A stretch of DNA of 63,311 bases, filler included, from Licmophora abbreviata (taxonomy: Eukaryota): assembly GCA_900291995.1 (NCBI GenBank). It is 25 parts of 25 records of this genome, joined end to end, with 100 filler letters (N's around TTAATTAATTAA, not from the genome) between each part and the next. Parts side by side here need not be neighbours in the genome. Positions count along the whole stretch, not along the records: positions 35,502 to 42,325 come from OLMU01005933.1; positions 42,426 to 45,586 come from OLMU01005934.1; 23 more parts are not named here. One strand, 5' to 3'. How positions within the stretch are numbered: the stretch's first letter is position 1; every line of letters starts with the position of its first letter. Both the position numbers and the translations under genes were made by a program. This document shows positions 1-63,311 of the stretch, one piece after another. Below the pieces are notes generated by a model, which ran no database searches, was not told the origin of the DNA, and saw nothing but the letters and a program-made list of their open reading frames with translations.

Positions 1-176
1 GTGACCATGGGACCACAAACGAACCGGTATCATATCATACTAGCGCCAGGTTGTGTTACTGCCATCAGAGAGCTGATTCCATTCGATTCGACTGTTGAAA
101 AGAGATACGCAGCAGGCGAAGAGTCGTGAAAGCGATCCGAGATACGACCTCAGACCAGACTCTCTCCTCTCTCACC

Positions 177-776
177 ATGTCTACTTCACAAACTACAAGC
201 TCTTCCCCGGACCCCGCCGTCATGGAAGCCATCGAACGCGGGAATGTCGTTGTGTTTCTGGATGTCAGTATGGGTGAGGACACGCAAAAGGCTGCTGCAC
301 TGGGAAGAATCAAATTAGAACTCTTTGTCCGAGAGTGTCCCAAAACATGTGAAAACTTTCGACAGCTCTGTACCGGCGAGCACACCCATTCCAACGGCTC
401 CCCTATGGGCTACAAGAATTGCGCGTTCCATCGCGTCATGCGCGATTTCATGATTCAGGGTGGCGACTTTGTCAACAACGACGGCAGTGGCAAAATGAGT
501 ATTTACGGAAGCACCTTTGCCGATGAGAATTTGACGCTTGCCCACAACACGCCCGGGGTATTGAGCATGGCCAACAGTGGAGCCAATAGCAACGGTTGTC
601 AATTCTTTGTTACGACGAACAAATGCGAATGGCTGGATGGCAAGCACGTGGTATTTGGGAGAGTTTTAGATAGTACGAGCATGCTGACGGTACGCAAAAT
701 CGAGGCTGTGCCTGTGAGTGGAAGTGACCATCGGCCACGGATACCGATTCGCATTACGCAGTGTGGGGAGTTGTAG
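177..776 (+). CDS. PPIH: Cyclophilin-type peptidyl-prolyl cis-trans isomerase, probably spliceosomal cyclophilin H
   Basis: Motifs [38 protein letters not shown]...[16 protein letters not shown]; the C-terminus RKIEAVP...ITQCGEL resembles PPIH. First ATG in frame is at 177. Confidence 0.9.
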
Positions 777-835
777 CCCTAGCAAGTTTGCTACGATCAT
801 ACTTCTAGACATCGGCGTAGCTTGCTAGAGAGAGA

Positions 836-1610
836 TTAGTTCTTCTTTTTGGTTTCCCGCGATCCCTTGGCAAACGTCAATAGCGCATCCGGTTCATCCT
901 CCTTTTCCACGATCTTTCCTTTCGTTTTCTTCTGCTGTTGCTTATTTTGCTGTTTACGTTCGGCTGCCAAACGCATTTCGACTCTCGCCTTTGCCTTTCG
1001 CTGCTTTTCGGCCTGCTGCTGATTTCGTTGCGAGTTTTGAAGTTCGTCCTCTTCGCCCAGCAGCAAGTCCTTGACCACATCGTCGTCTAGTGTCTCCAGT
1101 TTCTTTTCCCTGTCTGATGCATCCAAATATGAGAGAAAGTGAAAGGCATATGAGTGGGCAATAGGATCACTCGACGACGACGGAGGTACTCGCCAGCCTT
1201 TCAATCGTTTGCGATTGGGCGTGTATTCGTGTCCCCGTCACTGTGATTCCAACGACTTACTGGACTTCAATGCCGACCGAGCTTGAAACAAGAGAAAGAG
1301 CACTGCCAGAACAGACAAGGCAATGTTCAGCGGAACAAACTTGAAGTAGACCTGAGTAAGAGGTAGCGAACAGAGAGCAAACAAGCAGAAATATCATGAG
1401 TCAGCAATGTTGTGCAACGCATCATGTCATACAAAGTACAAACAAAAAGGATCCAAAGATACAGTCACGATTTGGAGTCGAAATGACACCGAATCGATCT
1501 CTTCTTGTTCCTATCAATCTCACATAGATACTGCAGACGAGAATGAGCGGAAACGCAAACGCCAGGTTCTCTGTCGTGAGAAATATGTTGTTGCTGGGAC
1601 CGCCTGCCAT
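836..1610 (-). CDS. Small membrane protein with two hydrophobic segments and a charged coiled-coil C-terminus (3 exons)
   Basis: Exons 1610-1524, 1351-1261 and 1113-836 are joined by GT-AG introns and keep frame (456 nt): MAGGPSNN..LAFAFPLILVCSIY|VYFKFVPLNIALSVLAVLFLLFQARSALKS|NREKKLETLDDD...KKN*. Confidence 0.7.
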
Positions 1611-1938
1611 GGTTGATTCTTGATTGCGGATGTGGTGAGCTGTGATTTTGTGATTTTGCTGTTGTCATATCACAAAAAAAACAAAAAACGCAAGAAAGTC
1701 GATGTCATCGCCTGAACACGAGTATGATAGGGACAGATGAACAGACCTCTTTGTTGGCCTCAAGACCTCGCGGCAGCCATTTTCCGTTGAATATATATAT
1801 GCCGTACTGGCCACAAAAATATTGAGTACTTTCCCGCCAAAGCTCAGCCAGTCGCCAAAATTTCGCTCAAGGTACACTCGAACACGCATCATCACCATGG
1901 CAATACTACTGCCGCGAACCTTCTATACAACCACAACT

Positions 1939-2791
1939 ATGACTTCCCCCAAGCTTCTTTTGATGCTCCTGGCAGCCTTGCCTTCGATCAGCACGGCCTT
2001 GGACATTCAGCTTACGAGTTGGGAGTGCGATGAGACGCTTCAAGTTTACGCCACGTCCTTTGACATGAACTGCGATTCCAGTACGCGTTGTACCTTTGGA
2101 GAGCTTGCAAGCTTTTTCGGAACCAGTGAGTACATGAAAATGAGAAAGGTCGGTCTAAAATAAAGTGTCGAGTCTTATGGCGACTCAATCCTCTGTCTCT
2201 TTCCTCCCCCCTCGTGCAGTCCAGTACAGCGGAGTCGAGAACACGGGCATCCAAAATAACCTTGCATACTTGTCGGCCGACTTGACCTTCACAACGCTCC
2301 ACTACGATCTCTTTGATTACTTTGAGTTTGATCTCTGTTACGACGGCGTCATTGAAGAAATCGAGGGCGACGGATCCGACACTTCCAATAATAATGCCTG
2401 TCCCGGTGACAGTGAGTATGGGTTCAGCGTTGCCTACACGCTGCCAGGCGCAACGGAAACGTCCTGGTTGGCAACTGGCTTCACGGGATACGGTGACTTG
2501 TACATGTACGCCGATCAAAGTCAAGACGCATTAATTGGATACTGCCAATTTGAGCTCAAACCGATGGTCACACCCGACAGTGCCAAGTCTTTCAACATGC
2601 CTTCTGCAAAGGCAACAGGCATTACTGCCCTAGTACTGGTCGGACTGCTGGTTCTGACATTGTTGTACTGCACGTGCTGTCGCCGTAGGCGTCGTGGTGG
2701 TGATTCGGATGATGCCACGTCCTTTATACGGATGCAAGAAGGGGACAATCAAAGTTCGGCGATGAGTACCAGACCTGGAACCTTGGCGTAA
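1939..2791 (+). CDS. Type I membrane protein of unknown function (signal peptide, Cys-containing ectodomain, TM helix, CCRRRRR tail); 2 exons
   Basis: Signal peptide LLLMLLAALPSISTA; intron 2126-2219 (GTGAGT..TGCAG) joins FFGT to IQYSG; TM GITALVLVGLLVLTLLYC followed by a basic stop-transfer segment. The start could be the upstream ATG at 1897. Confidence 0.7.
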
Positions 2792-3176
2792 TTCTTTCTA
2801 GTCGAGGCTGCATTGATGTCTGAGGGTACATACGAGGGTTGGATGTGAGGATAGAGAGAGGGCACGGCACGGAGACATAGATGCGATAAGGCGGGCTGAA
2901 ATGGACTGATTGACTATATTATGATTACGAGTACATGGAAGATTCGTAGGTAGAGTGCGTCGAAAGTGGTGGTACCTCTTTCGGTACAATCGCGCCGCTC
3001 GACTGGAGCAACTGTCTGACCAACAAGGGAGCACCTCAAGTTTTTTTTTACAAAACGGGAGGCGGAAGCTAGAATTTGAATGAGCTAGAGCGTCAGTCTA
3101 GTACAGAGGACATGCTCTTGGTCGGAACCTATCTACCAGTATCGCACCGTCACATCTCGTCCACCACACTCGGCAG

Positions 3177-4368
3177 TCACCCTTCATCTTCGATGTCTTT
3201 CGTTTCTCCCATAAGATCCAACATGGCCTCTCCAAACGCCTCTCCGATGCTGTAAAACGTATCTGCCCGTCCATTGTAATGATAGAATCCATCAAAAGTC
3301 TCGTCTTCTGGCGAATCCGTCACCATATAAGTCGATGTTTTGACGAATCGGGTGGTATTGCTGAATTCGTCCAGTTTCGTTACTTGGCGCTGAATAGTGC
3401 GAAACTCCTTGACTCGGATCTGATCTTGATCTGTCATGCTGTCGAAATTAGCACCGTGCTGGCCCAATTCGCCAATGACAATGGGGAGATCTGGTGTGTC
3501 GAGATCCAATCGTACGCTGCGAATCAAACTCTTCAGATTGGAAGAGTACTCGGCCACCTTTTTGGGATCAACATAGTCTATTTTGGAACGGTGATGATCA
3601 ATTGGATAAAACAATAACATACGTAGTGATGAGAGTGTGAAATGCGGCATTCAGAAAAAAGACGAACCGACCTCTTATGGATCGTGTTGCACGATACGAC
3701 CTACCGTTCCAAGCCTGAAACCACACAAGTCCTGATAGTGTCACCTCGGTGTCATCCGTATATCCAGGTACATACTTGTCCAAATTGTGCAGAGTGTTGA
3801 GTATATTCCAAATCATGTCTCGATACGTATTGCCATAGTCAACGGGTTTGTAGGGATCACATGTTTCCCAGTAGTAGCATGGATACTGCAAGACTCCCTC
3901 CAAGCAAGAGGTTGGAGGCCTAAATTCCACCGTCAGAGCTCTTCCTCCCCATGCCGTCTTGATTAATAGTATTTGTTCGTCATTGCTGCTCAAGGAGTCG
4001 CCGACGGTCCACCCAAAGCCCACTTCGACCCCGAATCGATCTTCCGGATTGGCAAATCCGGGAGCGACTGTCAGATTGCCGGATCGTTCCAAGAATCGAA
4101 CAAAGACGTCGTCTCGTGTTTTCCAAGTGTCCTGGGAAGCATCCCAAAGCTTCTGATACTTGCCACTGTCTTCACCATCCTGCAGTAAGTCGTGCAAATG
4201 ATCGACCTTACCCTTGCCTTCCATGTTGCTCTGTCCCGCCAGAATGAAAACGCGGAGTGGCTTGGTGGCTGTGCTGGACGAATCTGCCATTGATTTTGGG
4301 AGTATCAGGAGCAGTAAACCGAAGCCCATTGTTTTTAAATGGTGTGCAAGGAGAGTAGTGAACGACAT
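3177..4368 (-). CDS. Sialate O-acetylesterase (SASA/DUF303, SGNH carbohydrate esterase), secreted; 2 exons
   Basis: VFILAGQSNMEG block I, LIKTAWGG, and WFQAWND formed across intron 3578-3704; also PIVIGELG and YHYNG; N-terminal hydrophobic segment. Confidence 0.85.
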
Positions 4369-4693
4369 GGTAGCGTAAAGAGAACGAGACGAAGGACGAC
4401 AGCGGCTGCCAACATGCATCCTCATTAGCATGGTCATCAAGCGAGTGAGTTTGGTCTTGTGATATATCTCGTGTGGCTTAACTGTGGATTTTCAATTTTC
4501 AATTTGTGTCGCGCGTTGTATGGAATCTGGAGTTTGTATGATAGAACGTGTGACAAACATCAACGATACAGAAGTACGATAAAAATTTAAGATTCCAGAC
4601 TCTATTGAAGTTGATTGGCTGCCAAACTTTTTTCTTTCTCGCTTTTTTCTCAACTTTTTTCCGTTTTGTGAGAGATGTGATGTCCGCACAATC

Positions 4694-6010
4694 ATGATGG
4701 CGTGTGCTGTGTCACGTCCCGGTATTTCGATGACTCGGACGCTACCGAACAGTCGACCTAGTGGGACGACCACACTGCTGCTCCTCGTGGTAGCAGTAGT
4801 ATGTGTATCGTTGGATTCCGCCACAGCCTTTGCAACTCCCCCAGGCGTTCACAGCCTCGCCCGCCATCACCATCATCCGTACGTCACTCTCACGCCCGTT
4901 ACCGACGAAGACTCCACCAACGTGAGTCAAGAGCAAGTAGGAAAGGAGGAAGAAGATGATTCGAGTGTAGAACAAGTCTCGGTGTTCTCAGTCTCCTCCA
5001 TTCTTCCCACGATAGATCTCGAAACCAGCCATGTCTTGTCGGAAGAACAAGCCAACCCCGTGATTCGCCTTGGTTCCGCCGACAAGCAGAAAATTATCAA
5101 TGGATTCGGGCTGTGGGCTCTATGTGTGTCACTACTCACGGGTCCCGTCTGGGTACTGGCCATGATGTTCGTCGAGAACGTTATGTACAAGCTACTGCCA
5201 TCGTCCTTTGATCCCCACCGATCCATCTTTGACTCCACTGGCAAACTCTGGGCCAAGACATGGTTGACCATGACGCAAAGTTATCCCAGTGTGTCTGGGA
5301 ACGTCGAATTATTGAAGAAGCAGAATACGCCCTGTTTGTTTGTTGCCAATCATGCGTCATGGTTGGATATTCCTATCTTGTGTACTGTTCTCGATCCAGT
5401 ATTCAAGTTTATTGCCAAGGGTGAGCTGCAAGATGTACCCTGTGTCGGACAGCAATTGAAAGGGGTGAGTTGCTACGCCAACGATATGATAGGAGCGAGT
5501 GCCGACGATGAGCTCTCTCCGTGGTGTACGTCAATACCATCTACATAGTTCGTCTCTGCTCACTTTGTTCCTGTTTCTTCTTCTACCATCATGTTTGTTT
5601 CAAAATAGGGCCATCACATTTTGATCGACCGCACGGACCGCCGTTCCCAACTCCGCACCTTCCGAGAAGGTCTGAACTGGCTGCAAACGAAAGGCGTGCC
5701 CCTCATGGCATTTCCGGAGGGTCAGCGGAGTATCGATGGAAAACTCCTTCCGTTCAAAGGCGGCGTCCTACAACTCGCGCGCAAGGCCAATGTCCCCATT
5801 GTGCCGATTAGTATTAGTCATGCGCATGCCGTCATGCCATCCAACTCGTACTTTCCTGTGCAGGCGGGGAACAATAAGCTACATGTACATGTGCACGATG
5901 CCATTGAACATGTAGCAGAGATGGAGGAAAAGGAATTGGAAGATATGGTGAGGAATGCCTTGTTGAGCGGTATGCCTCGAGATCAGCATCCACTGACCAC
6001 GACAGACTGA
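4694..6010 (+). CDS. plsC: 1-acyl-sn-glycerol-3-phosphate acyltransferase (LPAAT/PlsC), probably plastid-targeted; 2 exons
   Basis: NHASWLD (HX4D), FIAKGEL, IDR, FPEG.RS, LPFKGG and VPIVP motifs; intron 5465-5608 keeps frame; signal peptide followed by ATA|FATP. Confidence 0.9.
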
Positions 6011-6355
6011 ACTGTGGAAGTGAATTGATAAGCGGTGCGCTAATGATTGAAGGAAGAGATGTTCCTAATGGCGGGTATGCTATGCTCCACCAAATTTGCT
6101 AATGTTACTTGTACATATTATAAAAAGAGTAGCAAAGCACATGTCCATGGAAAGGCGGTACCTGGTACTTGTTCATGGACCACAAAGCTTTGACGACTTC
6201 CAATTTTGATTTCGACGTGCGTACCTGAAACCAACACGGACGAATGCCTGACCCCTAAATTCATGGCGCGCGATGATCCGCAGCGATCGCGCGAAACACT
6301 TTCTGCGCCAATCGGTCTACTCGTAGGAACCTACCGGTATGTTTCAGTCTCGACG

Positions 6356-8494
6356 ATGATGGGGCGACGAGGGACGACGATGATTATGCGTTCTACTACG
6401 AATCGATCGTCGCAACGACGACCGTGTTGCTTCTCTCATGCACCCCTCTTAAAAGGCGTAGTCCTCATTCTACTACTGATTGAAGCTTCTTCTGCGTTTT
6501 CATCGGCAGACTCGAAGCATACTGTTTTGAAAATTCAGAATTTCAGTCGGGGGCTGCTGATTCGAAAGAGCAACACCCGTGCGGATGCAGCCGACAGCAG
6601 TGGTTCTGGAGCGACAAGCAGTAGTCCTACTACTACTGTGGTAGAGAGCTCCAACGATGATGTGCAGTCTACAACGAGCAACACCACAAAGCAACTCAGT
6701 CAGAATGCCGCCTACATCCAGTCGCTACTACGAAATCTCACAAACGTTTTGGATCGATGGATTGTGAATGGATCGCCACTGCTACAGACTCAAGCGCATA
6801 ATATATTGCAACAGATTCGACGACAATCTATGGATGAAGAGCTGTCGCAACAGGCTGTGCGCAAGATGAAGCGAGCGGGAATGCCTTTGCCAGCTGCTGT
6901 GGGTAGTAGTAATGCGAATGACCGTAAGGTGGAACTGGGCAAGACAGACAATGCTTCGGAACGGAGGGAACATGCCGAGGCGAGGAAGGCATGGGAAGAA
7001 CAGCATCAATCTACAAGTGAAGAAAGACTTTCGGCAAATGCAGGTCGCTCGGCGCTGTCGTCGCGAGCAGCCCGAAATGGCAAACCAGATCTATTCCTGT
7101 CGTCGGTCGATTCTCGATTGCAGCCACAAAACTTCGCAGAAGACAAGACGGCTCTGGAACAGTCGTTGCGCCAGACGTCGGGAAAAGCTACTCCTCTGAC
7201 CTCAGGCTTCACACCGTCTTCAATATCAGCCTCATTGTCATCTTCCACCCATACAGACTCAAATTCACCACTCTCGCAGTCGACATCGACACAGCAAGAT
7301 CCATATGTCCGCTCTTCTGAATTGGTCGCACTCGCCGGTGCCAACAACTTTGACGGTGAATATATGGGCATTGGTGGATTGGACGATGTGCTAGCACAAG
7401 TCAAACGTCGCATCTGGGTACCGCTCGCTGCGCCGCCTCAGCTGTTGCAAGAACTAGGTATTCATCCCGTGAGGGGATTGCTGTTGTATGGCATACCGGG
7501 CTGCGGCAAGACATTGCTGGCACGAACGATTGGCAAGATTTTGTCTCCTGTGCGGCCCGTGACGGTCGTCAGTGGACCAGAGCTAATGGACAAGTTCGTT
7601 GGGAGCAGCGAAAAGAATTTGCGTGAGGTCTTTGATAGTCCTCCCGATATATACGACACATTCCGTCTGCGCGAAGCAGATGGAGGCGACTCCCTGGCAA
7701 GTGCAGCACTGCACGTCATTATTATGGATGAGTTCGATGCCATGGCACGAACACGTGGTGGTCGGGATGGCAAGGGAGATCAAGGAGATGCAGGTGTGGC
7801 GCGAGATAGCGTCGTGAACCAGTTGTTGGCCAAGATGGATGGTGTCGACTCGTTGGTGGTGCCGACACTTGTGATTGGCTTGACCAATAAGCGTAGTTTG
7901 ATCGAAGCGGCCTTGCTGCGACCAGGGCGGTTTGAAGTGCAAATCGAAGTGCCCCCGCCGCGAACCATGGAGCAGCGCGTCAGTATTCTCAAGGTCCACA
8001 CGAAACAAATGTACGAAGCCGGGCGATTGTTGGTGCGGGACGCGCCCGCTGGAACTCCTTCGAGCTCTCATGTGGAGGTGAGTATTCCGTGTGTGAAGCT
8101 AGCCGGAAAGTGTTGCGACGACGAACGATTTGTCGACGAATCTCACTTTTCCATTTTCCTACTGGCCTATCAACAGTTGCACAAAGGCTCGCAGACGCTT
8201 TTGTCATATCATGAACTGCTGGACAGATTGGCGACGGAATGCGATGGCATGTCGGGGGCTTCACTTGCGGGCGTAGCCCGAGCAGCGGCAAGTCACGCTT
8301 TGGAACGAGCCGTCGTTGAGTTCTCGACCACTGTGGCAGAAGGCCATCCTGTTTTGAACTGTCTAGTGACGCAGGAGGATTTTGAAGGAGCCGTTGAGGA
8401 TGTATTTGAAAGCAGCGGCGATACTGACCGACAAGAAACGATTGTCGACGAAGAAGAGCCGAGAAAGAAAGTGCCAGAGGAGGGTAATCGGTAG
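6356..8494 (+). CDS. AAA+ ATPase with a single NSF/Sec18 D1-like domain and an N-terminal bipartite targeting sequence
   Basis: MGIGGLD, Walker A GIPGCGKT, KFVGSSEKNLR, Walker B LHVIIMDEFD, DSVVNQLLAKMDGV, SRH ALLRPGRFEV. Probable in-frame 99-nt intron at 8078-8176. Confidence 0.85.
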   Translation: MMGRRGTTMIMRSTTNRSSQRRPCCFSHAPLLKGVVLILLLIEASSAFSSADSKHTVLKIQNFSRGLLIRKSNTRADAADSSGSGATSSSPTTTVVESSNDDVQSTTSNTTKQLSQNAAYIQSLLRNLTNVLDRWIVNGSPLLQTQAHNILQQIRRQSMDEELSQQAVRKMKRAGMPLPAAVGSSNANDRKVELGKTDNASERREHAEARKAWEEQHQSTSEERLSANAGRSALSSRAARNGKPDLFLSSVDSRLQPQNFAEDKTALEQSLRQTSGKATPLTSGFTPSSISASLSSSTHTDSNSPLSQSTSTQQDPYVRSSELVALAGANNFDGEYMGIGGLDDVLAQVKRRIWVPLAAPPQLLQELGIHPVRGLLLYGIPGCGKTLLARTIGKILSPVRPVTVVSGPELMDKFVGSSEKNLREVFDSPPDIYDTFRLREADGGDSLASAALHVIIMDEFDAMARTRGGRDGKGDQGDAGVARDSVVNQLLAKMDGVDSLVVPTLVIGLTNKRSLIEAALLRPGRFEVQIEVPPPRTMEQRVSILKVHTKQMYEAGRLLVRDAPAGTPSSSHVEVSIPCVKLAGKCCDDERFVDESHFSIFLLAYQQLHKGSQTLLSYHELLDRLATECDGMSGASLAGVARAAASHALERAVVEFSTTVAEGHPVLNCLVTQEDFEGAVEDVFESSGDTDRQETIVDEEEPRKKVPEEGNR

Positions 8495-8632
8495 CAATGA
8501 TTCTGATTCGTCCATGGTAGACTTACAGACTGAGCCGACGCACCTCATATTTCACTGTGTAATCAACATGCTATCAGTAATTATATCTGGTACACTTTCA
8601 ATTTAATCTGCTTGCAAGATACGAATTCGCGC

Positions 8633-10747
8633 TTAGTCTGCGCAGCGCTGAGTTTGCTCTGGAGTCAACTTTCCTCCAACGGGCAGAAAACACATCTCCC
8701 CATCAGGAGCCGAAGCCGACACTCGGAGTGTTTCAGCCTGCGACAAAATCTCGGCCTTAACGAGAGGAGAATCCGCCTCTGAGGGGGGATACAACTGCCA
8801 AAAGTTTGAAAGTTCACTCTCCCAGTTGGCTAAAATCTCCTCAGCCCTCTCGCTTCCAGTCAGCTCGTAGTGTCGCTCGATCATGGTCCGTAGCTGGATC
8901 TCTGCATCCGGAGTAACGACCCGCTGTGTCTCCACGATTTCCCGGTTTACCTTTTCTGTGAATGATCCTTCGCGATCATAGAAGTAGCCAATGCCACCAG
9001 TCATCCCGGCGCCAACGTTGCGACCTACGGTGCCAAGCATGACGATAGCCCCGCCGGTCATATACTCACAGCAGTGGTCGCCGGCTCCTTCGGCGACAGC
9101 GAACGCTCCACTGTTGCGTACGCCGAAGCGCTCACCAGCGCGTCCATTGGCATGGAAGTCTCCGCCTGTCGCCCCGTACAAGCAAGCGTTCCCGACAATG
9201 CTCGAGTCAGCAGCATTAAATCCTGCATCGCTCTCTGGGGCCACCACAATCTCGCCACCATGCATGCCCTTTCCAACGTAATCGTTAGCTTCTCCAGTCA
9301 ACCGTACATAAAGGCCGGGAAGAACGAAGGCCCCAAATGACTGACCAGCAGATCCGTCGAACTGGACCGTGATCTTGCCTTGAAAGCCCTTGTTTCCATG
9401 CGCACGTGCAATGTCACCAGCAAGCATGGCGCAGGTACTGCGATCAGTGTTCTTAATAGGGTAACTCACGACTGTCTCGCCAGCGTTCTCGAGAATAACC
9501 TTCTGAATCCCTTCATCTCCGGAAATTTCACGATCCAAGTCCGAGCTAAAGCCGTTCACGTGAACATTTTCTTCCTTACGAACTTGAGCACCGCCTTCCA
9601 TCGTATATCTGAGGAACGACCGGTCCTCGCTCGAGTCGGGGACCCCGGAGAAAAAAGGGGCAACCTCAATTCCCTTGGTCTTCGCAACACGAGCGTGTTG
9701 CTTTTCGTTCTCTCCAAGCAGGTCCGCCCGGCCGATCAAGTCCTCAAACTTGGCATAACCCATATGTGCCATAAGACCGCGAACCTCTTCGGCCACGAAA
9801 TGGAAGAAGTTAACGACGTGCTCCGGCGTTCCAGGGAATTTCTTTCGCAATTCTTCCTTCTGACTTGTGACTCCTACTGGACAAGTGTTGAGATGGCATA
9901 CACGAGCCATCACACACCCTTCGGCAATCATCGCAATCGTTCCAAATCCGTACTCCTCGGCGCCCAGCATCGCAGCAACAACAACGTCGCGTCCAGTTCG
10001 GATGCCACCGTCAGCACGTAGAATCACGCGGTCGCGAAGACCGTTTGCGAGGAGAGCAGAGTGGGCCTCTGTGAGGCCAAGCTCCCATGGGCAACCTGCA
10101 TGCTTGATAGAAGACAAAGGCGACGCGCCAGTTCCGCCGTCACCGCCTGAAATCTGAATCAAGTCAGCGTCTGCCTTTGCAACACCGCAAGCAACAGTTC
10201 CGATGCCGATGGACGAGACGAGCTTCACCGACACTCCAGCCTTCTCGTTAACGGCGTGCAGATCATGAATGAGTTGGGCAAGATCCTAGGACGACAAGAA
10301 AAGCACACGTCAGTCGACTAACTCCAAAGATAAAATGAGATACAGACCAAGCGTGCTCACCTCAATACTGTAGATATCATGGTGAGGTGGAGGCGAGATG
10401 AGAGTCACCCCAGGCTTGCTGGCCCGCAAGCCTGCAATGTAATCAGATACTTTGGGCCCTGGAAGTTGACCGCCCTCCCCAGGCTTGGCGCCCTGCGCCA
10501 TTTTAATTTCCAACTGCTTGGCCGTGACCAAGAATTCAGGCGTGACGCCAAAGCGACCACTAGCAACTTGATGGATAAAAGAGTTCGCAGAGTCACCGTT
10601 TTTCAGTCCAGCCAAATGCGGAAAGGTAGAACTTCGTCCCTTTTCATCCACGTCCCTTATTTCTTTGCCTCGAACAACGTCCTCTCCCCCCTCACCAGAG
10701 TTCGACTTTCCTCCGATACGGTTCATAGCGATGGCAAGTGTTTCGTG
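8633..10747 (-). CDS. gltB: Ferredoxin-dependent glutamate synthase (Fd-GOGAT), 3' part; 5' part lost in gap
   Basis: [52 protein letters not shown] (intron 10286-10360), 3Fe-4S motif [17 protein letters not shown], and C-terminal GXGXG beta-helix. The gene ends without a small-subunit fusion. Confidence 0.95.
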
Positions 10748-10847
10748 NNNNNNNNNNNNNNNNNNNNNNNNNNNNNNNNNNNNNNNNNNNNTTAATTAAT
10801 TAANNNNNNNNNNNNNNNNNNNNNNNNNNNNNNNNNNNNNNNNNNNN
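10748..10847. other. Artificial scaffold spacer N44-TTAATTAATTAA-N44 (first of 24 identical copies)
   Basis: Identical 100-nt blocks start at 10748, 12921, 14315, 18363, 20620, 22004, 24016, 26196, 28277, 29434, 31134, 32678, 33798, 35402, 42326, 45587, 47216, 49461, 51712, 54233, 55890, 57797, 60172 and 61587. TTAATTAATTAA gives stops in all six frames. Confidence 0.98.
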
Positions 10848-12045
10848 TAGCCACAGAACTAATAAGGAATGACCTGACAAGACGGATGCATTCGAACCAC
10901 GTCTACCGACGAGATTTCATACCTTTTTTGAGTCAGCTTTGAGGAGGGGCACCAATGAAAGAGCGAACAGCACGTGGGCGAGCAACATCATCTTGCGGCT
11001 GCGTAGCCGCATTCGGAGTCTCATCGACACACGACTACTCTGCTAGAGCGCAACTACCCAGGTATGGTGTACCCTCTCTAGCGAGTCGAGTCACTGATCT
11101 GCTGGTCTACCGAAAGGATGAAATAGAGAAATAAAATGCGGCAGAGCTAATGGGTGGGCGGTTCAAACTTATGAATATCATACCAGTTCCAGCTAAGGGT
11201 CATGAAGATTGCACCCGTACCACAGTTGCCATCGACATCGTCGTCGCAAATGTCATCAAAGCTTTTCCGAAGTAGTCGATTTCATCAAAATGAAAATTGA
11301 CCAAAACACCAAAACATCAGTAAATTCTCGATTCTCCCCCAATTCTGATACTTTCATAAGAAATCAGAGCCTTCTAGCGAAAAACCTCCATTTGATAGAA
11401 ACCCGGAAAGTAGAAAGGAGCCCGAACTGCTCTGGAACATCATCGATAGCTTGCACACTCTTGTTCGACAACAAGAAGGAGCCTTGCATTGTCCTCCGTA
11501 TCATACCGTACTTGTAGTCTCCTCTCTATCTAGAAGGGTAACCACTTGCGTCGCGACGTATCGAGAGTCAGTCGAGTCAATCATCAGTCTACCGGCCGAA
11601 GCGCTGGGGTTAGTCTACGGCTGGCGTACAGACCGTCAAATTTTTTGGTGTCCGCGCGCGATTTTCATCAGTGGATCTGTTCTGTGTGTGATCTGTTCGG
11701 CAAAGATCGAGCAATGAGCAGTGAAAGTTGGAAGTACCGTTACTTTAGTCATCATCATCGTCAACAAGCTGAGGGAGAAAGAGCAGGATATCCGAAAACC
11801 CTGAACCCGAGCGATAGAGGAAAGTTGAACCGGTTTCATACAACGAGACAGCTAAGGATTTATTTGCTCATCTGGATCGAAAACTGAATCGAATCCTGAA
11901 TCATCGGAACTCTCGTCCTCCGTGTCAAGTAAACACCGTGACATTCTCATTGAACGCTCTCATATCAGATTTCGACGAGTACCGAGTGCGGTGTTCTAGT
12001 GATCCACACCGGGGCGGGCAGGAAGGACTTGTAAACTGAAGGACT

Positions 12046-12920
12046 ATGCGCTGTCTTCAATGTGCACTTGGCGCTTCGGCCCTGCTCGTCTCGAGATTTT
12101 TCCAGCTGGTAGAGGGAGGTGCCTTGTTCACAGATGATGATTGCATGGAGAAACAGATGCATTGGAGCACAGACAGCTCAGACTGTGAAGTAAGCGAGAT
12201 ATGGGAAATCGAAGGTGAACTCAAGAAGAAGCAGCAGAACAAGGCACCCGAGCTCTATCCCAACACGTCGCTTGGACGTCTGCGTGCCGAGTTTGGAAGA
12301 CTTGATGATGTTGAGGTTGTGTCAACTGCTGAATTTTCGTTTCGTGGCTTCGATGGCTGGTCCGAGACCGTAACTGGCAATGCCGGGGATGTCATTTTAC
12401 TCTATTCCGACGAATCGTTGCTTATCAATGGCCGCTTCGCATGGTCACCCAGCGACTTTCAGACGGGTGAGGGTACAAAACTCATCGAGGTCGGGATTCG
12501 CGCCAGAAAAAGTGGCTACAAGAAGGAGGTGTACCACAGGTTTCCACAAGGGTGGTTCACGCCCGACCATCATTCGCTCCCAGGTTTCCGTGGGTTCCAA
12601 GGGTTCACCGCTTGGGAGGACGGTGGCATCATGTACTTCGACTTCTCTTACGGGCCCGTCAATTGTACACTTGTCAGGGAGGAGCTACCAGATGGCCAAC
12701 ATGTGGTGCAATTCGACATATCCATTAACCGTGAGAAAGGGGTGAGCTGCCCAAGTGGGATCATTGGCCGCTCTCTCTGTGAGCCATTCGTGGAAAAGCC
12801 GTTGCCTCGCCGTCTACTGCCTACCTCCTCCTCCCTTTCCGCCACGGGTGACATCGCTGATGAAAAAATGCCCGACAGTATATACGGACAGGAAAAGACG
12901 GTGGAAACGACCAAATCGGC
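12046..12920 (+). CDS. Hypothetical, possibly secreted protein with weak VWD/ITIH-C-like similarity; 3' truncated by gap
   Basis: Open frame of more than 290 aa with a hydrophobic N-terminus. FRGFDG...G.AGDVILLYSDESLLINGRF and SGIIGR loosely recall VWD-like domains. Confidence 0.5.
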
Positions 12921-13059
12921 NNNNNNNNNNNNNNNNNNNNNNNNNNNNNNNNNNNNNNNNNNNNTTAATTAATTAANNNNNNNNNNNNNNNNNNNNNNNN
13001 NNNNNNNNNNNNNNNNNNNNCTTGACTCGACCGCGCACATTCACCATAACATAACTCAC

Positions 13060-13730
13060 TTTCCCACCCACAATCCTTCCAAATTGAACTGTGGCAGACA
13101 GCTTCGTGCTTTCAGCGCCAGCTCCTTGTGTTTCTGGGCATCAATCATTCGTCCTTCTTCTTCTGCTCGCAACATATCTTCCAATTGCACCCTGTAGACA
13201 ATCTCTGGATCTCTCTGTTCGGCTTGTCGAAGATTCTCTCGAATCTCATATGTAGTGCTCGAATCCATAATTCGCTCTTCAGTATCCTTATGAGCATGAC
13301 TGCCGGATAGTATTGACGACGATGATTCATGGTCGTCTTCAAAGTCACTCCTTGTCGTCGTCGACGACGACGAAGAAGAGCCGCTCATGTGTTCAATCAG
13401 TTGCTCGCTCCATTCCGTCATCATGTCTCTCAGTTCCCAGAGATCGTCACCGTAGCTGGCAAACTGTTGACGTACTTGCAAGTCTTGTTCCAAACGTCGC
13501 TTGCGCTCATCCGATTCAGGGAGGGGCTCAAGATCGAAGAATTCGGCCATGCGACGACGTCGTTCGCCCTCGGAAGACGAGTCAGGTGAAGATGACAATG
13601 AAGTACAAGTAGTAGTAGCAGCAGTACGGTGAAAGGCCATCGGTGGCCGCGATGACGACTGAAGAAAGGCGGTCACCGCTGATGCGGAGGCCAAAAACAA
13701 AGAAAAACGTAGAGAGGATACAGAGACCAT
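13060..13730 (-). CDS. Plastid-targeted DUF3506 (EXECUTER-like/cyclin D1-binding domain) protein, first exon; remainder lost in gap
   Basis: Signal peptide followed by VTA|FLQ; the exon ends ARSCLPQFNLEGLWVGK followed by donor GTGAGT at 13059, the same motif and intron position as the paralog at 14415. Confidence 0.75.
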
Positions 13731-13876
13731 GGTGTTTCGGCAAGTGATGAACAAGTAAAGTATAGATCCAGAACAGTGAAGGGGCACTGTCAAAAGAATA
13801 TTTGTTCACAATGCTGGCAACGTCGAAATTAAAACGACGCCGCGATGATGCAAGCATGGTGGAAATTCTCATGAGC

Positions 13877-14013
13877 TGACGCATGTCGTATCGACGTCAC
13901 TCTACTTATGGAACATGGGTGACGTCAGTTCGAAAAACGCGGGGAAGACACTCCTGCTAAACAGACGGACAGACTTATACCACTTTTTGTGTACAGTTCT
14001 ACCTGCCACGTCA
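13877..14013. promoter_or_regulatory. Cluster of TGACGT/TGACGC bZIP-type motifs
   Basis: TGACGC 13877-13882, ACGTCA 13894-13899, palindromic TGACGTCA 13920-13927 and ACGTCA 14008-14013, all upstream of the ATG at 13730. Confidence 0.5.
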
Positions 14014-14414
14014 ATCCAATTTGGAAGTGTGTGTGTTGACATCAGCACACTTCTCGTAGAAAGTATACCAACGCGGCCGTAGACCTCCCAAAGCGAAGAT
14101 TGAAAGACACCCAATTTCCCATGACACCCAAACTGGAAGCCATTTCATCTCTCGCCAGCGCATCTTTCTCGAAGAAAGAAACGAACAATCCATCATCAGA
14201 TCTTCTGTAGCTGTGATTCAGAATCGTCGCCCCCATTCCATCGCCTTACTACGACTCTTCACTTTCCTTGGCTCAGTGTGTTGATCCACAGCCTACAAAC
14301 TACTACTTCTTGCANNNNNNNNNNNNNNNNNNNNNNNNNNNNNNNNNNNNNNNNNNNNTTAATTAATTAANNNNNNNNNNNNNNNNNNNNNNNNNNNNNN
14401 NNNNNNNNNNNNNN

Positions 14415-15073
14415 CAAATGGAAGGACTGTGGGTGGGAAAGTAAGTTATCTATTTTGCAGCAGCAGCAGGATCTAGGTGTTTCCTTTTGCTAGTCATGAA
14501 TCTCTGACACGTGTGCATTTCACGCTTCATTTCAGATACGACGACAGCTCATATGAAATGATCAATGTCACCTACGTAGGAGATACCTTGATTGCTTACA
14601 AGGTGACGGGTCACTCGAACGTACCCAGGGGAGAAGTCTCGTTCCAGGTGGACCTGAGTCCACGTGCGGTTGCGGTGGAAGCGCTGGAGCCAATTGCCCT
14701 GGACGAATCGGCGGCGGATCAATGGGGAGCCAAGTTCTTGCAGCGTTATGCAGGAGAGGGGCAAGTTGCAGCACAGGGTTTTGTGAACAATCAATTCGTC
14801 GAGGGACAGCTCATTCTCGTGAATGAGTACTTTTCATTTGCATGGGTGCCCATTGGTCATCAAGTCTTTTTTGGGCGGCCTAGCCCGGATTTGGTGTTGC
14901 AAATGCTAAGGGATGCCGATGAGCCGCAATCGCCGGAAGAGAAAATACGGGTGCATCTTGAGCGATGTATGGAAGAAACTGAAATTCTCGAAGAAGAAGA
15001 AGAGATTGGAGATGGAAATTTCTACTCTCACGACCAACAGGACTACTACAGCCATGACGGGTTCTTTGAATGA
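14415..15073 (+). CDS. DUF3506 (EXECUTER-like) domain protein, 3' part; 5' part lost in gap
   Basis: MEGLWVGK|YDDSSYEMINVTYVGDTLIAYKVTGHSNVPRGEVSF across intron 14441-14535; YAGEGQVAAQGF...FVEGQLI and FSFAWVP. Confidence 0.8.
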
Positions 15074-15185
15074 GAATTTTAGAGAGAACAAGAGAGTACG
15101 CGTCGAGGATACGGAACTATCTCAAAGCGAAAAAAAAGAAGTCCCTGTAAACTAGCATTTAAATTTCCTCGCTTGATCTGATGTC

Positions 15186-17327
15186 TCACTTTGATTTTCT
15201 CTCTAGTCGCTGTGAGTGCTTATCCAGTTTCTTTGCAAGCTTCTTCTTCAGCCGCTTTGACACTTCGGATCCATCCGCGTTGTGCAAAGGCATGCCTCTG
15301 TCATCAAAGTCGGAGAACAGGCCCGCATACTGGCCTACACGAAAGAAGTCTTCAATTGCAATATCCTCCAACGCGACCTGCTGTTTGGAACGTACCATGC
15401 TGGAATCATCATTAGCTGTCGTGTCACTGGAGCGTGGGATACAGAATCTCCAAGTCGGTGCTTTGCCCTCGTCGCCACCTCCCTTGCCGTCGCTCAGCTC
15501 CACGCCAATCGACGGAAGGACACGTTCGCGAAGATTGTCACAGAGCTGAAGGATATCGGTGATATTCGCGGGCGCGACGCCGGCGAGAGCTGCGCTCCGT
15601 ACTTTACTGCGAAAGCGCACTAATTCCTCCGCAAGTCTCGCTTCGCCACCGACGATGTGACTTGTCTCGGACACATGCCCATGAGAGCTTAGTCCTGCTC
15701 GAACGGTGACGTCCGAGAAGCCAACAAGGGCAAGAATCTCTCGTAGTGCTTGCAATGCCATGTGAATTGGTTCAGAAGGTGATGCTTCAGGGGATGCCTC
15801 GCGCATGTAGGTACATCCGACATCGGCAATTCGCACCATTGCCTTCACGCAAGCGGTTCCGTCCATATCATAGCCCGACGACACTCCGTGTTGGACGCCC
15901 ATCAAGGCGGCGTGGCATTGTGCCCGTGCCTCTGACATCTCTCGAAAGAACTTGTCGTCTCTGTCCCTCCATCGCTTAGCAGCTGCATCTCCAGATTTCC
16001 GCAGATGTTCCGCGCCCTCCGCTAGAAACTGAACCAGTCGTTCCCGAAGGATTCTCGCTTCGTCTATTCGTTCCCTCGAGTAGGTAGCAGGCCCTCGGTA
16101 GGACCCCGACAGCCCGAGACACCAAAGCCGAAAATCATCTGCGGGAGACGACAGAGACGTCCCCGTGTCCCCGTCATCTAACATATCTTGAATTGTAATG
16201 AAATTCTTCAGGGATTTCGACATTTTCATTCCATGAATATGCAAATGCCCCGTGTGTACCCAATGAGGAATCCACTCTGTGTCGGCTTTAGTTGTATCTC
16301 CCAGATAAGCCTCGGCTTGGGCAATTTCGTTGGCGTGATGAGGAAACTTCAAGTCAATACCACCCGCGTGCACAAGAAACTGATGCGTATCCTGGAACTG
16401 AACTTTCACAGCCTCAATCATTGCCGAGCACTCAATGTGCCACCCTGGCCGCCCATCTCCCCAGGGCGATGACCAAAACAACGCCTCGTCAGGTTTCCGG
16501 AGCTTCCATAAAACAAAATCCCGTGGATCTCTTTTCGCTGTTGTGCCTTTATCACTCGTTGGTAAATTGGAAAAGAAGTCTGACGCCGCAGACGGCGGTG
16601 CAAGCTTGCCATACTTCGTGACAGCACCCATCTTGTCTTCGTATGAGCGGACATCAAAGTAGACTCCATCGTCGTCAATCACGTACGCCATGCCGTTCTT
16701 GAAAACACGTTCAATATAAGGTACAATAGTGGTGTCAACATGTTCCGTCACGCGTGTTACCACATGCGGTCTCAGACACCCCAACCGATCCCAATCTTTC
16801 CAAAACTCGGCTTCAAACCTTCGCGCGAGCTGCAGCGGTGGTTCATTCGATTCTCGTGCCGCAACCAGTATCTTGTCGTCAATATCTGTGATATTCATTA
16901 CAAAAAGGGGTGGTGTGGGTGTGGTGTGTTCCAAGACTCGTCGGACGATATCGAGGCACACGTAAGTGCGGGCGTGGCCGAGATGAGCCGGTGCGTATGT
17001 GGTAGGTCCACAGGTGTACCACCCCAGGGCTTTGTTGCCACTTTTGCGGGTGCTGTCTGAGCCTGGGACTTGTTTGAAAGATTCGCTCAGAGAATCAAAG
17101 AGCACCAATGGTAATGAATTCGGGGATTGGTTAGTATTTGAGGAAATGTCTCGGCATGTGTACGACGCCACCGGGCTTGACGACGAAGCCGGCCGCTTTC
17201 CTCGCAGAGGATAGTAGCGTATGTGATCAGCATGGCCGATAGCAGTGCGTCTGTACAGAAATCGACCATTTGACGGACCAGACAGCCTCCAAGAGCCACT
17301 GGCAGTATAGAAACGTATCGATCTCAT
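15186..17327 (-). CDS. CARS: Cysteine--tRNA ligase, likely organellar (Arg-rich N-terminal presequence)
   Basis: WYTCGPTTY, HLGHAR (HIGH), NITDIDDKI, DFVLWK, GRPGWHIECSAM, GGIDLKFPHHANE and KMSKSLKN motifs. Confidence 0.95.
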   Translation of the reverse strand: MRSIRFYTASGSWRLSGPSNGRFLYRRTAIGHADHIRYYPLRGKRPASSSSPVASYTCRDISSNTNQSPNSLPLVLFDSLSESFKQVPGSDSTRKSGNKALGWYTCGPTTYAPAHLGHARTYVCLDIVRRVLEHTTPTPPLFVMNITDIDDKILVAARESNEPPLQLARRFEAEFWKDWDRLGCLRPHVVTRVTEHVDTTIVPYIERVFKNGMAYVIDDDGVYFDVRSYEDKMGAVTKYGKLAPPSAASDFFSNLPTSDKGTTAKRDPRDFVLWKLRKPDEALFWSSPWGDGRPGWHIECSAMIEAVKVQFQDTHQFLVHAGGIDLKFPHHANEIAQAEAYLGDTTKADTEWIPHWVHTGHLHIHGMKMSKSLKNFITIQDMLDDGDTGTSLSSPADDFRLWCLGLSGSYRGPATYSRERIDEARILRERLVQFLAEGAEHLRKSGDAAAKRWRDRDDKFFREMSEARAQCHAALMGVQHGVSSGYDMDGTACVKAMVRIADVGCTYMREASPEASPSEPIHMALQALREILALVGFSDVTVRAGLSSHGHVSETSHIVGGEARLAEELVRFRSKVRSAALAGVAPANITDILQLCDNLRERVLPSIGVELSDGKGGGDEGKAPTWRFCIPRSSDTTANDDSSMVRSKQQVALEDIAIEDFFRVGQYAGLFSDFDDRGMPLHNADGSEVSKRLKKKLAKKLDKHSQRLERKSK

Positions 17328-17626
17328 GTAGAACGTGCCATCGATGGTGCCAACAGTCGATGCTACCTCATCATCATCGTCATGGTCGATGAATGTTTCG
17401 TGAGAGGAATTTCGAACATTACAAAAGTTCGATGACGGTGGGACAGCAAGACGTTTTGCCTGTCGGACCGCTAAACACTAAAAACTCAAATCCAATTTCG
17501 CTAATGTTGACCACACCATGACGAGAGGACAGATCTTGCCACACTGACAACGTTTCGCTACTTTTCTCGTTTTTTCCAAGTCAATCAGATCTAGAATTCG
17601 ATTAAGCTGTATTGAAGAGTAAAAGC

Positions 17627-19550
17627 ATGGACTTGCTTGGAGGATATAGCTCCGAATCCTCGTCCGAGGCGGCTGCTCCTGCAAAGACTTCTGGCAAGTC
17701 GTCGCTGCAGCCGGTTGCCCGTCGTACAGATCGTCGTTATCTCAATGCTGCGCCGACACCATCTCTGTTGGCCGGTCGGTCTAGTACGGCGCTTGTGACT
17801 TCATCCACCGCTGCCCCCAAAGCGCAGAAAAGTGGAGCTCTCGTGCTCATGAACAATACCCACCAAGGCGACATTCTACCAGCCTGTGCAGGGACCGCAA
17901 GCTATGGATCCGCTGGCGTCCAAAAAGAACAACGAAACAAGCTGGTCAGGCTGAAAGCGAATGTAACTTTCGACGATACTACTTTCAATCAAGAACGAAC
18001 GGCCTTCCAGCGGACAGGACGTGCCGCTGCTCCCGACGTGCAGGGAACGGCCATTGCCCGCACCACATTGGGATACGCTCCCAAGAGACTGGAACGGTTT
18101 GAAGAACAGCATCAGCAGCAGCAAGAACGGAAACGAGCACGTTTGGAAAATGAAAGGCAGAATGATCCGCTTGTGCATGGCTCGGACGACGAGGTCGCTT
18201 ATGGAATTTGGGGGCCTCCCTCGCGGGACGAGCAGTGGCACGAGCAGAATGCCCTCTCCGATGTTGCCAAGGGTGTGGAGCTCGCCCCGGAACAACAGGC
18301 GGAGCGTGATTACATTAAGGAGCGAGATCGTCAGAGAGGATTGGAAGAAGCACAGGAGGAAANNNNNNNNNNNNNNNNNNNNNNNNNNNNNNNNNNNNNN
18401 NNNNNNTTAATTAATTAANNNNNNNNNNNNNNNNNNNNNNNNNNNNNNNNNNNNNNNNNNNNAAGTGGATTCAAAGGACGATCCTGGATGGCTCCACCAG
18501 TGGGTCTTGGTTCAGCCGCTAGAGGGGTCGAAATGGATCATCATCGATGCTATGTGCCTAAGAAGTGTGTACATCGATTCACGGGGCACAACAAGGGCGT
18601 TCATCGGATTCGTCTGTTTCCACATTCGGGGCATTTGCTGCTCAGTGGTGGTTTGGACGGAAAGTGTAAAGTATGGGACATTGAAAAGAAATCAGTCATG
18701 CGCACGTACGTGGGTCACTCGGCAGCCGTACGGGATGTGCAGTTCAATCTCGATGGTTCGAAATTCGTATCGGCGTCCTTTGACCGCTTCCTTCGGCTGT
18801 GGGACACGGAGTCTGGTGCCGCTCTGCAAACATTCAGCAACCGAAAGGTCCCCTATGTTGTAAAGTTTTATCCACACGACGATAATCTCTTTGTCGTTGG
18901 GTGCAGCGACAACAAGATTGTCACGTACGACGCGACGACGGCCGAAATCACCCAAGAGTACAATCACCATTTGGCTCCCGTTAACGCCATTCTTTTCGTG
19001 GAAGACCACGGAACGAAAATGATAACCACGAGTGACGATAAGAAGGTGCTCGTGTGGGAGTGGGATATTGGAGTGCCCATCAAGTACATTTCTGATCCAA
19101 CCATGCACTCCATGCCGTGCATCACGTTGCACCCGTCCCAACAGTACTTTTGTGGACAGTCGCTGGACAATACCATAGCTGTCTTTCAAGCGCAGGGTCG
19201 ATTCGCCATGCAACGCAAGAAAAAGTTTTCAGGTCACCAAGTAGCGGGTTATGCATGCGATATGGTAATTAGCCCGGATGGACAGTTTCTTTTGAGTGGA
19301 GATGGGAACGGCAAACTCTTCTTCTGGGAATGGAAGAAGAGCAAGTAAGTAGAATTACCGTGCATGCTGCGTGTTGCTGTGAAGGGCAATGCATCTAACA
19401 AGATCCTACCGCCGTATCCTAATGTACAGGATTCTCCAGAAGTATCGAGCCCATGACAAGGGCCCCGCGATCGGCTGTGCCTGGCACCCATTGGAACCGT
19501 CAACGGTTTTCACTTGTGGGTGGGATGGTGTCATCAAGATGTGGCAATAG
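17627..19550 (+). CDS. CDC40: Pre-mRNA-processing factor 17 (WD40); spans a gap; last intron 19346-19429
   Basis: CYVPKKCVHRFTGHNKGV, RTYVGHSAAVRD, SASFDRFLRLWDTE, QEYNHHL, VWEWDIGVPIKYI, CAWHPLEPS.VFTCGWDGVIKMW*. Confidence 0.92.
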
Positions 19551-19631
19551 ACAACTAGTTTTTAAGTTTGCACTCCAATTGATGGCTCGACTCTCACCTG
19601 ACAAGATTCATTACGTCATCGGCAGTCGAAG

Positions 19632-20603
19632 CTACCGTCTTTTGTAGATACATGGCCTGGCTGTGAAAGTTAGTTTCGTATTTGGTTTCTTGTCGTTCTT
19701 CTTGAGTTCCAAAGTGACAAACATCTTGTTGGACCTATCAGTTTTCACACTTCGGAAACCGAGTTTCTCTAGAACGGACTCGAAATCTTTTACCTCGTCC
19801 TTCTTTTCTGTTGACTCAAATCTTGATCGTACCTCCGCGATCTTCAGAATACCCCTATCCTTTAGCACACGGTGAGCCTCACGTACAAAGTCAGCTAGGT
19901 TCGTCCCCATGAGCGACAAGCAAAACACAGCAACATCTACCGTCCGGTCTTCAATAGGTACGTTTGCCATATCGCAAGCAGTTACCAAGTCGGAAGCAGC
20001 CACAAGATCAAACGAGTGCACCACAAACGGACACTTATTCTTGTGTTTGGTTTTCATGAGACGCTGCGCCAATGCAGCATCGCCACATCCAAAATCGGCG
20101 ACAACGCAAGAGTCTTGCTTGCGAAAGTTGTTTGCGATCCATTTACCAATCACGTTCACCGGATTCACTGGCCACTGCTCAACCTGATGACGAAAACCGT
20201 CGTGGTACTGTTCATATAGCTCTGGCTGCGACGAGAATCGCGTGAACGCCGCTTTAGATGTCGTTGTGTATAGATCTTCGTTGAGTTCCCGGAAGCGCGA
20301 CCCCGTCAGTCGAGCCTTGAAGGATTTCTGCAGTGACGATGGCTCGGATGGTACACTATCAGCGCCTCGTGGCGTATCGCCCGGCTTTGAATGTGTCGTT
20401 TTTCGATGCTTCTCGGTCGGGGACTTTGAAGTATAGGGCGAATCCTGAACATTTTGCTTTGCCTTGAGGCGACGCATCCGCTTCTTTTTGCTCTTGCTCC
20501 AAGCTTCGTCCGCCGGCCATGCCTTTCTCTCATACTTCGGCTTCTCGGACTTTGACTCAGCTTCCCTCTTCTTGGTGCCTCTGGGATCCTTTCCTTTCGT
20601 CAT
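19632..20603 (-). CDS. RRP8: Ribosomal RNA-processing protein 8 (rRNA m1A methyltransferase)
   Basis: LTGSRFRELNEDLYT, YHDGFRHQVEQWPVNPV, VADFGCGDA, VFCLSLMGTN, AEVRSRF and the C-terminal PCIYKRR. Confidence 0.93.
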   Translation of the reverse strand: MTKGKDPRGTKKREAESKSEKPKYERKAWPADEAWSKSKKKRMRRLKAKQNVQDSPYTSKSPTEKHRKTTHSKPGDTPRGADSVPSEPSSLQKSFKARLTGSRFRELNEDLYTTTSKAAFTRFSSQPELYEQYHDGFRHQVEQWPVNPVNVIGKWIANNFRKQDSCVVADFGCGDAALAQRLMKTKHKNKCPFVVHSFDLVAASDLVTACDMANVPIEDRTVDVAVFCLSLMGTNLADFVREAHRVLKDRGILKIAEVRSRFESTEKKDEVKDFESVLEKLGFRSVKTDRSNKMFVTLELKKNDKKPNTKLTFTARPCIYKRR

Positions 20604-20936
20604 CGTCTTACAAATGGCGNNNNNNNNNNNNNNNNNNNNNNNNNNNNNNNNNNNNNNNNNNNNTTAATTAATTAANNNNNNNNNNNNNNNNNNNNNNNNN
20701 NNNNNNNNNNNNNNNNNNNATGACACAATCACAAAAAGTTTGGCGCCAAAGCTCGCACTTTTTCTGATTTTTGGATGGCGGCGCGCAATTTCAATGCCTG
20801 GCCGTCGCCCCAAAACTGTACTCGCTAATACGGCGCACTGAGATATGACGAGTTTTCAAGCGAGTCTCTCGAGGTACTGTGATTAACGCCAGTCTATGAT
20901 ACCTGGTAAGCCTATCTAGTAGCTTATACTCTTGAT

Positions 20937-22003
20937 CTAGTCTTTCTGTGTCTCCCCAGCAGTGTACTGGGATATTCGAGGGACCAGCAGTGATCCAAGA
21001 ATGAGCTGAAGCGGATGGATAAACATGATCGGCGCACAAAAGGAGGCCAGATTTGGATTCCCCTCAAAGATGGTATTTACAAGCGGCAAGCCAAACGCCA
21101 ACGTCTTTTGAGAGGCACAAAACATAGCAGCCACTACGTCCCCGCGCCTCAAGTTCCACAGAGGTTGCTGAAACAGCTTAAACAAGATGCCCAGAGAAGA
21201 AAGATGAAGCAAAGGCAGCAGTAGCAACAAGAACACGCCGTGATAGACCTCAAGACCCATTCCCTTTGCGAAGGCGTCACAGAATGCATTCCAAACGATA
21301 CCGAGCAAAATCGTCTATGGAGAGGAGAAAAAAGAGAAGGTGAGTATCAAAGATATTGTAAACGAGCACTTTCACAACGACGACAGGGTACCGGTAGCTT
21401 ACCTCCTGCAGTCGCTTGAACAGCTTCGAGTTGTTCGCATACACTTGTTTCAGTCTAGTAGACCGAAGGACCTGGCCAAGGGCTTGGACATATCACGACG
21501 AGAAAGAGTGTAAGTATCAGCTACTACACGAACACAAGGCATACCAGAACCCAGTACCTACCAACTGGAACGAGAACCTTGTTGCACAGCTTGACGACCA
21601 TGTCGACCAAGGGCAACTGAATGTTGGTGCCAAAGAACCTTAGCAACAGGGCAGGAGTGATGAAGATCCCAGCCAAGTTACTGATGACGGCATTGCACAG
21701 AGATGAGGCCACATTGCCCCCAGATGCCGACGTAAGAAAGATACACATGTTCACAGTAGTCGGTAGACACATCATGATGAGCAAACCGTCCAAAAGCGGG
21801 GCAGGAAGCAGGCCCGGGAAAAACGTTCCAAGGAATCTAGTCAGAGGGAGACCGACCAGAAAAGGCCAAACTCCAAACGTAACTGATTGTACAGCCAAGT
21901 TCAATTTGATGTTCGATACGGCCTCTTTCAGTTCCGACAACTCCAGTGACAGGCCGGAGAGGAGGAATATGCAGGTCACGCCGAACTTGCCTATAAAGAG
22001 CTC
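20937..22003 (-). CDS. Sodium/bile acid (BASS/SLC10A7-like) symporter, multi-exon, 5' truncated
   Basis: [47 protein letters not shown] and HPLQL motifs; multiple TM segments; introns near 21317-21402 and 21472-21578. Confidence 0.85.
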
Positions 22004-22175
22004 NNNNNNNNNNNNNNNNNNNNNNNNNNNNNNNNNNNNNNNNNNNNTTAATTAATTAANNNNNNNNNNNNNNNNNNNNNNNNNNNNNNNNNNNNNNNNN
22101 NNNCTATTCCAGCAACCGGTAGATAACGTGCCTGCGTTCTTTATAGCGATTTCGAGTTAGTGTCCATCATAGCTG

Positions 22176-24012
22176 TCACCGTCTCCACATAAAGAAGACG
22201 AATACCAACACAAAAGAGACACGTTCCCAGTCTCCCTCTAACCAAGCGACCCAGGATATCCAAATTTCCCAGAGTGGGTCAAGGAAGCTTTCCCACCGCC
22301 ACGGTCGCCTCGTTCGCAAAATAAATTCGCGATAACGATACACCATGGTTCCAACAACGATTGCGGCGTCCCGTGAGGCATCGGGATGGAATAGAAGGTC
22401 GTAGACAAACAGCGTCGATTGCCTGGCAATGCGATCCGCATGTTCAGGGTGTTCATTGGCCCAAGCGACTCGGTCTTCCAGATTTGTCATGTCGCGGTGT
22501 ACGGGAATGTAATGAACGTACGGTTCCAGCTTGTCTTGCATTGCCCACGAAGAATACGTTGGTTTGGGCATGAAGACGACGGAGTTACTAAAGAGCATCC
22601 ATAGCAGTCCGGTTGGAACGTCGTGTCCTTCCACGGCGAGCAGATATGCGTGCTGAAGCATCCACGAGAGAGGTCGAAATTCGTCCACCATGGCATCCGT
22701 TATAGCAGAATCCGAGAAGGACGAACGTCGCGTAAACTTGACATCGACCAGACTGGAGTCAAGATGATTTCTGACGGCTTGTAACCTGTGTCAACCGCAT
22801 GGACGAACCAGATGAGCTTTCATTCCCGAGCAGTACAACCAGATGCTCTTGCGAAATCGCCGCAACTCACCTTTGCGTATACCCAGACGGTGGATCCATC
22901 TGGTTTGACGTGTGCCACTGCGAGGATGAGTTCCCTCCGCGCCAAACAAGTTTCTTTTCCTTTTCGTTCCATGGTCGATCGTGACGCGGCACAGCGGCCA
23001 CGGCACTCCTCGTCTGTGCGCTTACACTTGGCACCAAAATAGTTGAATGCAAGGGTCCACAGACAGGGCAATGCGGTTGAGGCGGATATCGCTGATTGCG
23101 ATGATACTCTGGATCTTGATCCGCTACGATATCTCTTACTTGGCCCCAGACAGGTGTCGTCGTATGCCAGGTCGTCGTTGCTCTCGGCACTCCCCTCCCA
23201 AAGTACCAAAGCCAAATATCATCACCATCGGCAGTCAGAGACGTCGAAAAAGATTGCCATATCATTTGAAGTAATCCCAATACACCTTCATACCGCCATA
23301 TCGTCGCACCTCGCTTCCAAGACAAAGCGGGTTGCTGAAACTCGTTTTGAGTCATGGCTGTCGTCAGGGTTGCAATTGCTTGTTGCTTACTAGTAAGCAC
23401 ACCGGCCAAATTCCCACATTTTGTGGGAAAGAATTCAACACAACGTCGTAGTTTCGCGATATTCATGTCTAGCGGGTTCACTACAGGCTCATAATAGAGA
23501 TTGTGTGTTTCACTCGCTGATCTGTTGGACAGGTGCTGGTTGTTCGCAAACGGTCCGACCAGGGGATACCCCTGCCGCTGCGGCTCGTACCAGCGTCCCA
23601 TGTAATACTGAACTCGTTCGGAATGCGATGGAAACCGCTGTGATCGACTGCTGTACGTTGGATGTGTCGGCGGGGAATAGGATTCCGGCAAAGGTGTGGA
23701 ACAGAGAGGATCGAGAAAAATGGGCGACGTCGCCATTCTCGTCATTATGAATACGATGGCATTGACTACTACCAAGAGGAAAGCCATCCGTCGGGTACCC
23801 AGTGTATGCATGTAGAGGTTTTGTCTCAAAGAAAACGTTCGCCAGCTGCTGTTCCGGAAGGCCCAACAACCCGTCGATTTTTTTGTGTCATGGTCCTTGC
23901 TGATGGTTACAATGTCATGATGGGCAGGATTATGAGTCATCACTATGTCGTCGTCGACTGATCGATCGTCCCCTCGCCGTCGCATGGACCCTCTTCGAAT
24001 CTCTAGTGGCAT
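22176..24012 (-). CDS. Glycosyltransferase family 90 (CAP10/POGLUT-like); 2 exons
   Basis: Type II TM anchor; DRPWNEKEKKLVWRG; intron 22786-22870 joins it to YLLAVEGHDVPTGLLWML.SNSVV.MP and LEPYVHYIPV..D..NL. Confidence 0.85.
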
Positions 24013-24115
24013 AATNNNNNNNNNNNNNNNNNNNNNNNNNNNNNNNNNNNNNNNNNNNNTTAATTAATTAANNNNNNNNNNNNNNNNNNNNNNNNNNNNN
24101 NNNNNNNNNNNNNNN

Positions 24116-26443
24116 GTTTCGGACGCACCAACGAAAATTTTCTCTCCCGATCGACTCAATAGAGAAAAAGATTCCTTTTGATGCTCCGGTTACCGTTCTA
24201 CGTGGGGGTACTGGAAGTGGAAAAACAACAAGGTATCCGCTCATGCTGAGCTTGCTCAGCCCAGAAGGCGACGCCACAAAAGTCATGGTTGCCCAGCCCC
24301 GTCGCTTGGCATGCCAGTCAGCAGCACGCCGGGTAGCGTATGAGCAAGGCTATGAGATAAGAGCCTCTGGAAACGGTCCCATTGGGTATGCGATACGCTT
24401 TGAATCGTTCCCAGCCGTGGGAACTAGAACCGTAGACTTTGCCACACCCGGTGTTCTCCTACGCCGCGCCATGGAAGACCCTTTGTTCCAGGACATCACA
24501 CATCTGGTGATTGATGAGGTTCACGAACGCAACTCTGATATAGATTTACTATTGGCTTTGGCAAAGCAAGCGGTGAGGCAACGTGGCAAGCACGAGACGC
24601 TGCCGCCTTTGAAATTGGTACTTATGAGTGCAACATTGGACTCTAGTCAATGGGAATCATACTTCGCAAGCGAACGCGTATCGATTGTTGATGTCCCTAA
24701 TATCCGACGCTTCCCAATCGATATTGTCCATTTAAATGAAAGCTCATTTCCTAAAATCCGAGGTTTGAATTCTTTGGTACGGAAGGATGCCAGCTTGGCA
24801 TTGGATTTTGATGAAGACGTTTGCAAAGTCGTGGCTCGATTAGCGCTGCATCAGGCAAAGAAGTGCCAGAAGGAAGGTGGCTCGATATTGTGTTTCCTTC
24901 CCGGAATGGGTGAGATCCGTCAGGTCGATCGATTAATCAACTCCGAGCCATCACATGGAAAACCATCGTTTGAGGTAGCATATCTCCATTCGTCTTTGAG
25001 CTCGCAAACACAGAACAGAATATTTCAGCCCGGAAACAAAATCATATTGTCGACCAATTTAGCGGAAACCAGTGTAACGATACCTGACGTTAAGGTTGTC
25101 ATTGATTCGGGACGCGAGCGACAGCATTCCATGCTTGACACCTCATCTACGGATACGACTGTCGTTGGCTCACAGCTGGTGACGGTGAATATCTCGCAAG
25201 CATCAGCGAAACAACGAGCGGGAAGAGCAGGTCGCGTTTCTGCTGGAACCTGCTTTCGACTATACACACAGCAACAATATGAGGGTGATTTCAATCCCCA
25301 TACTCTACCCGAGATGCTCCGGATGGATATTTCTCAGCTTGTTCTCCATTCTCTATCGATCTATCATCCCATGTCAGGCCATCCTCTTCAGCTTATTAGA
25401 GATGCTCCAGACCCACCTTCGGAGAGAAACCTACGTCACACTCTTCGGTCATTGACATTGCAGGGCCTTGTCGCGTATGATTTTAATTCAGACTCGGTCG
25501 GTCTAACACCGCTTGGCCGAGCTGTCAGCGCAGTCCCAGCGTCACCACGACTCGGAAGGATGCTGTTTGTCGGTCTCTCACTGCGAGCACTGGATCCAGC
25601 AATACAAATCGCTGCTCTTCTGTCGGTGCCTAAAGTCTTTTCTGGTAACTTGGATTCCGGTCGCTCTCAACGTCCATACTCTAGCGATATGATGCTGGCC
25701 CTCGAGTGTTACAGGCAGTATGCTCAGCTGGACGGATCACAGCGGAAAAGAGAACGAATGCATCAAGTCTTTCAACAGGTCCAGCGGGTGGAACGGCAGC
25801 TGGCGAGTCACATGAAAACGCTCGTTTCAGACAAAAGCCCGGGTACGAATGTATCTCTCGATGATTGGAACGCGAATTCTACTCGCGTGGGCGCCCTCGT
25901 CGCATTGATCTGCTGCGCTACGCCGCACATTGCGCACTTGGTGAGCGGGCACTCGGGCTTTGCCACGCGTGACGTCGCCGGGGAGGCTAAGATACACCCG
26001 TCGTCTGTTAATTTCGGGAAAGAGGAACGTGTTCACTGGTACGTTTACAACGAGTTGAGAGCAACGCGGCAGCCATACTTGCACGTGACGACAGCAGTGT
26101 CTCCTTTGGACTTGGCCTTGTTTACGGAGGCAAATGATACTCCCGTGGTCGATGACTCTGACAGTGAGGACAAAGACGATGGAACAATCTTGGAGNNNNN
26201 NNNNNNNNNNNNNNNNNNNNNNNNNNNNNNNNNNNNNNNTTAATTAATTAANNNNNNNNNNNNNNNNNNNNNNNNNNNNNNNNNNNNNNNNNNNNGGCCC
26301 TCTTGAAGCTACGACGACTGTTGATGAATGACTTTCTCCAACAGATCGCACAGAATCCGTCGGCTTTCCTATCCAATCCAACCTACCAGCGCATTGTACT
26401 CTTTGCGATGTCGGCGCTTGAACAACAGAGACTGCAGAAATAG
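24116..26443 (+). CDS. DEAH/RHA-family ATP-dependent RNA helicase (5' truncated, spans a gap)
   Basis: GGTGSGKTT, QPRRLA, TPGVLLR, DEVHER, MSAT, LCFLPG, STNLAETSVTIPDV and QRAGRAGR; HA2-like LTPLG region; the frame ends at TAG 26441-26443 after the gap. Confidence 0.92.
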
Positions 26444-26771
26444 CTACCCTTGGTAGCTCGCGACTGCCACCTATTTTCTCTTTCTTTTCTGCGTCCTGCC
26501 GTCTCTAGGTGAGCTGCGGCATAGAACCATAGCTAGAGTTCAAGCCATAACACAGAGTCGGCTAATATATCTGTAGCGCGCTGCGCTTATACCTGGGTAC
26601 TCGGATCTTCTAAAAGAGTGCCCAACCGGACTAGTCAGTCGGTCGAGTCGAGCCGGGATGTTACAAACGATGATCGCGGCGTCGATCGTCACATCACATT
26701 GCGATCACCGCAGAACCCAGAACACGCATCAGCTGCGCTGGATCTAATCATCAATCCTTTTCAGGCTATCC

Positions 26772-28276
26772 ATGCACCATAGACTACCCCTGTCCTGGCT
26801 GTGGACGTGCATGACAGTAGCTCCGCTCCTTTTTTGGACCCGAGGAGTAGCACGAGCTCAAGCGTGGTCCCCGCTCACTTCATCGTCCCCTGTTGCCGGA
26901 GCACGCCGAGGTGCTGCTGCTGCTTTGGAAGCATCATCGCTGAATCGATTCTATTCATCCTCATCGACTAAGCTCTCACTGTCGTATCCTGTAAACGGCG
27001 AAGGAAGAGAGTCGTCCGAAACACAATCCTCTGACGCCGCTGTCCCTGCAACGGGGTGGAATCACAATCAGCCCGGCAAGGCCTCTTCGTTTTGGAAAGC
27101 GAGTGACGTATCAGAGTCGAGTAGTAGAAGCCCAGACTCTTCTACGTCTGCACCTGACGAGCTCCGAACAGGCTGGCTGCACAATTCGGCGTCCAAGAAG
27201 GAACGAGAGCAAGAAAAGCAGCAGAAGGAGCGGCTAGACCCCAACAAGGTCTCGAAAGCCCAGCGAATGTTGCAGGTAGCCAAAATTAAGCAGGCTCGCA
27301 ATCACCGCATCGTTTCCCCTCCCGCCTTTCATGCATGCAATAATGGACGACAGGTCATTGTGACGGAGCACATGATCTCCGTGCCATTGAAATGGGGAGA
27401 AGAGAAGGGTGATTTGGACGTCATCAGCACCAGTGCTCCTCGGTTGGATGTGTATTTTAGCGTTGTGGAACAGGTCGATCAAACGAAACAGGACGAATGG
27501 TCGTTTTACAACTCATTGACTGCTCTTACTCCCGCAAAGAGAGCCGAAGCCTATGTACAGCACGCCGACATGATGAATGCGCGCGATATGCTGGTCTATC
27601 TGCAGGGTGGGCCTGGATTCGGAGCGCCAACTCCGGTAGTGTCATTGGGCTTGACCGCTGACGGGAGTTGGGCTGGGAAGGCATTGTCTTACTACAAACG
27701 ACTCGTATTAATGGATCAGCGAGGCACGGGACATTCAACACCCATTACCAAACAGACGCTCGAAAGGAGCTTTCCAGACTTGTTCTTGCTCGACGAGGCC
27801 ACGGAAGATGTTTGCATTTCGTTGGAAGATTCGGAAAGAAAATATCCCGACGACACACCTAAAGTTCGCCAAGCCCTCACAAAGGTGACCAACTACATGA
27901 CCCAGTTTCGTGCTGACAGCATCGTGCGGGATGCGGAAGCCATCAAGGAGGCGCTGCTGCTTCCGTTGGAAGAGGAGGTGGGTGCGAGTGCTTTTAGAGG
28001 GTGCATTTGTCTTGCTTTTTGATGACTGTACATTCATTTTGGCCTCTTTGACTTCACACTTTTTCATCTTCAGGTTCCTCGGCCCTGGGGAGCAGCGCTC
28101 GGACAGTCTTTTGGTGGATTCTGCATGATGACATACCTCTCGCAGGTAGAGTATCCGCCGCAAATTTGTCTCTTGACGGGTGGCGTGGCTCCAATGCTGA
28201 CACCGGCGTACGACGCCTACATGTCTCTCTGGGGACGCGTGAAGGAGCGCAGCTTACAATACTATGACATGTATCC
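26772..28276 (+). CDS. Proline iminopeptidase (S33, alpha/beta hydrolase) with long N-terminal extension; 3' truncated
   Basis: YLQGGPGF, LMDQRGTG.STP, FRADSIVRDAE; nucleophile motif LGQSFGGFC after intron 27978-28073. Confidence 0.88.
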
Positions 28277-28581
28277 NNNNNNNNNNNNNNNNNNNNNNNN
28301 NNNNNNNNNNNNNNNNNNNNTTAATTAATTAANNNNNNNNNNNNNNNNNNNNNNNNNNNNNNNNNNNNNNNNNNNNCAGCCTCATAGAGTCATCGAGTCA
28401 GTCAAGCTCGCCGCGTTTTCGCACCGTGACAGACTCCGTGTCATGCGCGCGCTTGCAAGCATCATCGCCGCGCTTGCACAGCGGCGACTTTCACACCTTT
28501 TCTTGCCGATGGCATGTTGATGAGACGCCTGTGGCCATCGTATCTGACTTCGACGCCAGTGCACGGGGAGAAAATGGGGCT

Positions 28582-30553
28582 ATGAAGCGACCGCTCAGAG
28601 TAGAAGAGCAGGAACCATATAAATTTGATGACTCTCGTACTGAACGTCACCCAAATGAATATATCTCCATCGTCCGGCGACGGTTTGCTCGCAATCAGCA
28701 GCAGAGGCGAGGACCTCTGGTCATTCGGAAAAGACCATCTTTGTTGATTCTGCTTCTGTCGATAGTTTGCTTGTATGGCTTTCATCCGGGACTCTTTTGT
28801 TTGGCCTTGCAGAGAGAACCTTCAAGCGTGGCATCGAAGGGGCCCGCGAAGGTCGCTCTGGACTCACGAAAGAGATTTTGGAATGACAATGAGTCTTTTC
28901 CGGAAGCGCGTCTTTCCTTTCGATCCATTCGAAGACCGTCGCGATGGCTTCGCAGCGCAAACCAGAGAAGCTGGGACCTGATTGAATCGGTACGTGTTCG
29001 TGGAGGCTCTAACACAGCTCGAACGCCATCTCTCGGCTTGGCTGCCTCGAACTCCACGTTGTCGGCTCTACCACCTCTAAATGGACTGGACCGGCTTCTC
29101 GGAAAGCTCCTGGAGGCGTTTGGCTTCTTTGTGGTAGGGCGGAGCCTACTGACGAGTCTGGGTAACAGCACCGACATGCTCCTCGATGAGGTGTGTTACA
29201 GCCTGTCTACGTGGAACGTTTCCTAACGTCTCACAACCTTTCACCGTTTATCTCAAACGCCTCGCTCTGTATATAGATCGCAACTCGCTTCATGAGTGAA
29301 GAAAGTGTACGCGCCCTCAAGATGGTTCGTCGGATCATTACCCGGCTTGGCGATCATGGGGTATTGATGTGTTCCGAGAGTACCCGTCCAAGGACGTGAT
29401 TGTGGCCGCCAAGGCACTATCTCGGCTCCAGCGNNNNNNNNNNNNNNNNNNNNNNNNNNNNNNNNNNNNNNNNNNNNTTAATTAATTAANNNNNNNNNNN
29501 NNNNNNNNNNNNNNNNNNNNNNNNNNNNNNNNNACGAAGAAAGTAGATGATACGGAGCTTCTGGAGAAGCTGGCTTACTACTCGGTCTTTGCAAAGGCTG
29601 CTTACGGATGGCAGATGGACTTGGCGCTACGGGGGAGGCTACACTTGGGGGATCTCAAGGCGCTTTTGAAACAGACGGGTGTCAAGGAAGATGATGTTGT
29701 TGAAACGTGTTGGAAAGGTCGAACGCATCGACCAGCTTATTTTCTAGTGAGGGACGAGAAGTACCGGAAGCTTGTGTTAAGCATTCGAGGAACATGGTCA
29801 GCACGAGATCTCTTGACGGACTTGTGCTGCACGGGAGTCGACTTTGGGACAGCCACGGGCATCCACAATGCTCACCAGGGGATGTTGGAGGCTGCTCGTG
29901 GGGTTGCTCAAATGACAGAAAGAACTATCGAAGCAGAACTTTTGGCACATCCAGACTACTCGTTGGTTGTGGTAGGGCACAGCCTCGGTGGAGCATGTGC
30001 AGCAGTTTTGGGGACTTTGTGGGAGCATCACTTTCCTGGAGTTTCCGTCTATGCTTACGGGTGTCCTTGTGTAGGCCCTATGGGAAAGAAGCCAACCATG
30101 AACGATTCTATTGTGTCAATTGTCGGGGAAGGTGATCCGTTCTCCAGCCTTAGTCTCGGACATATAGCGGACACTTCCTTCGCGATTGGAGCTCTTTGCG
30201 AAGACGACGGGCTGCGTTCCTCGACACTTGTCCGCACGGATGGCCCCGTTGAAGATATGCCTTTGGACGATCTCGCGTGGTGCTACGATACGATGCAGGG
30301 CCTAAGGAAAGACGTGAATGGAGTCAAGATGTATCCGCCGGGGCGAATCTTTTACATTTCCAAATCAAATATCAAGAACCCCGACGACAGCGACGGCTTG
30401 GATCTACGCGAAGTACCGCAAGAGTTCTTTCAAGATTTGAAGCTTCACTCTCGAATGCTCGACGTGTCGAGGCACGTTCCCACTTTGTACGAGTCGTATT
30501 TGCAACGTCTATTGTCAAACATGTCATCGGAAAGAGCTTCCGAGACGAAGTAG
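28582..30553 (+). CDS. Class 3 lipase (DAG-lipase-like); intron near 29191-29276, spans a gap
   Basis: PAYFLVRD..LVLSIRGT.S..D.LTD, AHQGML, VVGHSLGG, YAYGCP, MYPPG and a late catalytic His. Linkage of the N-terminal contig is inferred. Confidence 0.82.
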
Positions 30554-30714
30554 CATGAAGGGACGGCGGCTTTCATACCATGATGCGACTGCAAGGGAAT
30601 GACAAAACATTTTTCGGCAACCCATGGCTCTATTGTAACATGTAGATGTAATTTTCTTGACTTTGCCTTTTCGACTCAACTCATAGTAGCAGGAAGGTCA
30701 AACTGCCTGTGCAG

Positions 30715-31816
30715 CTAGGCCGTCTCCAAAGGCGTCATGTGCCCTTTCCGCTCGAGATACGCAGCAAATGATTCGGCTGGATGACCACAGACCTTTTCAA
30801 TGTCATCGGACACCAGAGCAGAGTCTTCCTCGGCTCCAGCTGCCTTGATCTTCTCAAAGGCCACCAAGTCGCGAATCATCCACTTGGGGTCCCCGCCCAT
30901 CTTTTCGCCGTCCTCGAAGGTATGAAGAGGTTGGTCCACGTACATAATGGGCTTTTGCAAGTATTTGGACAGAAGCCCCGCGACAGTATCGTCGGTAAAT
31001 GGGCCTCTCGGCCCGTCAAGGTATACTCCTTGTAGAGGTGATCCTTGGGTGCCATCAGCGTGACAACAGCAACCTCTGCAATGTCGTTGGGGCTCACGTA
31101 GTTGACTCCCTTGTCTTTGGATGAGCCATAGTANNNNNNNNNNNNNNNNNNNNNNNNNNNNNNNNNNNNNNNNNNNNTTAATTAATTAANNNNNNNNNNN
31201 NNNNNNNNNNNNNNNNNNNNNNNNNNNNNNNNNCCGGCGTTGTATCCCTACGAAGATTTCTGCCCTGATAGACAAGAGGGTTGGACATGAGGTGTGTTGC
31301 ACCCAGAATGGTATAGGCCGTACCGTAACTGGCGAGGAAGCGGTCACACTTGGAATGCGCCGCCACCAGCGGGACATCCCGAAAGACGTTACCCTCCTTG
31401 ACACGAGCGTGGTAGAAGGACATCTTGACAAAATGCTTGACGTTCGCTTTGTCGCATGTTGCGAGAAAGGCAGGGAACTTCTCTTCCCAATTGTTCTCAT
31501 ACGGAGGGGTACAAAGAACGGACTTGACACCAGCGAGTGCCTGACTGTACGTATCTTCTCGATCCCAGTTAAAGTCTGCAATCTCGGCGCCCAATTTGTT
31601 GAGATCTTCCACCTTTTCAATATCATGGACGCCAAGACGGACATGAGGATATCCTGCTTCGAGAAGCCGAAGAGCGACGCGACGGCCAATCACACCAGTT
31701 CCTCCAGTGATAAAGACCAAACCAGGATCGGGATCGAGATTGGGGATCCCGAGCTGCTCTCCGACCTTCTCGAGTGCCACTCCTGCTTTCTTCATCATTC
31801 CCTTGATAGACTCCAT
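30715..31816 (-). CDS. NmrA-like atypical SDR NAD(P)-binding protein; spans a gap; apparent sequencing frameshift near 31000
   Basis: VFITGGTGVIG Rossmann motif, ALAGV, YVSPNDIAEVA and EYTLTG; the frame changes at GGCCCATTTACC. Confidence 0.82.
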
Positions 31817-32804
31817 TGTTACATGTGCGTTCTTGCCTCGTTGCTTCTTCTTTTCAGGCGCTGCTGGAAAGCTCGGTGATCACAAAAGATATGGCCTTCT
31901 CGTCTCGTGATGACACGGTGTTTTCGATTTTGTGAGATGATGCGAACCCTATGCATGCTGGCTGTCAGTTGTGTCATTACGTAGAAATCAGTATGGTTTG
32001 CACGTCAGGCTTTCTCAACAACGGTTTATGACGAAAAGCGTATTGGGCCTGTTGATATGGAATTAGGAATCTTGTATGCTTGACACGACTCTCTGTCGTG
32101 TATCTTTTGTACAGGGACAAAATCAACGTACCCTCGTACAAGTGGTACTGAGTTCTACAGGATTCTACGAAATCAGCGGCCAAAAGTGCTCCCAAACTCC
32201 CAGAGCTTGCGAAAGCGAGACACCGACGAGCGAAGTGTGGTATTGCAAAGCAGCTGCTGCTTTGCCGACATTGACGATACACATTGTGTAACAGAGAGCA
32301 AACGCTGCAAGGAGGATAACTTCCAGGAGCGCAAACGACGAGGTCAGATAGAACGAAGGGCCCAAAAACGAGTAACCTGAATCAGATTCAAGTTTCCGTT
32401 GCTCTGTACTGATTCCTACGTGACTTCTACACAGAATCAATCCTGTTGAGCGCAACTGACGATCCGATAAAGACCCGCCATCGCTCCTATTGAAGGGATC
32501 TAGATTCCGTGTGATTAAGAGCAAGCTGCCTTCCTCTATTGCGCCGTCACTCACAAGAAACGGCCTCGGAGCACTGAGAACCAGTCGGAACGAGAGAAGC
32601 GCGTGTTTGCTCCTCCCCGCACCCTCAAGGCTACCAACAAATCCAGCTTTCCTGCATATACCATACATCATCTTGTANNNNNNNNNNNNNNNNNNNNNNN
32701 NNNNNNNNNNNNNNNNNNNNNTTAATTAATTAANNNNNNNNNNNNNNNNNNNNNNNNNNNNNNNNNNNNNNNNNNNNTCTCACGTTCCTTGCCATGTGTT
32801 CAGT

Positions 32805-33797
32805 CGTGATCCTTATTCCAACTCGCGAGCTCGCCCTCCAGACCTCCGCCATTGTCAAGGAGATTGGAAAGCACATGGGCATCCAGTGCATGGTCACAAC
32901 AGGCGGGACATCGCTCAAGGATGATATCATGCGTCTATATAACGCTGTCCACATTATCGTCGCCACGCCCGGACGCATCCTCGATCTGGCATCCAAAAAG
33001 GTGGCCGACCTTGGCAAGTGCCGAACAATCATTATGGACGAGGCAGACAAACTGCTCTCACCAGAATTCCAGCCTGTCCTCGAGCAAATCATTAGCCTCT
33101 GTGACAAGGACCATCAGATCTGTCTCTTTAGTGCGACTTTCCCGGTGACCGTCAGGGGATTCTGTGGCAAGTTCGTTCCGAACGCGTACAGCATCAATCT
33201 CATGGACGAACTCACCCTTCGCGGTATCACGCAGTTTTATGCGTATGTGGAAGAGCGACAAAAGGTTCATTGCTTGAACACGCTTTTCTCCAAGCTTGAG
33301 ATCAATCAGAGTATCATCTTTTGTAATTCCGTGAATCGCGTCGAGTTGCTTGCCAAAAAGATTACCGAGTTGGGCTATTCGTGTTACTACATTCACGCCA
33401 AGATGCAGCAAGCGAACCGGAACCGTGTGTTCCACGAGTTCCGTAATGGAGCAACAAGGCACCTCGTTACATCAGGTGAGTGTGTGGGTCTCCTTAATGA
33501 CATGGATACGTGTGTGGTCGATAAGGAATCCCCTACTTACGCGTATCTACCGTTGTTTGATCGTCCCCGCAGACTTGTTCACTCGAGGTATCGACATTCA
33601 GTCCGTCAACGTTGTGATCTCATTTGACTTCCCGAAGAACGCCGAGACGTATCTCCATCGCATTGGTCGCTCGGGACGCTTCGGTCACTTGGGATTGGCG
33701 ATCAACTTGATTACGTACGACGACCGACACAACCTGCGAAAGATCGAGCAGGAGCTTGGCACCGAAATTCGGGCTATTCCTCCTCAGATCGATCGCA
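32805..33797 (+). CDS. DDX6: DEAD-box RNA helicase DDX6/Dhh1 (partial; both ends in gaps)
   Basis: [78 protein letters not shown]; intron 33476-33572. Confidence 0.96.
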
Positions 33798-34014
33798 NNN
33801 NNNNNNNNNNNNNNNNNNNNNNNNNNNNNNNNNNNNNNNNNTTAATTAATTAANNNNNNNNNNNNNNNNNNNNNNNNNNNNNNNNNNNNNNNNNNNNTTT
33901 TTCCGTTTCAACTGGTAACAAACATGCTTTACACAAGACACTGTCTACATTAAATGTTAGACCCGGTTGCTTCTGTGTGCGAATGTATTTGTAATTCGAC
34001 TCGTGTGGCCAAAC

Positions 34015-35274
34015 TCACCCGGGCGGCCATTGCATCTGACGCCCGCCTACGACGTGAACGTGGAGATGATAGATCTCTTGTCCGCCATCACTTCCATCGT
34101 TGACAACTATCCTCGCCCCGTCGCCAAAGCCAAGAGATTTATCGTTGGCGACTTCTCCAGCCGCCAACATCAGGCGACCCAGTATTTCAATGTGTTCAGG
34201 TGACGCCTTGCGCAGGTTGGTTAGTCCGCTGCGATCCTTGGGAATGATCAGAACATGTACTGGGGCAGCAGGCGCAATGGACTTGAAGGCAATCGTCGTA
34301 GAATCCTCATATACAATATCCGCTGGGACCTCGCGATTGATGATTTTGTCGAAGATTGTCTCCGCTTCCTCGTCTCGTACTCCTGCGAGCCAAATGGTAT
34401 CCCATCGGTCTTTACTTTCCCAGTTTCGCAGTCCCCCCATGATCTCCTCATGAACTTTCCGAAAGTCGCGATCCGATGAGATCATAGCGTTGTACCACGC
34501 TTTAATCTTGGGAGGCAGTGGTTCGACAACATCGAATTTTGGGAGCATGTAGTTGGCAAACACCATGCTCGGAAACAGTGTCGCATCGGCCAGTGAAACT
34601 TCGTTGCCACACAGATACATCCCATCGCCCACTATAAGGTCGTCAATTATTTGTAACTGCCTCTGATACTCTGCAATGGCACCCTTTCGAGTTCCATAAG
34701 CACCAAAGGGCGGGCTCGCCTTGTAGAGACACCCTTGGATGGTCGTCAAGTACATGTCGTGAGTACGAGCAATGAGATTGGATCTTGGGTTGTCGGGTTG
34801 GAAGGAGGGGGCTCTGTCAACGTACTCGGACATGAGATATCGGCAAATCGTATCACTTTCGGGCAGGTGCAGGTCCGTTTCCGTTACTGTCATGGCAGGC
34901 ATCTTTCCTTGCGGGTTGATCGAAATGTAGTCTGGTGATTTCAAGCCCCCAAGTTCGAAGGGCGAGACTATCTTGACCTCAGATTCATCAAGATTTTTCT
35001 ATTGTATAGGATTGACAATGTCAGAAAGGCCATTTAAAAATTACGTATTGAACCGATAATCATTCTAGACGAACTGATTCGTTGTCGCACGTACCTTGTA
35101 GACGATGATGCGGCATCGGGCACCGTTGTTCGAAACAGGAAGATCATACAGTTTGTGTCTTGTCACTGAATTTTCCACCGCTGACATGGACAGTGCTGAA
35201 AAAGCGGCCACCATGGCGGTTGAAAGAAGCAGTATAGCAAAAGAACGGAAGAGGTGTGTCCGCATGGGTGCCAT
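34015..35274 (-). CDS. Glutathione S-transferase - HIT (HINT-like) fusion protein with bipartite plastid-type presequence; 2 exons
   Basis: Intron 34999-35094 keeps frame. GST-N: SNNGARCRI, INPQGKMP, LPESDTICRYL. GST-C: YLCGNEVSLADA. HIT: TIFDKII..VPADIVYED, APVHVLIIPK, HLHVHVVGGRQMQWPPG. Confidence 0.88.
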
Positions 35275-35501
35275 GGTTGCTCGGCGTCATGACGAACTCT
35301 GGAATGGATCTTTGTAGTATGCTTTACTGATTATATAGAAGGTTATGGGCTACAAGAGTACAATGAGAGGAACCTACGGCCGACGACCGCCGGGAAAAAC
35401 GNNNNNNNNNNNNNNNNNNNNNNNNNNNNNNNNNNNNNNNNNNNNTTAATTAATTAANNNNNNNNNNNNNNNNNNNNNNNNNNNNNNNNNNNNNNNNNNN
35501 N

Positions 35502-38500
35502 TCTGCTGCTGGAAGGAGACCGCGAACAGCGAGGGGTCCGGATGCTAGTTTGTATGCAGCGGCGGCCATGGAAGTGGTGAATGTGCTGGCAGACCAGGCC
35601 GGCGACGGGGGACAAGGGAAGGAAGGGTCATGGCGACCAAAGAGGAAGGCGTGGGCAAAGTAGCCGATGTCACCCAGGTGACCAACGGTGAAAGGTAGGA
35701 GTTGGATACGGCTGTGAGTGAGGGCAGCAATATCAAGGTGGCTGTTTGGGTTGTTGGCACGTCCCTCGAATTTTTGCTTCGCTGCTTGCTCGTGCCGGGA
35801 TCTAGCGGAAACCGCTTTGGGTGTTGGGGCAGAGAGCAAGGAGGGAGTAGGGGGAGGTGGAATAGTAACGTCAATGGCGACGTAACGGGAAGGAGCAAGG
35901 GAAGTAGCAGGAAGATAGGTGGGAGAAAGGGTAACACCAATGTCAGCAGGACGGGAGTTGGAGTCCGGAATGAGATGAGTTGGTTCGGAGACTACACAGT
36001 GATGGGAAGAAGCATAGCCGGCTAAGGGGCAGAGCTTGCGGCACAGAAGAGTAAGTGTGTCGCGAAGTGTGTGATGAAGGGGGGTTTTGCTTGAATGGCG
36101 ACATTGAAACAGGTGGTCGCCCAGCGGATCTAAGCGTTTGCCACAGGTGCAAAGCTGATCTTGAAGAACGGAGGGGAGGCACGGAAGTCGCAGCTTACGT
36201 TGCATAGCGATGCGAAAAGTAGCATTGTCAAGACGATTAGCCACCACGCGACGGGAGGTTTGGGTGAGCGCGAGACTAATCCATGGGGTAGTCGTTGCCT
36301 GAGCATTGGCAGAAAGGGAAGGGGATGTATGAAGAGGCGAATGGCGAACTTGCTTGAAATGCTTGCGGCAAACATCGCGCTGAAGGCCAGGAAGGTTGAG
36401 GCGCGTGGCCAGTTGAGTGAGATGATAGGAAGCGTCGCCGAGGGAAGGATCCGGGCCGCGTCGAGGGGGCCGAATGTGAAACTTGGCAAGCGCGGTGCCG
36501 AAGGAATGGTATAGATGGAAGAGGCGAGAGGACGGAGCTTGCCACCCGGCGAGAAGGAACCGAAGTGGAGCAGGAAGGTGAGCAGTAGGGGTGCCAGGCA
36601 AAATAATACCGTTGGTGGCAATGCGGAGGGAACGTGTGACCGAGATGACAAACGCCGGAATAGCGGAGACGGAAGGCGCCCGGTAACCAAGGCCCCCAAG
36701 ATTAGAAGGCAGAATTGCTAAATGACTGGCATGCGGTGGCAGGGTGTCACTGACATCAGTGATGCGAGTGAGGAAGGAGTGCAGGATAGCATCCGCACGA
36801 GCAACAAAAGGAGAGCGCCAAGCAAAGAGAGATGTTGACGCCGCAGGAGAGGCGAGATCAGCGTTGTGATAGAAGTCGGTAGCCAAGAGGTGGGAGATCG
36901 TAGTTTGCAAACATAAGCGATAGACAGTAGACTGAGTCTGTAAATCCGGGAGTGTGCGTAAGAGAGCGTTGACATAGTGTAGCAGGGCGTCAGCTTTTGT
37001 TTGGAGGAAATGAGCCGCAAAAGCACGACTCCCAACCGGATGGCCTAGGAGGCGGAGGCCGGAAGTGAGTTCGGCCGCTGGCGGAAGAATAGAAGCTGCT
37101 TGACGCAGTGCGGCAGCGATGGCCGACGGGCAAAGCGGATGAACAGAAGGCGAAGCACCCGAGACACTAGAAAGGAATTTTGTCTTGGAAAGGTTAAGGC
37201 AAACTCCATGGGGAGCACCCAGTTCCGCAAAGCGGCGAAGGAAGAAAGGAAGATCAATGGTGTGCAGCAAAGCCAAAGTATCATCCAGATACTGCATTGA
37301 GGCAGAAGGCGCTGCAGCGGGATCGTGAGAAGTACGCGAAGACGCTGTGGGGGAGCGAAGGCGAATGCGAGTTCGGAGTTCTTCGTGTAAAGGACGAAGC
37401 ACTGCAAAAAGGACCAAGGAAGCATAGAATGGGGCCATGGGGTCTCCTTGCGCGAAACCTTCAGGTTGCGTGAATGAGTCCCAGTGGTTAGTTGTGTCGC
37501 GATACCAGCATGTGTTATGGTCGGCGTAGATAAGATCGAAGAATGGGAGAAGGGAAGGAAAGTGAACCGAAAGCATATGACGGCAAGAGTCGCGAGAACA
37601 TGCATTGAACATGTTAGTAATGTCCAAGGCAAGAAGGGCATATGCGGGAGGAGGTGCGTCCCCATCTGCAGAAGGAGACAAAAATTGATCAATAAAAGCA
37701 TGAGCGGCGTGGACAATGGCGTCCATGCCCCCTGGAATACCAATGCCCAATTGCCCTTCAGTGATGAGAAGACTAGCAAATTGTTGGCCCTGTAGGTGCA
37801 TTAACAGGGCTCCAAGGACTCTGCGATAACTGGTACCAGCCCCAATAGGACGGAGTTTGGAAGGATCAAGGGGGTCCTTGTGTAGCGCAAGGAAGTAGTT
37901 ACTGCGTAGTAGAGAAGTGGCCAAAGGAGGAAGCTCTCCCGCAAATAACACATCGGCCACAGCCACAAAACTCGCAGCATATGGAAAGGTAGGAGAATCG
38001 CCGGGGTTGAGGGGGGGTTCAGAATGAAGAATCATGTCACGGAGCACATCCGTGTAGTCGCCAAAAGGACCAGCGGCAGAACCACGTTTCAATTTGCGGC
38101 ATGCAGCAAATAGGGCCGAATGAGGAATAGGAATGGAGGTGGTCTGACGGACAGCACGGGATTGGGAACGGGTGCGAGGGCCCGCGGTAGTGGGAAGGGT
38201 CGTAGAAGCCGGAGAGCAACGGGGAGGGTAGAGGGAGCTAATGCGATCCAAATTGTCGGCATCGAGGCACGCCACGGGCATAGTAGAGTCAATGCGAGCG
38301 GCACAAGCAGAGAAGTTGTCAAGGTCAGCCGCTGCTTGGGCGTGACGGTTGGAGCGAGAACTGTATTCATCAGTAGGAACGAGGGTAGCATCGACTGCAT
38401 CATCACGGATACGGTGGCTTGCCGATGGAGGGTCAATGGAGTAAAGGGCATCATAAAGAAGACGGATGCGACCTTCTTCAAACAGCTTGAGACGAGCGGC

Positions 38501-39169
38501 CACCACGGCATCAGGGGAACGTGTCTTAGCATGTTTGCCTGGATGAAGGATAAGAGGTTGAAATAAAAACAACAGGACAAAAGGGAGGTCGGAGGAACGT
38601 TGAAAGGTTGGCAAAGGCGACACTGACGGGGGTGTGTCAAAACGGGGTACGGTTGCCGCGCACGCTTGGTGAAGGCGAGATAAAGTGGCGAAAAGGGCAT
38701 GATGAGTGGCGCGTGACAGTGAGTAATAAATGTTGGTACGGATGTTGGGAGGTGAAGGGGGATGGACTTCAAAGTGGGCCTGCAACCATGCAAAGCTATC
38801 GTGCCATGCCGTGGGGGAAGCAGAGGGAAAGTGCTGAGTGAACACCGCTGATGTTGTGGAGGAGCGGGTGTAAGAATGCATCGTACGGTGATGTTGGCGT
38901 AAACCAGATGCGTGTAGATAAATAGTATTAGGATCAGAATTAAAGCGATGATTACAATCCCGACAGAAGGATAAAGGACAGGAAGAAGAGGATGGAATGT
39001 CAGCAGGGCGGTGTAAAGTATGCTGAGGGTCACTGCGAAGATGCGAACGAAGAAGTTTGAGACATTCTGTTCGCTGGGCGGAAGGAGCCGAGCGCCTAGT
39101 ATCCGGGGTCGTCCACCGACATGTAGGAAGGGGACAACACAGGGGCGCCGGGGGCGTTGAAAGACTCAT
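35502..39169 (-). CDS. Retrotransposon ORF2: C2H2 zinc fingers, reverse transcriptase, zinc knuckle, PD-(D/E)xK restriction-like endonuclease (3' truncated)
   Basis: CPLPTC..HLRSDPQH and CRDC..HHRTMH; RT motifs SAAGP.G, KLRPIG, QLGIG..GG, LDITNMFN, GFAQGDP, YLDD (37280-37291), LNLSKT, LLGHPVG, LP..GGLG; CTCG..DPLGDHLFQC..H; RPAD..AIDVT..K. Confidence 0.92.
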
Positions 39170-42100
39170 GTGGCGTTCGCTGCCGGACTCGGGTCTGTCG
39201 GGACCGAAGGCGGTAGCTGGGAATCAGTAGGGTTGCTAGCAGCAGCAGCAACATCATTGAAGAACAATGCAACGTCTGCAAGCGTGAAGTGCGGAGCAAT
39301 AGTCGGATGTTGAGCAACACCAAGAAGCAAGCGCGAGGTCTCACCAAGATCAGGGAGGGGCGCTGAAGCAGATGTTGGGTACAAGGCATCGACCATGTGA
39401 TGAAGATGCAAGAAAGGGAAAAGAGCCGAGGTTTCAGGATGAGCTCCAGTGTGTGCGAGAGTGCGAAACCAAACAAGGTGAGTAGGCGAGGTTTCCATGC
39501 GGGACTGCAAACGACCCAGAATTGCTCGGTCGCGAGGGGAAATATGGTTGCCACGTAGAGAAATGGGAAGGCGACTCTCAGGGGAGGGCGGCAAAACCGA
39601 AGATTCCTGCGAGAATTGGCTGGCCGGTAAGGAGTCGTCAGCAGGTGTTGGTGAGTGGTAGGTATAAGGCACATCCGAGTCAGCGAGGAGGTCGGTGGAG
39701 TTGTCATCGAAGGCATCCGGCGGTGAAGAAATATGCTCCGCATCGTCAGCGTCGGCATCTAGCGGATGGTCAACTGTCATAGGGGAAGGAGAACGAGAGC
39801 GAGTGGGAAGCAACGGGGGGCCGTCCCGTACAGCCCTGGCAAGGGAGGAGAGACGTGGGGACGTTGGTTGGGTGTCGACGGCAGGTGGGAGTGGGCCAGA
39901 TGGAGGCGTCGTGTTCCCGTCATGGGAAAGCTGTTGCGGTGACTGCGGGGAGGCGCGTTGTTCCCAACACGTGGGGACAGGCGAGGGAGGAGGGACGGGC
40001 GAAGCAGAAGGGGGCGTGGGCACAGATGCGGTTGTTGTAGCCGTTGGAGAAGAACGGGCAGAATCCGAGTTGAGGCGCGAAGGGCGCGTCGGGGTGACAG
40101 CCACTGCCACAGTAGGGCGTGAACGCTTATGCACTGGCTGAGGATCAAGGGAGACAGCCGAAACGTCGAGTGAGGAACCGCGTGAGAACTCAGTAGTGTG
40201 AGGCGTACCGGGACGCTGGGCACAGAAGTCAGCAAAACGCGCTGCACGTGTATTCCGCTGCGCACGAAGAGAACCGCGGGAAGATGTGGGAGCGGTGACC
40301 GAGGCCGGAGAAGGAACGGATTCCAACGGAGCCGTCGGAAGGAGAAGGTCGCGAGGAAGGAGCATGTGAAGCGAGTTGGTGCGACTGAATCGGAGTGTGT
40401 CCTGAGTGACAAAAAAACCGATCTCATAGCGGGCAGGATAAGCAAAGGCGTCATCATAGACTGGGGCCAAGCAACGAACCGAGGGAAGACCCAACAGACG
40501 TTGGATATCGCGCGACGAGGTCAACTGGACAGGGACTGGGCGCCACAAAGTATGGTCAGCTTGCAACTGATCCAACACAGCTGATTGAGTGGTAGTCGCC
40601 AAGGTAAGAGAATGAGACGAAGCAACCGCTTCGACACCCACTGGAATACCATACAAGCGTAGGTTGTGTGATCCCACAAAGGAAGCGAAGAGTTTGAAAT
40701 GAGCCAAGGATTGGGCATGAATGCCATAGAAAGGGAGGTGCTTGGGACCGTAGCGGGCCAAGACGCGAAACCCTATAACCCGGTTGAAGGCATAGAAATC
40801 GGATCCCAATGAGAGGCTAGTGGGATGAGTGAAGGAAGGCGTGAGTTGAGCCTCCTGTGCTTCATGATAATGCTCCCACAGGGAGTACAACAGGCCTTGA
40901 AGAGCACGGTAGGAGGTGCCGAAACGGGGCGGTGCCGGACCTAAGAGTAAACCTTGAAGTTGATGTTCAAAGGTGTTAACCGGGGGAAGGAAGATGTCCA
41001 AGAATGGCGCCCAGGGGTTGCCGGAAGGGGGATTGGGGCGAGAGCGACCGGGCGTAGGCGGTGGGTCAGTAGGATGGAAATGGTGCCAGCGTTGAGTCAC
41101 AAAGGCAATGATTTGGTCTTCGAACAACTCAGAGTCATATTGGTCTTCTGTAGCCGCGGGAGCGAGGATAATGCGATATCGTTGACAATACGTAGGTCGT
41201 GAAGAAATGGTCTCTTGTTGAATGGGACCAGTCGAGTAGTCATAAACGTATGCAGTGACATAGGCATGAGCATGAGCAAGGAGGGACTTATCAATAATGG
41301 ACGTCAATGCTTTGGCGGAGAATTCTTCAGCCGGGGGGGAGAGGCCAAAGCGATCCTGAAGGTGGATTCGAGCGTCAAGGCATCGAAAATCGGCCGGACC
41401 ATCAGGGGGTGAAGGCGGCGGAAACGAATGTTGGAATGGCGAGTATCCGTCGTGAGCTGACATAGTCGTGCAGGGAGAGAGAGAGAAACAGCTAGCCCAA
41501 AAAAGAAATGCGGGCAAAAGCGGGGAACGCGTCGGGACAGAAGAAATGCGAGAAGCAAAAAAGGTGGGAAGCCTGGGAAGGGAAAAGAAAGACAGTGCCA
41601 GCGAGAAGCGGGAAGTCGTGAATGGGCGAAGAACCCATCGTACCAATGTACAGAAAGGAAAGCAGAGGAAAAAGCGGAAGAATATTGGACATATACAGAC
41701 ACGTAGGGTAAAGATTTCCTGTGCCAGCTGGAAAGAGGAAGTCCCGCAAGAGTCGACCCGGGACTTGAGCGGAAACGTTAAGTGTGGAACACAAGGCTCC
41801 CGTAAAGAGCACAAAACAGAAGTCCCACAAAAGAAAGAAAGAGACGCCGACTCATGAGACATAGTGACAAATCGTGAGAAAGAAAAGGGAGAGTGTACGG
41901 GCAAATGTAGCACATGTACAATGTGGCCCGCAAAGAGTACCACTGCAGTCGTGTAGAACAAGGAAAGGAAAGGGGAAAGGAGTTCGAAATGGGAAAACGC
42001 GGGAGGAGGTAAAGCGGGGCAAAAATGCTGCGAGAGTAAAGAACACAACATAATGAGAAGGATGGACATCGGGGAATAAGCCACCCAAAAGGAGAGGAGG

Positions 42101-42318
42101 GAGAAAGACATGTCGCAAGGGGGGGAGGGCAAGCGAGAGCGAGAGAAAGGGTAAAAGAAGAGGGAAGAGAGGGTGTGGTCGGAGCCCAGAAGGATGGAGG
42201 CAGTTTCGAATTCCCAAAAAAGGGAGGCGATAACAGGAGAGCTGTTAGGTGGAGCAGGAGGACCGGGACCCGTGGGGCGAACCGGGGAAGGCAGGAAACC
42301 ATAGGTGTTGGCCATCAT
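39166..42318 (-). CDS. Retrotransposon ORF1, unknown function (1050 aa from ATG 42318, or 765 aa from ATG 41463)
   Basis: Uninterrupted frame; its TGA overlaps the ORF2 ATG (ATGA at 39169-39166). It has a globular-looking middle region, a Pro/Ser-rich spacer and a helical-looking C-terminal region. Confidence 0.75.
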   Translation of the reverse strand: MMANTYGFLPSPVRPTGPGPPAPPNSSPVIASLFWEFETASILLGSDHTLSSLFFYPFSRSRLPSPPCDMSFSLLSFWVAYSPMSILLIMLCSLLSQHFCPALPPPAFSHFELLSPFLSLFYTTAVVLFAGHIVHVLHLPVHSPFSFSRFVTMSHESASLSFFCGTSVLCSLREPCVPHLTFPLKSRVDSCGTSSFQLAQEIFTLRVCICPIFFRFFLCFPFCTLVRWVLRPFTTSRFSLALSFFSLPRLPTFFASRISSVPTRSPLLPAFLFWASCFSLSPCTTMSAHDGYSPFQHSFPPPSPPDGPADFRCLDARIHLQDRFGLSPPAEEFSAKALTSIIDKSLLAHAHAYVTAYVYDYSTGPIQQETISSRPTYCQRYRIILAPAATEDQYDSELFEDQIIAFVTQRWHHFHPTDPPPTPGRSRPNPPSGNPWAPFLDIFLPPVNTFEHQLQGLLLGPAPPRFGTSYRALQGLLYSLWEHYHEAQEAQLTPSFTHPTSLSLGSDFYAFNRVIGFRVLARYGPKHLPFYGIHAQSLAHFKLFASFVGSHNLRLYGIPVGVEAVASSHSLTLATTTQSAVLDQLQADHTLWRPVPVQLTSSRDIQRLLGLPSVRCLAPVYDDAFAYPARYEIGFFVTQDTLRFSRTNSLHMLLPRDLLLPTAPLESVPSPASVTAPTSSRGSLRAQRNTRAARFADFCAQRPGTPHTTEFSRGSSLDVSAVSLDPQPVHKRSRPTVAVAVTPTRPSRLNSDSARSSPTATTTASVPTPPSASPVPPPSPVPTCWEQRASPQSPQQLSHDGNTTPPSGPLPPAVDTQPTSPRLSSLARAVRDGPPLLPTRSRSPSPMTVDHPLDADADDAEHISSPPDAFDDNSTDLLADSDVPYTYHSPTPADDSLPASQFSQESSVLPPSPESRLPISLRGNHISPRDRAILGRLQSRMETSPTHLVWFRTLAHTGAHPETSALFPFLHLHHMVDALYPTSASAPLPDLGETSRLLLGVAQHPTIAPHFTLADVALFFNDVAAAASNPTDSQLPPSVPTDPSPAANAT

Positions 42319-42515
42319 GGTTGTTNNNNNNNNNNNNNNNNNNNNNNNNNNNNNNNNNNNNNNNNNNNNTTAATTAATTAANNNNNNNNNNNNNNNNNNN
42401 NNNNNNNNNNNNNNNNNNNNNNNNNTCCAATCTTGCGAATGATGAGGCTATACCACCCGCCGAGGACGATCATTCCTGCAAGGTTGAAGACAATGCGAGT
42501 TATGAGGGCGCCGGT

Positions 42516-43397
42516 GTGGAGAGAAAGAGACTGTTTCGGAGGTCAAAGAAAGATAGAACCAGTGCACGCGGCGAGGACATCGCGGGAGCTGCAATTGCCG
42601 CTGGTGGGACCATTGCTATATTGCCGACAAAGAACAAAACCAAAAAGAAGAACAAGAAGAAAAAGACGAACGAGAAGAGTGTCCAGTACTTCAAAGCTCA
42701 GGTAATAACGAACAAGGATGATGAGAGCGAAGTTAGTAACGCGTCCTCAGACGTAAGATCAGTGCGGGCATACGAAGACGTGAATGAGAAGCTAAAAAAC
42801 ATCGACGACGCTTCGCTTGACTCCCTCGGTGCGATCTACTGCCCTCCCATATCTCCGCCGAGGGACGAGAGAGAAGTTACACAGAGTGAGTCCTCCAACC
42901 GCCCCACGTTTGTGGATGCCCCCAAGCTGGATGCGCGAGTTTTAACGGCGGACAGCTGGAGCAGCCTATTGTCGGGAGATTCGTTGGCGAACTTGATGTC
43001 TCGTGTCGATAAGGCGGAAGAGGAAGAGTTGGAGCCCAGAATCTTCCCTGCGAGTGATCCAAGAGAAACTAGCACGTCAAGGAGTCTTAATGGCTCGTTC
43101 ATTGGAAAACAGGCGAAATCCGTCAAAAAGCGCCTTGGCGCGATTCGACGCCGGGGAAGTAGGAAAACGCTTGGCGTGATTCGACGCCGGGGAAAGAAGA
43201 GCGAAGTTACCGACCCCGCTGTCTGGATCCATGTCAAGTCTGACGGAGGCGACGAGGAGATTGAGGCCCAGCCTCCTGTGGTATGGGCAATTTCTAGACC
43301 TATGTCTTTGAACGAGGGGGCTGACTTTGATGACGACGACAGAAGTGCTCTCACCATGGACGAAGCCTTGACCTGCATGGTCGACACCTATGGGTAA
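42516..43397 (+). CDS. Hypothetical low-complexity, charged protein (5' end probably in gap)
   Basis: Open frame of about 293 aa or more, with Lys/Arg clusters and Ser/Asp-rich tracts; no recognisable domain. Confidence 0.5.
   Translation: MERKRLFRRSKKDRTSARGEDIAGAAIAAGGTIAILPTKNKTKKKNKKKKTNEKSVQYFKAQVITNKDDESEVSNASSDVRSVRAYEDVNEKLKNIDDASLDSLGAIYCPPISPPRDEREVTQSESSNRPTFVDAPKLDARVLTADSWSSLLSGDSLANLMSRVDKAEEEELEPRIFPASDPRETSTSRSLNGSFIGKQAKSVKKRLGAIRRRGSRKTLGVIRRRGKKSEVTDPAVWIHVKSDGGDEEIEAQPPVVWAISRPMSLNEGADFDDDDRSALTMDEALTCMVDTYG
43134..43194 (+). repeat. 36-bp-period coding tandem duplication
   Basis: cttggcgcgattcgacgccggggaa and cttggcgtgattcgacgccggggaa encode LGAIRRRG and LGVIRRRG. Confidence 0.8.
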
Positions 43398-43486
43398 CGC
43401 AAATAGTCAGACAATCTGAGCGATCTTCATAGCGTCGTTTCGAAGTTTCGATAAAGGGTAATTAGATTATGCTTGGTAGGTAGCAT

Positions 43487-44650
43487 TCACAACCCCACCG
43501 CTTCCATGCACTTCGCAGTCTTGATTATGTCTACATTTCCGCCACACAGGATAATGCCAACATTTCGAATGCCATCATCGGCCGAGTACTTTCGTCGAAA
43601 CTCTTCCGACATGGCCACTGCAACGCCGACGCCTGCACTTGGTTCAATGCAAACCTTCAATCGCTCCCAGACCATCTTTGTTGCCCGAAGAATGCTCTCT
43701 TCTGAAACAGTCATGATATCGTCCACCAAGTCGCGTACAATGGGGAATGTGTGTGGGCCGAGAGGCATCTTCAGTCCATCTGCTACGCTATCGAGCTTGT
43801 TATCAGGTTGATGGTTTAGAAGCTTACTTGCCTCAAAGCTTCTTTTGGCGTCGTCCAGTTTGGCAGGTTCGGCCAGAATGATCTGCCGATAACGTAAGCC
43901 AGATTGTCGTGTTAGCTACGATGTACAAATGTGCGGCTGGGTGCCTTCTGACATAGCTAGCAGACTCACCTTGATCTTATCTCCGAGTACCGGTAAGCCG
44001 CGCAGTGCAATCGCATTGCCAGCTCCCAGGCCACCTCCTCCAACAGGAATAATGATTGCATCAAGCTCACTTCCTGAGTAACTTTCTTCCATTTGATCCA
44101 CAAGCTCCAGGCAAACAGTCCCTTGCCCTGCGATTACACTCGGATACTCGCTCGGATGAATGAAGGTTCCCCCCGTCTCTTCGACAACTCTATCTGCTCC
44201 AGCCTTCCGTGCCTCATTCGTGTTGTCCACCAAGACCACGTTTCCACCAAACCCCCGGACTGCTGCTTGCTTGATGTCAGGAGCATTCCGTGGCATGACA
44301 ATCGTCGCCGACACCGTCGTGGATTCAGTACATGCCATTTTCGCCGCCAGAGCTAGTGCCTGAGCATGATTTCCGGATGAATGTGTCACGACATGTAAAC
44401 TGTCGCTCCCTGTACTAGTACTACTCAGGAGACTCTTGACGGCATTGAACGCGCCCCGGAACTTGAAGGATCCCGTCCGTTGCATCGCCTCGACTTTGAA
44501 GAAGAGAGAGTGGTCTGGCGTGTTAAAACTTGAAGAGGTGAGCACGGGAGTACGATAGGCCACACCTTCGATGCGTTTGGAGGCCGCTAGTACATCCTCA
44601 AATCCAATGCAGTGGTCCTCAGGACGCTGCGCCGTCAACACTACCGTCAT
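43487..44650 (-). CDS. Serine racemase / threonine dehydratase-like PLP enzyme (fold type II); 2 exons
   Basis: RTPVLTS, FKVEAMQRTGSFKFRGA (PLP Lys), HSSGNHAQA, AGQGTV, PVGGGGL, IEPSAGV and ILCGGNVD; intron 43883-43969; no regulatory ACT domain. Confidence 0.9.
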
Positions 44651-45176
44651 GGTCAAACACACGGAGGGACAGCGAATTGTGAATGGGTATGCCAGGCCGG
44701 GAGACTGGACCGGCGTCCGGCCGGCCTGATGACGTAGGCATTGTAAGTAATTAAATATTTTGTTATTATTGAAACGTACATAATAACATATGTTATTATT
44801 GACATGCATAAATATGGTTTGATTACACTGTAAAACGTAATGCATCATAATGGACCTCAAATAGTTGACATGTTCAGTGTTCTCATTTTCAATCTTCTGT
44901 TTACATAGTATGATTTTTTTAATCCTTGAAAGAAAGACGGAATCTTCAAGTTCAGTCGGTCCGTACTGGACTGATGATCCGGACTTGAACCCGGCTGTGA
45001 GGCTTTTCAGTGATGATCGGCGGACGTCAGATGGCGGATCAGTTCGAGGAAAAGGGATAGTGCCGGTTTCTTGTCATTTCCGTGTGTTTCGTCACTCGTT
45101 CGCCTATCAAATAGAGTCGCCTACTGCTATCTTTGAACGAGAAAGTTTCATTTTGGAGCTGCGACACTTTCAAGGA

Positions 45177-45586
45177 ATGAAAGCATCGATCACCACAGTT
45201 GGCTGCTACGCTGTTGCCATCATTGTTTCCCTGCTGTGTGCAGCCGCCGTTCGAGGAGCGCCTCGCCTCTTTTTCGCGAGCGCAGCGTTCAGCTCTTCGA
45301 GACCGGTTATTTCAAGAAGATCTGCCCTTGTGAAGCGTCGATTTCTGAGCAAGAGAAGTTTGCCGTCATCGTCGGGCGAGGCGGGCGACGACGATTTGGA
45401 GCGCTGGGAGCGCATGTACAACCAAGGCAGGTCCAGCAGCACTATGGCTGACGAGAGCGACACCGATGTCATCCCAAGTGCGTCACAAAGCCATGAGATT
45501 CGGGTCGTTACTTTTGATCTGGATAATACGCTCTGGAAGACCTCGGCGACCATTGCGAGTGCCAACGATGCGTTGGCAACATTCTT
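45177..45586 (+). CDS. HAD-superfamily hydrolase, 5' part
   Basis: N-terminal hydrophobic presequence, then HAD motif I VVTFDLDNTLW; truncated by gap. Confidence 0.75.
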
Positions 45587-45694
45587 NNNNNNNNNNNNNN
45601 NNNNNNNNNNNNNNNNNNNNNNNNNNNNNNTTAATTAATTAANNNNNNNNNNNNNNNNNNNNNNNNNNNNNNNNNNNNNNNNNNNNGTCGATGT

Positions 45695-48429
45695 TTACGA
45701 ATTGAGCTGTATGGTCTTGGCGAGCTCCTCGGAGAGACTCTTCATAGCAGAATCCTCTTCTGACAGGCCGTTCGACTTGAATATCCGTAGAGATTCCCTG
45801 TAGAGCGATTCTGCCTGGTCCTTTTCGCCCTGTAGTGCCAGAATGTTGGCGAAAGAAGCAAGTGTCTTCGCCACGTCGCTTTTCTCTTTGGTGCAGTCTG
45901 CTGCGGAATGTTTCTTCTGGCGTTTCGTGAGCCGCTTGCGGCGAATGGCAAGAACCGTTGTCAGGGTGCGCAAGGCTCCATCATAATCCCCTTCGGCTAC
46001 CTGTCGTTCTGCAGTCTGGTCGAAGGCAACTGTCTTGTCTTCCGGCTTTTTGGGCACTGGTGGTGCCAACCTAAGTTCATCGCTGCCCAGTGAGTTGCTC
46101 TTCAGGAAACGATTTTCGGCCACCGCAAGCCGGGCTTGGATGAACCCGTAGATTTCGTGGTCTCTCGGAATACCTGTCGCACACGGAAATCAAAACATTA
46201 ACAAACATGATGAGATGGAAAGGAAGCGATCGGCTACAAGAGGCCGAAAAAAGTCTTACCATGAGCCTCAAGAAACTTGATAGATTCCTCGAGAACGAGA
46301 CATGCATCCGTAAACTCGCTCTTGCGCATGTGGACTGATCCGATTCCAGCAAGGTTCATTGCACAGTGCACCATATTCATACGCTGGTCGTCTCTCTGCG
46401 CGTCACTTGTAAGGCGCAGTTCCAGAGCCTCTGAGTACAAAGCAGTGGCCCGGTCGTAATCCTCATTTTTCTCTCGAGTTTCTGCAATCAGGTAAAGCGT
46501 ATGGGCAACTCGATCTTGCATGTCCACCATGTGCTGCGTCGGCTTACCGTTGGATCGCTTGATGGCATCATCAAGCGAAGATCGGTAGTGGTGCAAGGCT
46601 TCTTCGTAGGATTCAATAGCGTCCTCGTACTGACCGAGAATCGCTGTCGCCTTGGCCAGCCGGGAAAGAGTGTCCGCTATACTCACGTCGTCGACCCCAC
46701 TGAGTGCTATGGCCGCACTTTTCGCAGTCTTGTTTTTTTTCGGTCCACTTGTGCCGTGGCAGTGTCGAGCATCCTGTTGTACTCTGAGGGCACTGCTGTA
46801 GGCGAACAAGGCACTCTCCCATTCTCCGCGGAGAGCATAGCATTCTCCCATATTCTTCCAGACCTGTGCGACATCTGGATTGACACCACTGCCCGATGAA
46901 TACCCGATTCGTAGGAGGTCAGCGCGTCACTCAACTTCTCCGAAGCTTTGTCGTATTCCTTCCTGCGAATGTGAATAACGGCGAGATCGTTCAACGTACT
47001 GCCCACCATAGTGTGTTGATTTCCAAGTGAGTCTCGAGAGATAGCAATCGTTTTCTCGTACAAAGCAATCGCCTGGTTTTGATCAGAGTCTCCCGAGTCT
47101 CTCATGTCGAACAGCTTCCCAAGCTCGCGCGTGGCCATCGCCGTCCGCGGATGGGAAGGACCCACAGCCACTCGTAGTATTGACATCGCTGCTTTCTGCT
47201 CGTCAATGGCAACATNNNNNNNNNNNNNNNNNNNNNNNNNNNNNNNNNNNNNNNNNNNNTTAATTAATTAANNNNNNNNNNNNNNNNNNNNNNNNNNNNN
47301 NNNNNNNNNNNNNNNGGCAACATCGATCTCACCTCCTTCCTTGTAAATTCGTGCCAGGGTCCCGAGCGTATCGGCTACCTGTGGGTGGCCTTCCCCAAGG
47401 CATTCGCACCCTTTGTCAAGCACCTTACGGAGCTGGTGCACAACTTCTTCGTACAATCTTTCTCGGGCCGTCTTCTCCTTGGTAAGCAGCATGCGCCGTC
47501 TTGTTTGGAGCATCCCTTCGTGCATAGACTTTCGATCCATGAAGCTATCCCGCGCCGTAGCAAGGCGGCTCAGCATGACATCCATCTGCTGCAAATGTGC
47601 GTCGACATCGACGACTGATGCGGCACTTCCGATGTGTGCCTCCATCTTCGAGTAGCTTGTGTACGCCTCGCGCGCTTCATTACAGGACTTGATGGCCTTG
47701 TCGTAGTCGCCGAGACGTTCAAATAAGATGGCCATGGCCGTTCGCACTCCGGCAATGGACGATGATGCCTGCTCCCACGATGCCATGAGACGGCCTGTGA
47801 GCGTTGGCGTCTGGCCCGAAAACTCGAGCTGCTTCTTGATTCGTGCCAACTCGCCAAGCATGACCTTGAGGGCGCGGCCGTACATGCGAAGGGCATCCGG
47901 CTCCTTCCCTCTCGAAGCGAGTCTACTTGCCATGTCCTTATATCGGCGAACTTCATCGAGAGCCCGGGCTTCACGAAGCTGGGGATGCTTGGCGTCGCCA
48001 TCTTCGGCGACGAACGACGATCTTCGAGGCCTTGATTGGTGTGGGGTATTCTCGCCCTGGGCCTGATTGTCTTCTTCTCCTTCTTCCTGCACATGATCCG
48101 TGCGATCTTTTGGTCTTCCTTGATGCAGTATCTTCTTTCCGGTGATACTGTGTTTGCTTGACTCGGCCGAAGAGACACTAGAATTGTCGTCGATCGTCGC
48201 GAGAAAAAGGGGGCGCGGCTTCTGATACTGAGAAGGTGTTGTGGAAATATCGGGAATAGCAGGCCTTTCCGCATATTTCGAAACCTCAAACGAAGGCTTG
48301 TGCACATCCCCTTCTCCACTGACGGCGTCTTCGAAGTCTGAGACCCGCGTAGGACTCTCTTGATGCTCTTTCGAAGAACCCACGTGGCTTTCGGACGTTT
48401 TTCTCCGGGCTCGCAGTTATGGACGCCAT
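45695..48429 (-). CDS. Tetratricopeptide-repeat protein (kinesin-light-chain-type TPRs)
   Basis: Repeated LG..HP.VA.TL..LA..Y helices; the frame continues across gap 47216 through an 8-bp overlap; intron near 46175-46259; apparent frameshifts near 48400 and 46870. Confidence 0.82.
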
Positions 48430-49098
48430 TTCTCAACCGCTCTCGACTGTTTTCACTCGATCGTGCAGCAAATGGATTGTGGGCGATGGTCGCGGCGTAG
48501 GAAAACAATCCCACGATCTTACAACGTTGGTTGCACACACGATGCGCCTCCCGTGTCAGTCACGATAATCGTAGTAGCAAGCAGCACGCATCAAAACAAC
48601 ATCTCTCGCTAATCTTGCAAGCAGAAGCGAAGTGGGTTCCACACACGCCTGCCCGATATTCGGCGTTTTGTATTGTAAAAGGATTTAATACATGTTGTAT
48701 GTTACAGATCGCTGATTCGAGAATCCACTTAAATCTTCGAAACTTTTAGCAATACACATCCTAACTTATGTTACATATTCACTCATATTATATAGGGATA
48801 TAAATATTCGCCCGACATGCTTCCTATAAAGACTATAGCACGTAGTGTATCATAACTTGGTACTGGTAGTATCGTACTAGACATGTACTATACACAAAAG
48901 GTCGCAAACACAAAATTTCAAAAAATATCGAATAGTTTCGTGCAAAATTCTGAAAATTCCAAACTTTCAGCACAAAAGGCGAACTCACGAACTCATCACG
49001 ACCACATTCCCAAGCCGCCACAAGAGTGGACCCGCTTCTCAACACATTCATCATCAACGCGCCATCACTTTCGAGACGCAACACAATTTCTCACTACT

Positions 49099-49407
49099 AT
49101 GGCAAAAGATCGAATTAATACCGAAAGCTGGTCCAGCTTTCATCAGAGACACTCGAGTCGCAGTGCGTTTCGGGACAACAAGTACTGTGGATCGTCCATG
49201 ATGTGCAGGGCCCGTGATGACGACGAAACGTCGTGGTTTTCCAGTTTTGTCGAAGCTCTCTTTGGGCCTTCCTCTGACAACGAAATGAGGCGATCAGACG
49301 ATGATTCAATCGGTAGTTCAGGATCAAACGGTGACAAGCGGAGGAGAAGACGAATTCTTCCCAAGAGACCCATTAAGCGCAAGAACGGAGTTCGAGTTGG
49401 CGCATAA
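49099..49407 (+). CDS. Short hypothetical protein
   Basis: ATG in an A/C-rich leader context downstream of an AT-rich promoter-like region; 102 aa, basic C-terminus, no domain recognised. Confidence 0.35.
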   Translation: MAKDRINTESWSSFHQRHSSRSAFRDNKYCGSSMMCRARDDDETSWFSSFVEALFGPSSDNEMRRSDDDSIGSSGSNGDKRRRRRILPKRPIKRKNGVRVGA

Positions 49408-49713
49408 GCAGAAATTCTTGTATCAGGCACGAGGAATGAAAACAAAACATCTGCCACGCGNNNNNNNNNNNNNNNNNNNNNNNNNNNNNNNNNNNNNNNN
49501 NNNNTTAATTAATTAANNNNNNNNNNNNNNNNNNNNNNNNNNNNNNNNNNNNNNNNNNNNATTTGAAATTGCGGGACCCAAACTCAACTCCGAATATGGC
49601 TGATGTACGAGAAAAAATAATTCGAATCGAATCAATCAATCAAGAAGTTGAAAGTCGTGTGGGGTTGTTTGTATATACCTGGCAGTCTATCATACGGGTA
49701 GACAGCGTTCTCT

Positions 49714-51138
49714 CTAGGAGGAGTTTGCCGGAACACGCTTCGATGCAGCTTCCTCGATTACCGGCAGAGCATTTTCTTTCCAGTTGTCGTGCCATCTTGT
49801 TCGATCGCGCAGATTATCCGCCAGCTTTCGTAGCTGCGAATCCTTCTTGTGGGTCACAATCGGCGTCAGCAGATCATGCAATTGCCGCGACAACTGGCCG
49901 CTCGTCGTAAACAAACGTCCATTGATTCCGTCTAGTACGAGTTCCGATAGGCATTCAAAGTCATAAGCGCAAACAGGAACTCGGCAGCCAAACAGGTCCA
50001 GCACTTTCATGGGGAGATCGAGACCGGAAGTAGACGTGTGAAGCGATATCCCTAAATCGGCGCATGCCAAAAGTCGAGGATAGTCGGCGGGTTCCAGCCA
50101 TATCGTTTGGACAGACACATTAGTAAGTTTGAGTTTCGATATCTTCTGCTCATACATGGCCTTCATGGGGCCTTTTCCGGTCACAACAACCAGTACTCGC
50201 AGCGTGGATTGTTCGTTTGAAATCCTCTCGTCCAAAGATATCAATGCCTCCAACAGAATTCCAAAGTCCTCGTCCTCGGTCCACGATGTCGAACTTGTGA
50301 CGAGCGCAGGTCGACCTCGCCTCGAAACGATCTCTCCGTTCCGCTGTTTCGTTGTTAAAATAGTGTCACACGACAAATTTAGTTCTTCGTACCACGTCCT
50401 CGGGCAGTTGGCGGTTAGCATCTTGGAAAGTCGCAGCAGTACCTCGTGTTGTTCCGCTAGTTTCAGAGGACGAAACAGGGACGGAGGACAGTCATAGAGG
50501 ATGCGGATCTCCCTCTCGCTCGACGCAGCGACCCCGACATTCTCCAATAAGAACGTCTTCATGGCAGCGGTCACACACAAGTGTCCATCCGCAAGATACT
50601 TGCCGACGGTACGCTCATAGCCTTCTGCCACTTTTGCAATGACACTGCCCCGTCTCAGCATTGAGTATCCCAAATTGTGCCAATCAATTACAAGTGCTGC
50701 GCTGATGCCTCTATGTATCCATTGCAGGCGACATCGGGCATACGAAAGTACTATGAGTGGCATCGCGGGAGGGTTCTGCACCAATACACAGTCGACGGTG
50801 CGGCGGCGAAAGGCGACTTCCAGCGCCCCTGCCAAATTGTAGACGAGACTGATAAGACGCCATACGTAGTAGAAAAGCACGATCTTACGAAAGGATTGAG
50901 GAGGAGACGATGTCGAAAACCGAATGACTCTCAACCGTTGCGTTTGAGTCGACGAGGACGACAGATCTGGAATCAGATCCTCTCCGTCGTAGCCCAGGAG
51001 TGAGACGTAGTGCCCTTCTTGCAAGAGAGACAAGGCGTGGTACTGCATCCGTGGCGACCTCCCAAGGTCTCCCATGACCACAACGGCCACATGGAGAGGT
51101 CGTTGGGAGGTATCGATGGGCCTAGAGTCGTTGCTCAT
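49714..51138 (-). CDS. ALG1: Chitobiosyldiphosphodolichol beta-1,4-mannosyltransferase
   Basis: VVVMGDLGRSPRMQYHALSL, LVQNPP, IDWHNLGYS, RPALVTSSTSWTEDEDF, TGKGP, ADLGISLHTSTSGLDLPMKVLDLFG. Confidence 0.96.
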   Translation of the reverse strand: MSNDSRPIDTSQRPLHVAVVVMGDLGRSPRMQYHALSLLQEGHYVSLLGYDGEDLIPDLSSSSTQTQRLRVIRFSTSSPPQSFRKIVLFYYVWRLISLVYNLAGALEVAFRRRTVDCVLVQNPPAMPLIVLSYARCRLQWIHRGISAALVIDWHNLGYSMLRRGSVIAKVAEGYERTVGKYLADGHLCVTAAMKTFLLENVGVAASSEREIRILYDCPPSLFRPLKLAEQHEVLLRLSKMLTANCPRTWYEELNLSCDTILTTKQRNGEIVSRRGRPALVTSSTSWTEDEDFGILLEALISLDERISNEQSTLRVLVVVTGKGPMKAMYEQKISKLKLTNVSVQTIWLEPADYPRLLACADLGISLHTSTSGLDLPMKVLDLFGCRVPVCAYDFECLSELVLDGINGRLFTTSGQLSRQLHDLLTPIVTHKKDSQLRKLADNLRDRTRWHDNWKENALPVIEEAASKRVPANSS

Positions 51139-51381
51139 GGTCCACGACCTTTACCGCCGCACCGCTGTGAGTGTGAATCGAGGGGACTTGACTCCATCGA
51201 CTCAAACAATGACTTGAGGTGCCACGCGGAAGTCTCTCATCACAGCTGTTCACCTTTTCTTTTGAATTCGAAGATCGCGAGATCGATGATGAGGAGCGGC
51301 GTCACACTGTGATGATCTCTTTACCGATGACCACATCTGTTGTGGTTCTCTTGACGTTGAAAGTACTTTGAATCTGGCGCA

Positions 51382-52218
51382 ATGGTTCGTCTGGGAATGG
51401 CAATCGTGGCTCTGTTGGGATCGGCGCTTATGCTCGAAACAGGATCTACGGATCCCGCAAAGTGCTCGTCGCCCATGTCAATAGTGACCGTTGCTTCCTT
51501 CGTGCCACCGGCCACGCCTACGTTGACGCGGTCATCAATGCCCACTGCCTCATTCTTCTCAACTGCGCTCCTGGCAAAGAAGAAGGCATCCGCCAAGAAA
51601 CTGCAAGTCAAACTGCTCAAACATGTGGCAGGGACCGGTCAGGCAGGCGATGTCATTCAGGTGACACCGGCATTCTTTCAAAACAAGCTGCGGCCAACCA
51701 AGTCGGCCACGNNNNNNNNNNNNNNNNNNNNNNNNNNNNNNNNNNNNNNNNNNNNTTAATTAATTAANNNNNNNNNNNNNNNNNNNNNNNNNNNNNNNNN
51801 NNNNNNNNNNNCATTCTTTCAAAACAAGCTGCGGCCAACCAAGTCGGCCACGCCCATTTCGGACGAGGAGGTAGAAAAGGAGGAATACCAACAAAAAACG
51901 GAACAAGAAGAGAGGGTTTGCGCCGCAACCACTCTCAAGGAACGACTGTCTGACTTCACACTGCACGTTACGCGCAAGGCCGGTCCCGATGGACAGCTGT
52001 TTGGAGGTGTAAGTCCAAAGGTTATTTTGGAAGAGTTGAAAGGTCAAGTCAGTGATGACTATTGGAATCAAAAGCAGGTGAAGATTGCGGGAGTGACCCA
52101 GGATGGGAAGAAAATGCGAGGAGACATCAAGCACGTGGGAGAGTTTGGTGCCACAGTGTCGCTAGCACCAGACGTATCTGCGAAGGTGTCCATTCTAGTC
52201 GACGCGGAAGATAAGTAG
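51382..52218 (+). CDS. rpl9: Organellar (probably plastid) 50S ribosomal protein L9
   Basis: VKLLKHVAGTGQAGDVIQVTPAFFQNKLRP; RKAGPDGQLFGGVS and DIKHVGEF. The contigs either side of gap 51712 overlap by about 40 bp, giving one continuous frame. Signal peptide plus VAS|FVP. Confidence 0.88.
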
Positions 52219-52353
52219 TGGTTCGCACAATGGCAGCTATGGGAGAGGACCAGCCGCAGCATCATAGTGGATTAGCTGGAATCATTGCTGGTGTTACTTT
52301 TATCGTCACATGTCGCTAGTCAATGCCATTCTCACAGCTACCATTGTCAAATT

Positions 52354-53264
52354 CTACAAATTCCCGAGTAACGACTGCTCGAGTGGTATCGGTCCACGCG
52401 ATTCGTTCAAGGCATCCGCCACCACATCGTATCCGTCTTTTGTTTCTATACACCGCTTCATATAGCACTGGCCCACATCATCCGTTGATATGACCCTAGC
52501 CGTTCCATTTTCCACAACAAAGGCAGCCGTTTCGTCGATTCCCAAGCATCGTTGCTCGGGGTGAGTCAACATCATGGCGTCCGAATCCAATGATCTTGGA
52601 GTGCCGTTACTTTGAGTTGCATCGTGATGTGGGACACACATGACAGGCAGTAAGCCAAGGCCTTGAACTCTGCTCAAACGGAAGCAAAAACATGTGAGTG
52701 TGACCTCAGACTCCGTCGCCGAAGCAAGTTTCTCCGATATTCGGGATCATCCTACCTTATGTACTGCCAGTCCTTCTTTTGTTGATCTGTCAAGTTCGGG
52801 TCGACATGTAGAAAGGTTGAAGGGTCCATTGAGTCCGAGTGGCCATGTTCAAACCAACATATTGCTCCTGCACTCCCTCCACATAGTACTACACCCTCGT
52901 TCGCAAGTCGCAGGAGTACATCATCGATTCCCAAGGCTTTCCATCGGTTCATGGCGTACAACGTGTTGCCCCCACCCACCATGACAATGTTCGCCGACTC
53001 TAATATCTTTTTTATCTCCAGTGTAGATGGAATTCGTTCAACAGCTTCGCTCACATCGAGCTTAATCACTTGGCATTGGTTTTCGTATCCCTTTGTCTGG
53101 ATACGAAAAGGCTCCTCCTTGTCGTACGTCGCAGTTCCCAAATAAACGAGTCTGGGACGTAATTCTCCGACTTGGGCAAGTCCGATCACTGCTTCGATTA
53201 TTCGAGGATGACTCATGGTTCGTCCTCGACCAGCCGCGACGATTCGCAGCGATGACGACGCCAT
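52354..53264 (-). CDS. Peptidase S51 family (dipeptidase E-like); 2 exons
   Basis: LVYLGTA, IVMVGGGNT, nucleophile motif GGSAGAICWF, GLGLL..CVPHHD and LGIDE; intron 52670-52755. Confidence 0.85.
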
Positions 53265-53589
53265 GGTCAGTTGGATATTAGTTGTCAGGCAGCACTGCAT
53301 GAGAGGAAAGCTGTTTCGAATAAGTTGAAAGAGTTGTTCTTTGGCGCGCTGACGGTTTTGACTTCAGGCTGACGTATGCGTCGAAAGATTTAGCTGATTT
53401 TGGAGCACATGACCCAATCTCGGACAGCCGCACAAAATACGCCGGGCAGTAAAAATTGGCGCGAAACAAAATCCGACGAGTTTGAAAGAACAAACTCTGA
53501 TGCGCTTCATGAGCAAACTGTCGGCAGCGTGAGGATCTCGTCGTACCTGGTACTGGTTCAGTTTCGGTGTTGCAGTACCTGATAATTCA

Positions 53590-55429
53590 ATGAGCGGGAA
53601 CTGTCACATACTTCTCATCGTTGCTGTTTGTATAGTGGCGTCATGTCGTGCGAGAACGACGACTGCGTTCTCTCTGTCAGAGAGTGGACGCATCCGACGG
53701 CGACCATTCTCTGTCAGCATATCGCTAGAAGAATCGACACGAAGGGGGAACAAAGGCAGTCGGAGACGGAACTCAAACAAGAAATCCTCAAAGAATAGTT
53801 TCTACCGTCCTAAACGAGAGCCAGCGCCAAGACCTGTCCTGACAGACTATGCTGCGAATCGCAACCATGCTGTCAACCAGCAACGCTTGACGTCCGCGAT
53901 TGGCTGCGAACACTTTGATTCCTGCCCGGGGTGTGTCGTGAATGATCATGTAGGAAATGTTGACGTCATTCAGTCGGCCAAGCTCTACTTTTCTTCTACA
54001 GCGGTGCGATCTCACCGTATGGATGCTGTCAACGACTACGAGGATGACGAGGATGACGAGGATTTTTTTCAAGTCGTTATTCCGTCATCGCTCACAGAAT
54101 GGAGGTCGCAAGCCAAGTTGGCGGTTGCCCCGAAGTCGTCTTCTTGGGCACGGGATGGCTGTATCTTCGGCTTGTACCAGCGGGGGACGCATTCAGTATT
54201 GAGTATTCCGAACTGTAAGGTGCACCACCCTTNNNNNNNNNNNNNNNNNNNNNNNNNNNNNNNNNNNNNNNNNNNNTTAATTAATTAANNNNNNNNNNNN
54301 NNNNNNNNNNNNNNNNNNNNNNNNNNNNNNNNAAGCCTTGGAGAATGCCACACAGCGAGTTGGAACAGCCGCGTATGAAAAGGATTCAATGCAGGGAGGC
54401 CTGCGTTATGTTCAGTGTCAAGTGGATCGTTTAACCCAAAAAATTGGATTGACGCTAGTGTGGCATGCGGAGACACTCAAGGAAACGCAACCGGCACTGT
54501 CAAGACTGGTGAAAGAGCTACAACGCTCCGAGCCCGACTTGTGGCATAGTATTTGGTGCCATTGCAATAACGGCATGGGAAATAACATCTTTTCACGCAA
54601 CTCGAATCGATGGCACCGTATGGCTGGTCCAGAATTCATGCGAGAACCAGTTCCCGTGGGAAACAAGGGGTGGCTTTACTTCTCGCCGTTGGCCTTTCGA
54701 CAGGGTAACCTGAATGGCTTTGATGTGCTGGCAACAGACGTGGCGAAGCATGTACCGGTTGGAAGTCGTGTCTGTGAGCTTTATGCGGGAGTGGGAGTCT
54801 TAGGGTTGACGGCATTGGCGTATCATCATGAACAGGGTGATCCGCTGGCGTGGGTGCGATGCAGCGATGAGAATCCCGCCAACCCCAGGTGTTTTCACCG
54901 ATCGGTAGACTCATTGCCGGCAGATATGACTGGTAAGAAAAGAGACTCTCGCAAGAAGGAGTCGTCAGCGGGAATGACGCTGGGGCAACTGATTGCGCAG
55001 ATGGAGTCGGGAGAACCTTCGAGTTCCTCGTCGAACGAAGTGGCCGAGAAAACTTCTTACATGGTGGCATCGGCGGCCAAGGCACTCAAGGAAGGACAAG
55101 CGTTGGGTGCAAATGTGCTTATTGTGGATCCTCCCCGAAGGGGACTCGAAGAGGAGGTTCTGCAAGTACTGTGCAAGCCTTTTGATCCTAGCCAGCCATA
55201 CGTGGAGAGTAAGAATGTGCTAACTGTTCCCGATCACAAAGTGAGCTGGGCGAACGATGTCGAAACTCTCATCTACGTCAGCTGTGGATTCGACGCTCTG
55301 GCACGAGATTGTGAGATGCTGCTTTCGAGTCGAGCTGGCTGGATGCTGGAAAGCGCAACTGGCTACGTGCTGTTTCCTGGAAGCGATCATATTGAGACAC
55401 TGGCTGTCTTTCAGCGAAGGCTCTCATAG
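53590..55429 (+). CDS. RNA (uracil-C5)-methyltransferase, TrmA/RlmD family, probably plastid-targeted; spans a gap
   Basis: CEHFDSCPGC Fe-S motif, FSPLAFRQGN, ELYAGVG, VDPPRRG, LIYVSC (catalytic Cys), LFPGSDHIET; signal peptide plus TTA|FSL. Confidence 0.88.
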
Positions 55430-55712
55430 ACCGAGTAAAACCTAGGCCTTTTTCTCTTTTCAGAGCAGTGATATCTCGTGCTAGGACCTGTTATTGAGAG
55501 TCAGTCATGCGCGAAAGATCCTTTGAATACAGATCCGGGTTACTAGTGCATCCAGGCGCGTCGCGAGAAGCGATGAGAGTGGATGACCCGGCGATGCTGC
55601 ATGCTATGATAAATACATTCCGTCGACAAAGGATCCATCGGTGAGAATAGTGAAGATCAAAGCGCCAAAGGAGAGCGAAAACACAATTTAGCGTCCCCAA
55701 AGCATCGTGATC

Positions 55713-55889
55713 ATGTCAGAGAAGCCCTTGTATGTGTCAGACCCCGAAAAGTGGCTCGAAGAAGTCAACAAGAATGCCTTAGTCTGCATCATCATCTTTA
55801 GGGGCAGCTTTTGCAAGTTCGATGAATATTATCTGAAGCATCTAGGGGAATTCAACAACAAAGAAATGAAAAAGGAAAAGGTTCACTTG
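55713..55889 (+). CDS. Possible AhpC/TSA (redoxin-like) protein, 5' fragment
   Basis: IIIFRGSFCKFD resembles the FxRGxWCPxC motif of peroxiredoxin-like proteins; truncated by gap. Confidence 0.45.
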
Positions 55890-56181
55890 NNNNNNNNNNN
55901 NNNNNNNNNNNNNNNNNNNNNNNNNNNNNNNNNTTAATTAATTAANNNNNNNNNNNNNNNNNNNNNNNNNNNNNNNNNNNNNNNNNNNNTTATGCCTGTT
56001 CACGCCGATCTCTGTAAGACGTGCACACACATGAGTGATGTGGAGGGGTGCTGGATCATGTAGCTGAGCTGATGCGGTCTGGGATCGGTTTTTGTTTGCG
56101 GATCGACGAACTCGCTATCTTCGTGCAGTCGACGCTGTGCCTGTCTCCTGTCGTGAAGATGTTCTATTTGTGATTGTTTCT

Positions 56182-58211
56182 CTAACTGAGTCGAAAGCTT
56201 TCGGGTCCAATATCATGTAAAAAGAAACGTTTTGCAATCAACTGTAGTACGCGCTTTCGTCGTGCGTTCGTCGTGGTGTCGGATCCAAGCTCGTATAGGG
56301 TGCACAGATTGAACGACATTCGTTCCGTGAGAAAGGCCGTTGGGTCCTCCCGCACTAACGACTCCATCACCCGCACCGCTTCATTTCGTCGACATGTATA
56401 CAAGGCACACAATGCAAGATTGTTGCAACAGATCGTCAGTACCGAATGCGTCGCATCCACGCCAAGAATTGTAGGGCCCAGCCAACGCTCCGCGCGGTAC
56501 ATCAATTCTGTCGTGTTCGCATTGTCTGAATACAGCAAGGATCGTTGATGATCAATGCCTTTTCGAAAGGCCGATATGGCTTGTTCGTAGCTGTGGTGCG
56601 CAAAATACAAGAGTCCGTCGTTGACATGCAAATGCGCAGGAGCGCGCTGTACTACGTTGTGTAGAAGAACTTGAGCGAGTATTGCCTTCGACAGGGACGT
56701 GGTGGATGTACTCACGTCTGTCCATGCGGCACGTGCTTCCTTGATTAACGTGGCAGCTTCACCCAAGGCTCCTACTTGAAGAAGAATCTTGGCTTGGCGC
56801 GATAACACTTCACATTGAAAAGCGCCCAGCAGAGTCTTGGAGACGACATGTCGCTCCTCGTCCGACGACTGTACTTCCTTTTCTGTATTCTGTAATGGGT
56901 AAGTTGGAAGCTGTAAGATACGAAAGCAAAATTCGAGCAAAAGCATCTCCAAAAACACGTACCGATAGATAGAGTCCATCTTCGACGTACTCCGCAACCG
57001 CTTCTGGTAGTATTCGTGATACTTCATCGAGCGCCTGCAGAGCCATGCGCCATTCCTTCTGTCGAATGTACGCATTCGACAGGGACCCATTCACGCACGC
57101 CACCCATATCTTGGCACGTTGTTCCTTTTGGAGGGTGTCGCGAAGCGCTAGTAGCACGTCGGCGCACGATTGAGCTGAGTCTGTGTACTGCAAGCTCTCA
57201 GCCGCCAGAATGTCTGTAACATGAGACAATGAGACAGTTGTGAGAATCAAGACACCGTGGACGCTTTTCCTTCCTTCATTGCTACGTACGCAAACTCCAT
57301 GGAATCCAAGATGGGGACTCGCACGATGGATTGTTCTGAGGGACAAAGTTCCACTGCTCCACTTCCGACGCCAATTCCGTGTAGCGACGCAGCTGTAGCC
57401 ACGCGTGGCATTCCAACGTCAACGCCTCGACCATCTCTTGCTGCATCTTTTCCACTGCTGTACTTTCGTCGCCACTCGAGCTTATCATAGTAGGAGTATT
57501 CTGTGTCAGCGAGGCATACAAGGGTGCGTACTGGGAGGAAGGATTTCGCAAAAGGTCACCCGAAATCTGCAGAACGTCACCCCAGGCACGTCGTAGTACG
57601 AGCGTTCGTAACCTGTTAATTCCCTGCTCATGCAAAGGTAGCGGCAGGGGCCGGAGCATTGGTGGTAGATGATAGGTACTTGTCCGCATGGATGGTCCCT
57701 GCAGAAAGGTGTCCGCCAGCGAGTCCAACGATCGACTGATCGGCGAAGCGATCTTGGATTTCGGAGCGGGCGGTGGAGACTTGGTCATAGCAGGAGNNNN
57801 NNNNNNNNNNNNNNNNNNNNNNNNNNNNNNNNNNNNNNNNTTAATTAATTAANNNNNNNNNNNNNNNNNNNNNNNNNNNNNNNNNNNNNNNNNNNNCGCA
57901 ACGACAGTGGGGGTTCCAACTGCTGTGGAAGGAGCTGGGGGAACTATCGTTCCACTATTCGGGGGAGTTGGGGCGACTGGACCGGTGCGTTCGGATAGTT
58001 CGACGCTGCTGTTGGGAGGCGGCGAAGCTAGAGGGTGATTGGCACCCGCCGGATTCGTCGCCATTGCATTCGTGCTGCTGTTCGTCGCAGACGCTCGTCT
58101 TACGCCTGCTCCATGCACGTTCTGGACAGTAACCAGAGGGGTAGAATGCCCCAAACCTCCGCCTTGGGAGCCTCCAGCGTTGCTGCTGTCCGACGGCGTC
58201 GCCATGGTCAT
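56182..58211 (-). CDS. TRAPPC12: Trafficking protein particle complex subunit 12 (TPR); multi-exon, spans a gap
   Basis: C-terminal NNLALCALY..A...ESLVREDP..LTERMSFNLCTLYEL motif; RAWGDVL and PWSLR; introns near 57215-57287 and 56891-56962; disordered N-terminus. Confidence 0.78.
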
Positions 58212-58549
58212 CGACACGAAAAAAGTGTGCAGCAGCAGCTCTCGTCGGGTTCGCGCCTGCTACCCCACGCGCGTCATCGAAGACACACCGCGCGGACGGC
58301 CTGGCCTTTGTCCCGGGGGTTGAGTTGCACGAAGCTACACAAGTCGCAGACGATAACGAAGGGGTCCACCGGTACCCAGGAGCACATGAGTCTACCGGTA
58401 TTCGAGCTAGTCTTATATGCGACGATAAACACTATTCTGACGCAGGGTCTTACGAGTTATAACGTGTAGTGCTCTCTGTATGATATGCAAATTACCTATG
58501 GAATGATAGTATCATGGAACTTCTGGCCAGTGAACCCTCGATGTAGCTC

Positions 58550-60463
58550 TCAAAGGGGGAACAACAGGCTCTCGTCCTTGCGCCGCCGAGCTCCGAGTAC
58601 TGGCGTGGCCGTGAGATTAGATTGATTAACGGAAGAGTGAAGGGAGAATGAAGACTCGTCCGACGTAGAGTAGCCACCTTCGGAGATGAGAATGTTGTCT
58701 GAGTTTCGTGTCGCGTTCGATTGCGTTTCCAGAATGATGCTCAAGTCGTCATCAAAGCGATATGCGTTGGGTAGCATGGCGCTGAAAGGAGACAATGGGG
58801 ATGCTTCAGACTGCAGGTCACCTTCCAGACCAAGCTCCGTGTCAGCTGTGTGAACTTGTGGGATTTCGATATCACCAATTGCTGTGTCGTCCTTGTCAAG
58901 GATATCTGACCCGTTTGCAGCTGGGGCCCCGCGGCGGGTTTGTACGAGGTAGACTGCAACACCCACGAAGCAGGCAAGCGAGACACCTCCCAAAGTGATC
59001 AGAAGAATCGATGAACTTTCCACTGCTCTGCCTGACGATAGAGTGTCGCCTCCGCCGTCACTCCCGTTTGGCGACGTGTCGACACGAGACGGATCGTCGA
59101 TGGAAGGACCCAAAAAGAAGCTCGACGCAATACCAGGGAGCCGAAGTCCGCTCAGAAATTCACTCGTTTCGAGCAGTACGTGGTACCTAATGAGCTCCAT
59201 ATCCGCACCTGCCTTGTAATAAACGGTCATATCGCCGTCCAACACGGTACACACATTGTTCTGCACATCGGCGTTTGGTGTGCAGAACGCTGATAGTAGA
59301 AAGTGCCATGGAAAGTGAGGAAAGTCAGCATGGTAGAGGGTCAACATTTGAGCGGTGTGCCTATACCCATATCACGTACCATCGAAGTCCGGCTTGTCGA
59401 CTGGTAGCGAGTCAAGTCCGTTCAGGTCAATGTCTATTTCGAGTCGCCGATTTCCTCCATCGTGTGCTAGACATGGAAGCAATTTGGATGCCAAATGAAG
59501 ATTCAAGGCTTCTTCTACAATCATCATCATTTCAGTCGCATCGTAGCCGGGCTTTGTTTCCAAGGCATAACGATAGATGACTTGCTCTGATCCAGCAGGA
59601 GTGTCGGAACACATGATTAGTGTGGGATCATCATCGACACTACTTGCCCCTCCCACGTCACCAATTTGCGTCGGAGACATAGATGGCGCACTGCTTATCA
59701 CTGATACAGACGGTGAGGCACTACCTGTTGGAGAAGAAGACGGCACTGCAGACGCTGTCGGTGACAAGGAGCCACCTGTACTTGATATGATGGATGGCGC
59801 GACGCTGGGCGTAAAACTTTCACCGGCACTGGGTGCACTGGATAGCACTGAGCTCGGGGCCGACGAGGACTGTTCCACTGCAGATGGCGCTGTGCTCAAA
59901 ACAATCGAGGGCGCTGCGCTTACCCCAACCGCGTCGAGCGTCGGCGATGCCGAAGTGACTGAAGGAGCTGTCGAGGATGGGTTCGATGCAGATGGCGCTG
60001 TGCTTGAAACAACCGAGGGCGCTGTACTTACCCCGATCGCGTCGAGCGTGGGTGATGCTGAAGTGAGTGAAGGAGATGTGGAGGATGGGCTCGATGCAGA
60101 TGGCGCTGTGCTCGAAACAATCGAGGGTGCAGCGCTTGCCCCAGATGAGTCAAGCGCTGGAGATGTCGACGNNNNNNNNNNNNNNNNNNNNNNNNNNNNN
60201 NNNNNNNNNNNNNNNTTAATTAATTAANNNNNNNNNNNNNNNNNNNNNNNNNNNNNNNNNNNNNNNNNNNNACTGCCACTGAAGCTGAACCTCACATCGG
60301 ACCCGAGATTACTGAACTTCACTTCCTGGATCTCTCGACCTTCCGTTAGGCGATAGCCATGACGATGTCTGGCCCGTCTTGAGTCAGCGTTGACAACTGA
60401 TCCTGTAGCGGTCATTGCCAACAAAAAGAGAGAGACTCGCATACTTGGCATCGCTTGTGTCAT
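58550..60463 (-). CDS. Cell-surface mucin-like type I membrane protein with Ser/Ala/Pro repeats; spans a gap
   Basis: Signal peptide (VSLFLLAMTATGSVVNA), many S.APS repeats, Cys-containing domain across intron 59290-59379, TM ILLITLGGVSLACFVGVAVYLV. Confidence 0.75.
59881..60171 (-). repeat. 108-bp (36-aa) coding tandem repeat, at least 2.7 copies, running into gap
   Basis: cagatggcgctgtgct... recurs at 59881, 59989 and 60097. Confidence 0.9.
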
Positions 60464-60995
60464 TCAATTGCCTTTCAAAGCGTTTAGAGGCCAACCAGTC
60501 CTCGGTGTTCCTTATGGTACCGGCGTCACTATGCAGCGAGAGAATGTGTCTCGTTCAAGGGCTGCCGCTATTAAACTGTTCATGGACCGGCGGAGATGTT
60601 CAAAATCTTGTTGCGACTGGGCAAATTCTCGCGGTTTGACAGATTTGAAATTTTTGGCAAGACACAGTCGCTAACGATCGATAATATGATAACGAACTTT
60701 GCATGAATTTCTGAAATTGACTTATGGATTCGTGTTGACAGGTGCTCAGCCCTAAATAGAGTTTGACGCTTCTACTTATGACCATGTTGTCGTTCTGTTT
60801 GGACTTTCAGTGTGCTCGAGCAAATTTCAGAAAGTTCCCAGACGGGATATCCAGTGCTAGCATCACAACATCTGTGTCTGTGCTTGGAGTACCGGTACGC
60901 GCGAGAGCCTCCGTTTTGTGTTTCGAACATCTTAAAGAAACGAAGCATGGCGAAATAAGAGTTCTGGTCCTGCTGGCCTTCATTTTCCTTTTACC

Positions 60996-61586
60996 ATGTC
61001 GCTTTCTCCACCCGGAACGCTTCGTTTAGATAATGAAGAGACGGTGAGATTAATTCAGGACGCTTCTTTGTCGTACGGGGCCCGGCATATGACACCACCC
61101 GGAAGTCCTACGAGTAGATACAGCAGTAGGAGTGGAGGCGACCAGCCACCACCGATACAGGCTCTGGCAACGGAAGATTCGGTCGAAATCATTCGAACTG
61201 AATCTACGAATGCACAGGTCTTGTCTGATGATGATGAGGACGATGACGACGATGTTCTACCCGGCGCCGCGGAGGGTACGATTGCTCATCTCACAAGACG
61301 ATTACGATGCTTGTTTTCGGCCATAACGTGGCCAATTGTTCCACTGGGCACCCTTGTTTCGTTTGCACTACTATGGGTACTATACGCTTCCTTTGTCTTG
61401 GACTTGCATCGATCATGTTCGCACCCGCTTCACTGGTACGCCGTGGCCTCATTGTTGGTAGTATCCTATGCACCCCAGCACCACAAGGTGCGCGCCCACA
61501 TTTTTCACTACTCGCGAGAGAGAGATGGACCTGTCCGACCACCGGGAGTGCGCATGTACGATCAGCTTTTCCATACGCTGTGTATT
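60996..61586 (+). CDS. Multi-pass membrane protein, 5' part (possibly a TM RING E3 ligase)
   Basis: Acidic disordered N-terminus followed by hydrophobic helices and C..PL.W; truncated by gap, so no RING is visible. Confidence 0.55.
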
Positions 61587-61686
61587 NNNNNNNNNNNNNN
61601 NNNNNNNNNNNNNNNNNNNNNNNNNNNNNNTTAATTAATTAANNNNNNNNNNNNNNNNNNNNNNNNNNNNNNNNNNNNNNNNNNNN

Positions 61687-62683
61687 CGACTCCTGACAAG
61701 CTATCAGATGCTGTCGAGTGATCCCGTACATCTGAGGATGAGGCCATGGCTGAGGAGGCATAAAATGATGCCGTCGAGTCGCGAGTGAAAACCTCGCGGT
61801 GCGTCAAAGCATCAAGTAGGACTGCGGCGCAGTCTACCGAAGGCGCCAAGATCCCAACCGTATCGAGCGACGAGGCGTAACTGACAACTCCGTGACGTGA
61901 TAAAAGACCGTAGGACGGTTTCAAACCAACAACCTCACACCATGCTGCAGGAAGTCGCACCGAGCCTCCCGTATCTGTTCCTAGAGATGCAAGAGACGAT
62001 CCATGAGCCACGGACACCCCAGACCCGCAGGACGAGCCGCCAGCAGAAAGCATGGGATCGTCGTGTTTCTCTGCTACTGTTGCATGAAGCTCTTCAATTT
62101 GATCACGAGGCATTCGTATGGTATCAGCGAGTTCTTTGTCGTCGAGTCGTATTCTATCCGGCAAGTAGCGTAAATAGGATATTACATTTCGCGTGGCTGT
62201 TTGTCCCGTCTGCTGGCAGGGCGTCGCGTTGTTTCCCAGACTGCCCATACCAAATTCGTCCATGTTGGTCATACCAATCAGGATGGCTCCATTGTCCCTG
62301 ATTAGCGTAGATGTTACATCGGCGTCGTATCCGCAGGGCCGACCGTCCTGCAGAATGCGACTTCCAGCGGTGAGGAATTCTTCTGCGACCGCAAGATTGC
62401 TCTTGACAGTCACGGGAATTCCTTCCAACGAAGAGACTTGAGCACCAGCTACAGACTGATGTTGCCTTCTCCTGTCATCTGAAGCTCGGGCACGTTCTAG
62501 TAGTATCTGGCGCGGGACAAGGCTAGTAAATGCATTAAGTTGCCATCGTTCCTCCCCGAGCACCGCCAGCGTGTGGCAGTACGAGCAAAGCTCTTCGCTC
62601 GAAATGAGGCCCCCAGCCACGAGTCGAGCGGCAGTTCGAATTGTAATTTTTGGCAGCGTTGACGTAACCATTTGTTTGCTCAT
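61687..62683 (-). CDS. gatA: Amidase-signature protein, likely Glu-tRNA(Gln) amidotransferase subunit A (3' truncated)
   Basis: LEGIPVTVKSN, TAGSRIL, GMTNMDEFGMGS, GGSSCGS, LGTDTGGSVRLPAAWC, GLKPSYGLLSRHG..YASSLD. Confidence 0.88.
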
Positions 62684-63145
62684 GGCACTCACTTCGTTTT
62701 ATACAATAATAGGCCGACAGGAGGGCGGCGACAATCTAGACTACAGCGACCGCCATGGTGATGGCAAAGGTAATGTGTTATACACGTCATCCTCGCCCCT
62801 CGCCTTGTCCTCTTGTCCAAAACTAGAATACGGAGACCTCGAGACCTCGCATTCCCTCAGGATGGATCTTCTCGTAGAAATCTACTGGTGCAGGTACATC
62901 GGAGAGAGTCAGAAAAAGAACTTCCGATCGGTCAATAACTCAAATTCGCTTTCAGTCGCCCCAAAAAGTTTCATCAAGAACTGGAGAAGTCCCGTACGCA
63001 AACGTCGAGGATGAGTGACGTACTGATCGCGAAGGATCTTCCGATGGTGTGTCAAATCACGGCCACACATCAACAAAAAAGAGCGAAGAAGATCCAACTG
63101 GGTTGTCGCAATTGTCATCGCGATTCTACCATTCACAATCAAGCC

Positions 63146-63311
63146 ATGAAATTCTCTGCCGTCGCCCTTGCGTTCGCCACTGCCGTCGCTTCGAGCGAAG
63201 CCTTCGTCGCTCCTACGTTTGCTGCCCGAGGATCGCGGGTCGGCACCTCGGCTCTCGATGTCTCCAAGGATGACCTGATGGGAGCTCGCGATGCCATCGA
63301 TGCGATCCTCG
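63146..63311 (+). CDS. Plastid-targeted protein, 5' end (possibly ascorbate peroxidase)
   Basis: MKFSAVALAFATAVASSEA|FVAP is a typical diatom bipartite presequence. The mature start VSKDDLMGARDAIDAIL recalls plastid APX, but the window ends before any diagnostic motif. Confidence 0.6.
   Translation, partial: MKFSAVALAFATAVASSEAFVAPTFAARGSRVGTSALDVSKDDLMGARDAIDAIL

What the first reader, a model, noticed from the sequence alone, without database searches (positions are those of the whole stretch)
35502..42325. Intact two-ORF CRE-like (RLE) non-LTR retrotransposon in a diatom-like genome
Seen: a 6.8-kb intronless contig with no stops or frameshifts in ORF1 (up to 1050 aa) or ORF2 (over 1220 aa). 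ORF2 has two N-terminal C2H2-like fingers, an RT with KLRPIG/QLGIG..GG/QGDP/YLDD, a zinc knuckle and an RPAD..AIDVT endonuclease. No APE, RNase H or integrase is visible. Known: this layout and these motifs match the CRE clade (CRE1/2, SLACS, CZAR, Cnl1, MoTeR), many of which are site-specific. Most RLE elements have one ORF; SLACS and CZAR have a much shorter ORF1. Inference: a young, possibly active and possibly site-specific family with unusual architecture, which may be undescribed. Both ends fall in gaps, as expected for a collapsed multicopy repeat.
Basis: partly seen in the sequence, partly recalled or inferred. Interest (0 to 1): 0.8.

Follow-up and report, generated by a model that had tools for sequence, protein, structure and literature searches.

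The report
Two-gene R2-like retrotransposon with stop-start junction
This is a jumping gene of the old R2-like kind, normally described as carrying one gene, that here carries a second large gene in front and joins the two with an overlapping stop/start signal and a conserved RNA hairpin, as some viruses do; it appears to insert at scattered AT-rich spots rather than at one fixed target.

Summary
Real RLE-type (R2-group) non-LTR retrotransposon on the minus strand. ORF1 (1050 aa) and ORF2 (1222 aa, last ~93 codons missing) are stop-free; an ORF2 model matches R2 structures through RT and endonuclease. CRE membership is likely but untested: no named CRE sequence was reachable. Corrections: the flanking 'gaps' are artificial contig linkers; no near-identical second copy was found; site-specificity is not supported (7 of 7 sister-family 3' ends have different AT-rich flanks). 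Two ORFs are lineage-wide, not unique: 33 of 37 testable metagenomic relatives have an abutting upstream frame. New here: ORF1 stop and ORF2 start overlap as AUGA in 7 of 7 sister families, six bases after a fixed-length 47-nt hairpin element (8 of 8) whose silent sites are invariant while silent sites elsewhere are saturated. This points to termination-reinitiation, victorivirus-like; inferred, not assayed. ORF1 has no known family; a weak model suggests a ferredoxin/RRM-like domain. Earlier scan notes cover other CRE-like elements, none this junction. Repbase could not be checked.

The parts
35502..42325 (-). Whole contig G000:C5933 = one retrotransposon copy or family consensus; 5' end probably complete, about 310 nt missing at the 3' end
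   Evidence: 5' similarity to sister C6405 starts at about 42320
42263..42278 (-). Conserved 16-nt 5' motif, core of a small hairpin with a three-base loop; lies inside the ORF1 frame
   Evidence: exact in 5 sister 5' ends, 1 further one-mismatch hit unrelated to the element, 1 control hit; folding z-scores not significant
39166..42318 (-). ORF1, 1050 aa: unconserved F/S/L/P-rich residues 1-285, conserved N-domain 286-665, P/S/T-rich linker, conserved C-domain 911-1050
41464..42318 (-). In-frame, stop-free but unconserved leader of ORF1 (285 codons) between the first AUG and a conserved internal AUG at 41463
   Evidence: open in the ORF1 frame in 5 of 5 sisters, other frames carry 1-8 stops; shuffles open in 10, 3, 125 and 19 of 2000 for the four tested
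40327..41463 (-). ORF1 conserved N-domain; first ~150 residues model as a ferredoxin/RRM-like beta-alpha-beta-beta-alpha-beta fold (low confidence)
   Evidence: pLDDT 46.6; best Z 6.6, rmsd 3.8, 106 aligned; tied generic ferredoxin-like folds; homologous to ORF1 of L058 (blastp E 7e-12 in a 24-protein set)
39176..39222 (-). 47-nt conserved RNA element (invariant ends, covarying hairpin) at the end of ORF1
   Evidence: 8 matches in the genome, all 47 nt, all in sister elements, 0 control matches
39166..39169 (-). AUGA overlap: ORF2 start codon and ORF1 stop codon
   Evidence: 7 of 7 sister junctions that reach this far, always 6 nt after the 47-nt element
35502..39169 (-). ORF2, 1222 aa to the contig end: two C2H2-like fingers, RT, zinc knuckle, restriction-like endonuclease
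38876..39136 (-). Two N-terminal C2H2-like zinc fingers of ORF2
   Evidence: conserved in full-length homologues
36944..38146 (-). Reverse transcriptase domain
35620..36151 (-). Zinc knuckle and PD-(D/E)xK restriction-like endonuclease (approximate lower bound)
   Evidence: motif spacing C-x1-C-x9-H-x3-C-x7-LHH-x28-E-x10-RPAD-x23-D; catalytic positions invariant in 16 sequences; R2 structures align to model residue 841-881

Best explanation
An autonomous RLE-type (R2-group, CRE-like) non-LTR retrotransposon of a bicistronic lineage. One RNA is read from a cap-proximal AUG to give a large ORF1 protein, probably an RNA-binding/packaging protein like L1 ORF1p (inferred). A fraction of ribosomes that stop at the ORF1 UGA restart at the overlapping AUG (AUGA), helped by the 47-nt hairpin element just upstream, and make ORF2 as a separate, rarer protein (inferred from sequence conservation; not assayed). 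ORF2 nicks DNA with its RLE domain and copies the RNA by target-primed reverse transcription (from established R2 biology and the fold match). Insertion is dispersed with a lean to AT-rich or short simple-repeat sites, not into one multicopy gene; 5'-truncated copies arise (shown for sister families, inferred for this one).
For: Domain layout and fold: R2 proteins are the best PDB matches by profile (E 8e-8) and by structure (Foldseek E 4e-12); R2 chains align over 617-637 residues up to model residue 841-881, most L1 chains stop at 600-657. Selection: dN 0.17-0.29 with saturated dS for RT against 6 of 6 sisters; ORF1 N- and C-domains likewise. Junction: AUGA in 7 of 7; element 47 nt in 8 of 8; 18 of 48 columns invariant, including third positions of fourfold codons, whereas 0 of 73 fourfold columns in RT, 0 of 17 in the ORF1 C-domain and 1 of 22 in early ORF2 are invariant; 82% of cells paired, 5 of 14 pairs with two-sided changes; hairpin window z -1.3 to -3.0 in 6 of 6. 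No canonical slippery heptamer in 7 of 7, and sister C6316 has a stop in the ORF2 frame directly before the AUG yet a 1281-codon open ORF2. In 22 distant junctions the ORF1 stop lies 5-53 nt before the first ORF2 cysteine in either frame relation (-1 in 14, +1 in 8), with an AUG within -13..+8 nt in 11, spacings of the kind listed for termination-reinitiation (PMC5972666, passage). Targets.
Against: No translation data. 9 of the 22 distant junctions have no AUG before the first cysteine and 2 have one only 40-71 nt upstream, so non-AUG restart or frameshifting must operate there. The hairpin is not seen in distant relatives (mean z -0.33 over 21 loci). With 66-nt windows the folding z-scores are weak (-0.16 to -2.35); the covariation score (5 of 500 shuffles) is a level that related sequences can reach without structure, and the structure was drawn from these sequences. 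The ORF2 frame upstream of the AUG reads as a conserved-looking F/Y-P-A-T...G-S-E, and the one variable base of the 5' motif is a third position in that frame, as dual coding would give. No complementarity of the motifs to the host 18S rRNA. The 3' junction of this very family is missing, so its own target is unseen. ORF1 fold is low confidence.
Confidence: 0.62

Rival explanations
1. Same element, but ORF2 is reached by a programmed -1 (or +2) frameshift at the start of the 47-nt element, giving an ORF1-ORF2 fusion; the hairpin is the stimulator and the invariant bases reflect dual coding.
For: ORF2 lies in the -1 frame; its frame is open for 18-44 codons upstream of the AUG in 6 of 7 sisters and reads as a conserved-looking peptide; 9 of 22 distant junctions lack an AUG.
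Against: No canonical slippery heptamer in 7 of 7; the hairpin begins with no spacer; C6316 has an in-frame stop just before the AUG; AUG and UGA both invariant in 7 of 7 despite saturated silent sites; distant relatives use both -1 and +1 frame relations.
Confidence: 0.15
2. The 47-nt element is not a translation signal but a binding site for ORF1p/ORF2p, an internal promoter or a processing site, and ORF2 is made from a separate RNA or by unassisted reinitiation as proposed for L1.
For: Its ends are conserved in sequence rather than by pairing (invariant A opposite U/A/C); it is absent from distant relatives that still have abutting ORFs; no 18S complementarity.
Against: Fixed length (8 of 8) and fixed 6-nt distance to AUGA (7 of 7) are what ribosome positioning predicts; AUGA plus an upstream structure is the victorivirus cassette (PMC6631646, passage).
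Confidence: 0.15
3. A site-specific family (telomere, snRNA, rDNA, tRNA or one microsatellite) collapsed from many identical copies.
For: Known CRE relatives are site-specific (PMC12278014, PMC12857005, passages); many relatives end in a motif resembling a telomere unit followed by short simple repeats; targets in unbinned repeats would be invisible; two full-length sister contigs stop within 10 nt of the 3' motif.
Against: 7 of 7 sister 3' flanks differ; same-family pairs in metagenomes have different flanks (L057/L058 97.5% identical, L062/L128 99.5%); no Rfam or tRNA hit near the ends; near-identical copies of related families lie on many different large contigs of another assembly.
Confidence: 0.08

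Closest known systems
CRE clade: SLACS, CZAR, CRE1/2 (trypanosomatids), Cnl1, MoTeR, FoTeR (fungi)
   Same: RT followed by zinc knuckle and RLE; N-terminal zinc fingers (PMC12278014, PMC12857005, passages); knuckle-E-RPAD-D order kept.
   Different: Those are site-specific (spliced leader, telomere), with one ORF in most species, a poly(A) tail and target duplications (PMC12278014, passage). Here: 1050-aa ORF1, AUGA overlap, no poly(A), dispersed flanks; RHD/N motif reads LHH/LHN and knuckle spacing is x9 rather than x6-8.
CRE-1_Ec32 of the brown alga Ectocarpus (PMC12477816; passages and supplement rows)
   Same: Stramenopile host, 4042 dispersed copies, (CA)n 3' end, much like the simple-repeat ends of relatives here.
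   Different: Listed as a single RT-EN ORF in 4363 bp (5' end possibly incomplete). No sequence comparison was possible.
R2 elements (R2Bm 8gh6/8ibw, R2Tg 9dou/9nl3, 9nl2)
   Same: Best profile and structure matches over RT and RLE.
   Different: 12-14% identity only; R2 is single-ORF and targets 28S rDNA; no ribozyme family matched here.
SART1 and LINE-1 (APE-type, two ORFs, ORF2 by termination-reinitiation)
   Same: Bicistronic RNA with ORF2 start tied to the ORF1 stop (PMC5972666, PMC10275272, PMC3894237; passages).
   Different: They use APE. SART1 has UAAUG with the needed structure downstream; L1 has a 63-nt spacer. Here the overlap is AUGA and the conserved structure is upstream.
Victorivirus HvV190S stop/restart cassette
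   Same: AUGA with an RNA structure immediately upstream, 38 nt sufficient (PMC6631646, passage).
   Different: A fungal dsRNA virus using an H-type pseudoknot; here a simple hairpin with invariant flanks in a retrotransposon; no homology implied.
Repbase diatom families Cre-1_FCy and Ambal (names and features recalled, from no call)
   Same: Diatom non-LTR elements placed near CRE; Ambal is recalled as two-ORF.
   Different: Ambal is recalled as APE + RT + RNase H, which this element lacks. Cre-1_FCy could be of this very lineage; Repbase was not available, so this is the main open novelty risk.

Membership tests
RLE-type (R2-group) non-LTR retrotransposons | Non-LTR-type RT | tested here: met
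   R2 and L1 RTs top the PDB profile and fold searches; Pfam RVT_1 weak for this protein, over the cut-off for relatives L058 and L072
RLE-type (R2-group) non-LTR retrotransposons | C-terminal zinc knuckle plus PD-(D/E)xK endonuclease | tested here: met
   motifs and spacing, invariant in alignment A4, R2 chains align through the RLE region
RLE-type (R2-group) non-LTR retrotransposons | No APE domain; no terminal repeats | tested here: met
   no APE, RNase H or integrase Pfam hit at E<=1; ORF2 N-terminus is zinc fingers; no terminal direct or inverted repeat in two near-full-length sisters or this contig
RLE-type (R2-group) non-LTR retrotransposons | Single ORF (as stated in PMC3636483 and PMC3894237) | tested here: not met
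   two ORFs under purifying selection; 33 of 37 testable relatives likewise
CRE clade | RT groups with SLACS/CZAR/CRE1/2/Cnl1/MoTeR in a tree | not testable with these tools
   no named CRE protein came back; the tree has unnamed rows only
CRE clade | REL consensus of SLACS/CRE/MoTeR as printed in PMC12857005 | tested here: inconclusive
   order of motifs fits; spacings x1, x3, x28, x10 fit, x9 (6-8 expected), x7 (9-10), LHH for RHD/N and x23 (12-14) do not
CRE clade | Site-specific insertion with target duplication and poly(A) tail (trypanosomatid members) | tested here: not met
   sister families: 7 different flanks, no poly(A); no duplication seen at two old truncated copies; not observable for this family; dispersed CRE families are also described (PMC12477816)
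Ambal clade (features recalled) | APE, RT and RNase H in ORF2 | tested here: not met
   searches show zinc fingers-RT-RLE; the definition itself is from recall
Termination-reinitiation (stop-start) systems | Stop and start codons overlapping or close | tested here: met
   AUGA in 7 of 7
Termination-reinitiation (stop-start) systems | Calicivirus TURBS motif complementary to 18S rRNA | tested here: not met
   no exact complement of either invariant motif (6 nt or longer) in the 18S gene of the same assembly; only wobble-rich matches
Termination-reinitiation (stop-start) systems | ORF2 output depends on termination at the ORF1 stop | not testable with these tools
   needs a reporter assay
L1-type ORF1p (RRM-bearing) | RRM/ferredoxin-like RNA-binding domain | tested here: inconclusive
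   model pLDDT 46.6; residues 20-165 match many ferredoxin-like folds at Z 5-6.6, none standing out; no Pfam, PDB or homologue hit by sequence

The most novel reading that the evidence does not exclude
A deep, so far undescribed lineage of RLE retrotransposons in marine algae (probably diatoms) gained a large ORF1 independently of the APE-type LINEs, gave up strict targeting, and expresses ORF2 by stop-start reinitiation; in this genome's branch the signal is a new class of upstream cis-acting RNA element, neither TURBS nor victorivirus pseudoknot, the first such element for an RLE retrotransposon. That would show that the L1-like package (ORF1 chaperone, coupled translation, dispersed insertion) does not need the APE endonuclease.
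Probability: 0.35. Interest if true: 0.75.

Novelty: new variant of a known kind. Interest (0 to 1): 0.55.

Why it matters
Reviews describe 'ancient' RLE retrotransposons as single-ORF and site-specific and 'young' APE elements as two-ORF and dispersed (PMC3894237, PMC3636483; passages). This lineage crosses that line, so it bears on whether ORF1 came before or apart from the endonuclease swap. The junction gives a compact, directly testable 57-nt cassette with eight natural variants for studying how eukaryotic ribosomes reinitiate after a long ORF, and a possible bicistronic expression part for diatoms. At least 7 diverged families under purifying selection coexist in one 29-Mb assembly, one with a 98.9%-identical truncated copy, so the group has been an active source of insertions.

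Tried and rejected
Copy number and termini from public runs: 6 runs listed, all small shares, no RNA holder on record; 4 of 6 laid, giving only short pieces (151-349 nt identical, others 80-90%), none reaching an end, so no depth or flank information. Own-genome searches with the two contig ends found no overlapping contig. Named references for a tree: none; viral contigs held no relative. ORF1 homologues: none at E<=0.01 among 8000 candidates of 420-1339 aa; ESM Atlas gave only unnamed clusters at 0.91-0.92; Foldseek no match at E<=0.001; profile comparison with the ORF1 of the L072/L088 branch was inconclusive (probability 4%, E 0.009). My first reading that ORF1 starts at 41463 and the leader is a UTR was dropped. 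Ribozyme at the 5' end or junction: no Rfam match at E<=1; a by-eye HDV-like parse failed. TURBS-type 18S pairing: not found. Target duplications: none seen by eye at C4912, C4471 or L057; these copies may be old. Tandem repeats in the element are trivial; no CpG or TpA loss relative to the window. Literature: ten searches found no description of two-ORF RLE elements in diatoms or of stop-start translation in RLE elements; the library lacks Repbase Reports and most subscription papers, so this is weak.
Full report
What was checked. The finding is one contig, G000:C5933, of a 29.2-Mb assembly in 7734 contigs. All contigs of the window are joined by the same artificial linker, so the flanking 'gaps' and the neighbouring genes say nothing about the element. 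Both ORFs lie on the minus strand and are stop-free: ORF1 42318-39166 (1050 aa) and ORF2 39169-35502 (1222 aa, open). Sister elements show that about 93 codons and a ~35-nt tail are missing at the 3' end. The host is a eukaryote (18S gene in the assembly); 'diatom' rests on two ESM Atlas clusters whose few labelled members are mostly Bacillariophyta and on my recall of diatom 18S, not on a classification.

Class of element. Pfam gives only a weak RVT_1. A profile of 16 relatives finds R2 proteins first in the PDB (E 8e-8). An AlphaFold2 model of ORF2 residues 342-1222 (pLDDT 78) matches R2Bm and R2Tg best by Foldseek (E 4e-12); in VIA-align R2 and L1 chains tie in Z (about 17-19), but R2 chains align over 617-637 residues to the end of the model, whereas most L1 chains stop before the endonuclease region. 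No terminal repeats were found in this contig or two near-full-length sisters. So it is an RLE-type non-LTR element. Whether it is in the CRE clade could not be tested: no named CRE protein was returned, and the printed SLACS/CRE/MoTeR endonuclease consensus (PMC12857005, passage) fits in order but only partly in spacing.

Family context. The assembly holds 22 further matches at 67-79% nucleotide identity and none closer. Seven own-genome RT sequences form one clade (SH-aLRT 100, long stem; 130-row quick tree without named references). Against 6 of 6 sisters dN is 0.17-0.29 and dS is saturated; both conserved ORF1 domains behave alike. The family is therefore functional in origin, and its open frames suggest a young copy or consensus, but no second copy of this family was seen and reads gave no depth. 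One sister family has a 98.9%-identical 5'-truncated copy; two near-full-length sisters carry a frameshift each in ORF2, one also in ORF1.

Two ORFs are the rule in the lineage. Of 80 metagenomic loci, 39 include the ORF2 N-terminus and 37 have 200 or more bases upstream. In 25 of 37 an upstream frame of 200 or more codons (up to 1501) ends at the start of ORF2, in 8 more the frame is open to the contig start (72-162 codons, weak evidence), and 4 show only 71-185 codons (L076 counted). Some rows are near-duplicates. The ORF1 of this element is detectably related only to that of L055/L057/L058; a link to the L072/L088 branch is inconclusive. One relative's ORF1 (L076) has an RNase H1 N-terminal hybrid-binding domain.

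ORF1. Residues 286-665 and 911-1050 are conserved among sisters. Residues 1-285 are not, yet in 5 of 5 sister 5' ends the frame is open from an AUG near the 5' end to a second, conserved AUG, while the other frames carry 1-8 stops; shuffles were open in 10, 3, 125 and 19 of 2000 for the four tested. No sequence search names the protein. A low-confidence model (pLDDT 46.6) gives the first 150 conserved residues a ferredoxin/RRM-like topology, matching many such folds at Z 5-6.6: a lead towards an RNA-binding role like L1 ORF1p, not a result.

The junction. The ORF1 stop overlaps the ORF2 start as AUGA in 7 of 7 sister junctions. A pattern for the sequence before it matches 8 places in the genome, all in sister elements, all exactly 47 nt, against 0 control matches; AUGA follows after 6 nt each time (the eighth contig ends first). 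18 of 48 columns are invariant, including fourfold-degenerate positions in either frame, while 0 of 73 such columns in RT, 0 of 17 in the ORF1 C-domain and 1 of 22 in early ORF2 are invariant. The middle folds as a hairpin in every member; 82% of cells pair and 5 of 14 pairs change on both sides. Limits: the covariation score is beaten by 5 of 500 shuffles, a level that relatedness alone can give; the structure was derived from these sequences; z-scores are -1.3 to -3.0 for the 50-nt window but -0.16 to -2.35 for 66-nt windows. Against a frameshift: no canonical slippery heptamer in 7 of 7, and C6316 has a stop in the ORF2 frame just before the AUG but an otherwise open 1281-codon ORF2. For it: the ORF2 frame upstream reads like a conserved peptide. 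In 22 distant junctions (L049 dropped, its ORF2 is frameshifted) the ORF1 stop lies 5-53 nt before the first cysteine of ORF2, in the -1 frame in 14 and +1 in 8; an AUG lies within -13..+8 nt in 11, only further upstream in 2, and nowhere in 9. No shared hairpin is seen there (mean z -0.33, 21 loci). Close stop-start pairs in either frame are the mark of termination-reinitiation (PMC5972666, PMC10275272; passages); AUGA with an upstream structure is the victorivirus cassette (PMC6631646, passage); SART1 uses UAAUG with a downstream structure. TURBS-type pairing with the host 18S rRNA was not found.

Targets. Seven own-genome 3' ends share a 12-nt terminal motif, have no poly(A), and continue into seven different flanks that are 79% AT over 104 bases against 49% for the window; three of these flanks are only 5-10 nt long. 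Two are short 5'-truncated copies inside long contigs, without visible duplications. Metagenomic relatives mostly end 10-45 nt after the stop in short simple repeats such as (AT)n, (CA)n or Cn, and four same-lineage pairs (78-99.5% identical) diverge right after. No Rfam family matched 16 own loci at E<=1 (one locus in both) or 20 metagenomic loci at the gathering score; no tRNA in 18 loci. In another assembly near-identical proteins of related families lie on many contigs of 0.1-2.2 Mb. Dispersed insertion is the best reading; the 3' junction of this family itself is unseen.

Comparison with what is known. Reviews give RLE elements one ORF (PMC3636483, PMC3894237; passages); trypanosomatid CRE elements have one ORF in most species (PMC12278014, passage); Ectocarpus CRE-1_Ec32 is dispersed with a (CA)n end and a single ORF (PMC12477816, passages and three supplement rows). 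Ten searches found no account of two-ORF RLE elements in diatoms. Of 14 papers opened I read matched passages only; PMC4640811, PMC12803021, PMC5029228, PMC13708176, PMC5348765 and PMC2806351 added nothing specific. Repbase diatom entries (Cre-1_FCy, Ambal) are recalled, not seen, and may already hold this layout; unseen supplements may also bear on it. Earlier notes of this scan list eight other CRE-like findings, none on this junction, and none matched this protein or genome; I did not use them.

Verdict. Shown: RLE retrotransposon, two selected ORFs, lineage-wide layout, AUGA plus a nucleotide-conserved 47-nt element, varied flanks in sister families. Inferred: reinitiation, RNA-binding ORF1, dispersal of this family, CRE membership. 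New variant of a known kind; interest 0.55.

Noticed in passing
window 34018-34998 (-): One ORF fuses glutathione S-transferase N and C domains to a HIT domain.
   Followed up: no
whole window: The window is 25 contigs joined by an identical N44 + 12 A/T bases + N44 linker with stops in all frames; adjacency across linkers is not genomic. Other ORFs checked look like housekeeping genes: DEAH helicase, AAA ATPase, glutamate synthase, Cys-tRNA synthetase, glycosyltransferase, PLP enzyme.
   Followed up: partly
L076:2-1855; by eye also L068, L072, L088 ORF1: ORF1 of a distant relative carries an RNase H1 N-terminal (Cauli_VI) hybrid-binding domain, E 8.5e-7; the similar stretches in the others did not score.
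   Followed up: no
window 41464-42318 (-) and sister 5' ends: A ~280-codon in-frame leader is kept free of stops but not conserved in sequence, between two AUGs; relatives (L058, L064, L068, L088) also seem to have long low-complexity leaders before the conserved part. Unexplained.
   Followed up: partly
window 42263-42278 (-): Conserved 16-nt motif about 45-60 nt from the 5' end in 5 of 5 sisters; possible hairpin, promoter or protein-binding site.
   Followed up: partly
G000:C3046 and G000:C2080 (L004, L028): 98.9% identical over 361 nt, the second a 5'-truncated copy; both contigs break at the same base, as for a collapsed young repeat.
   Followed up: no
L062, L063, L070, L082, L086, L096, L104 3' ends: A short 3' motif resembling one C-strand telomere unit precedes the simple-repeat tails in many relatives; possible trace of telomere-targeting ancestry.
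   Followed up: no
L057:564: Similarity to the longer copies L055/L058 begins just before the internal AUG of ORF1, behind an unrelated A/C-rich repeat.
   Followed up: no
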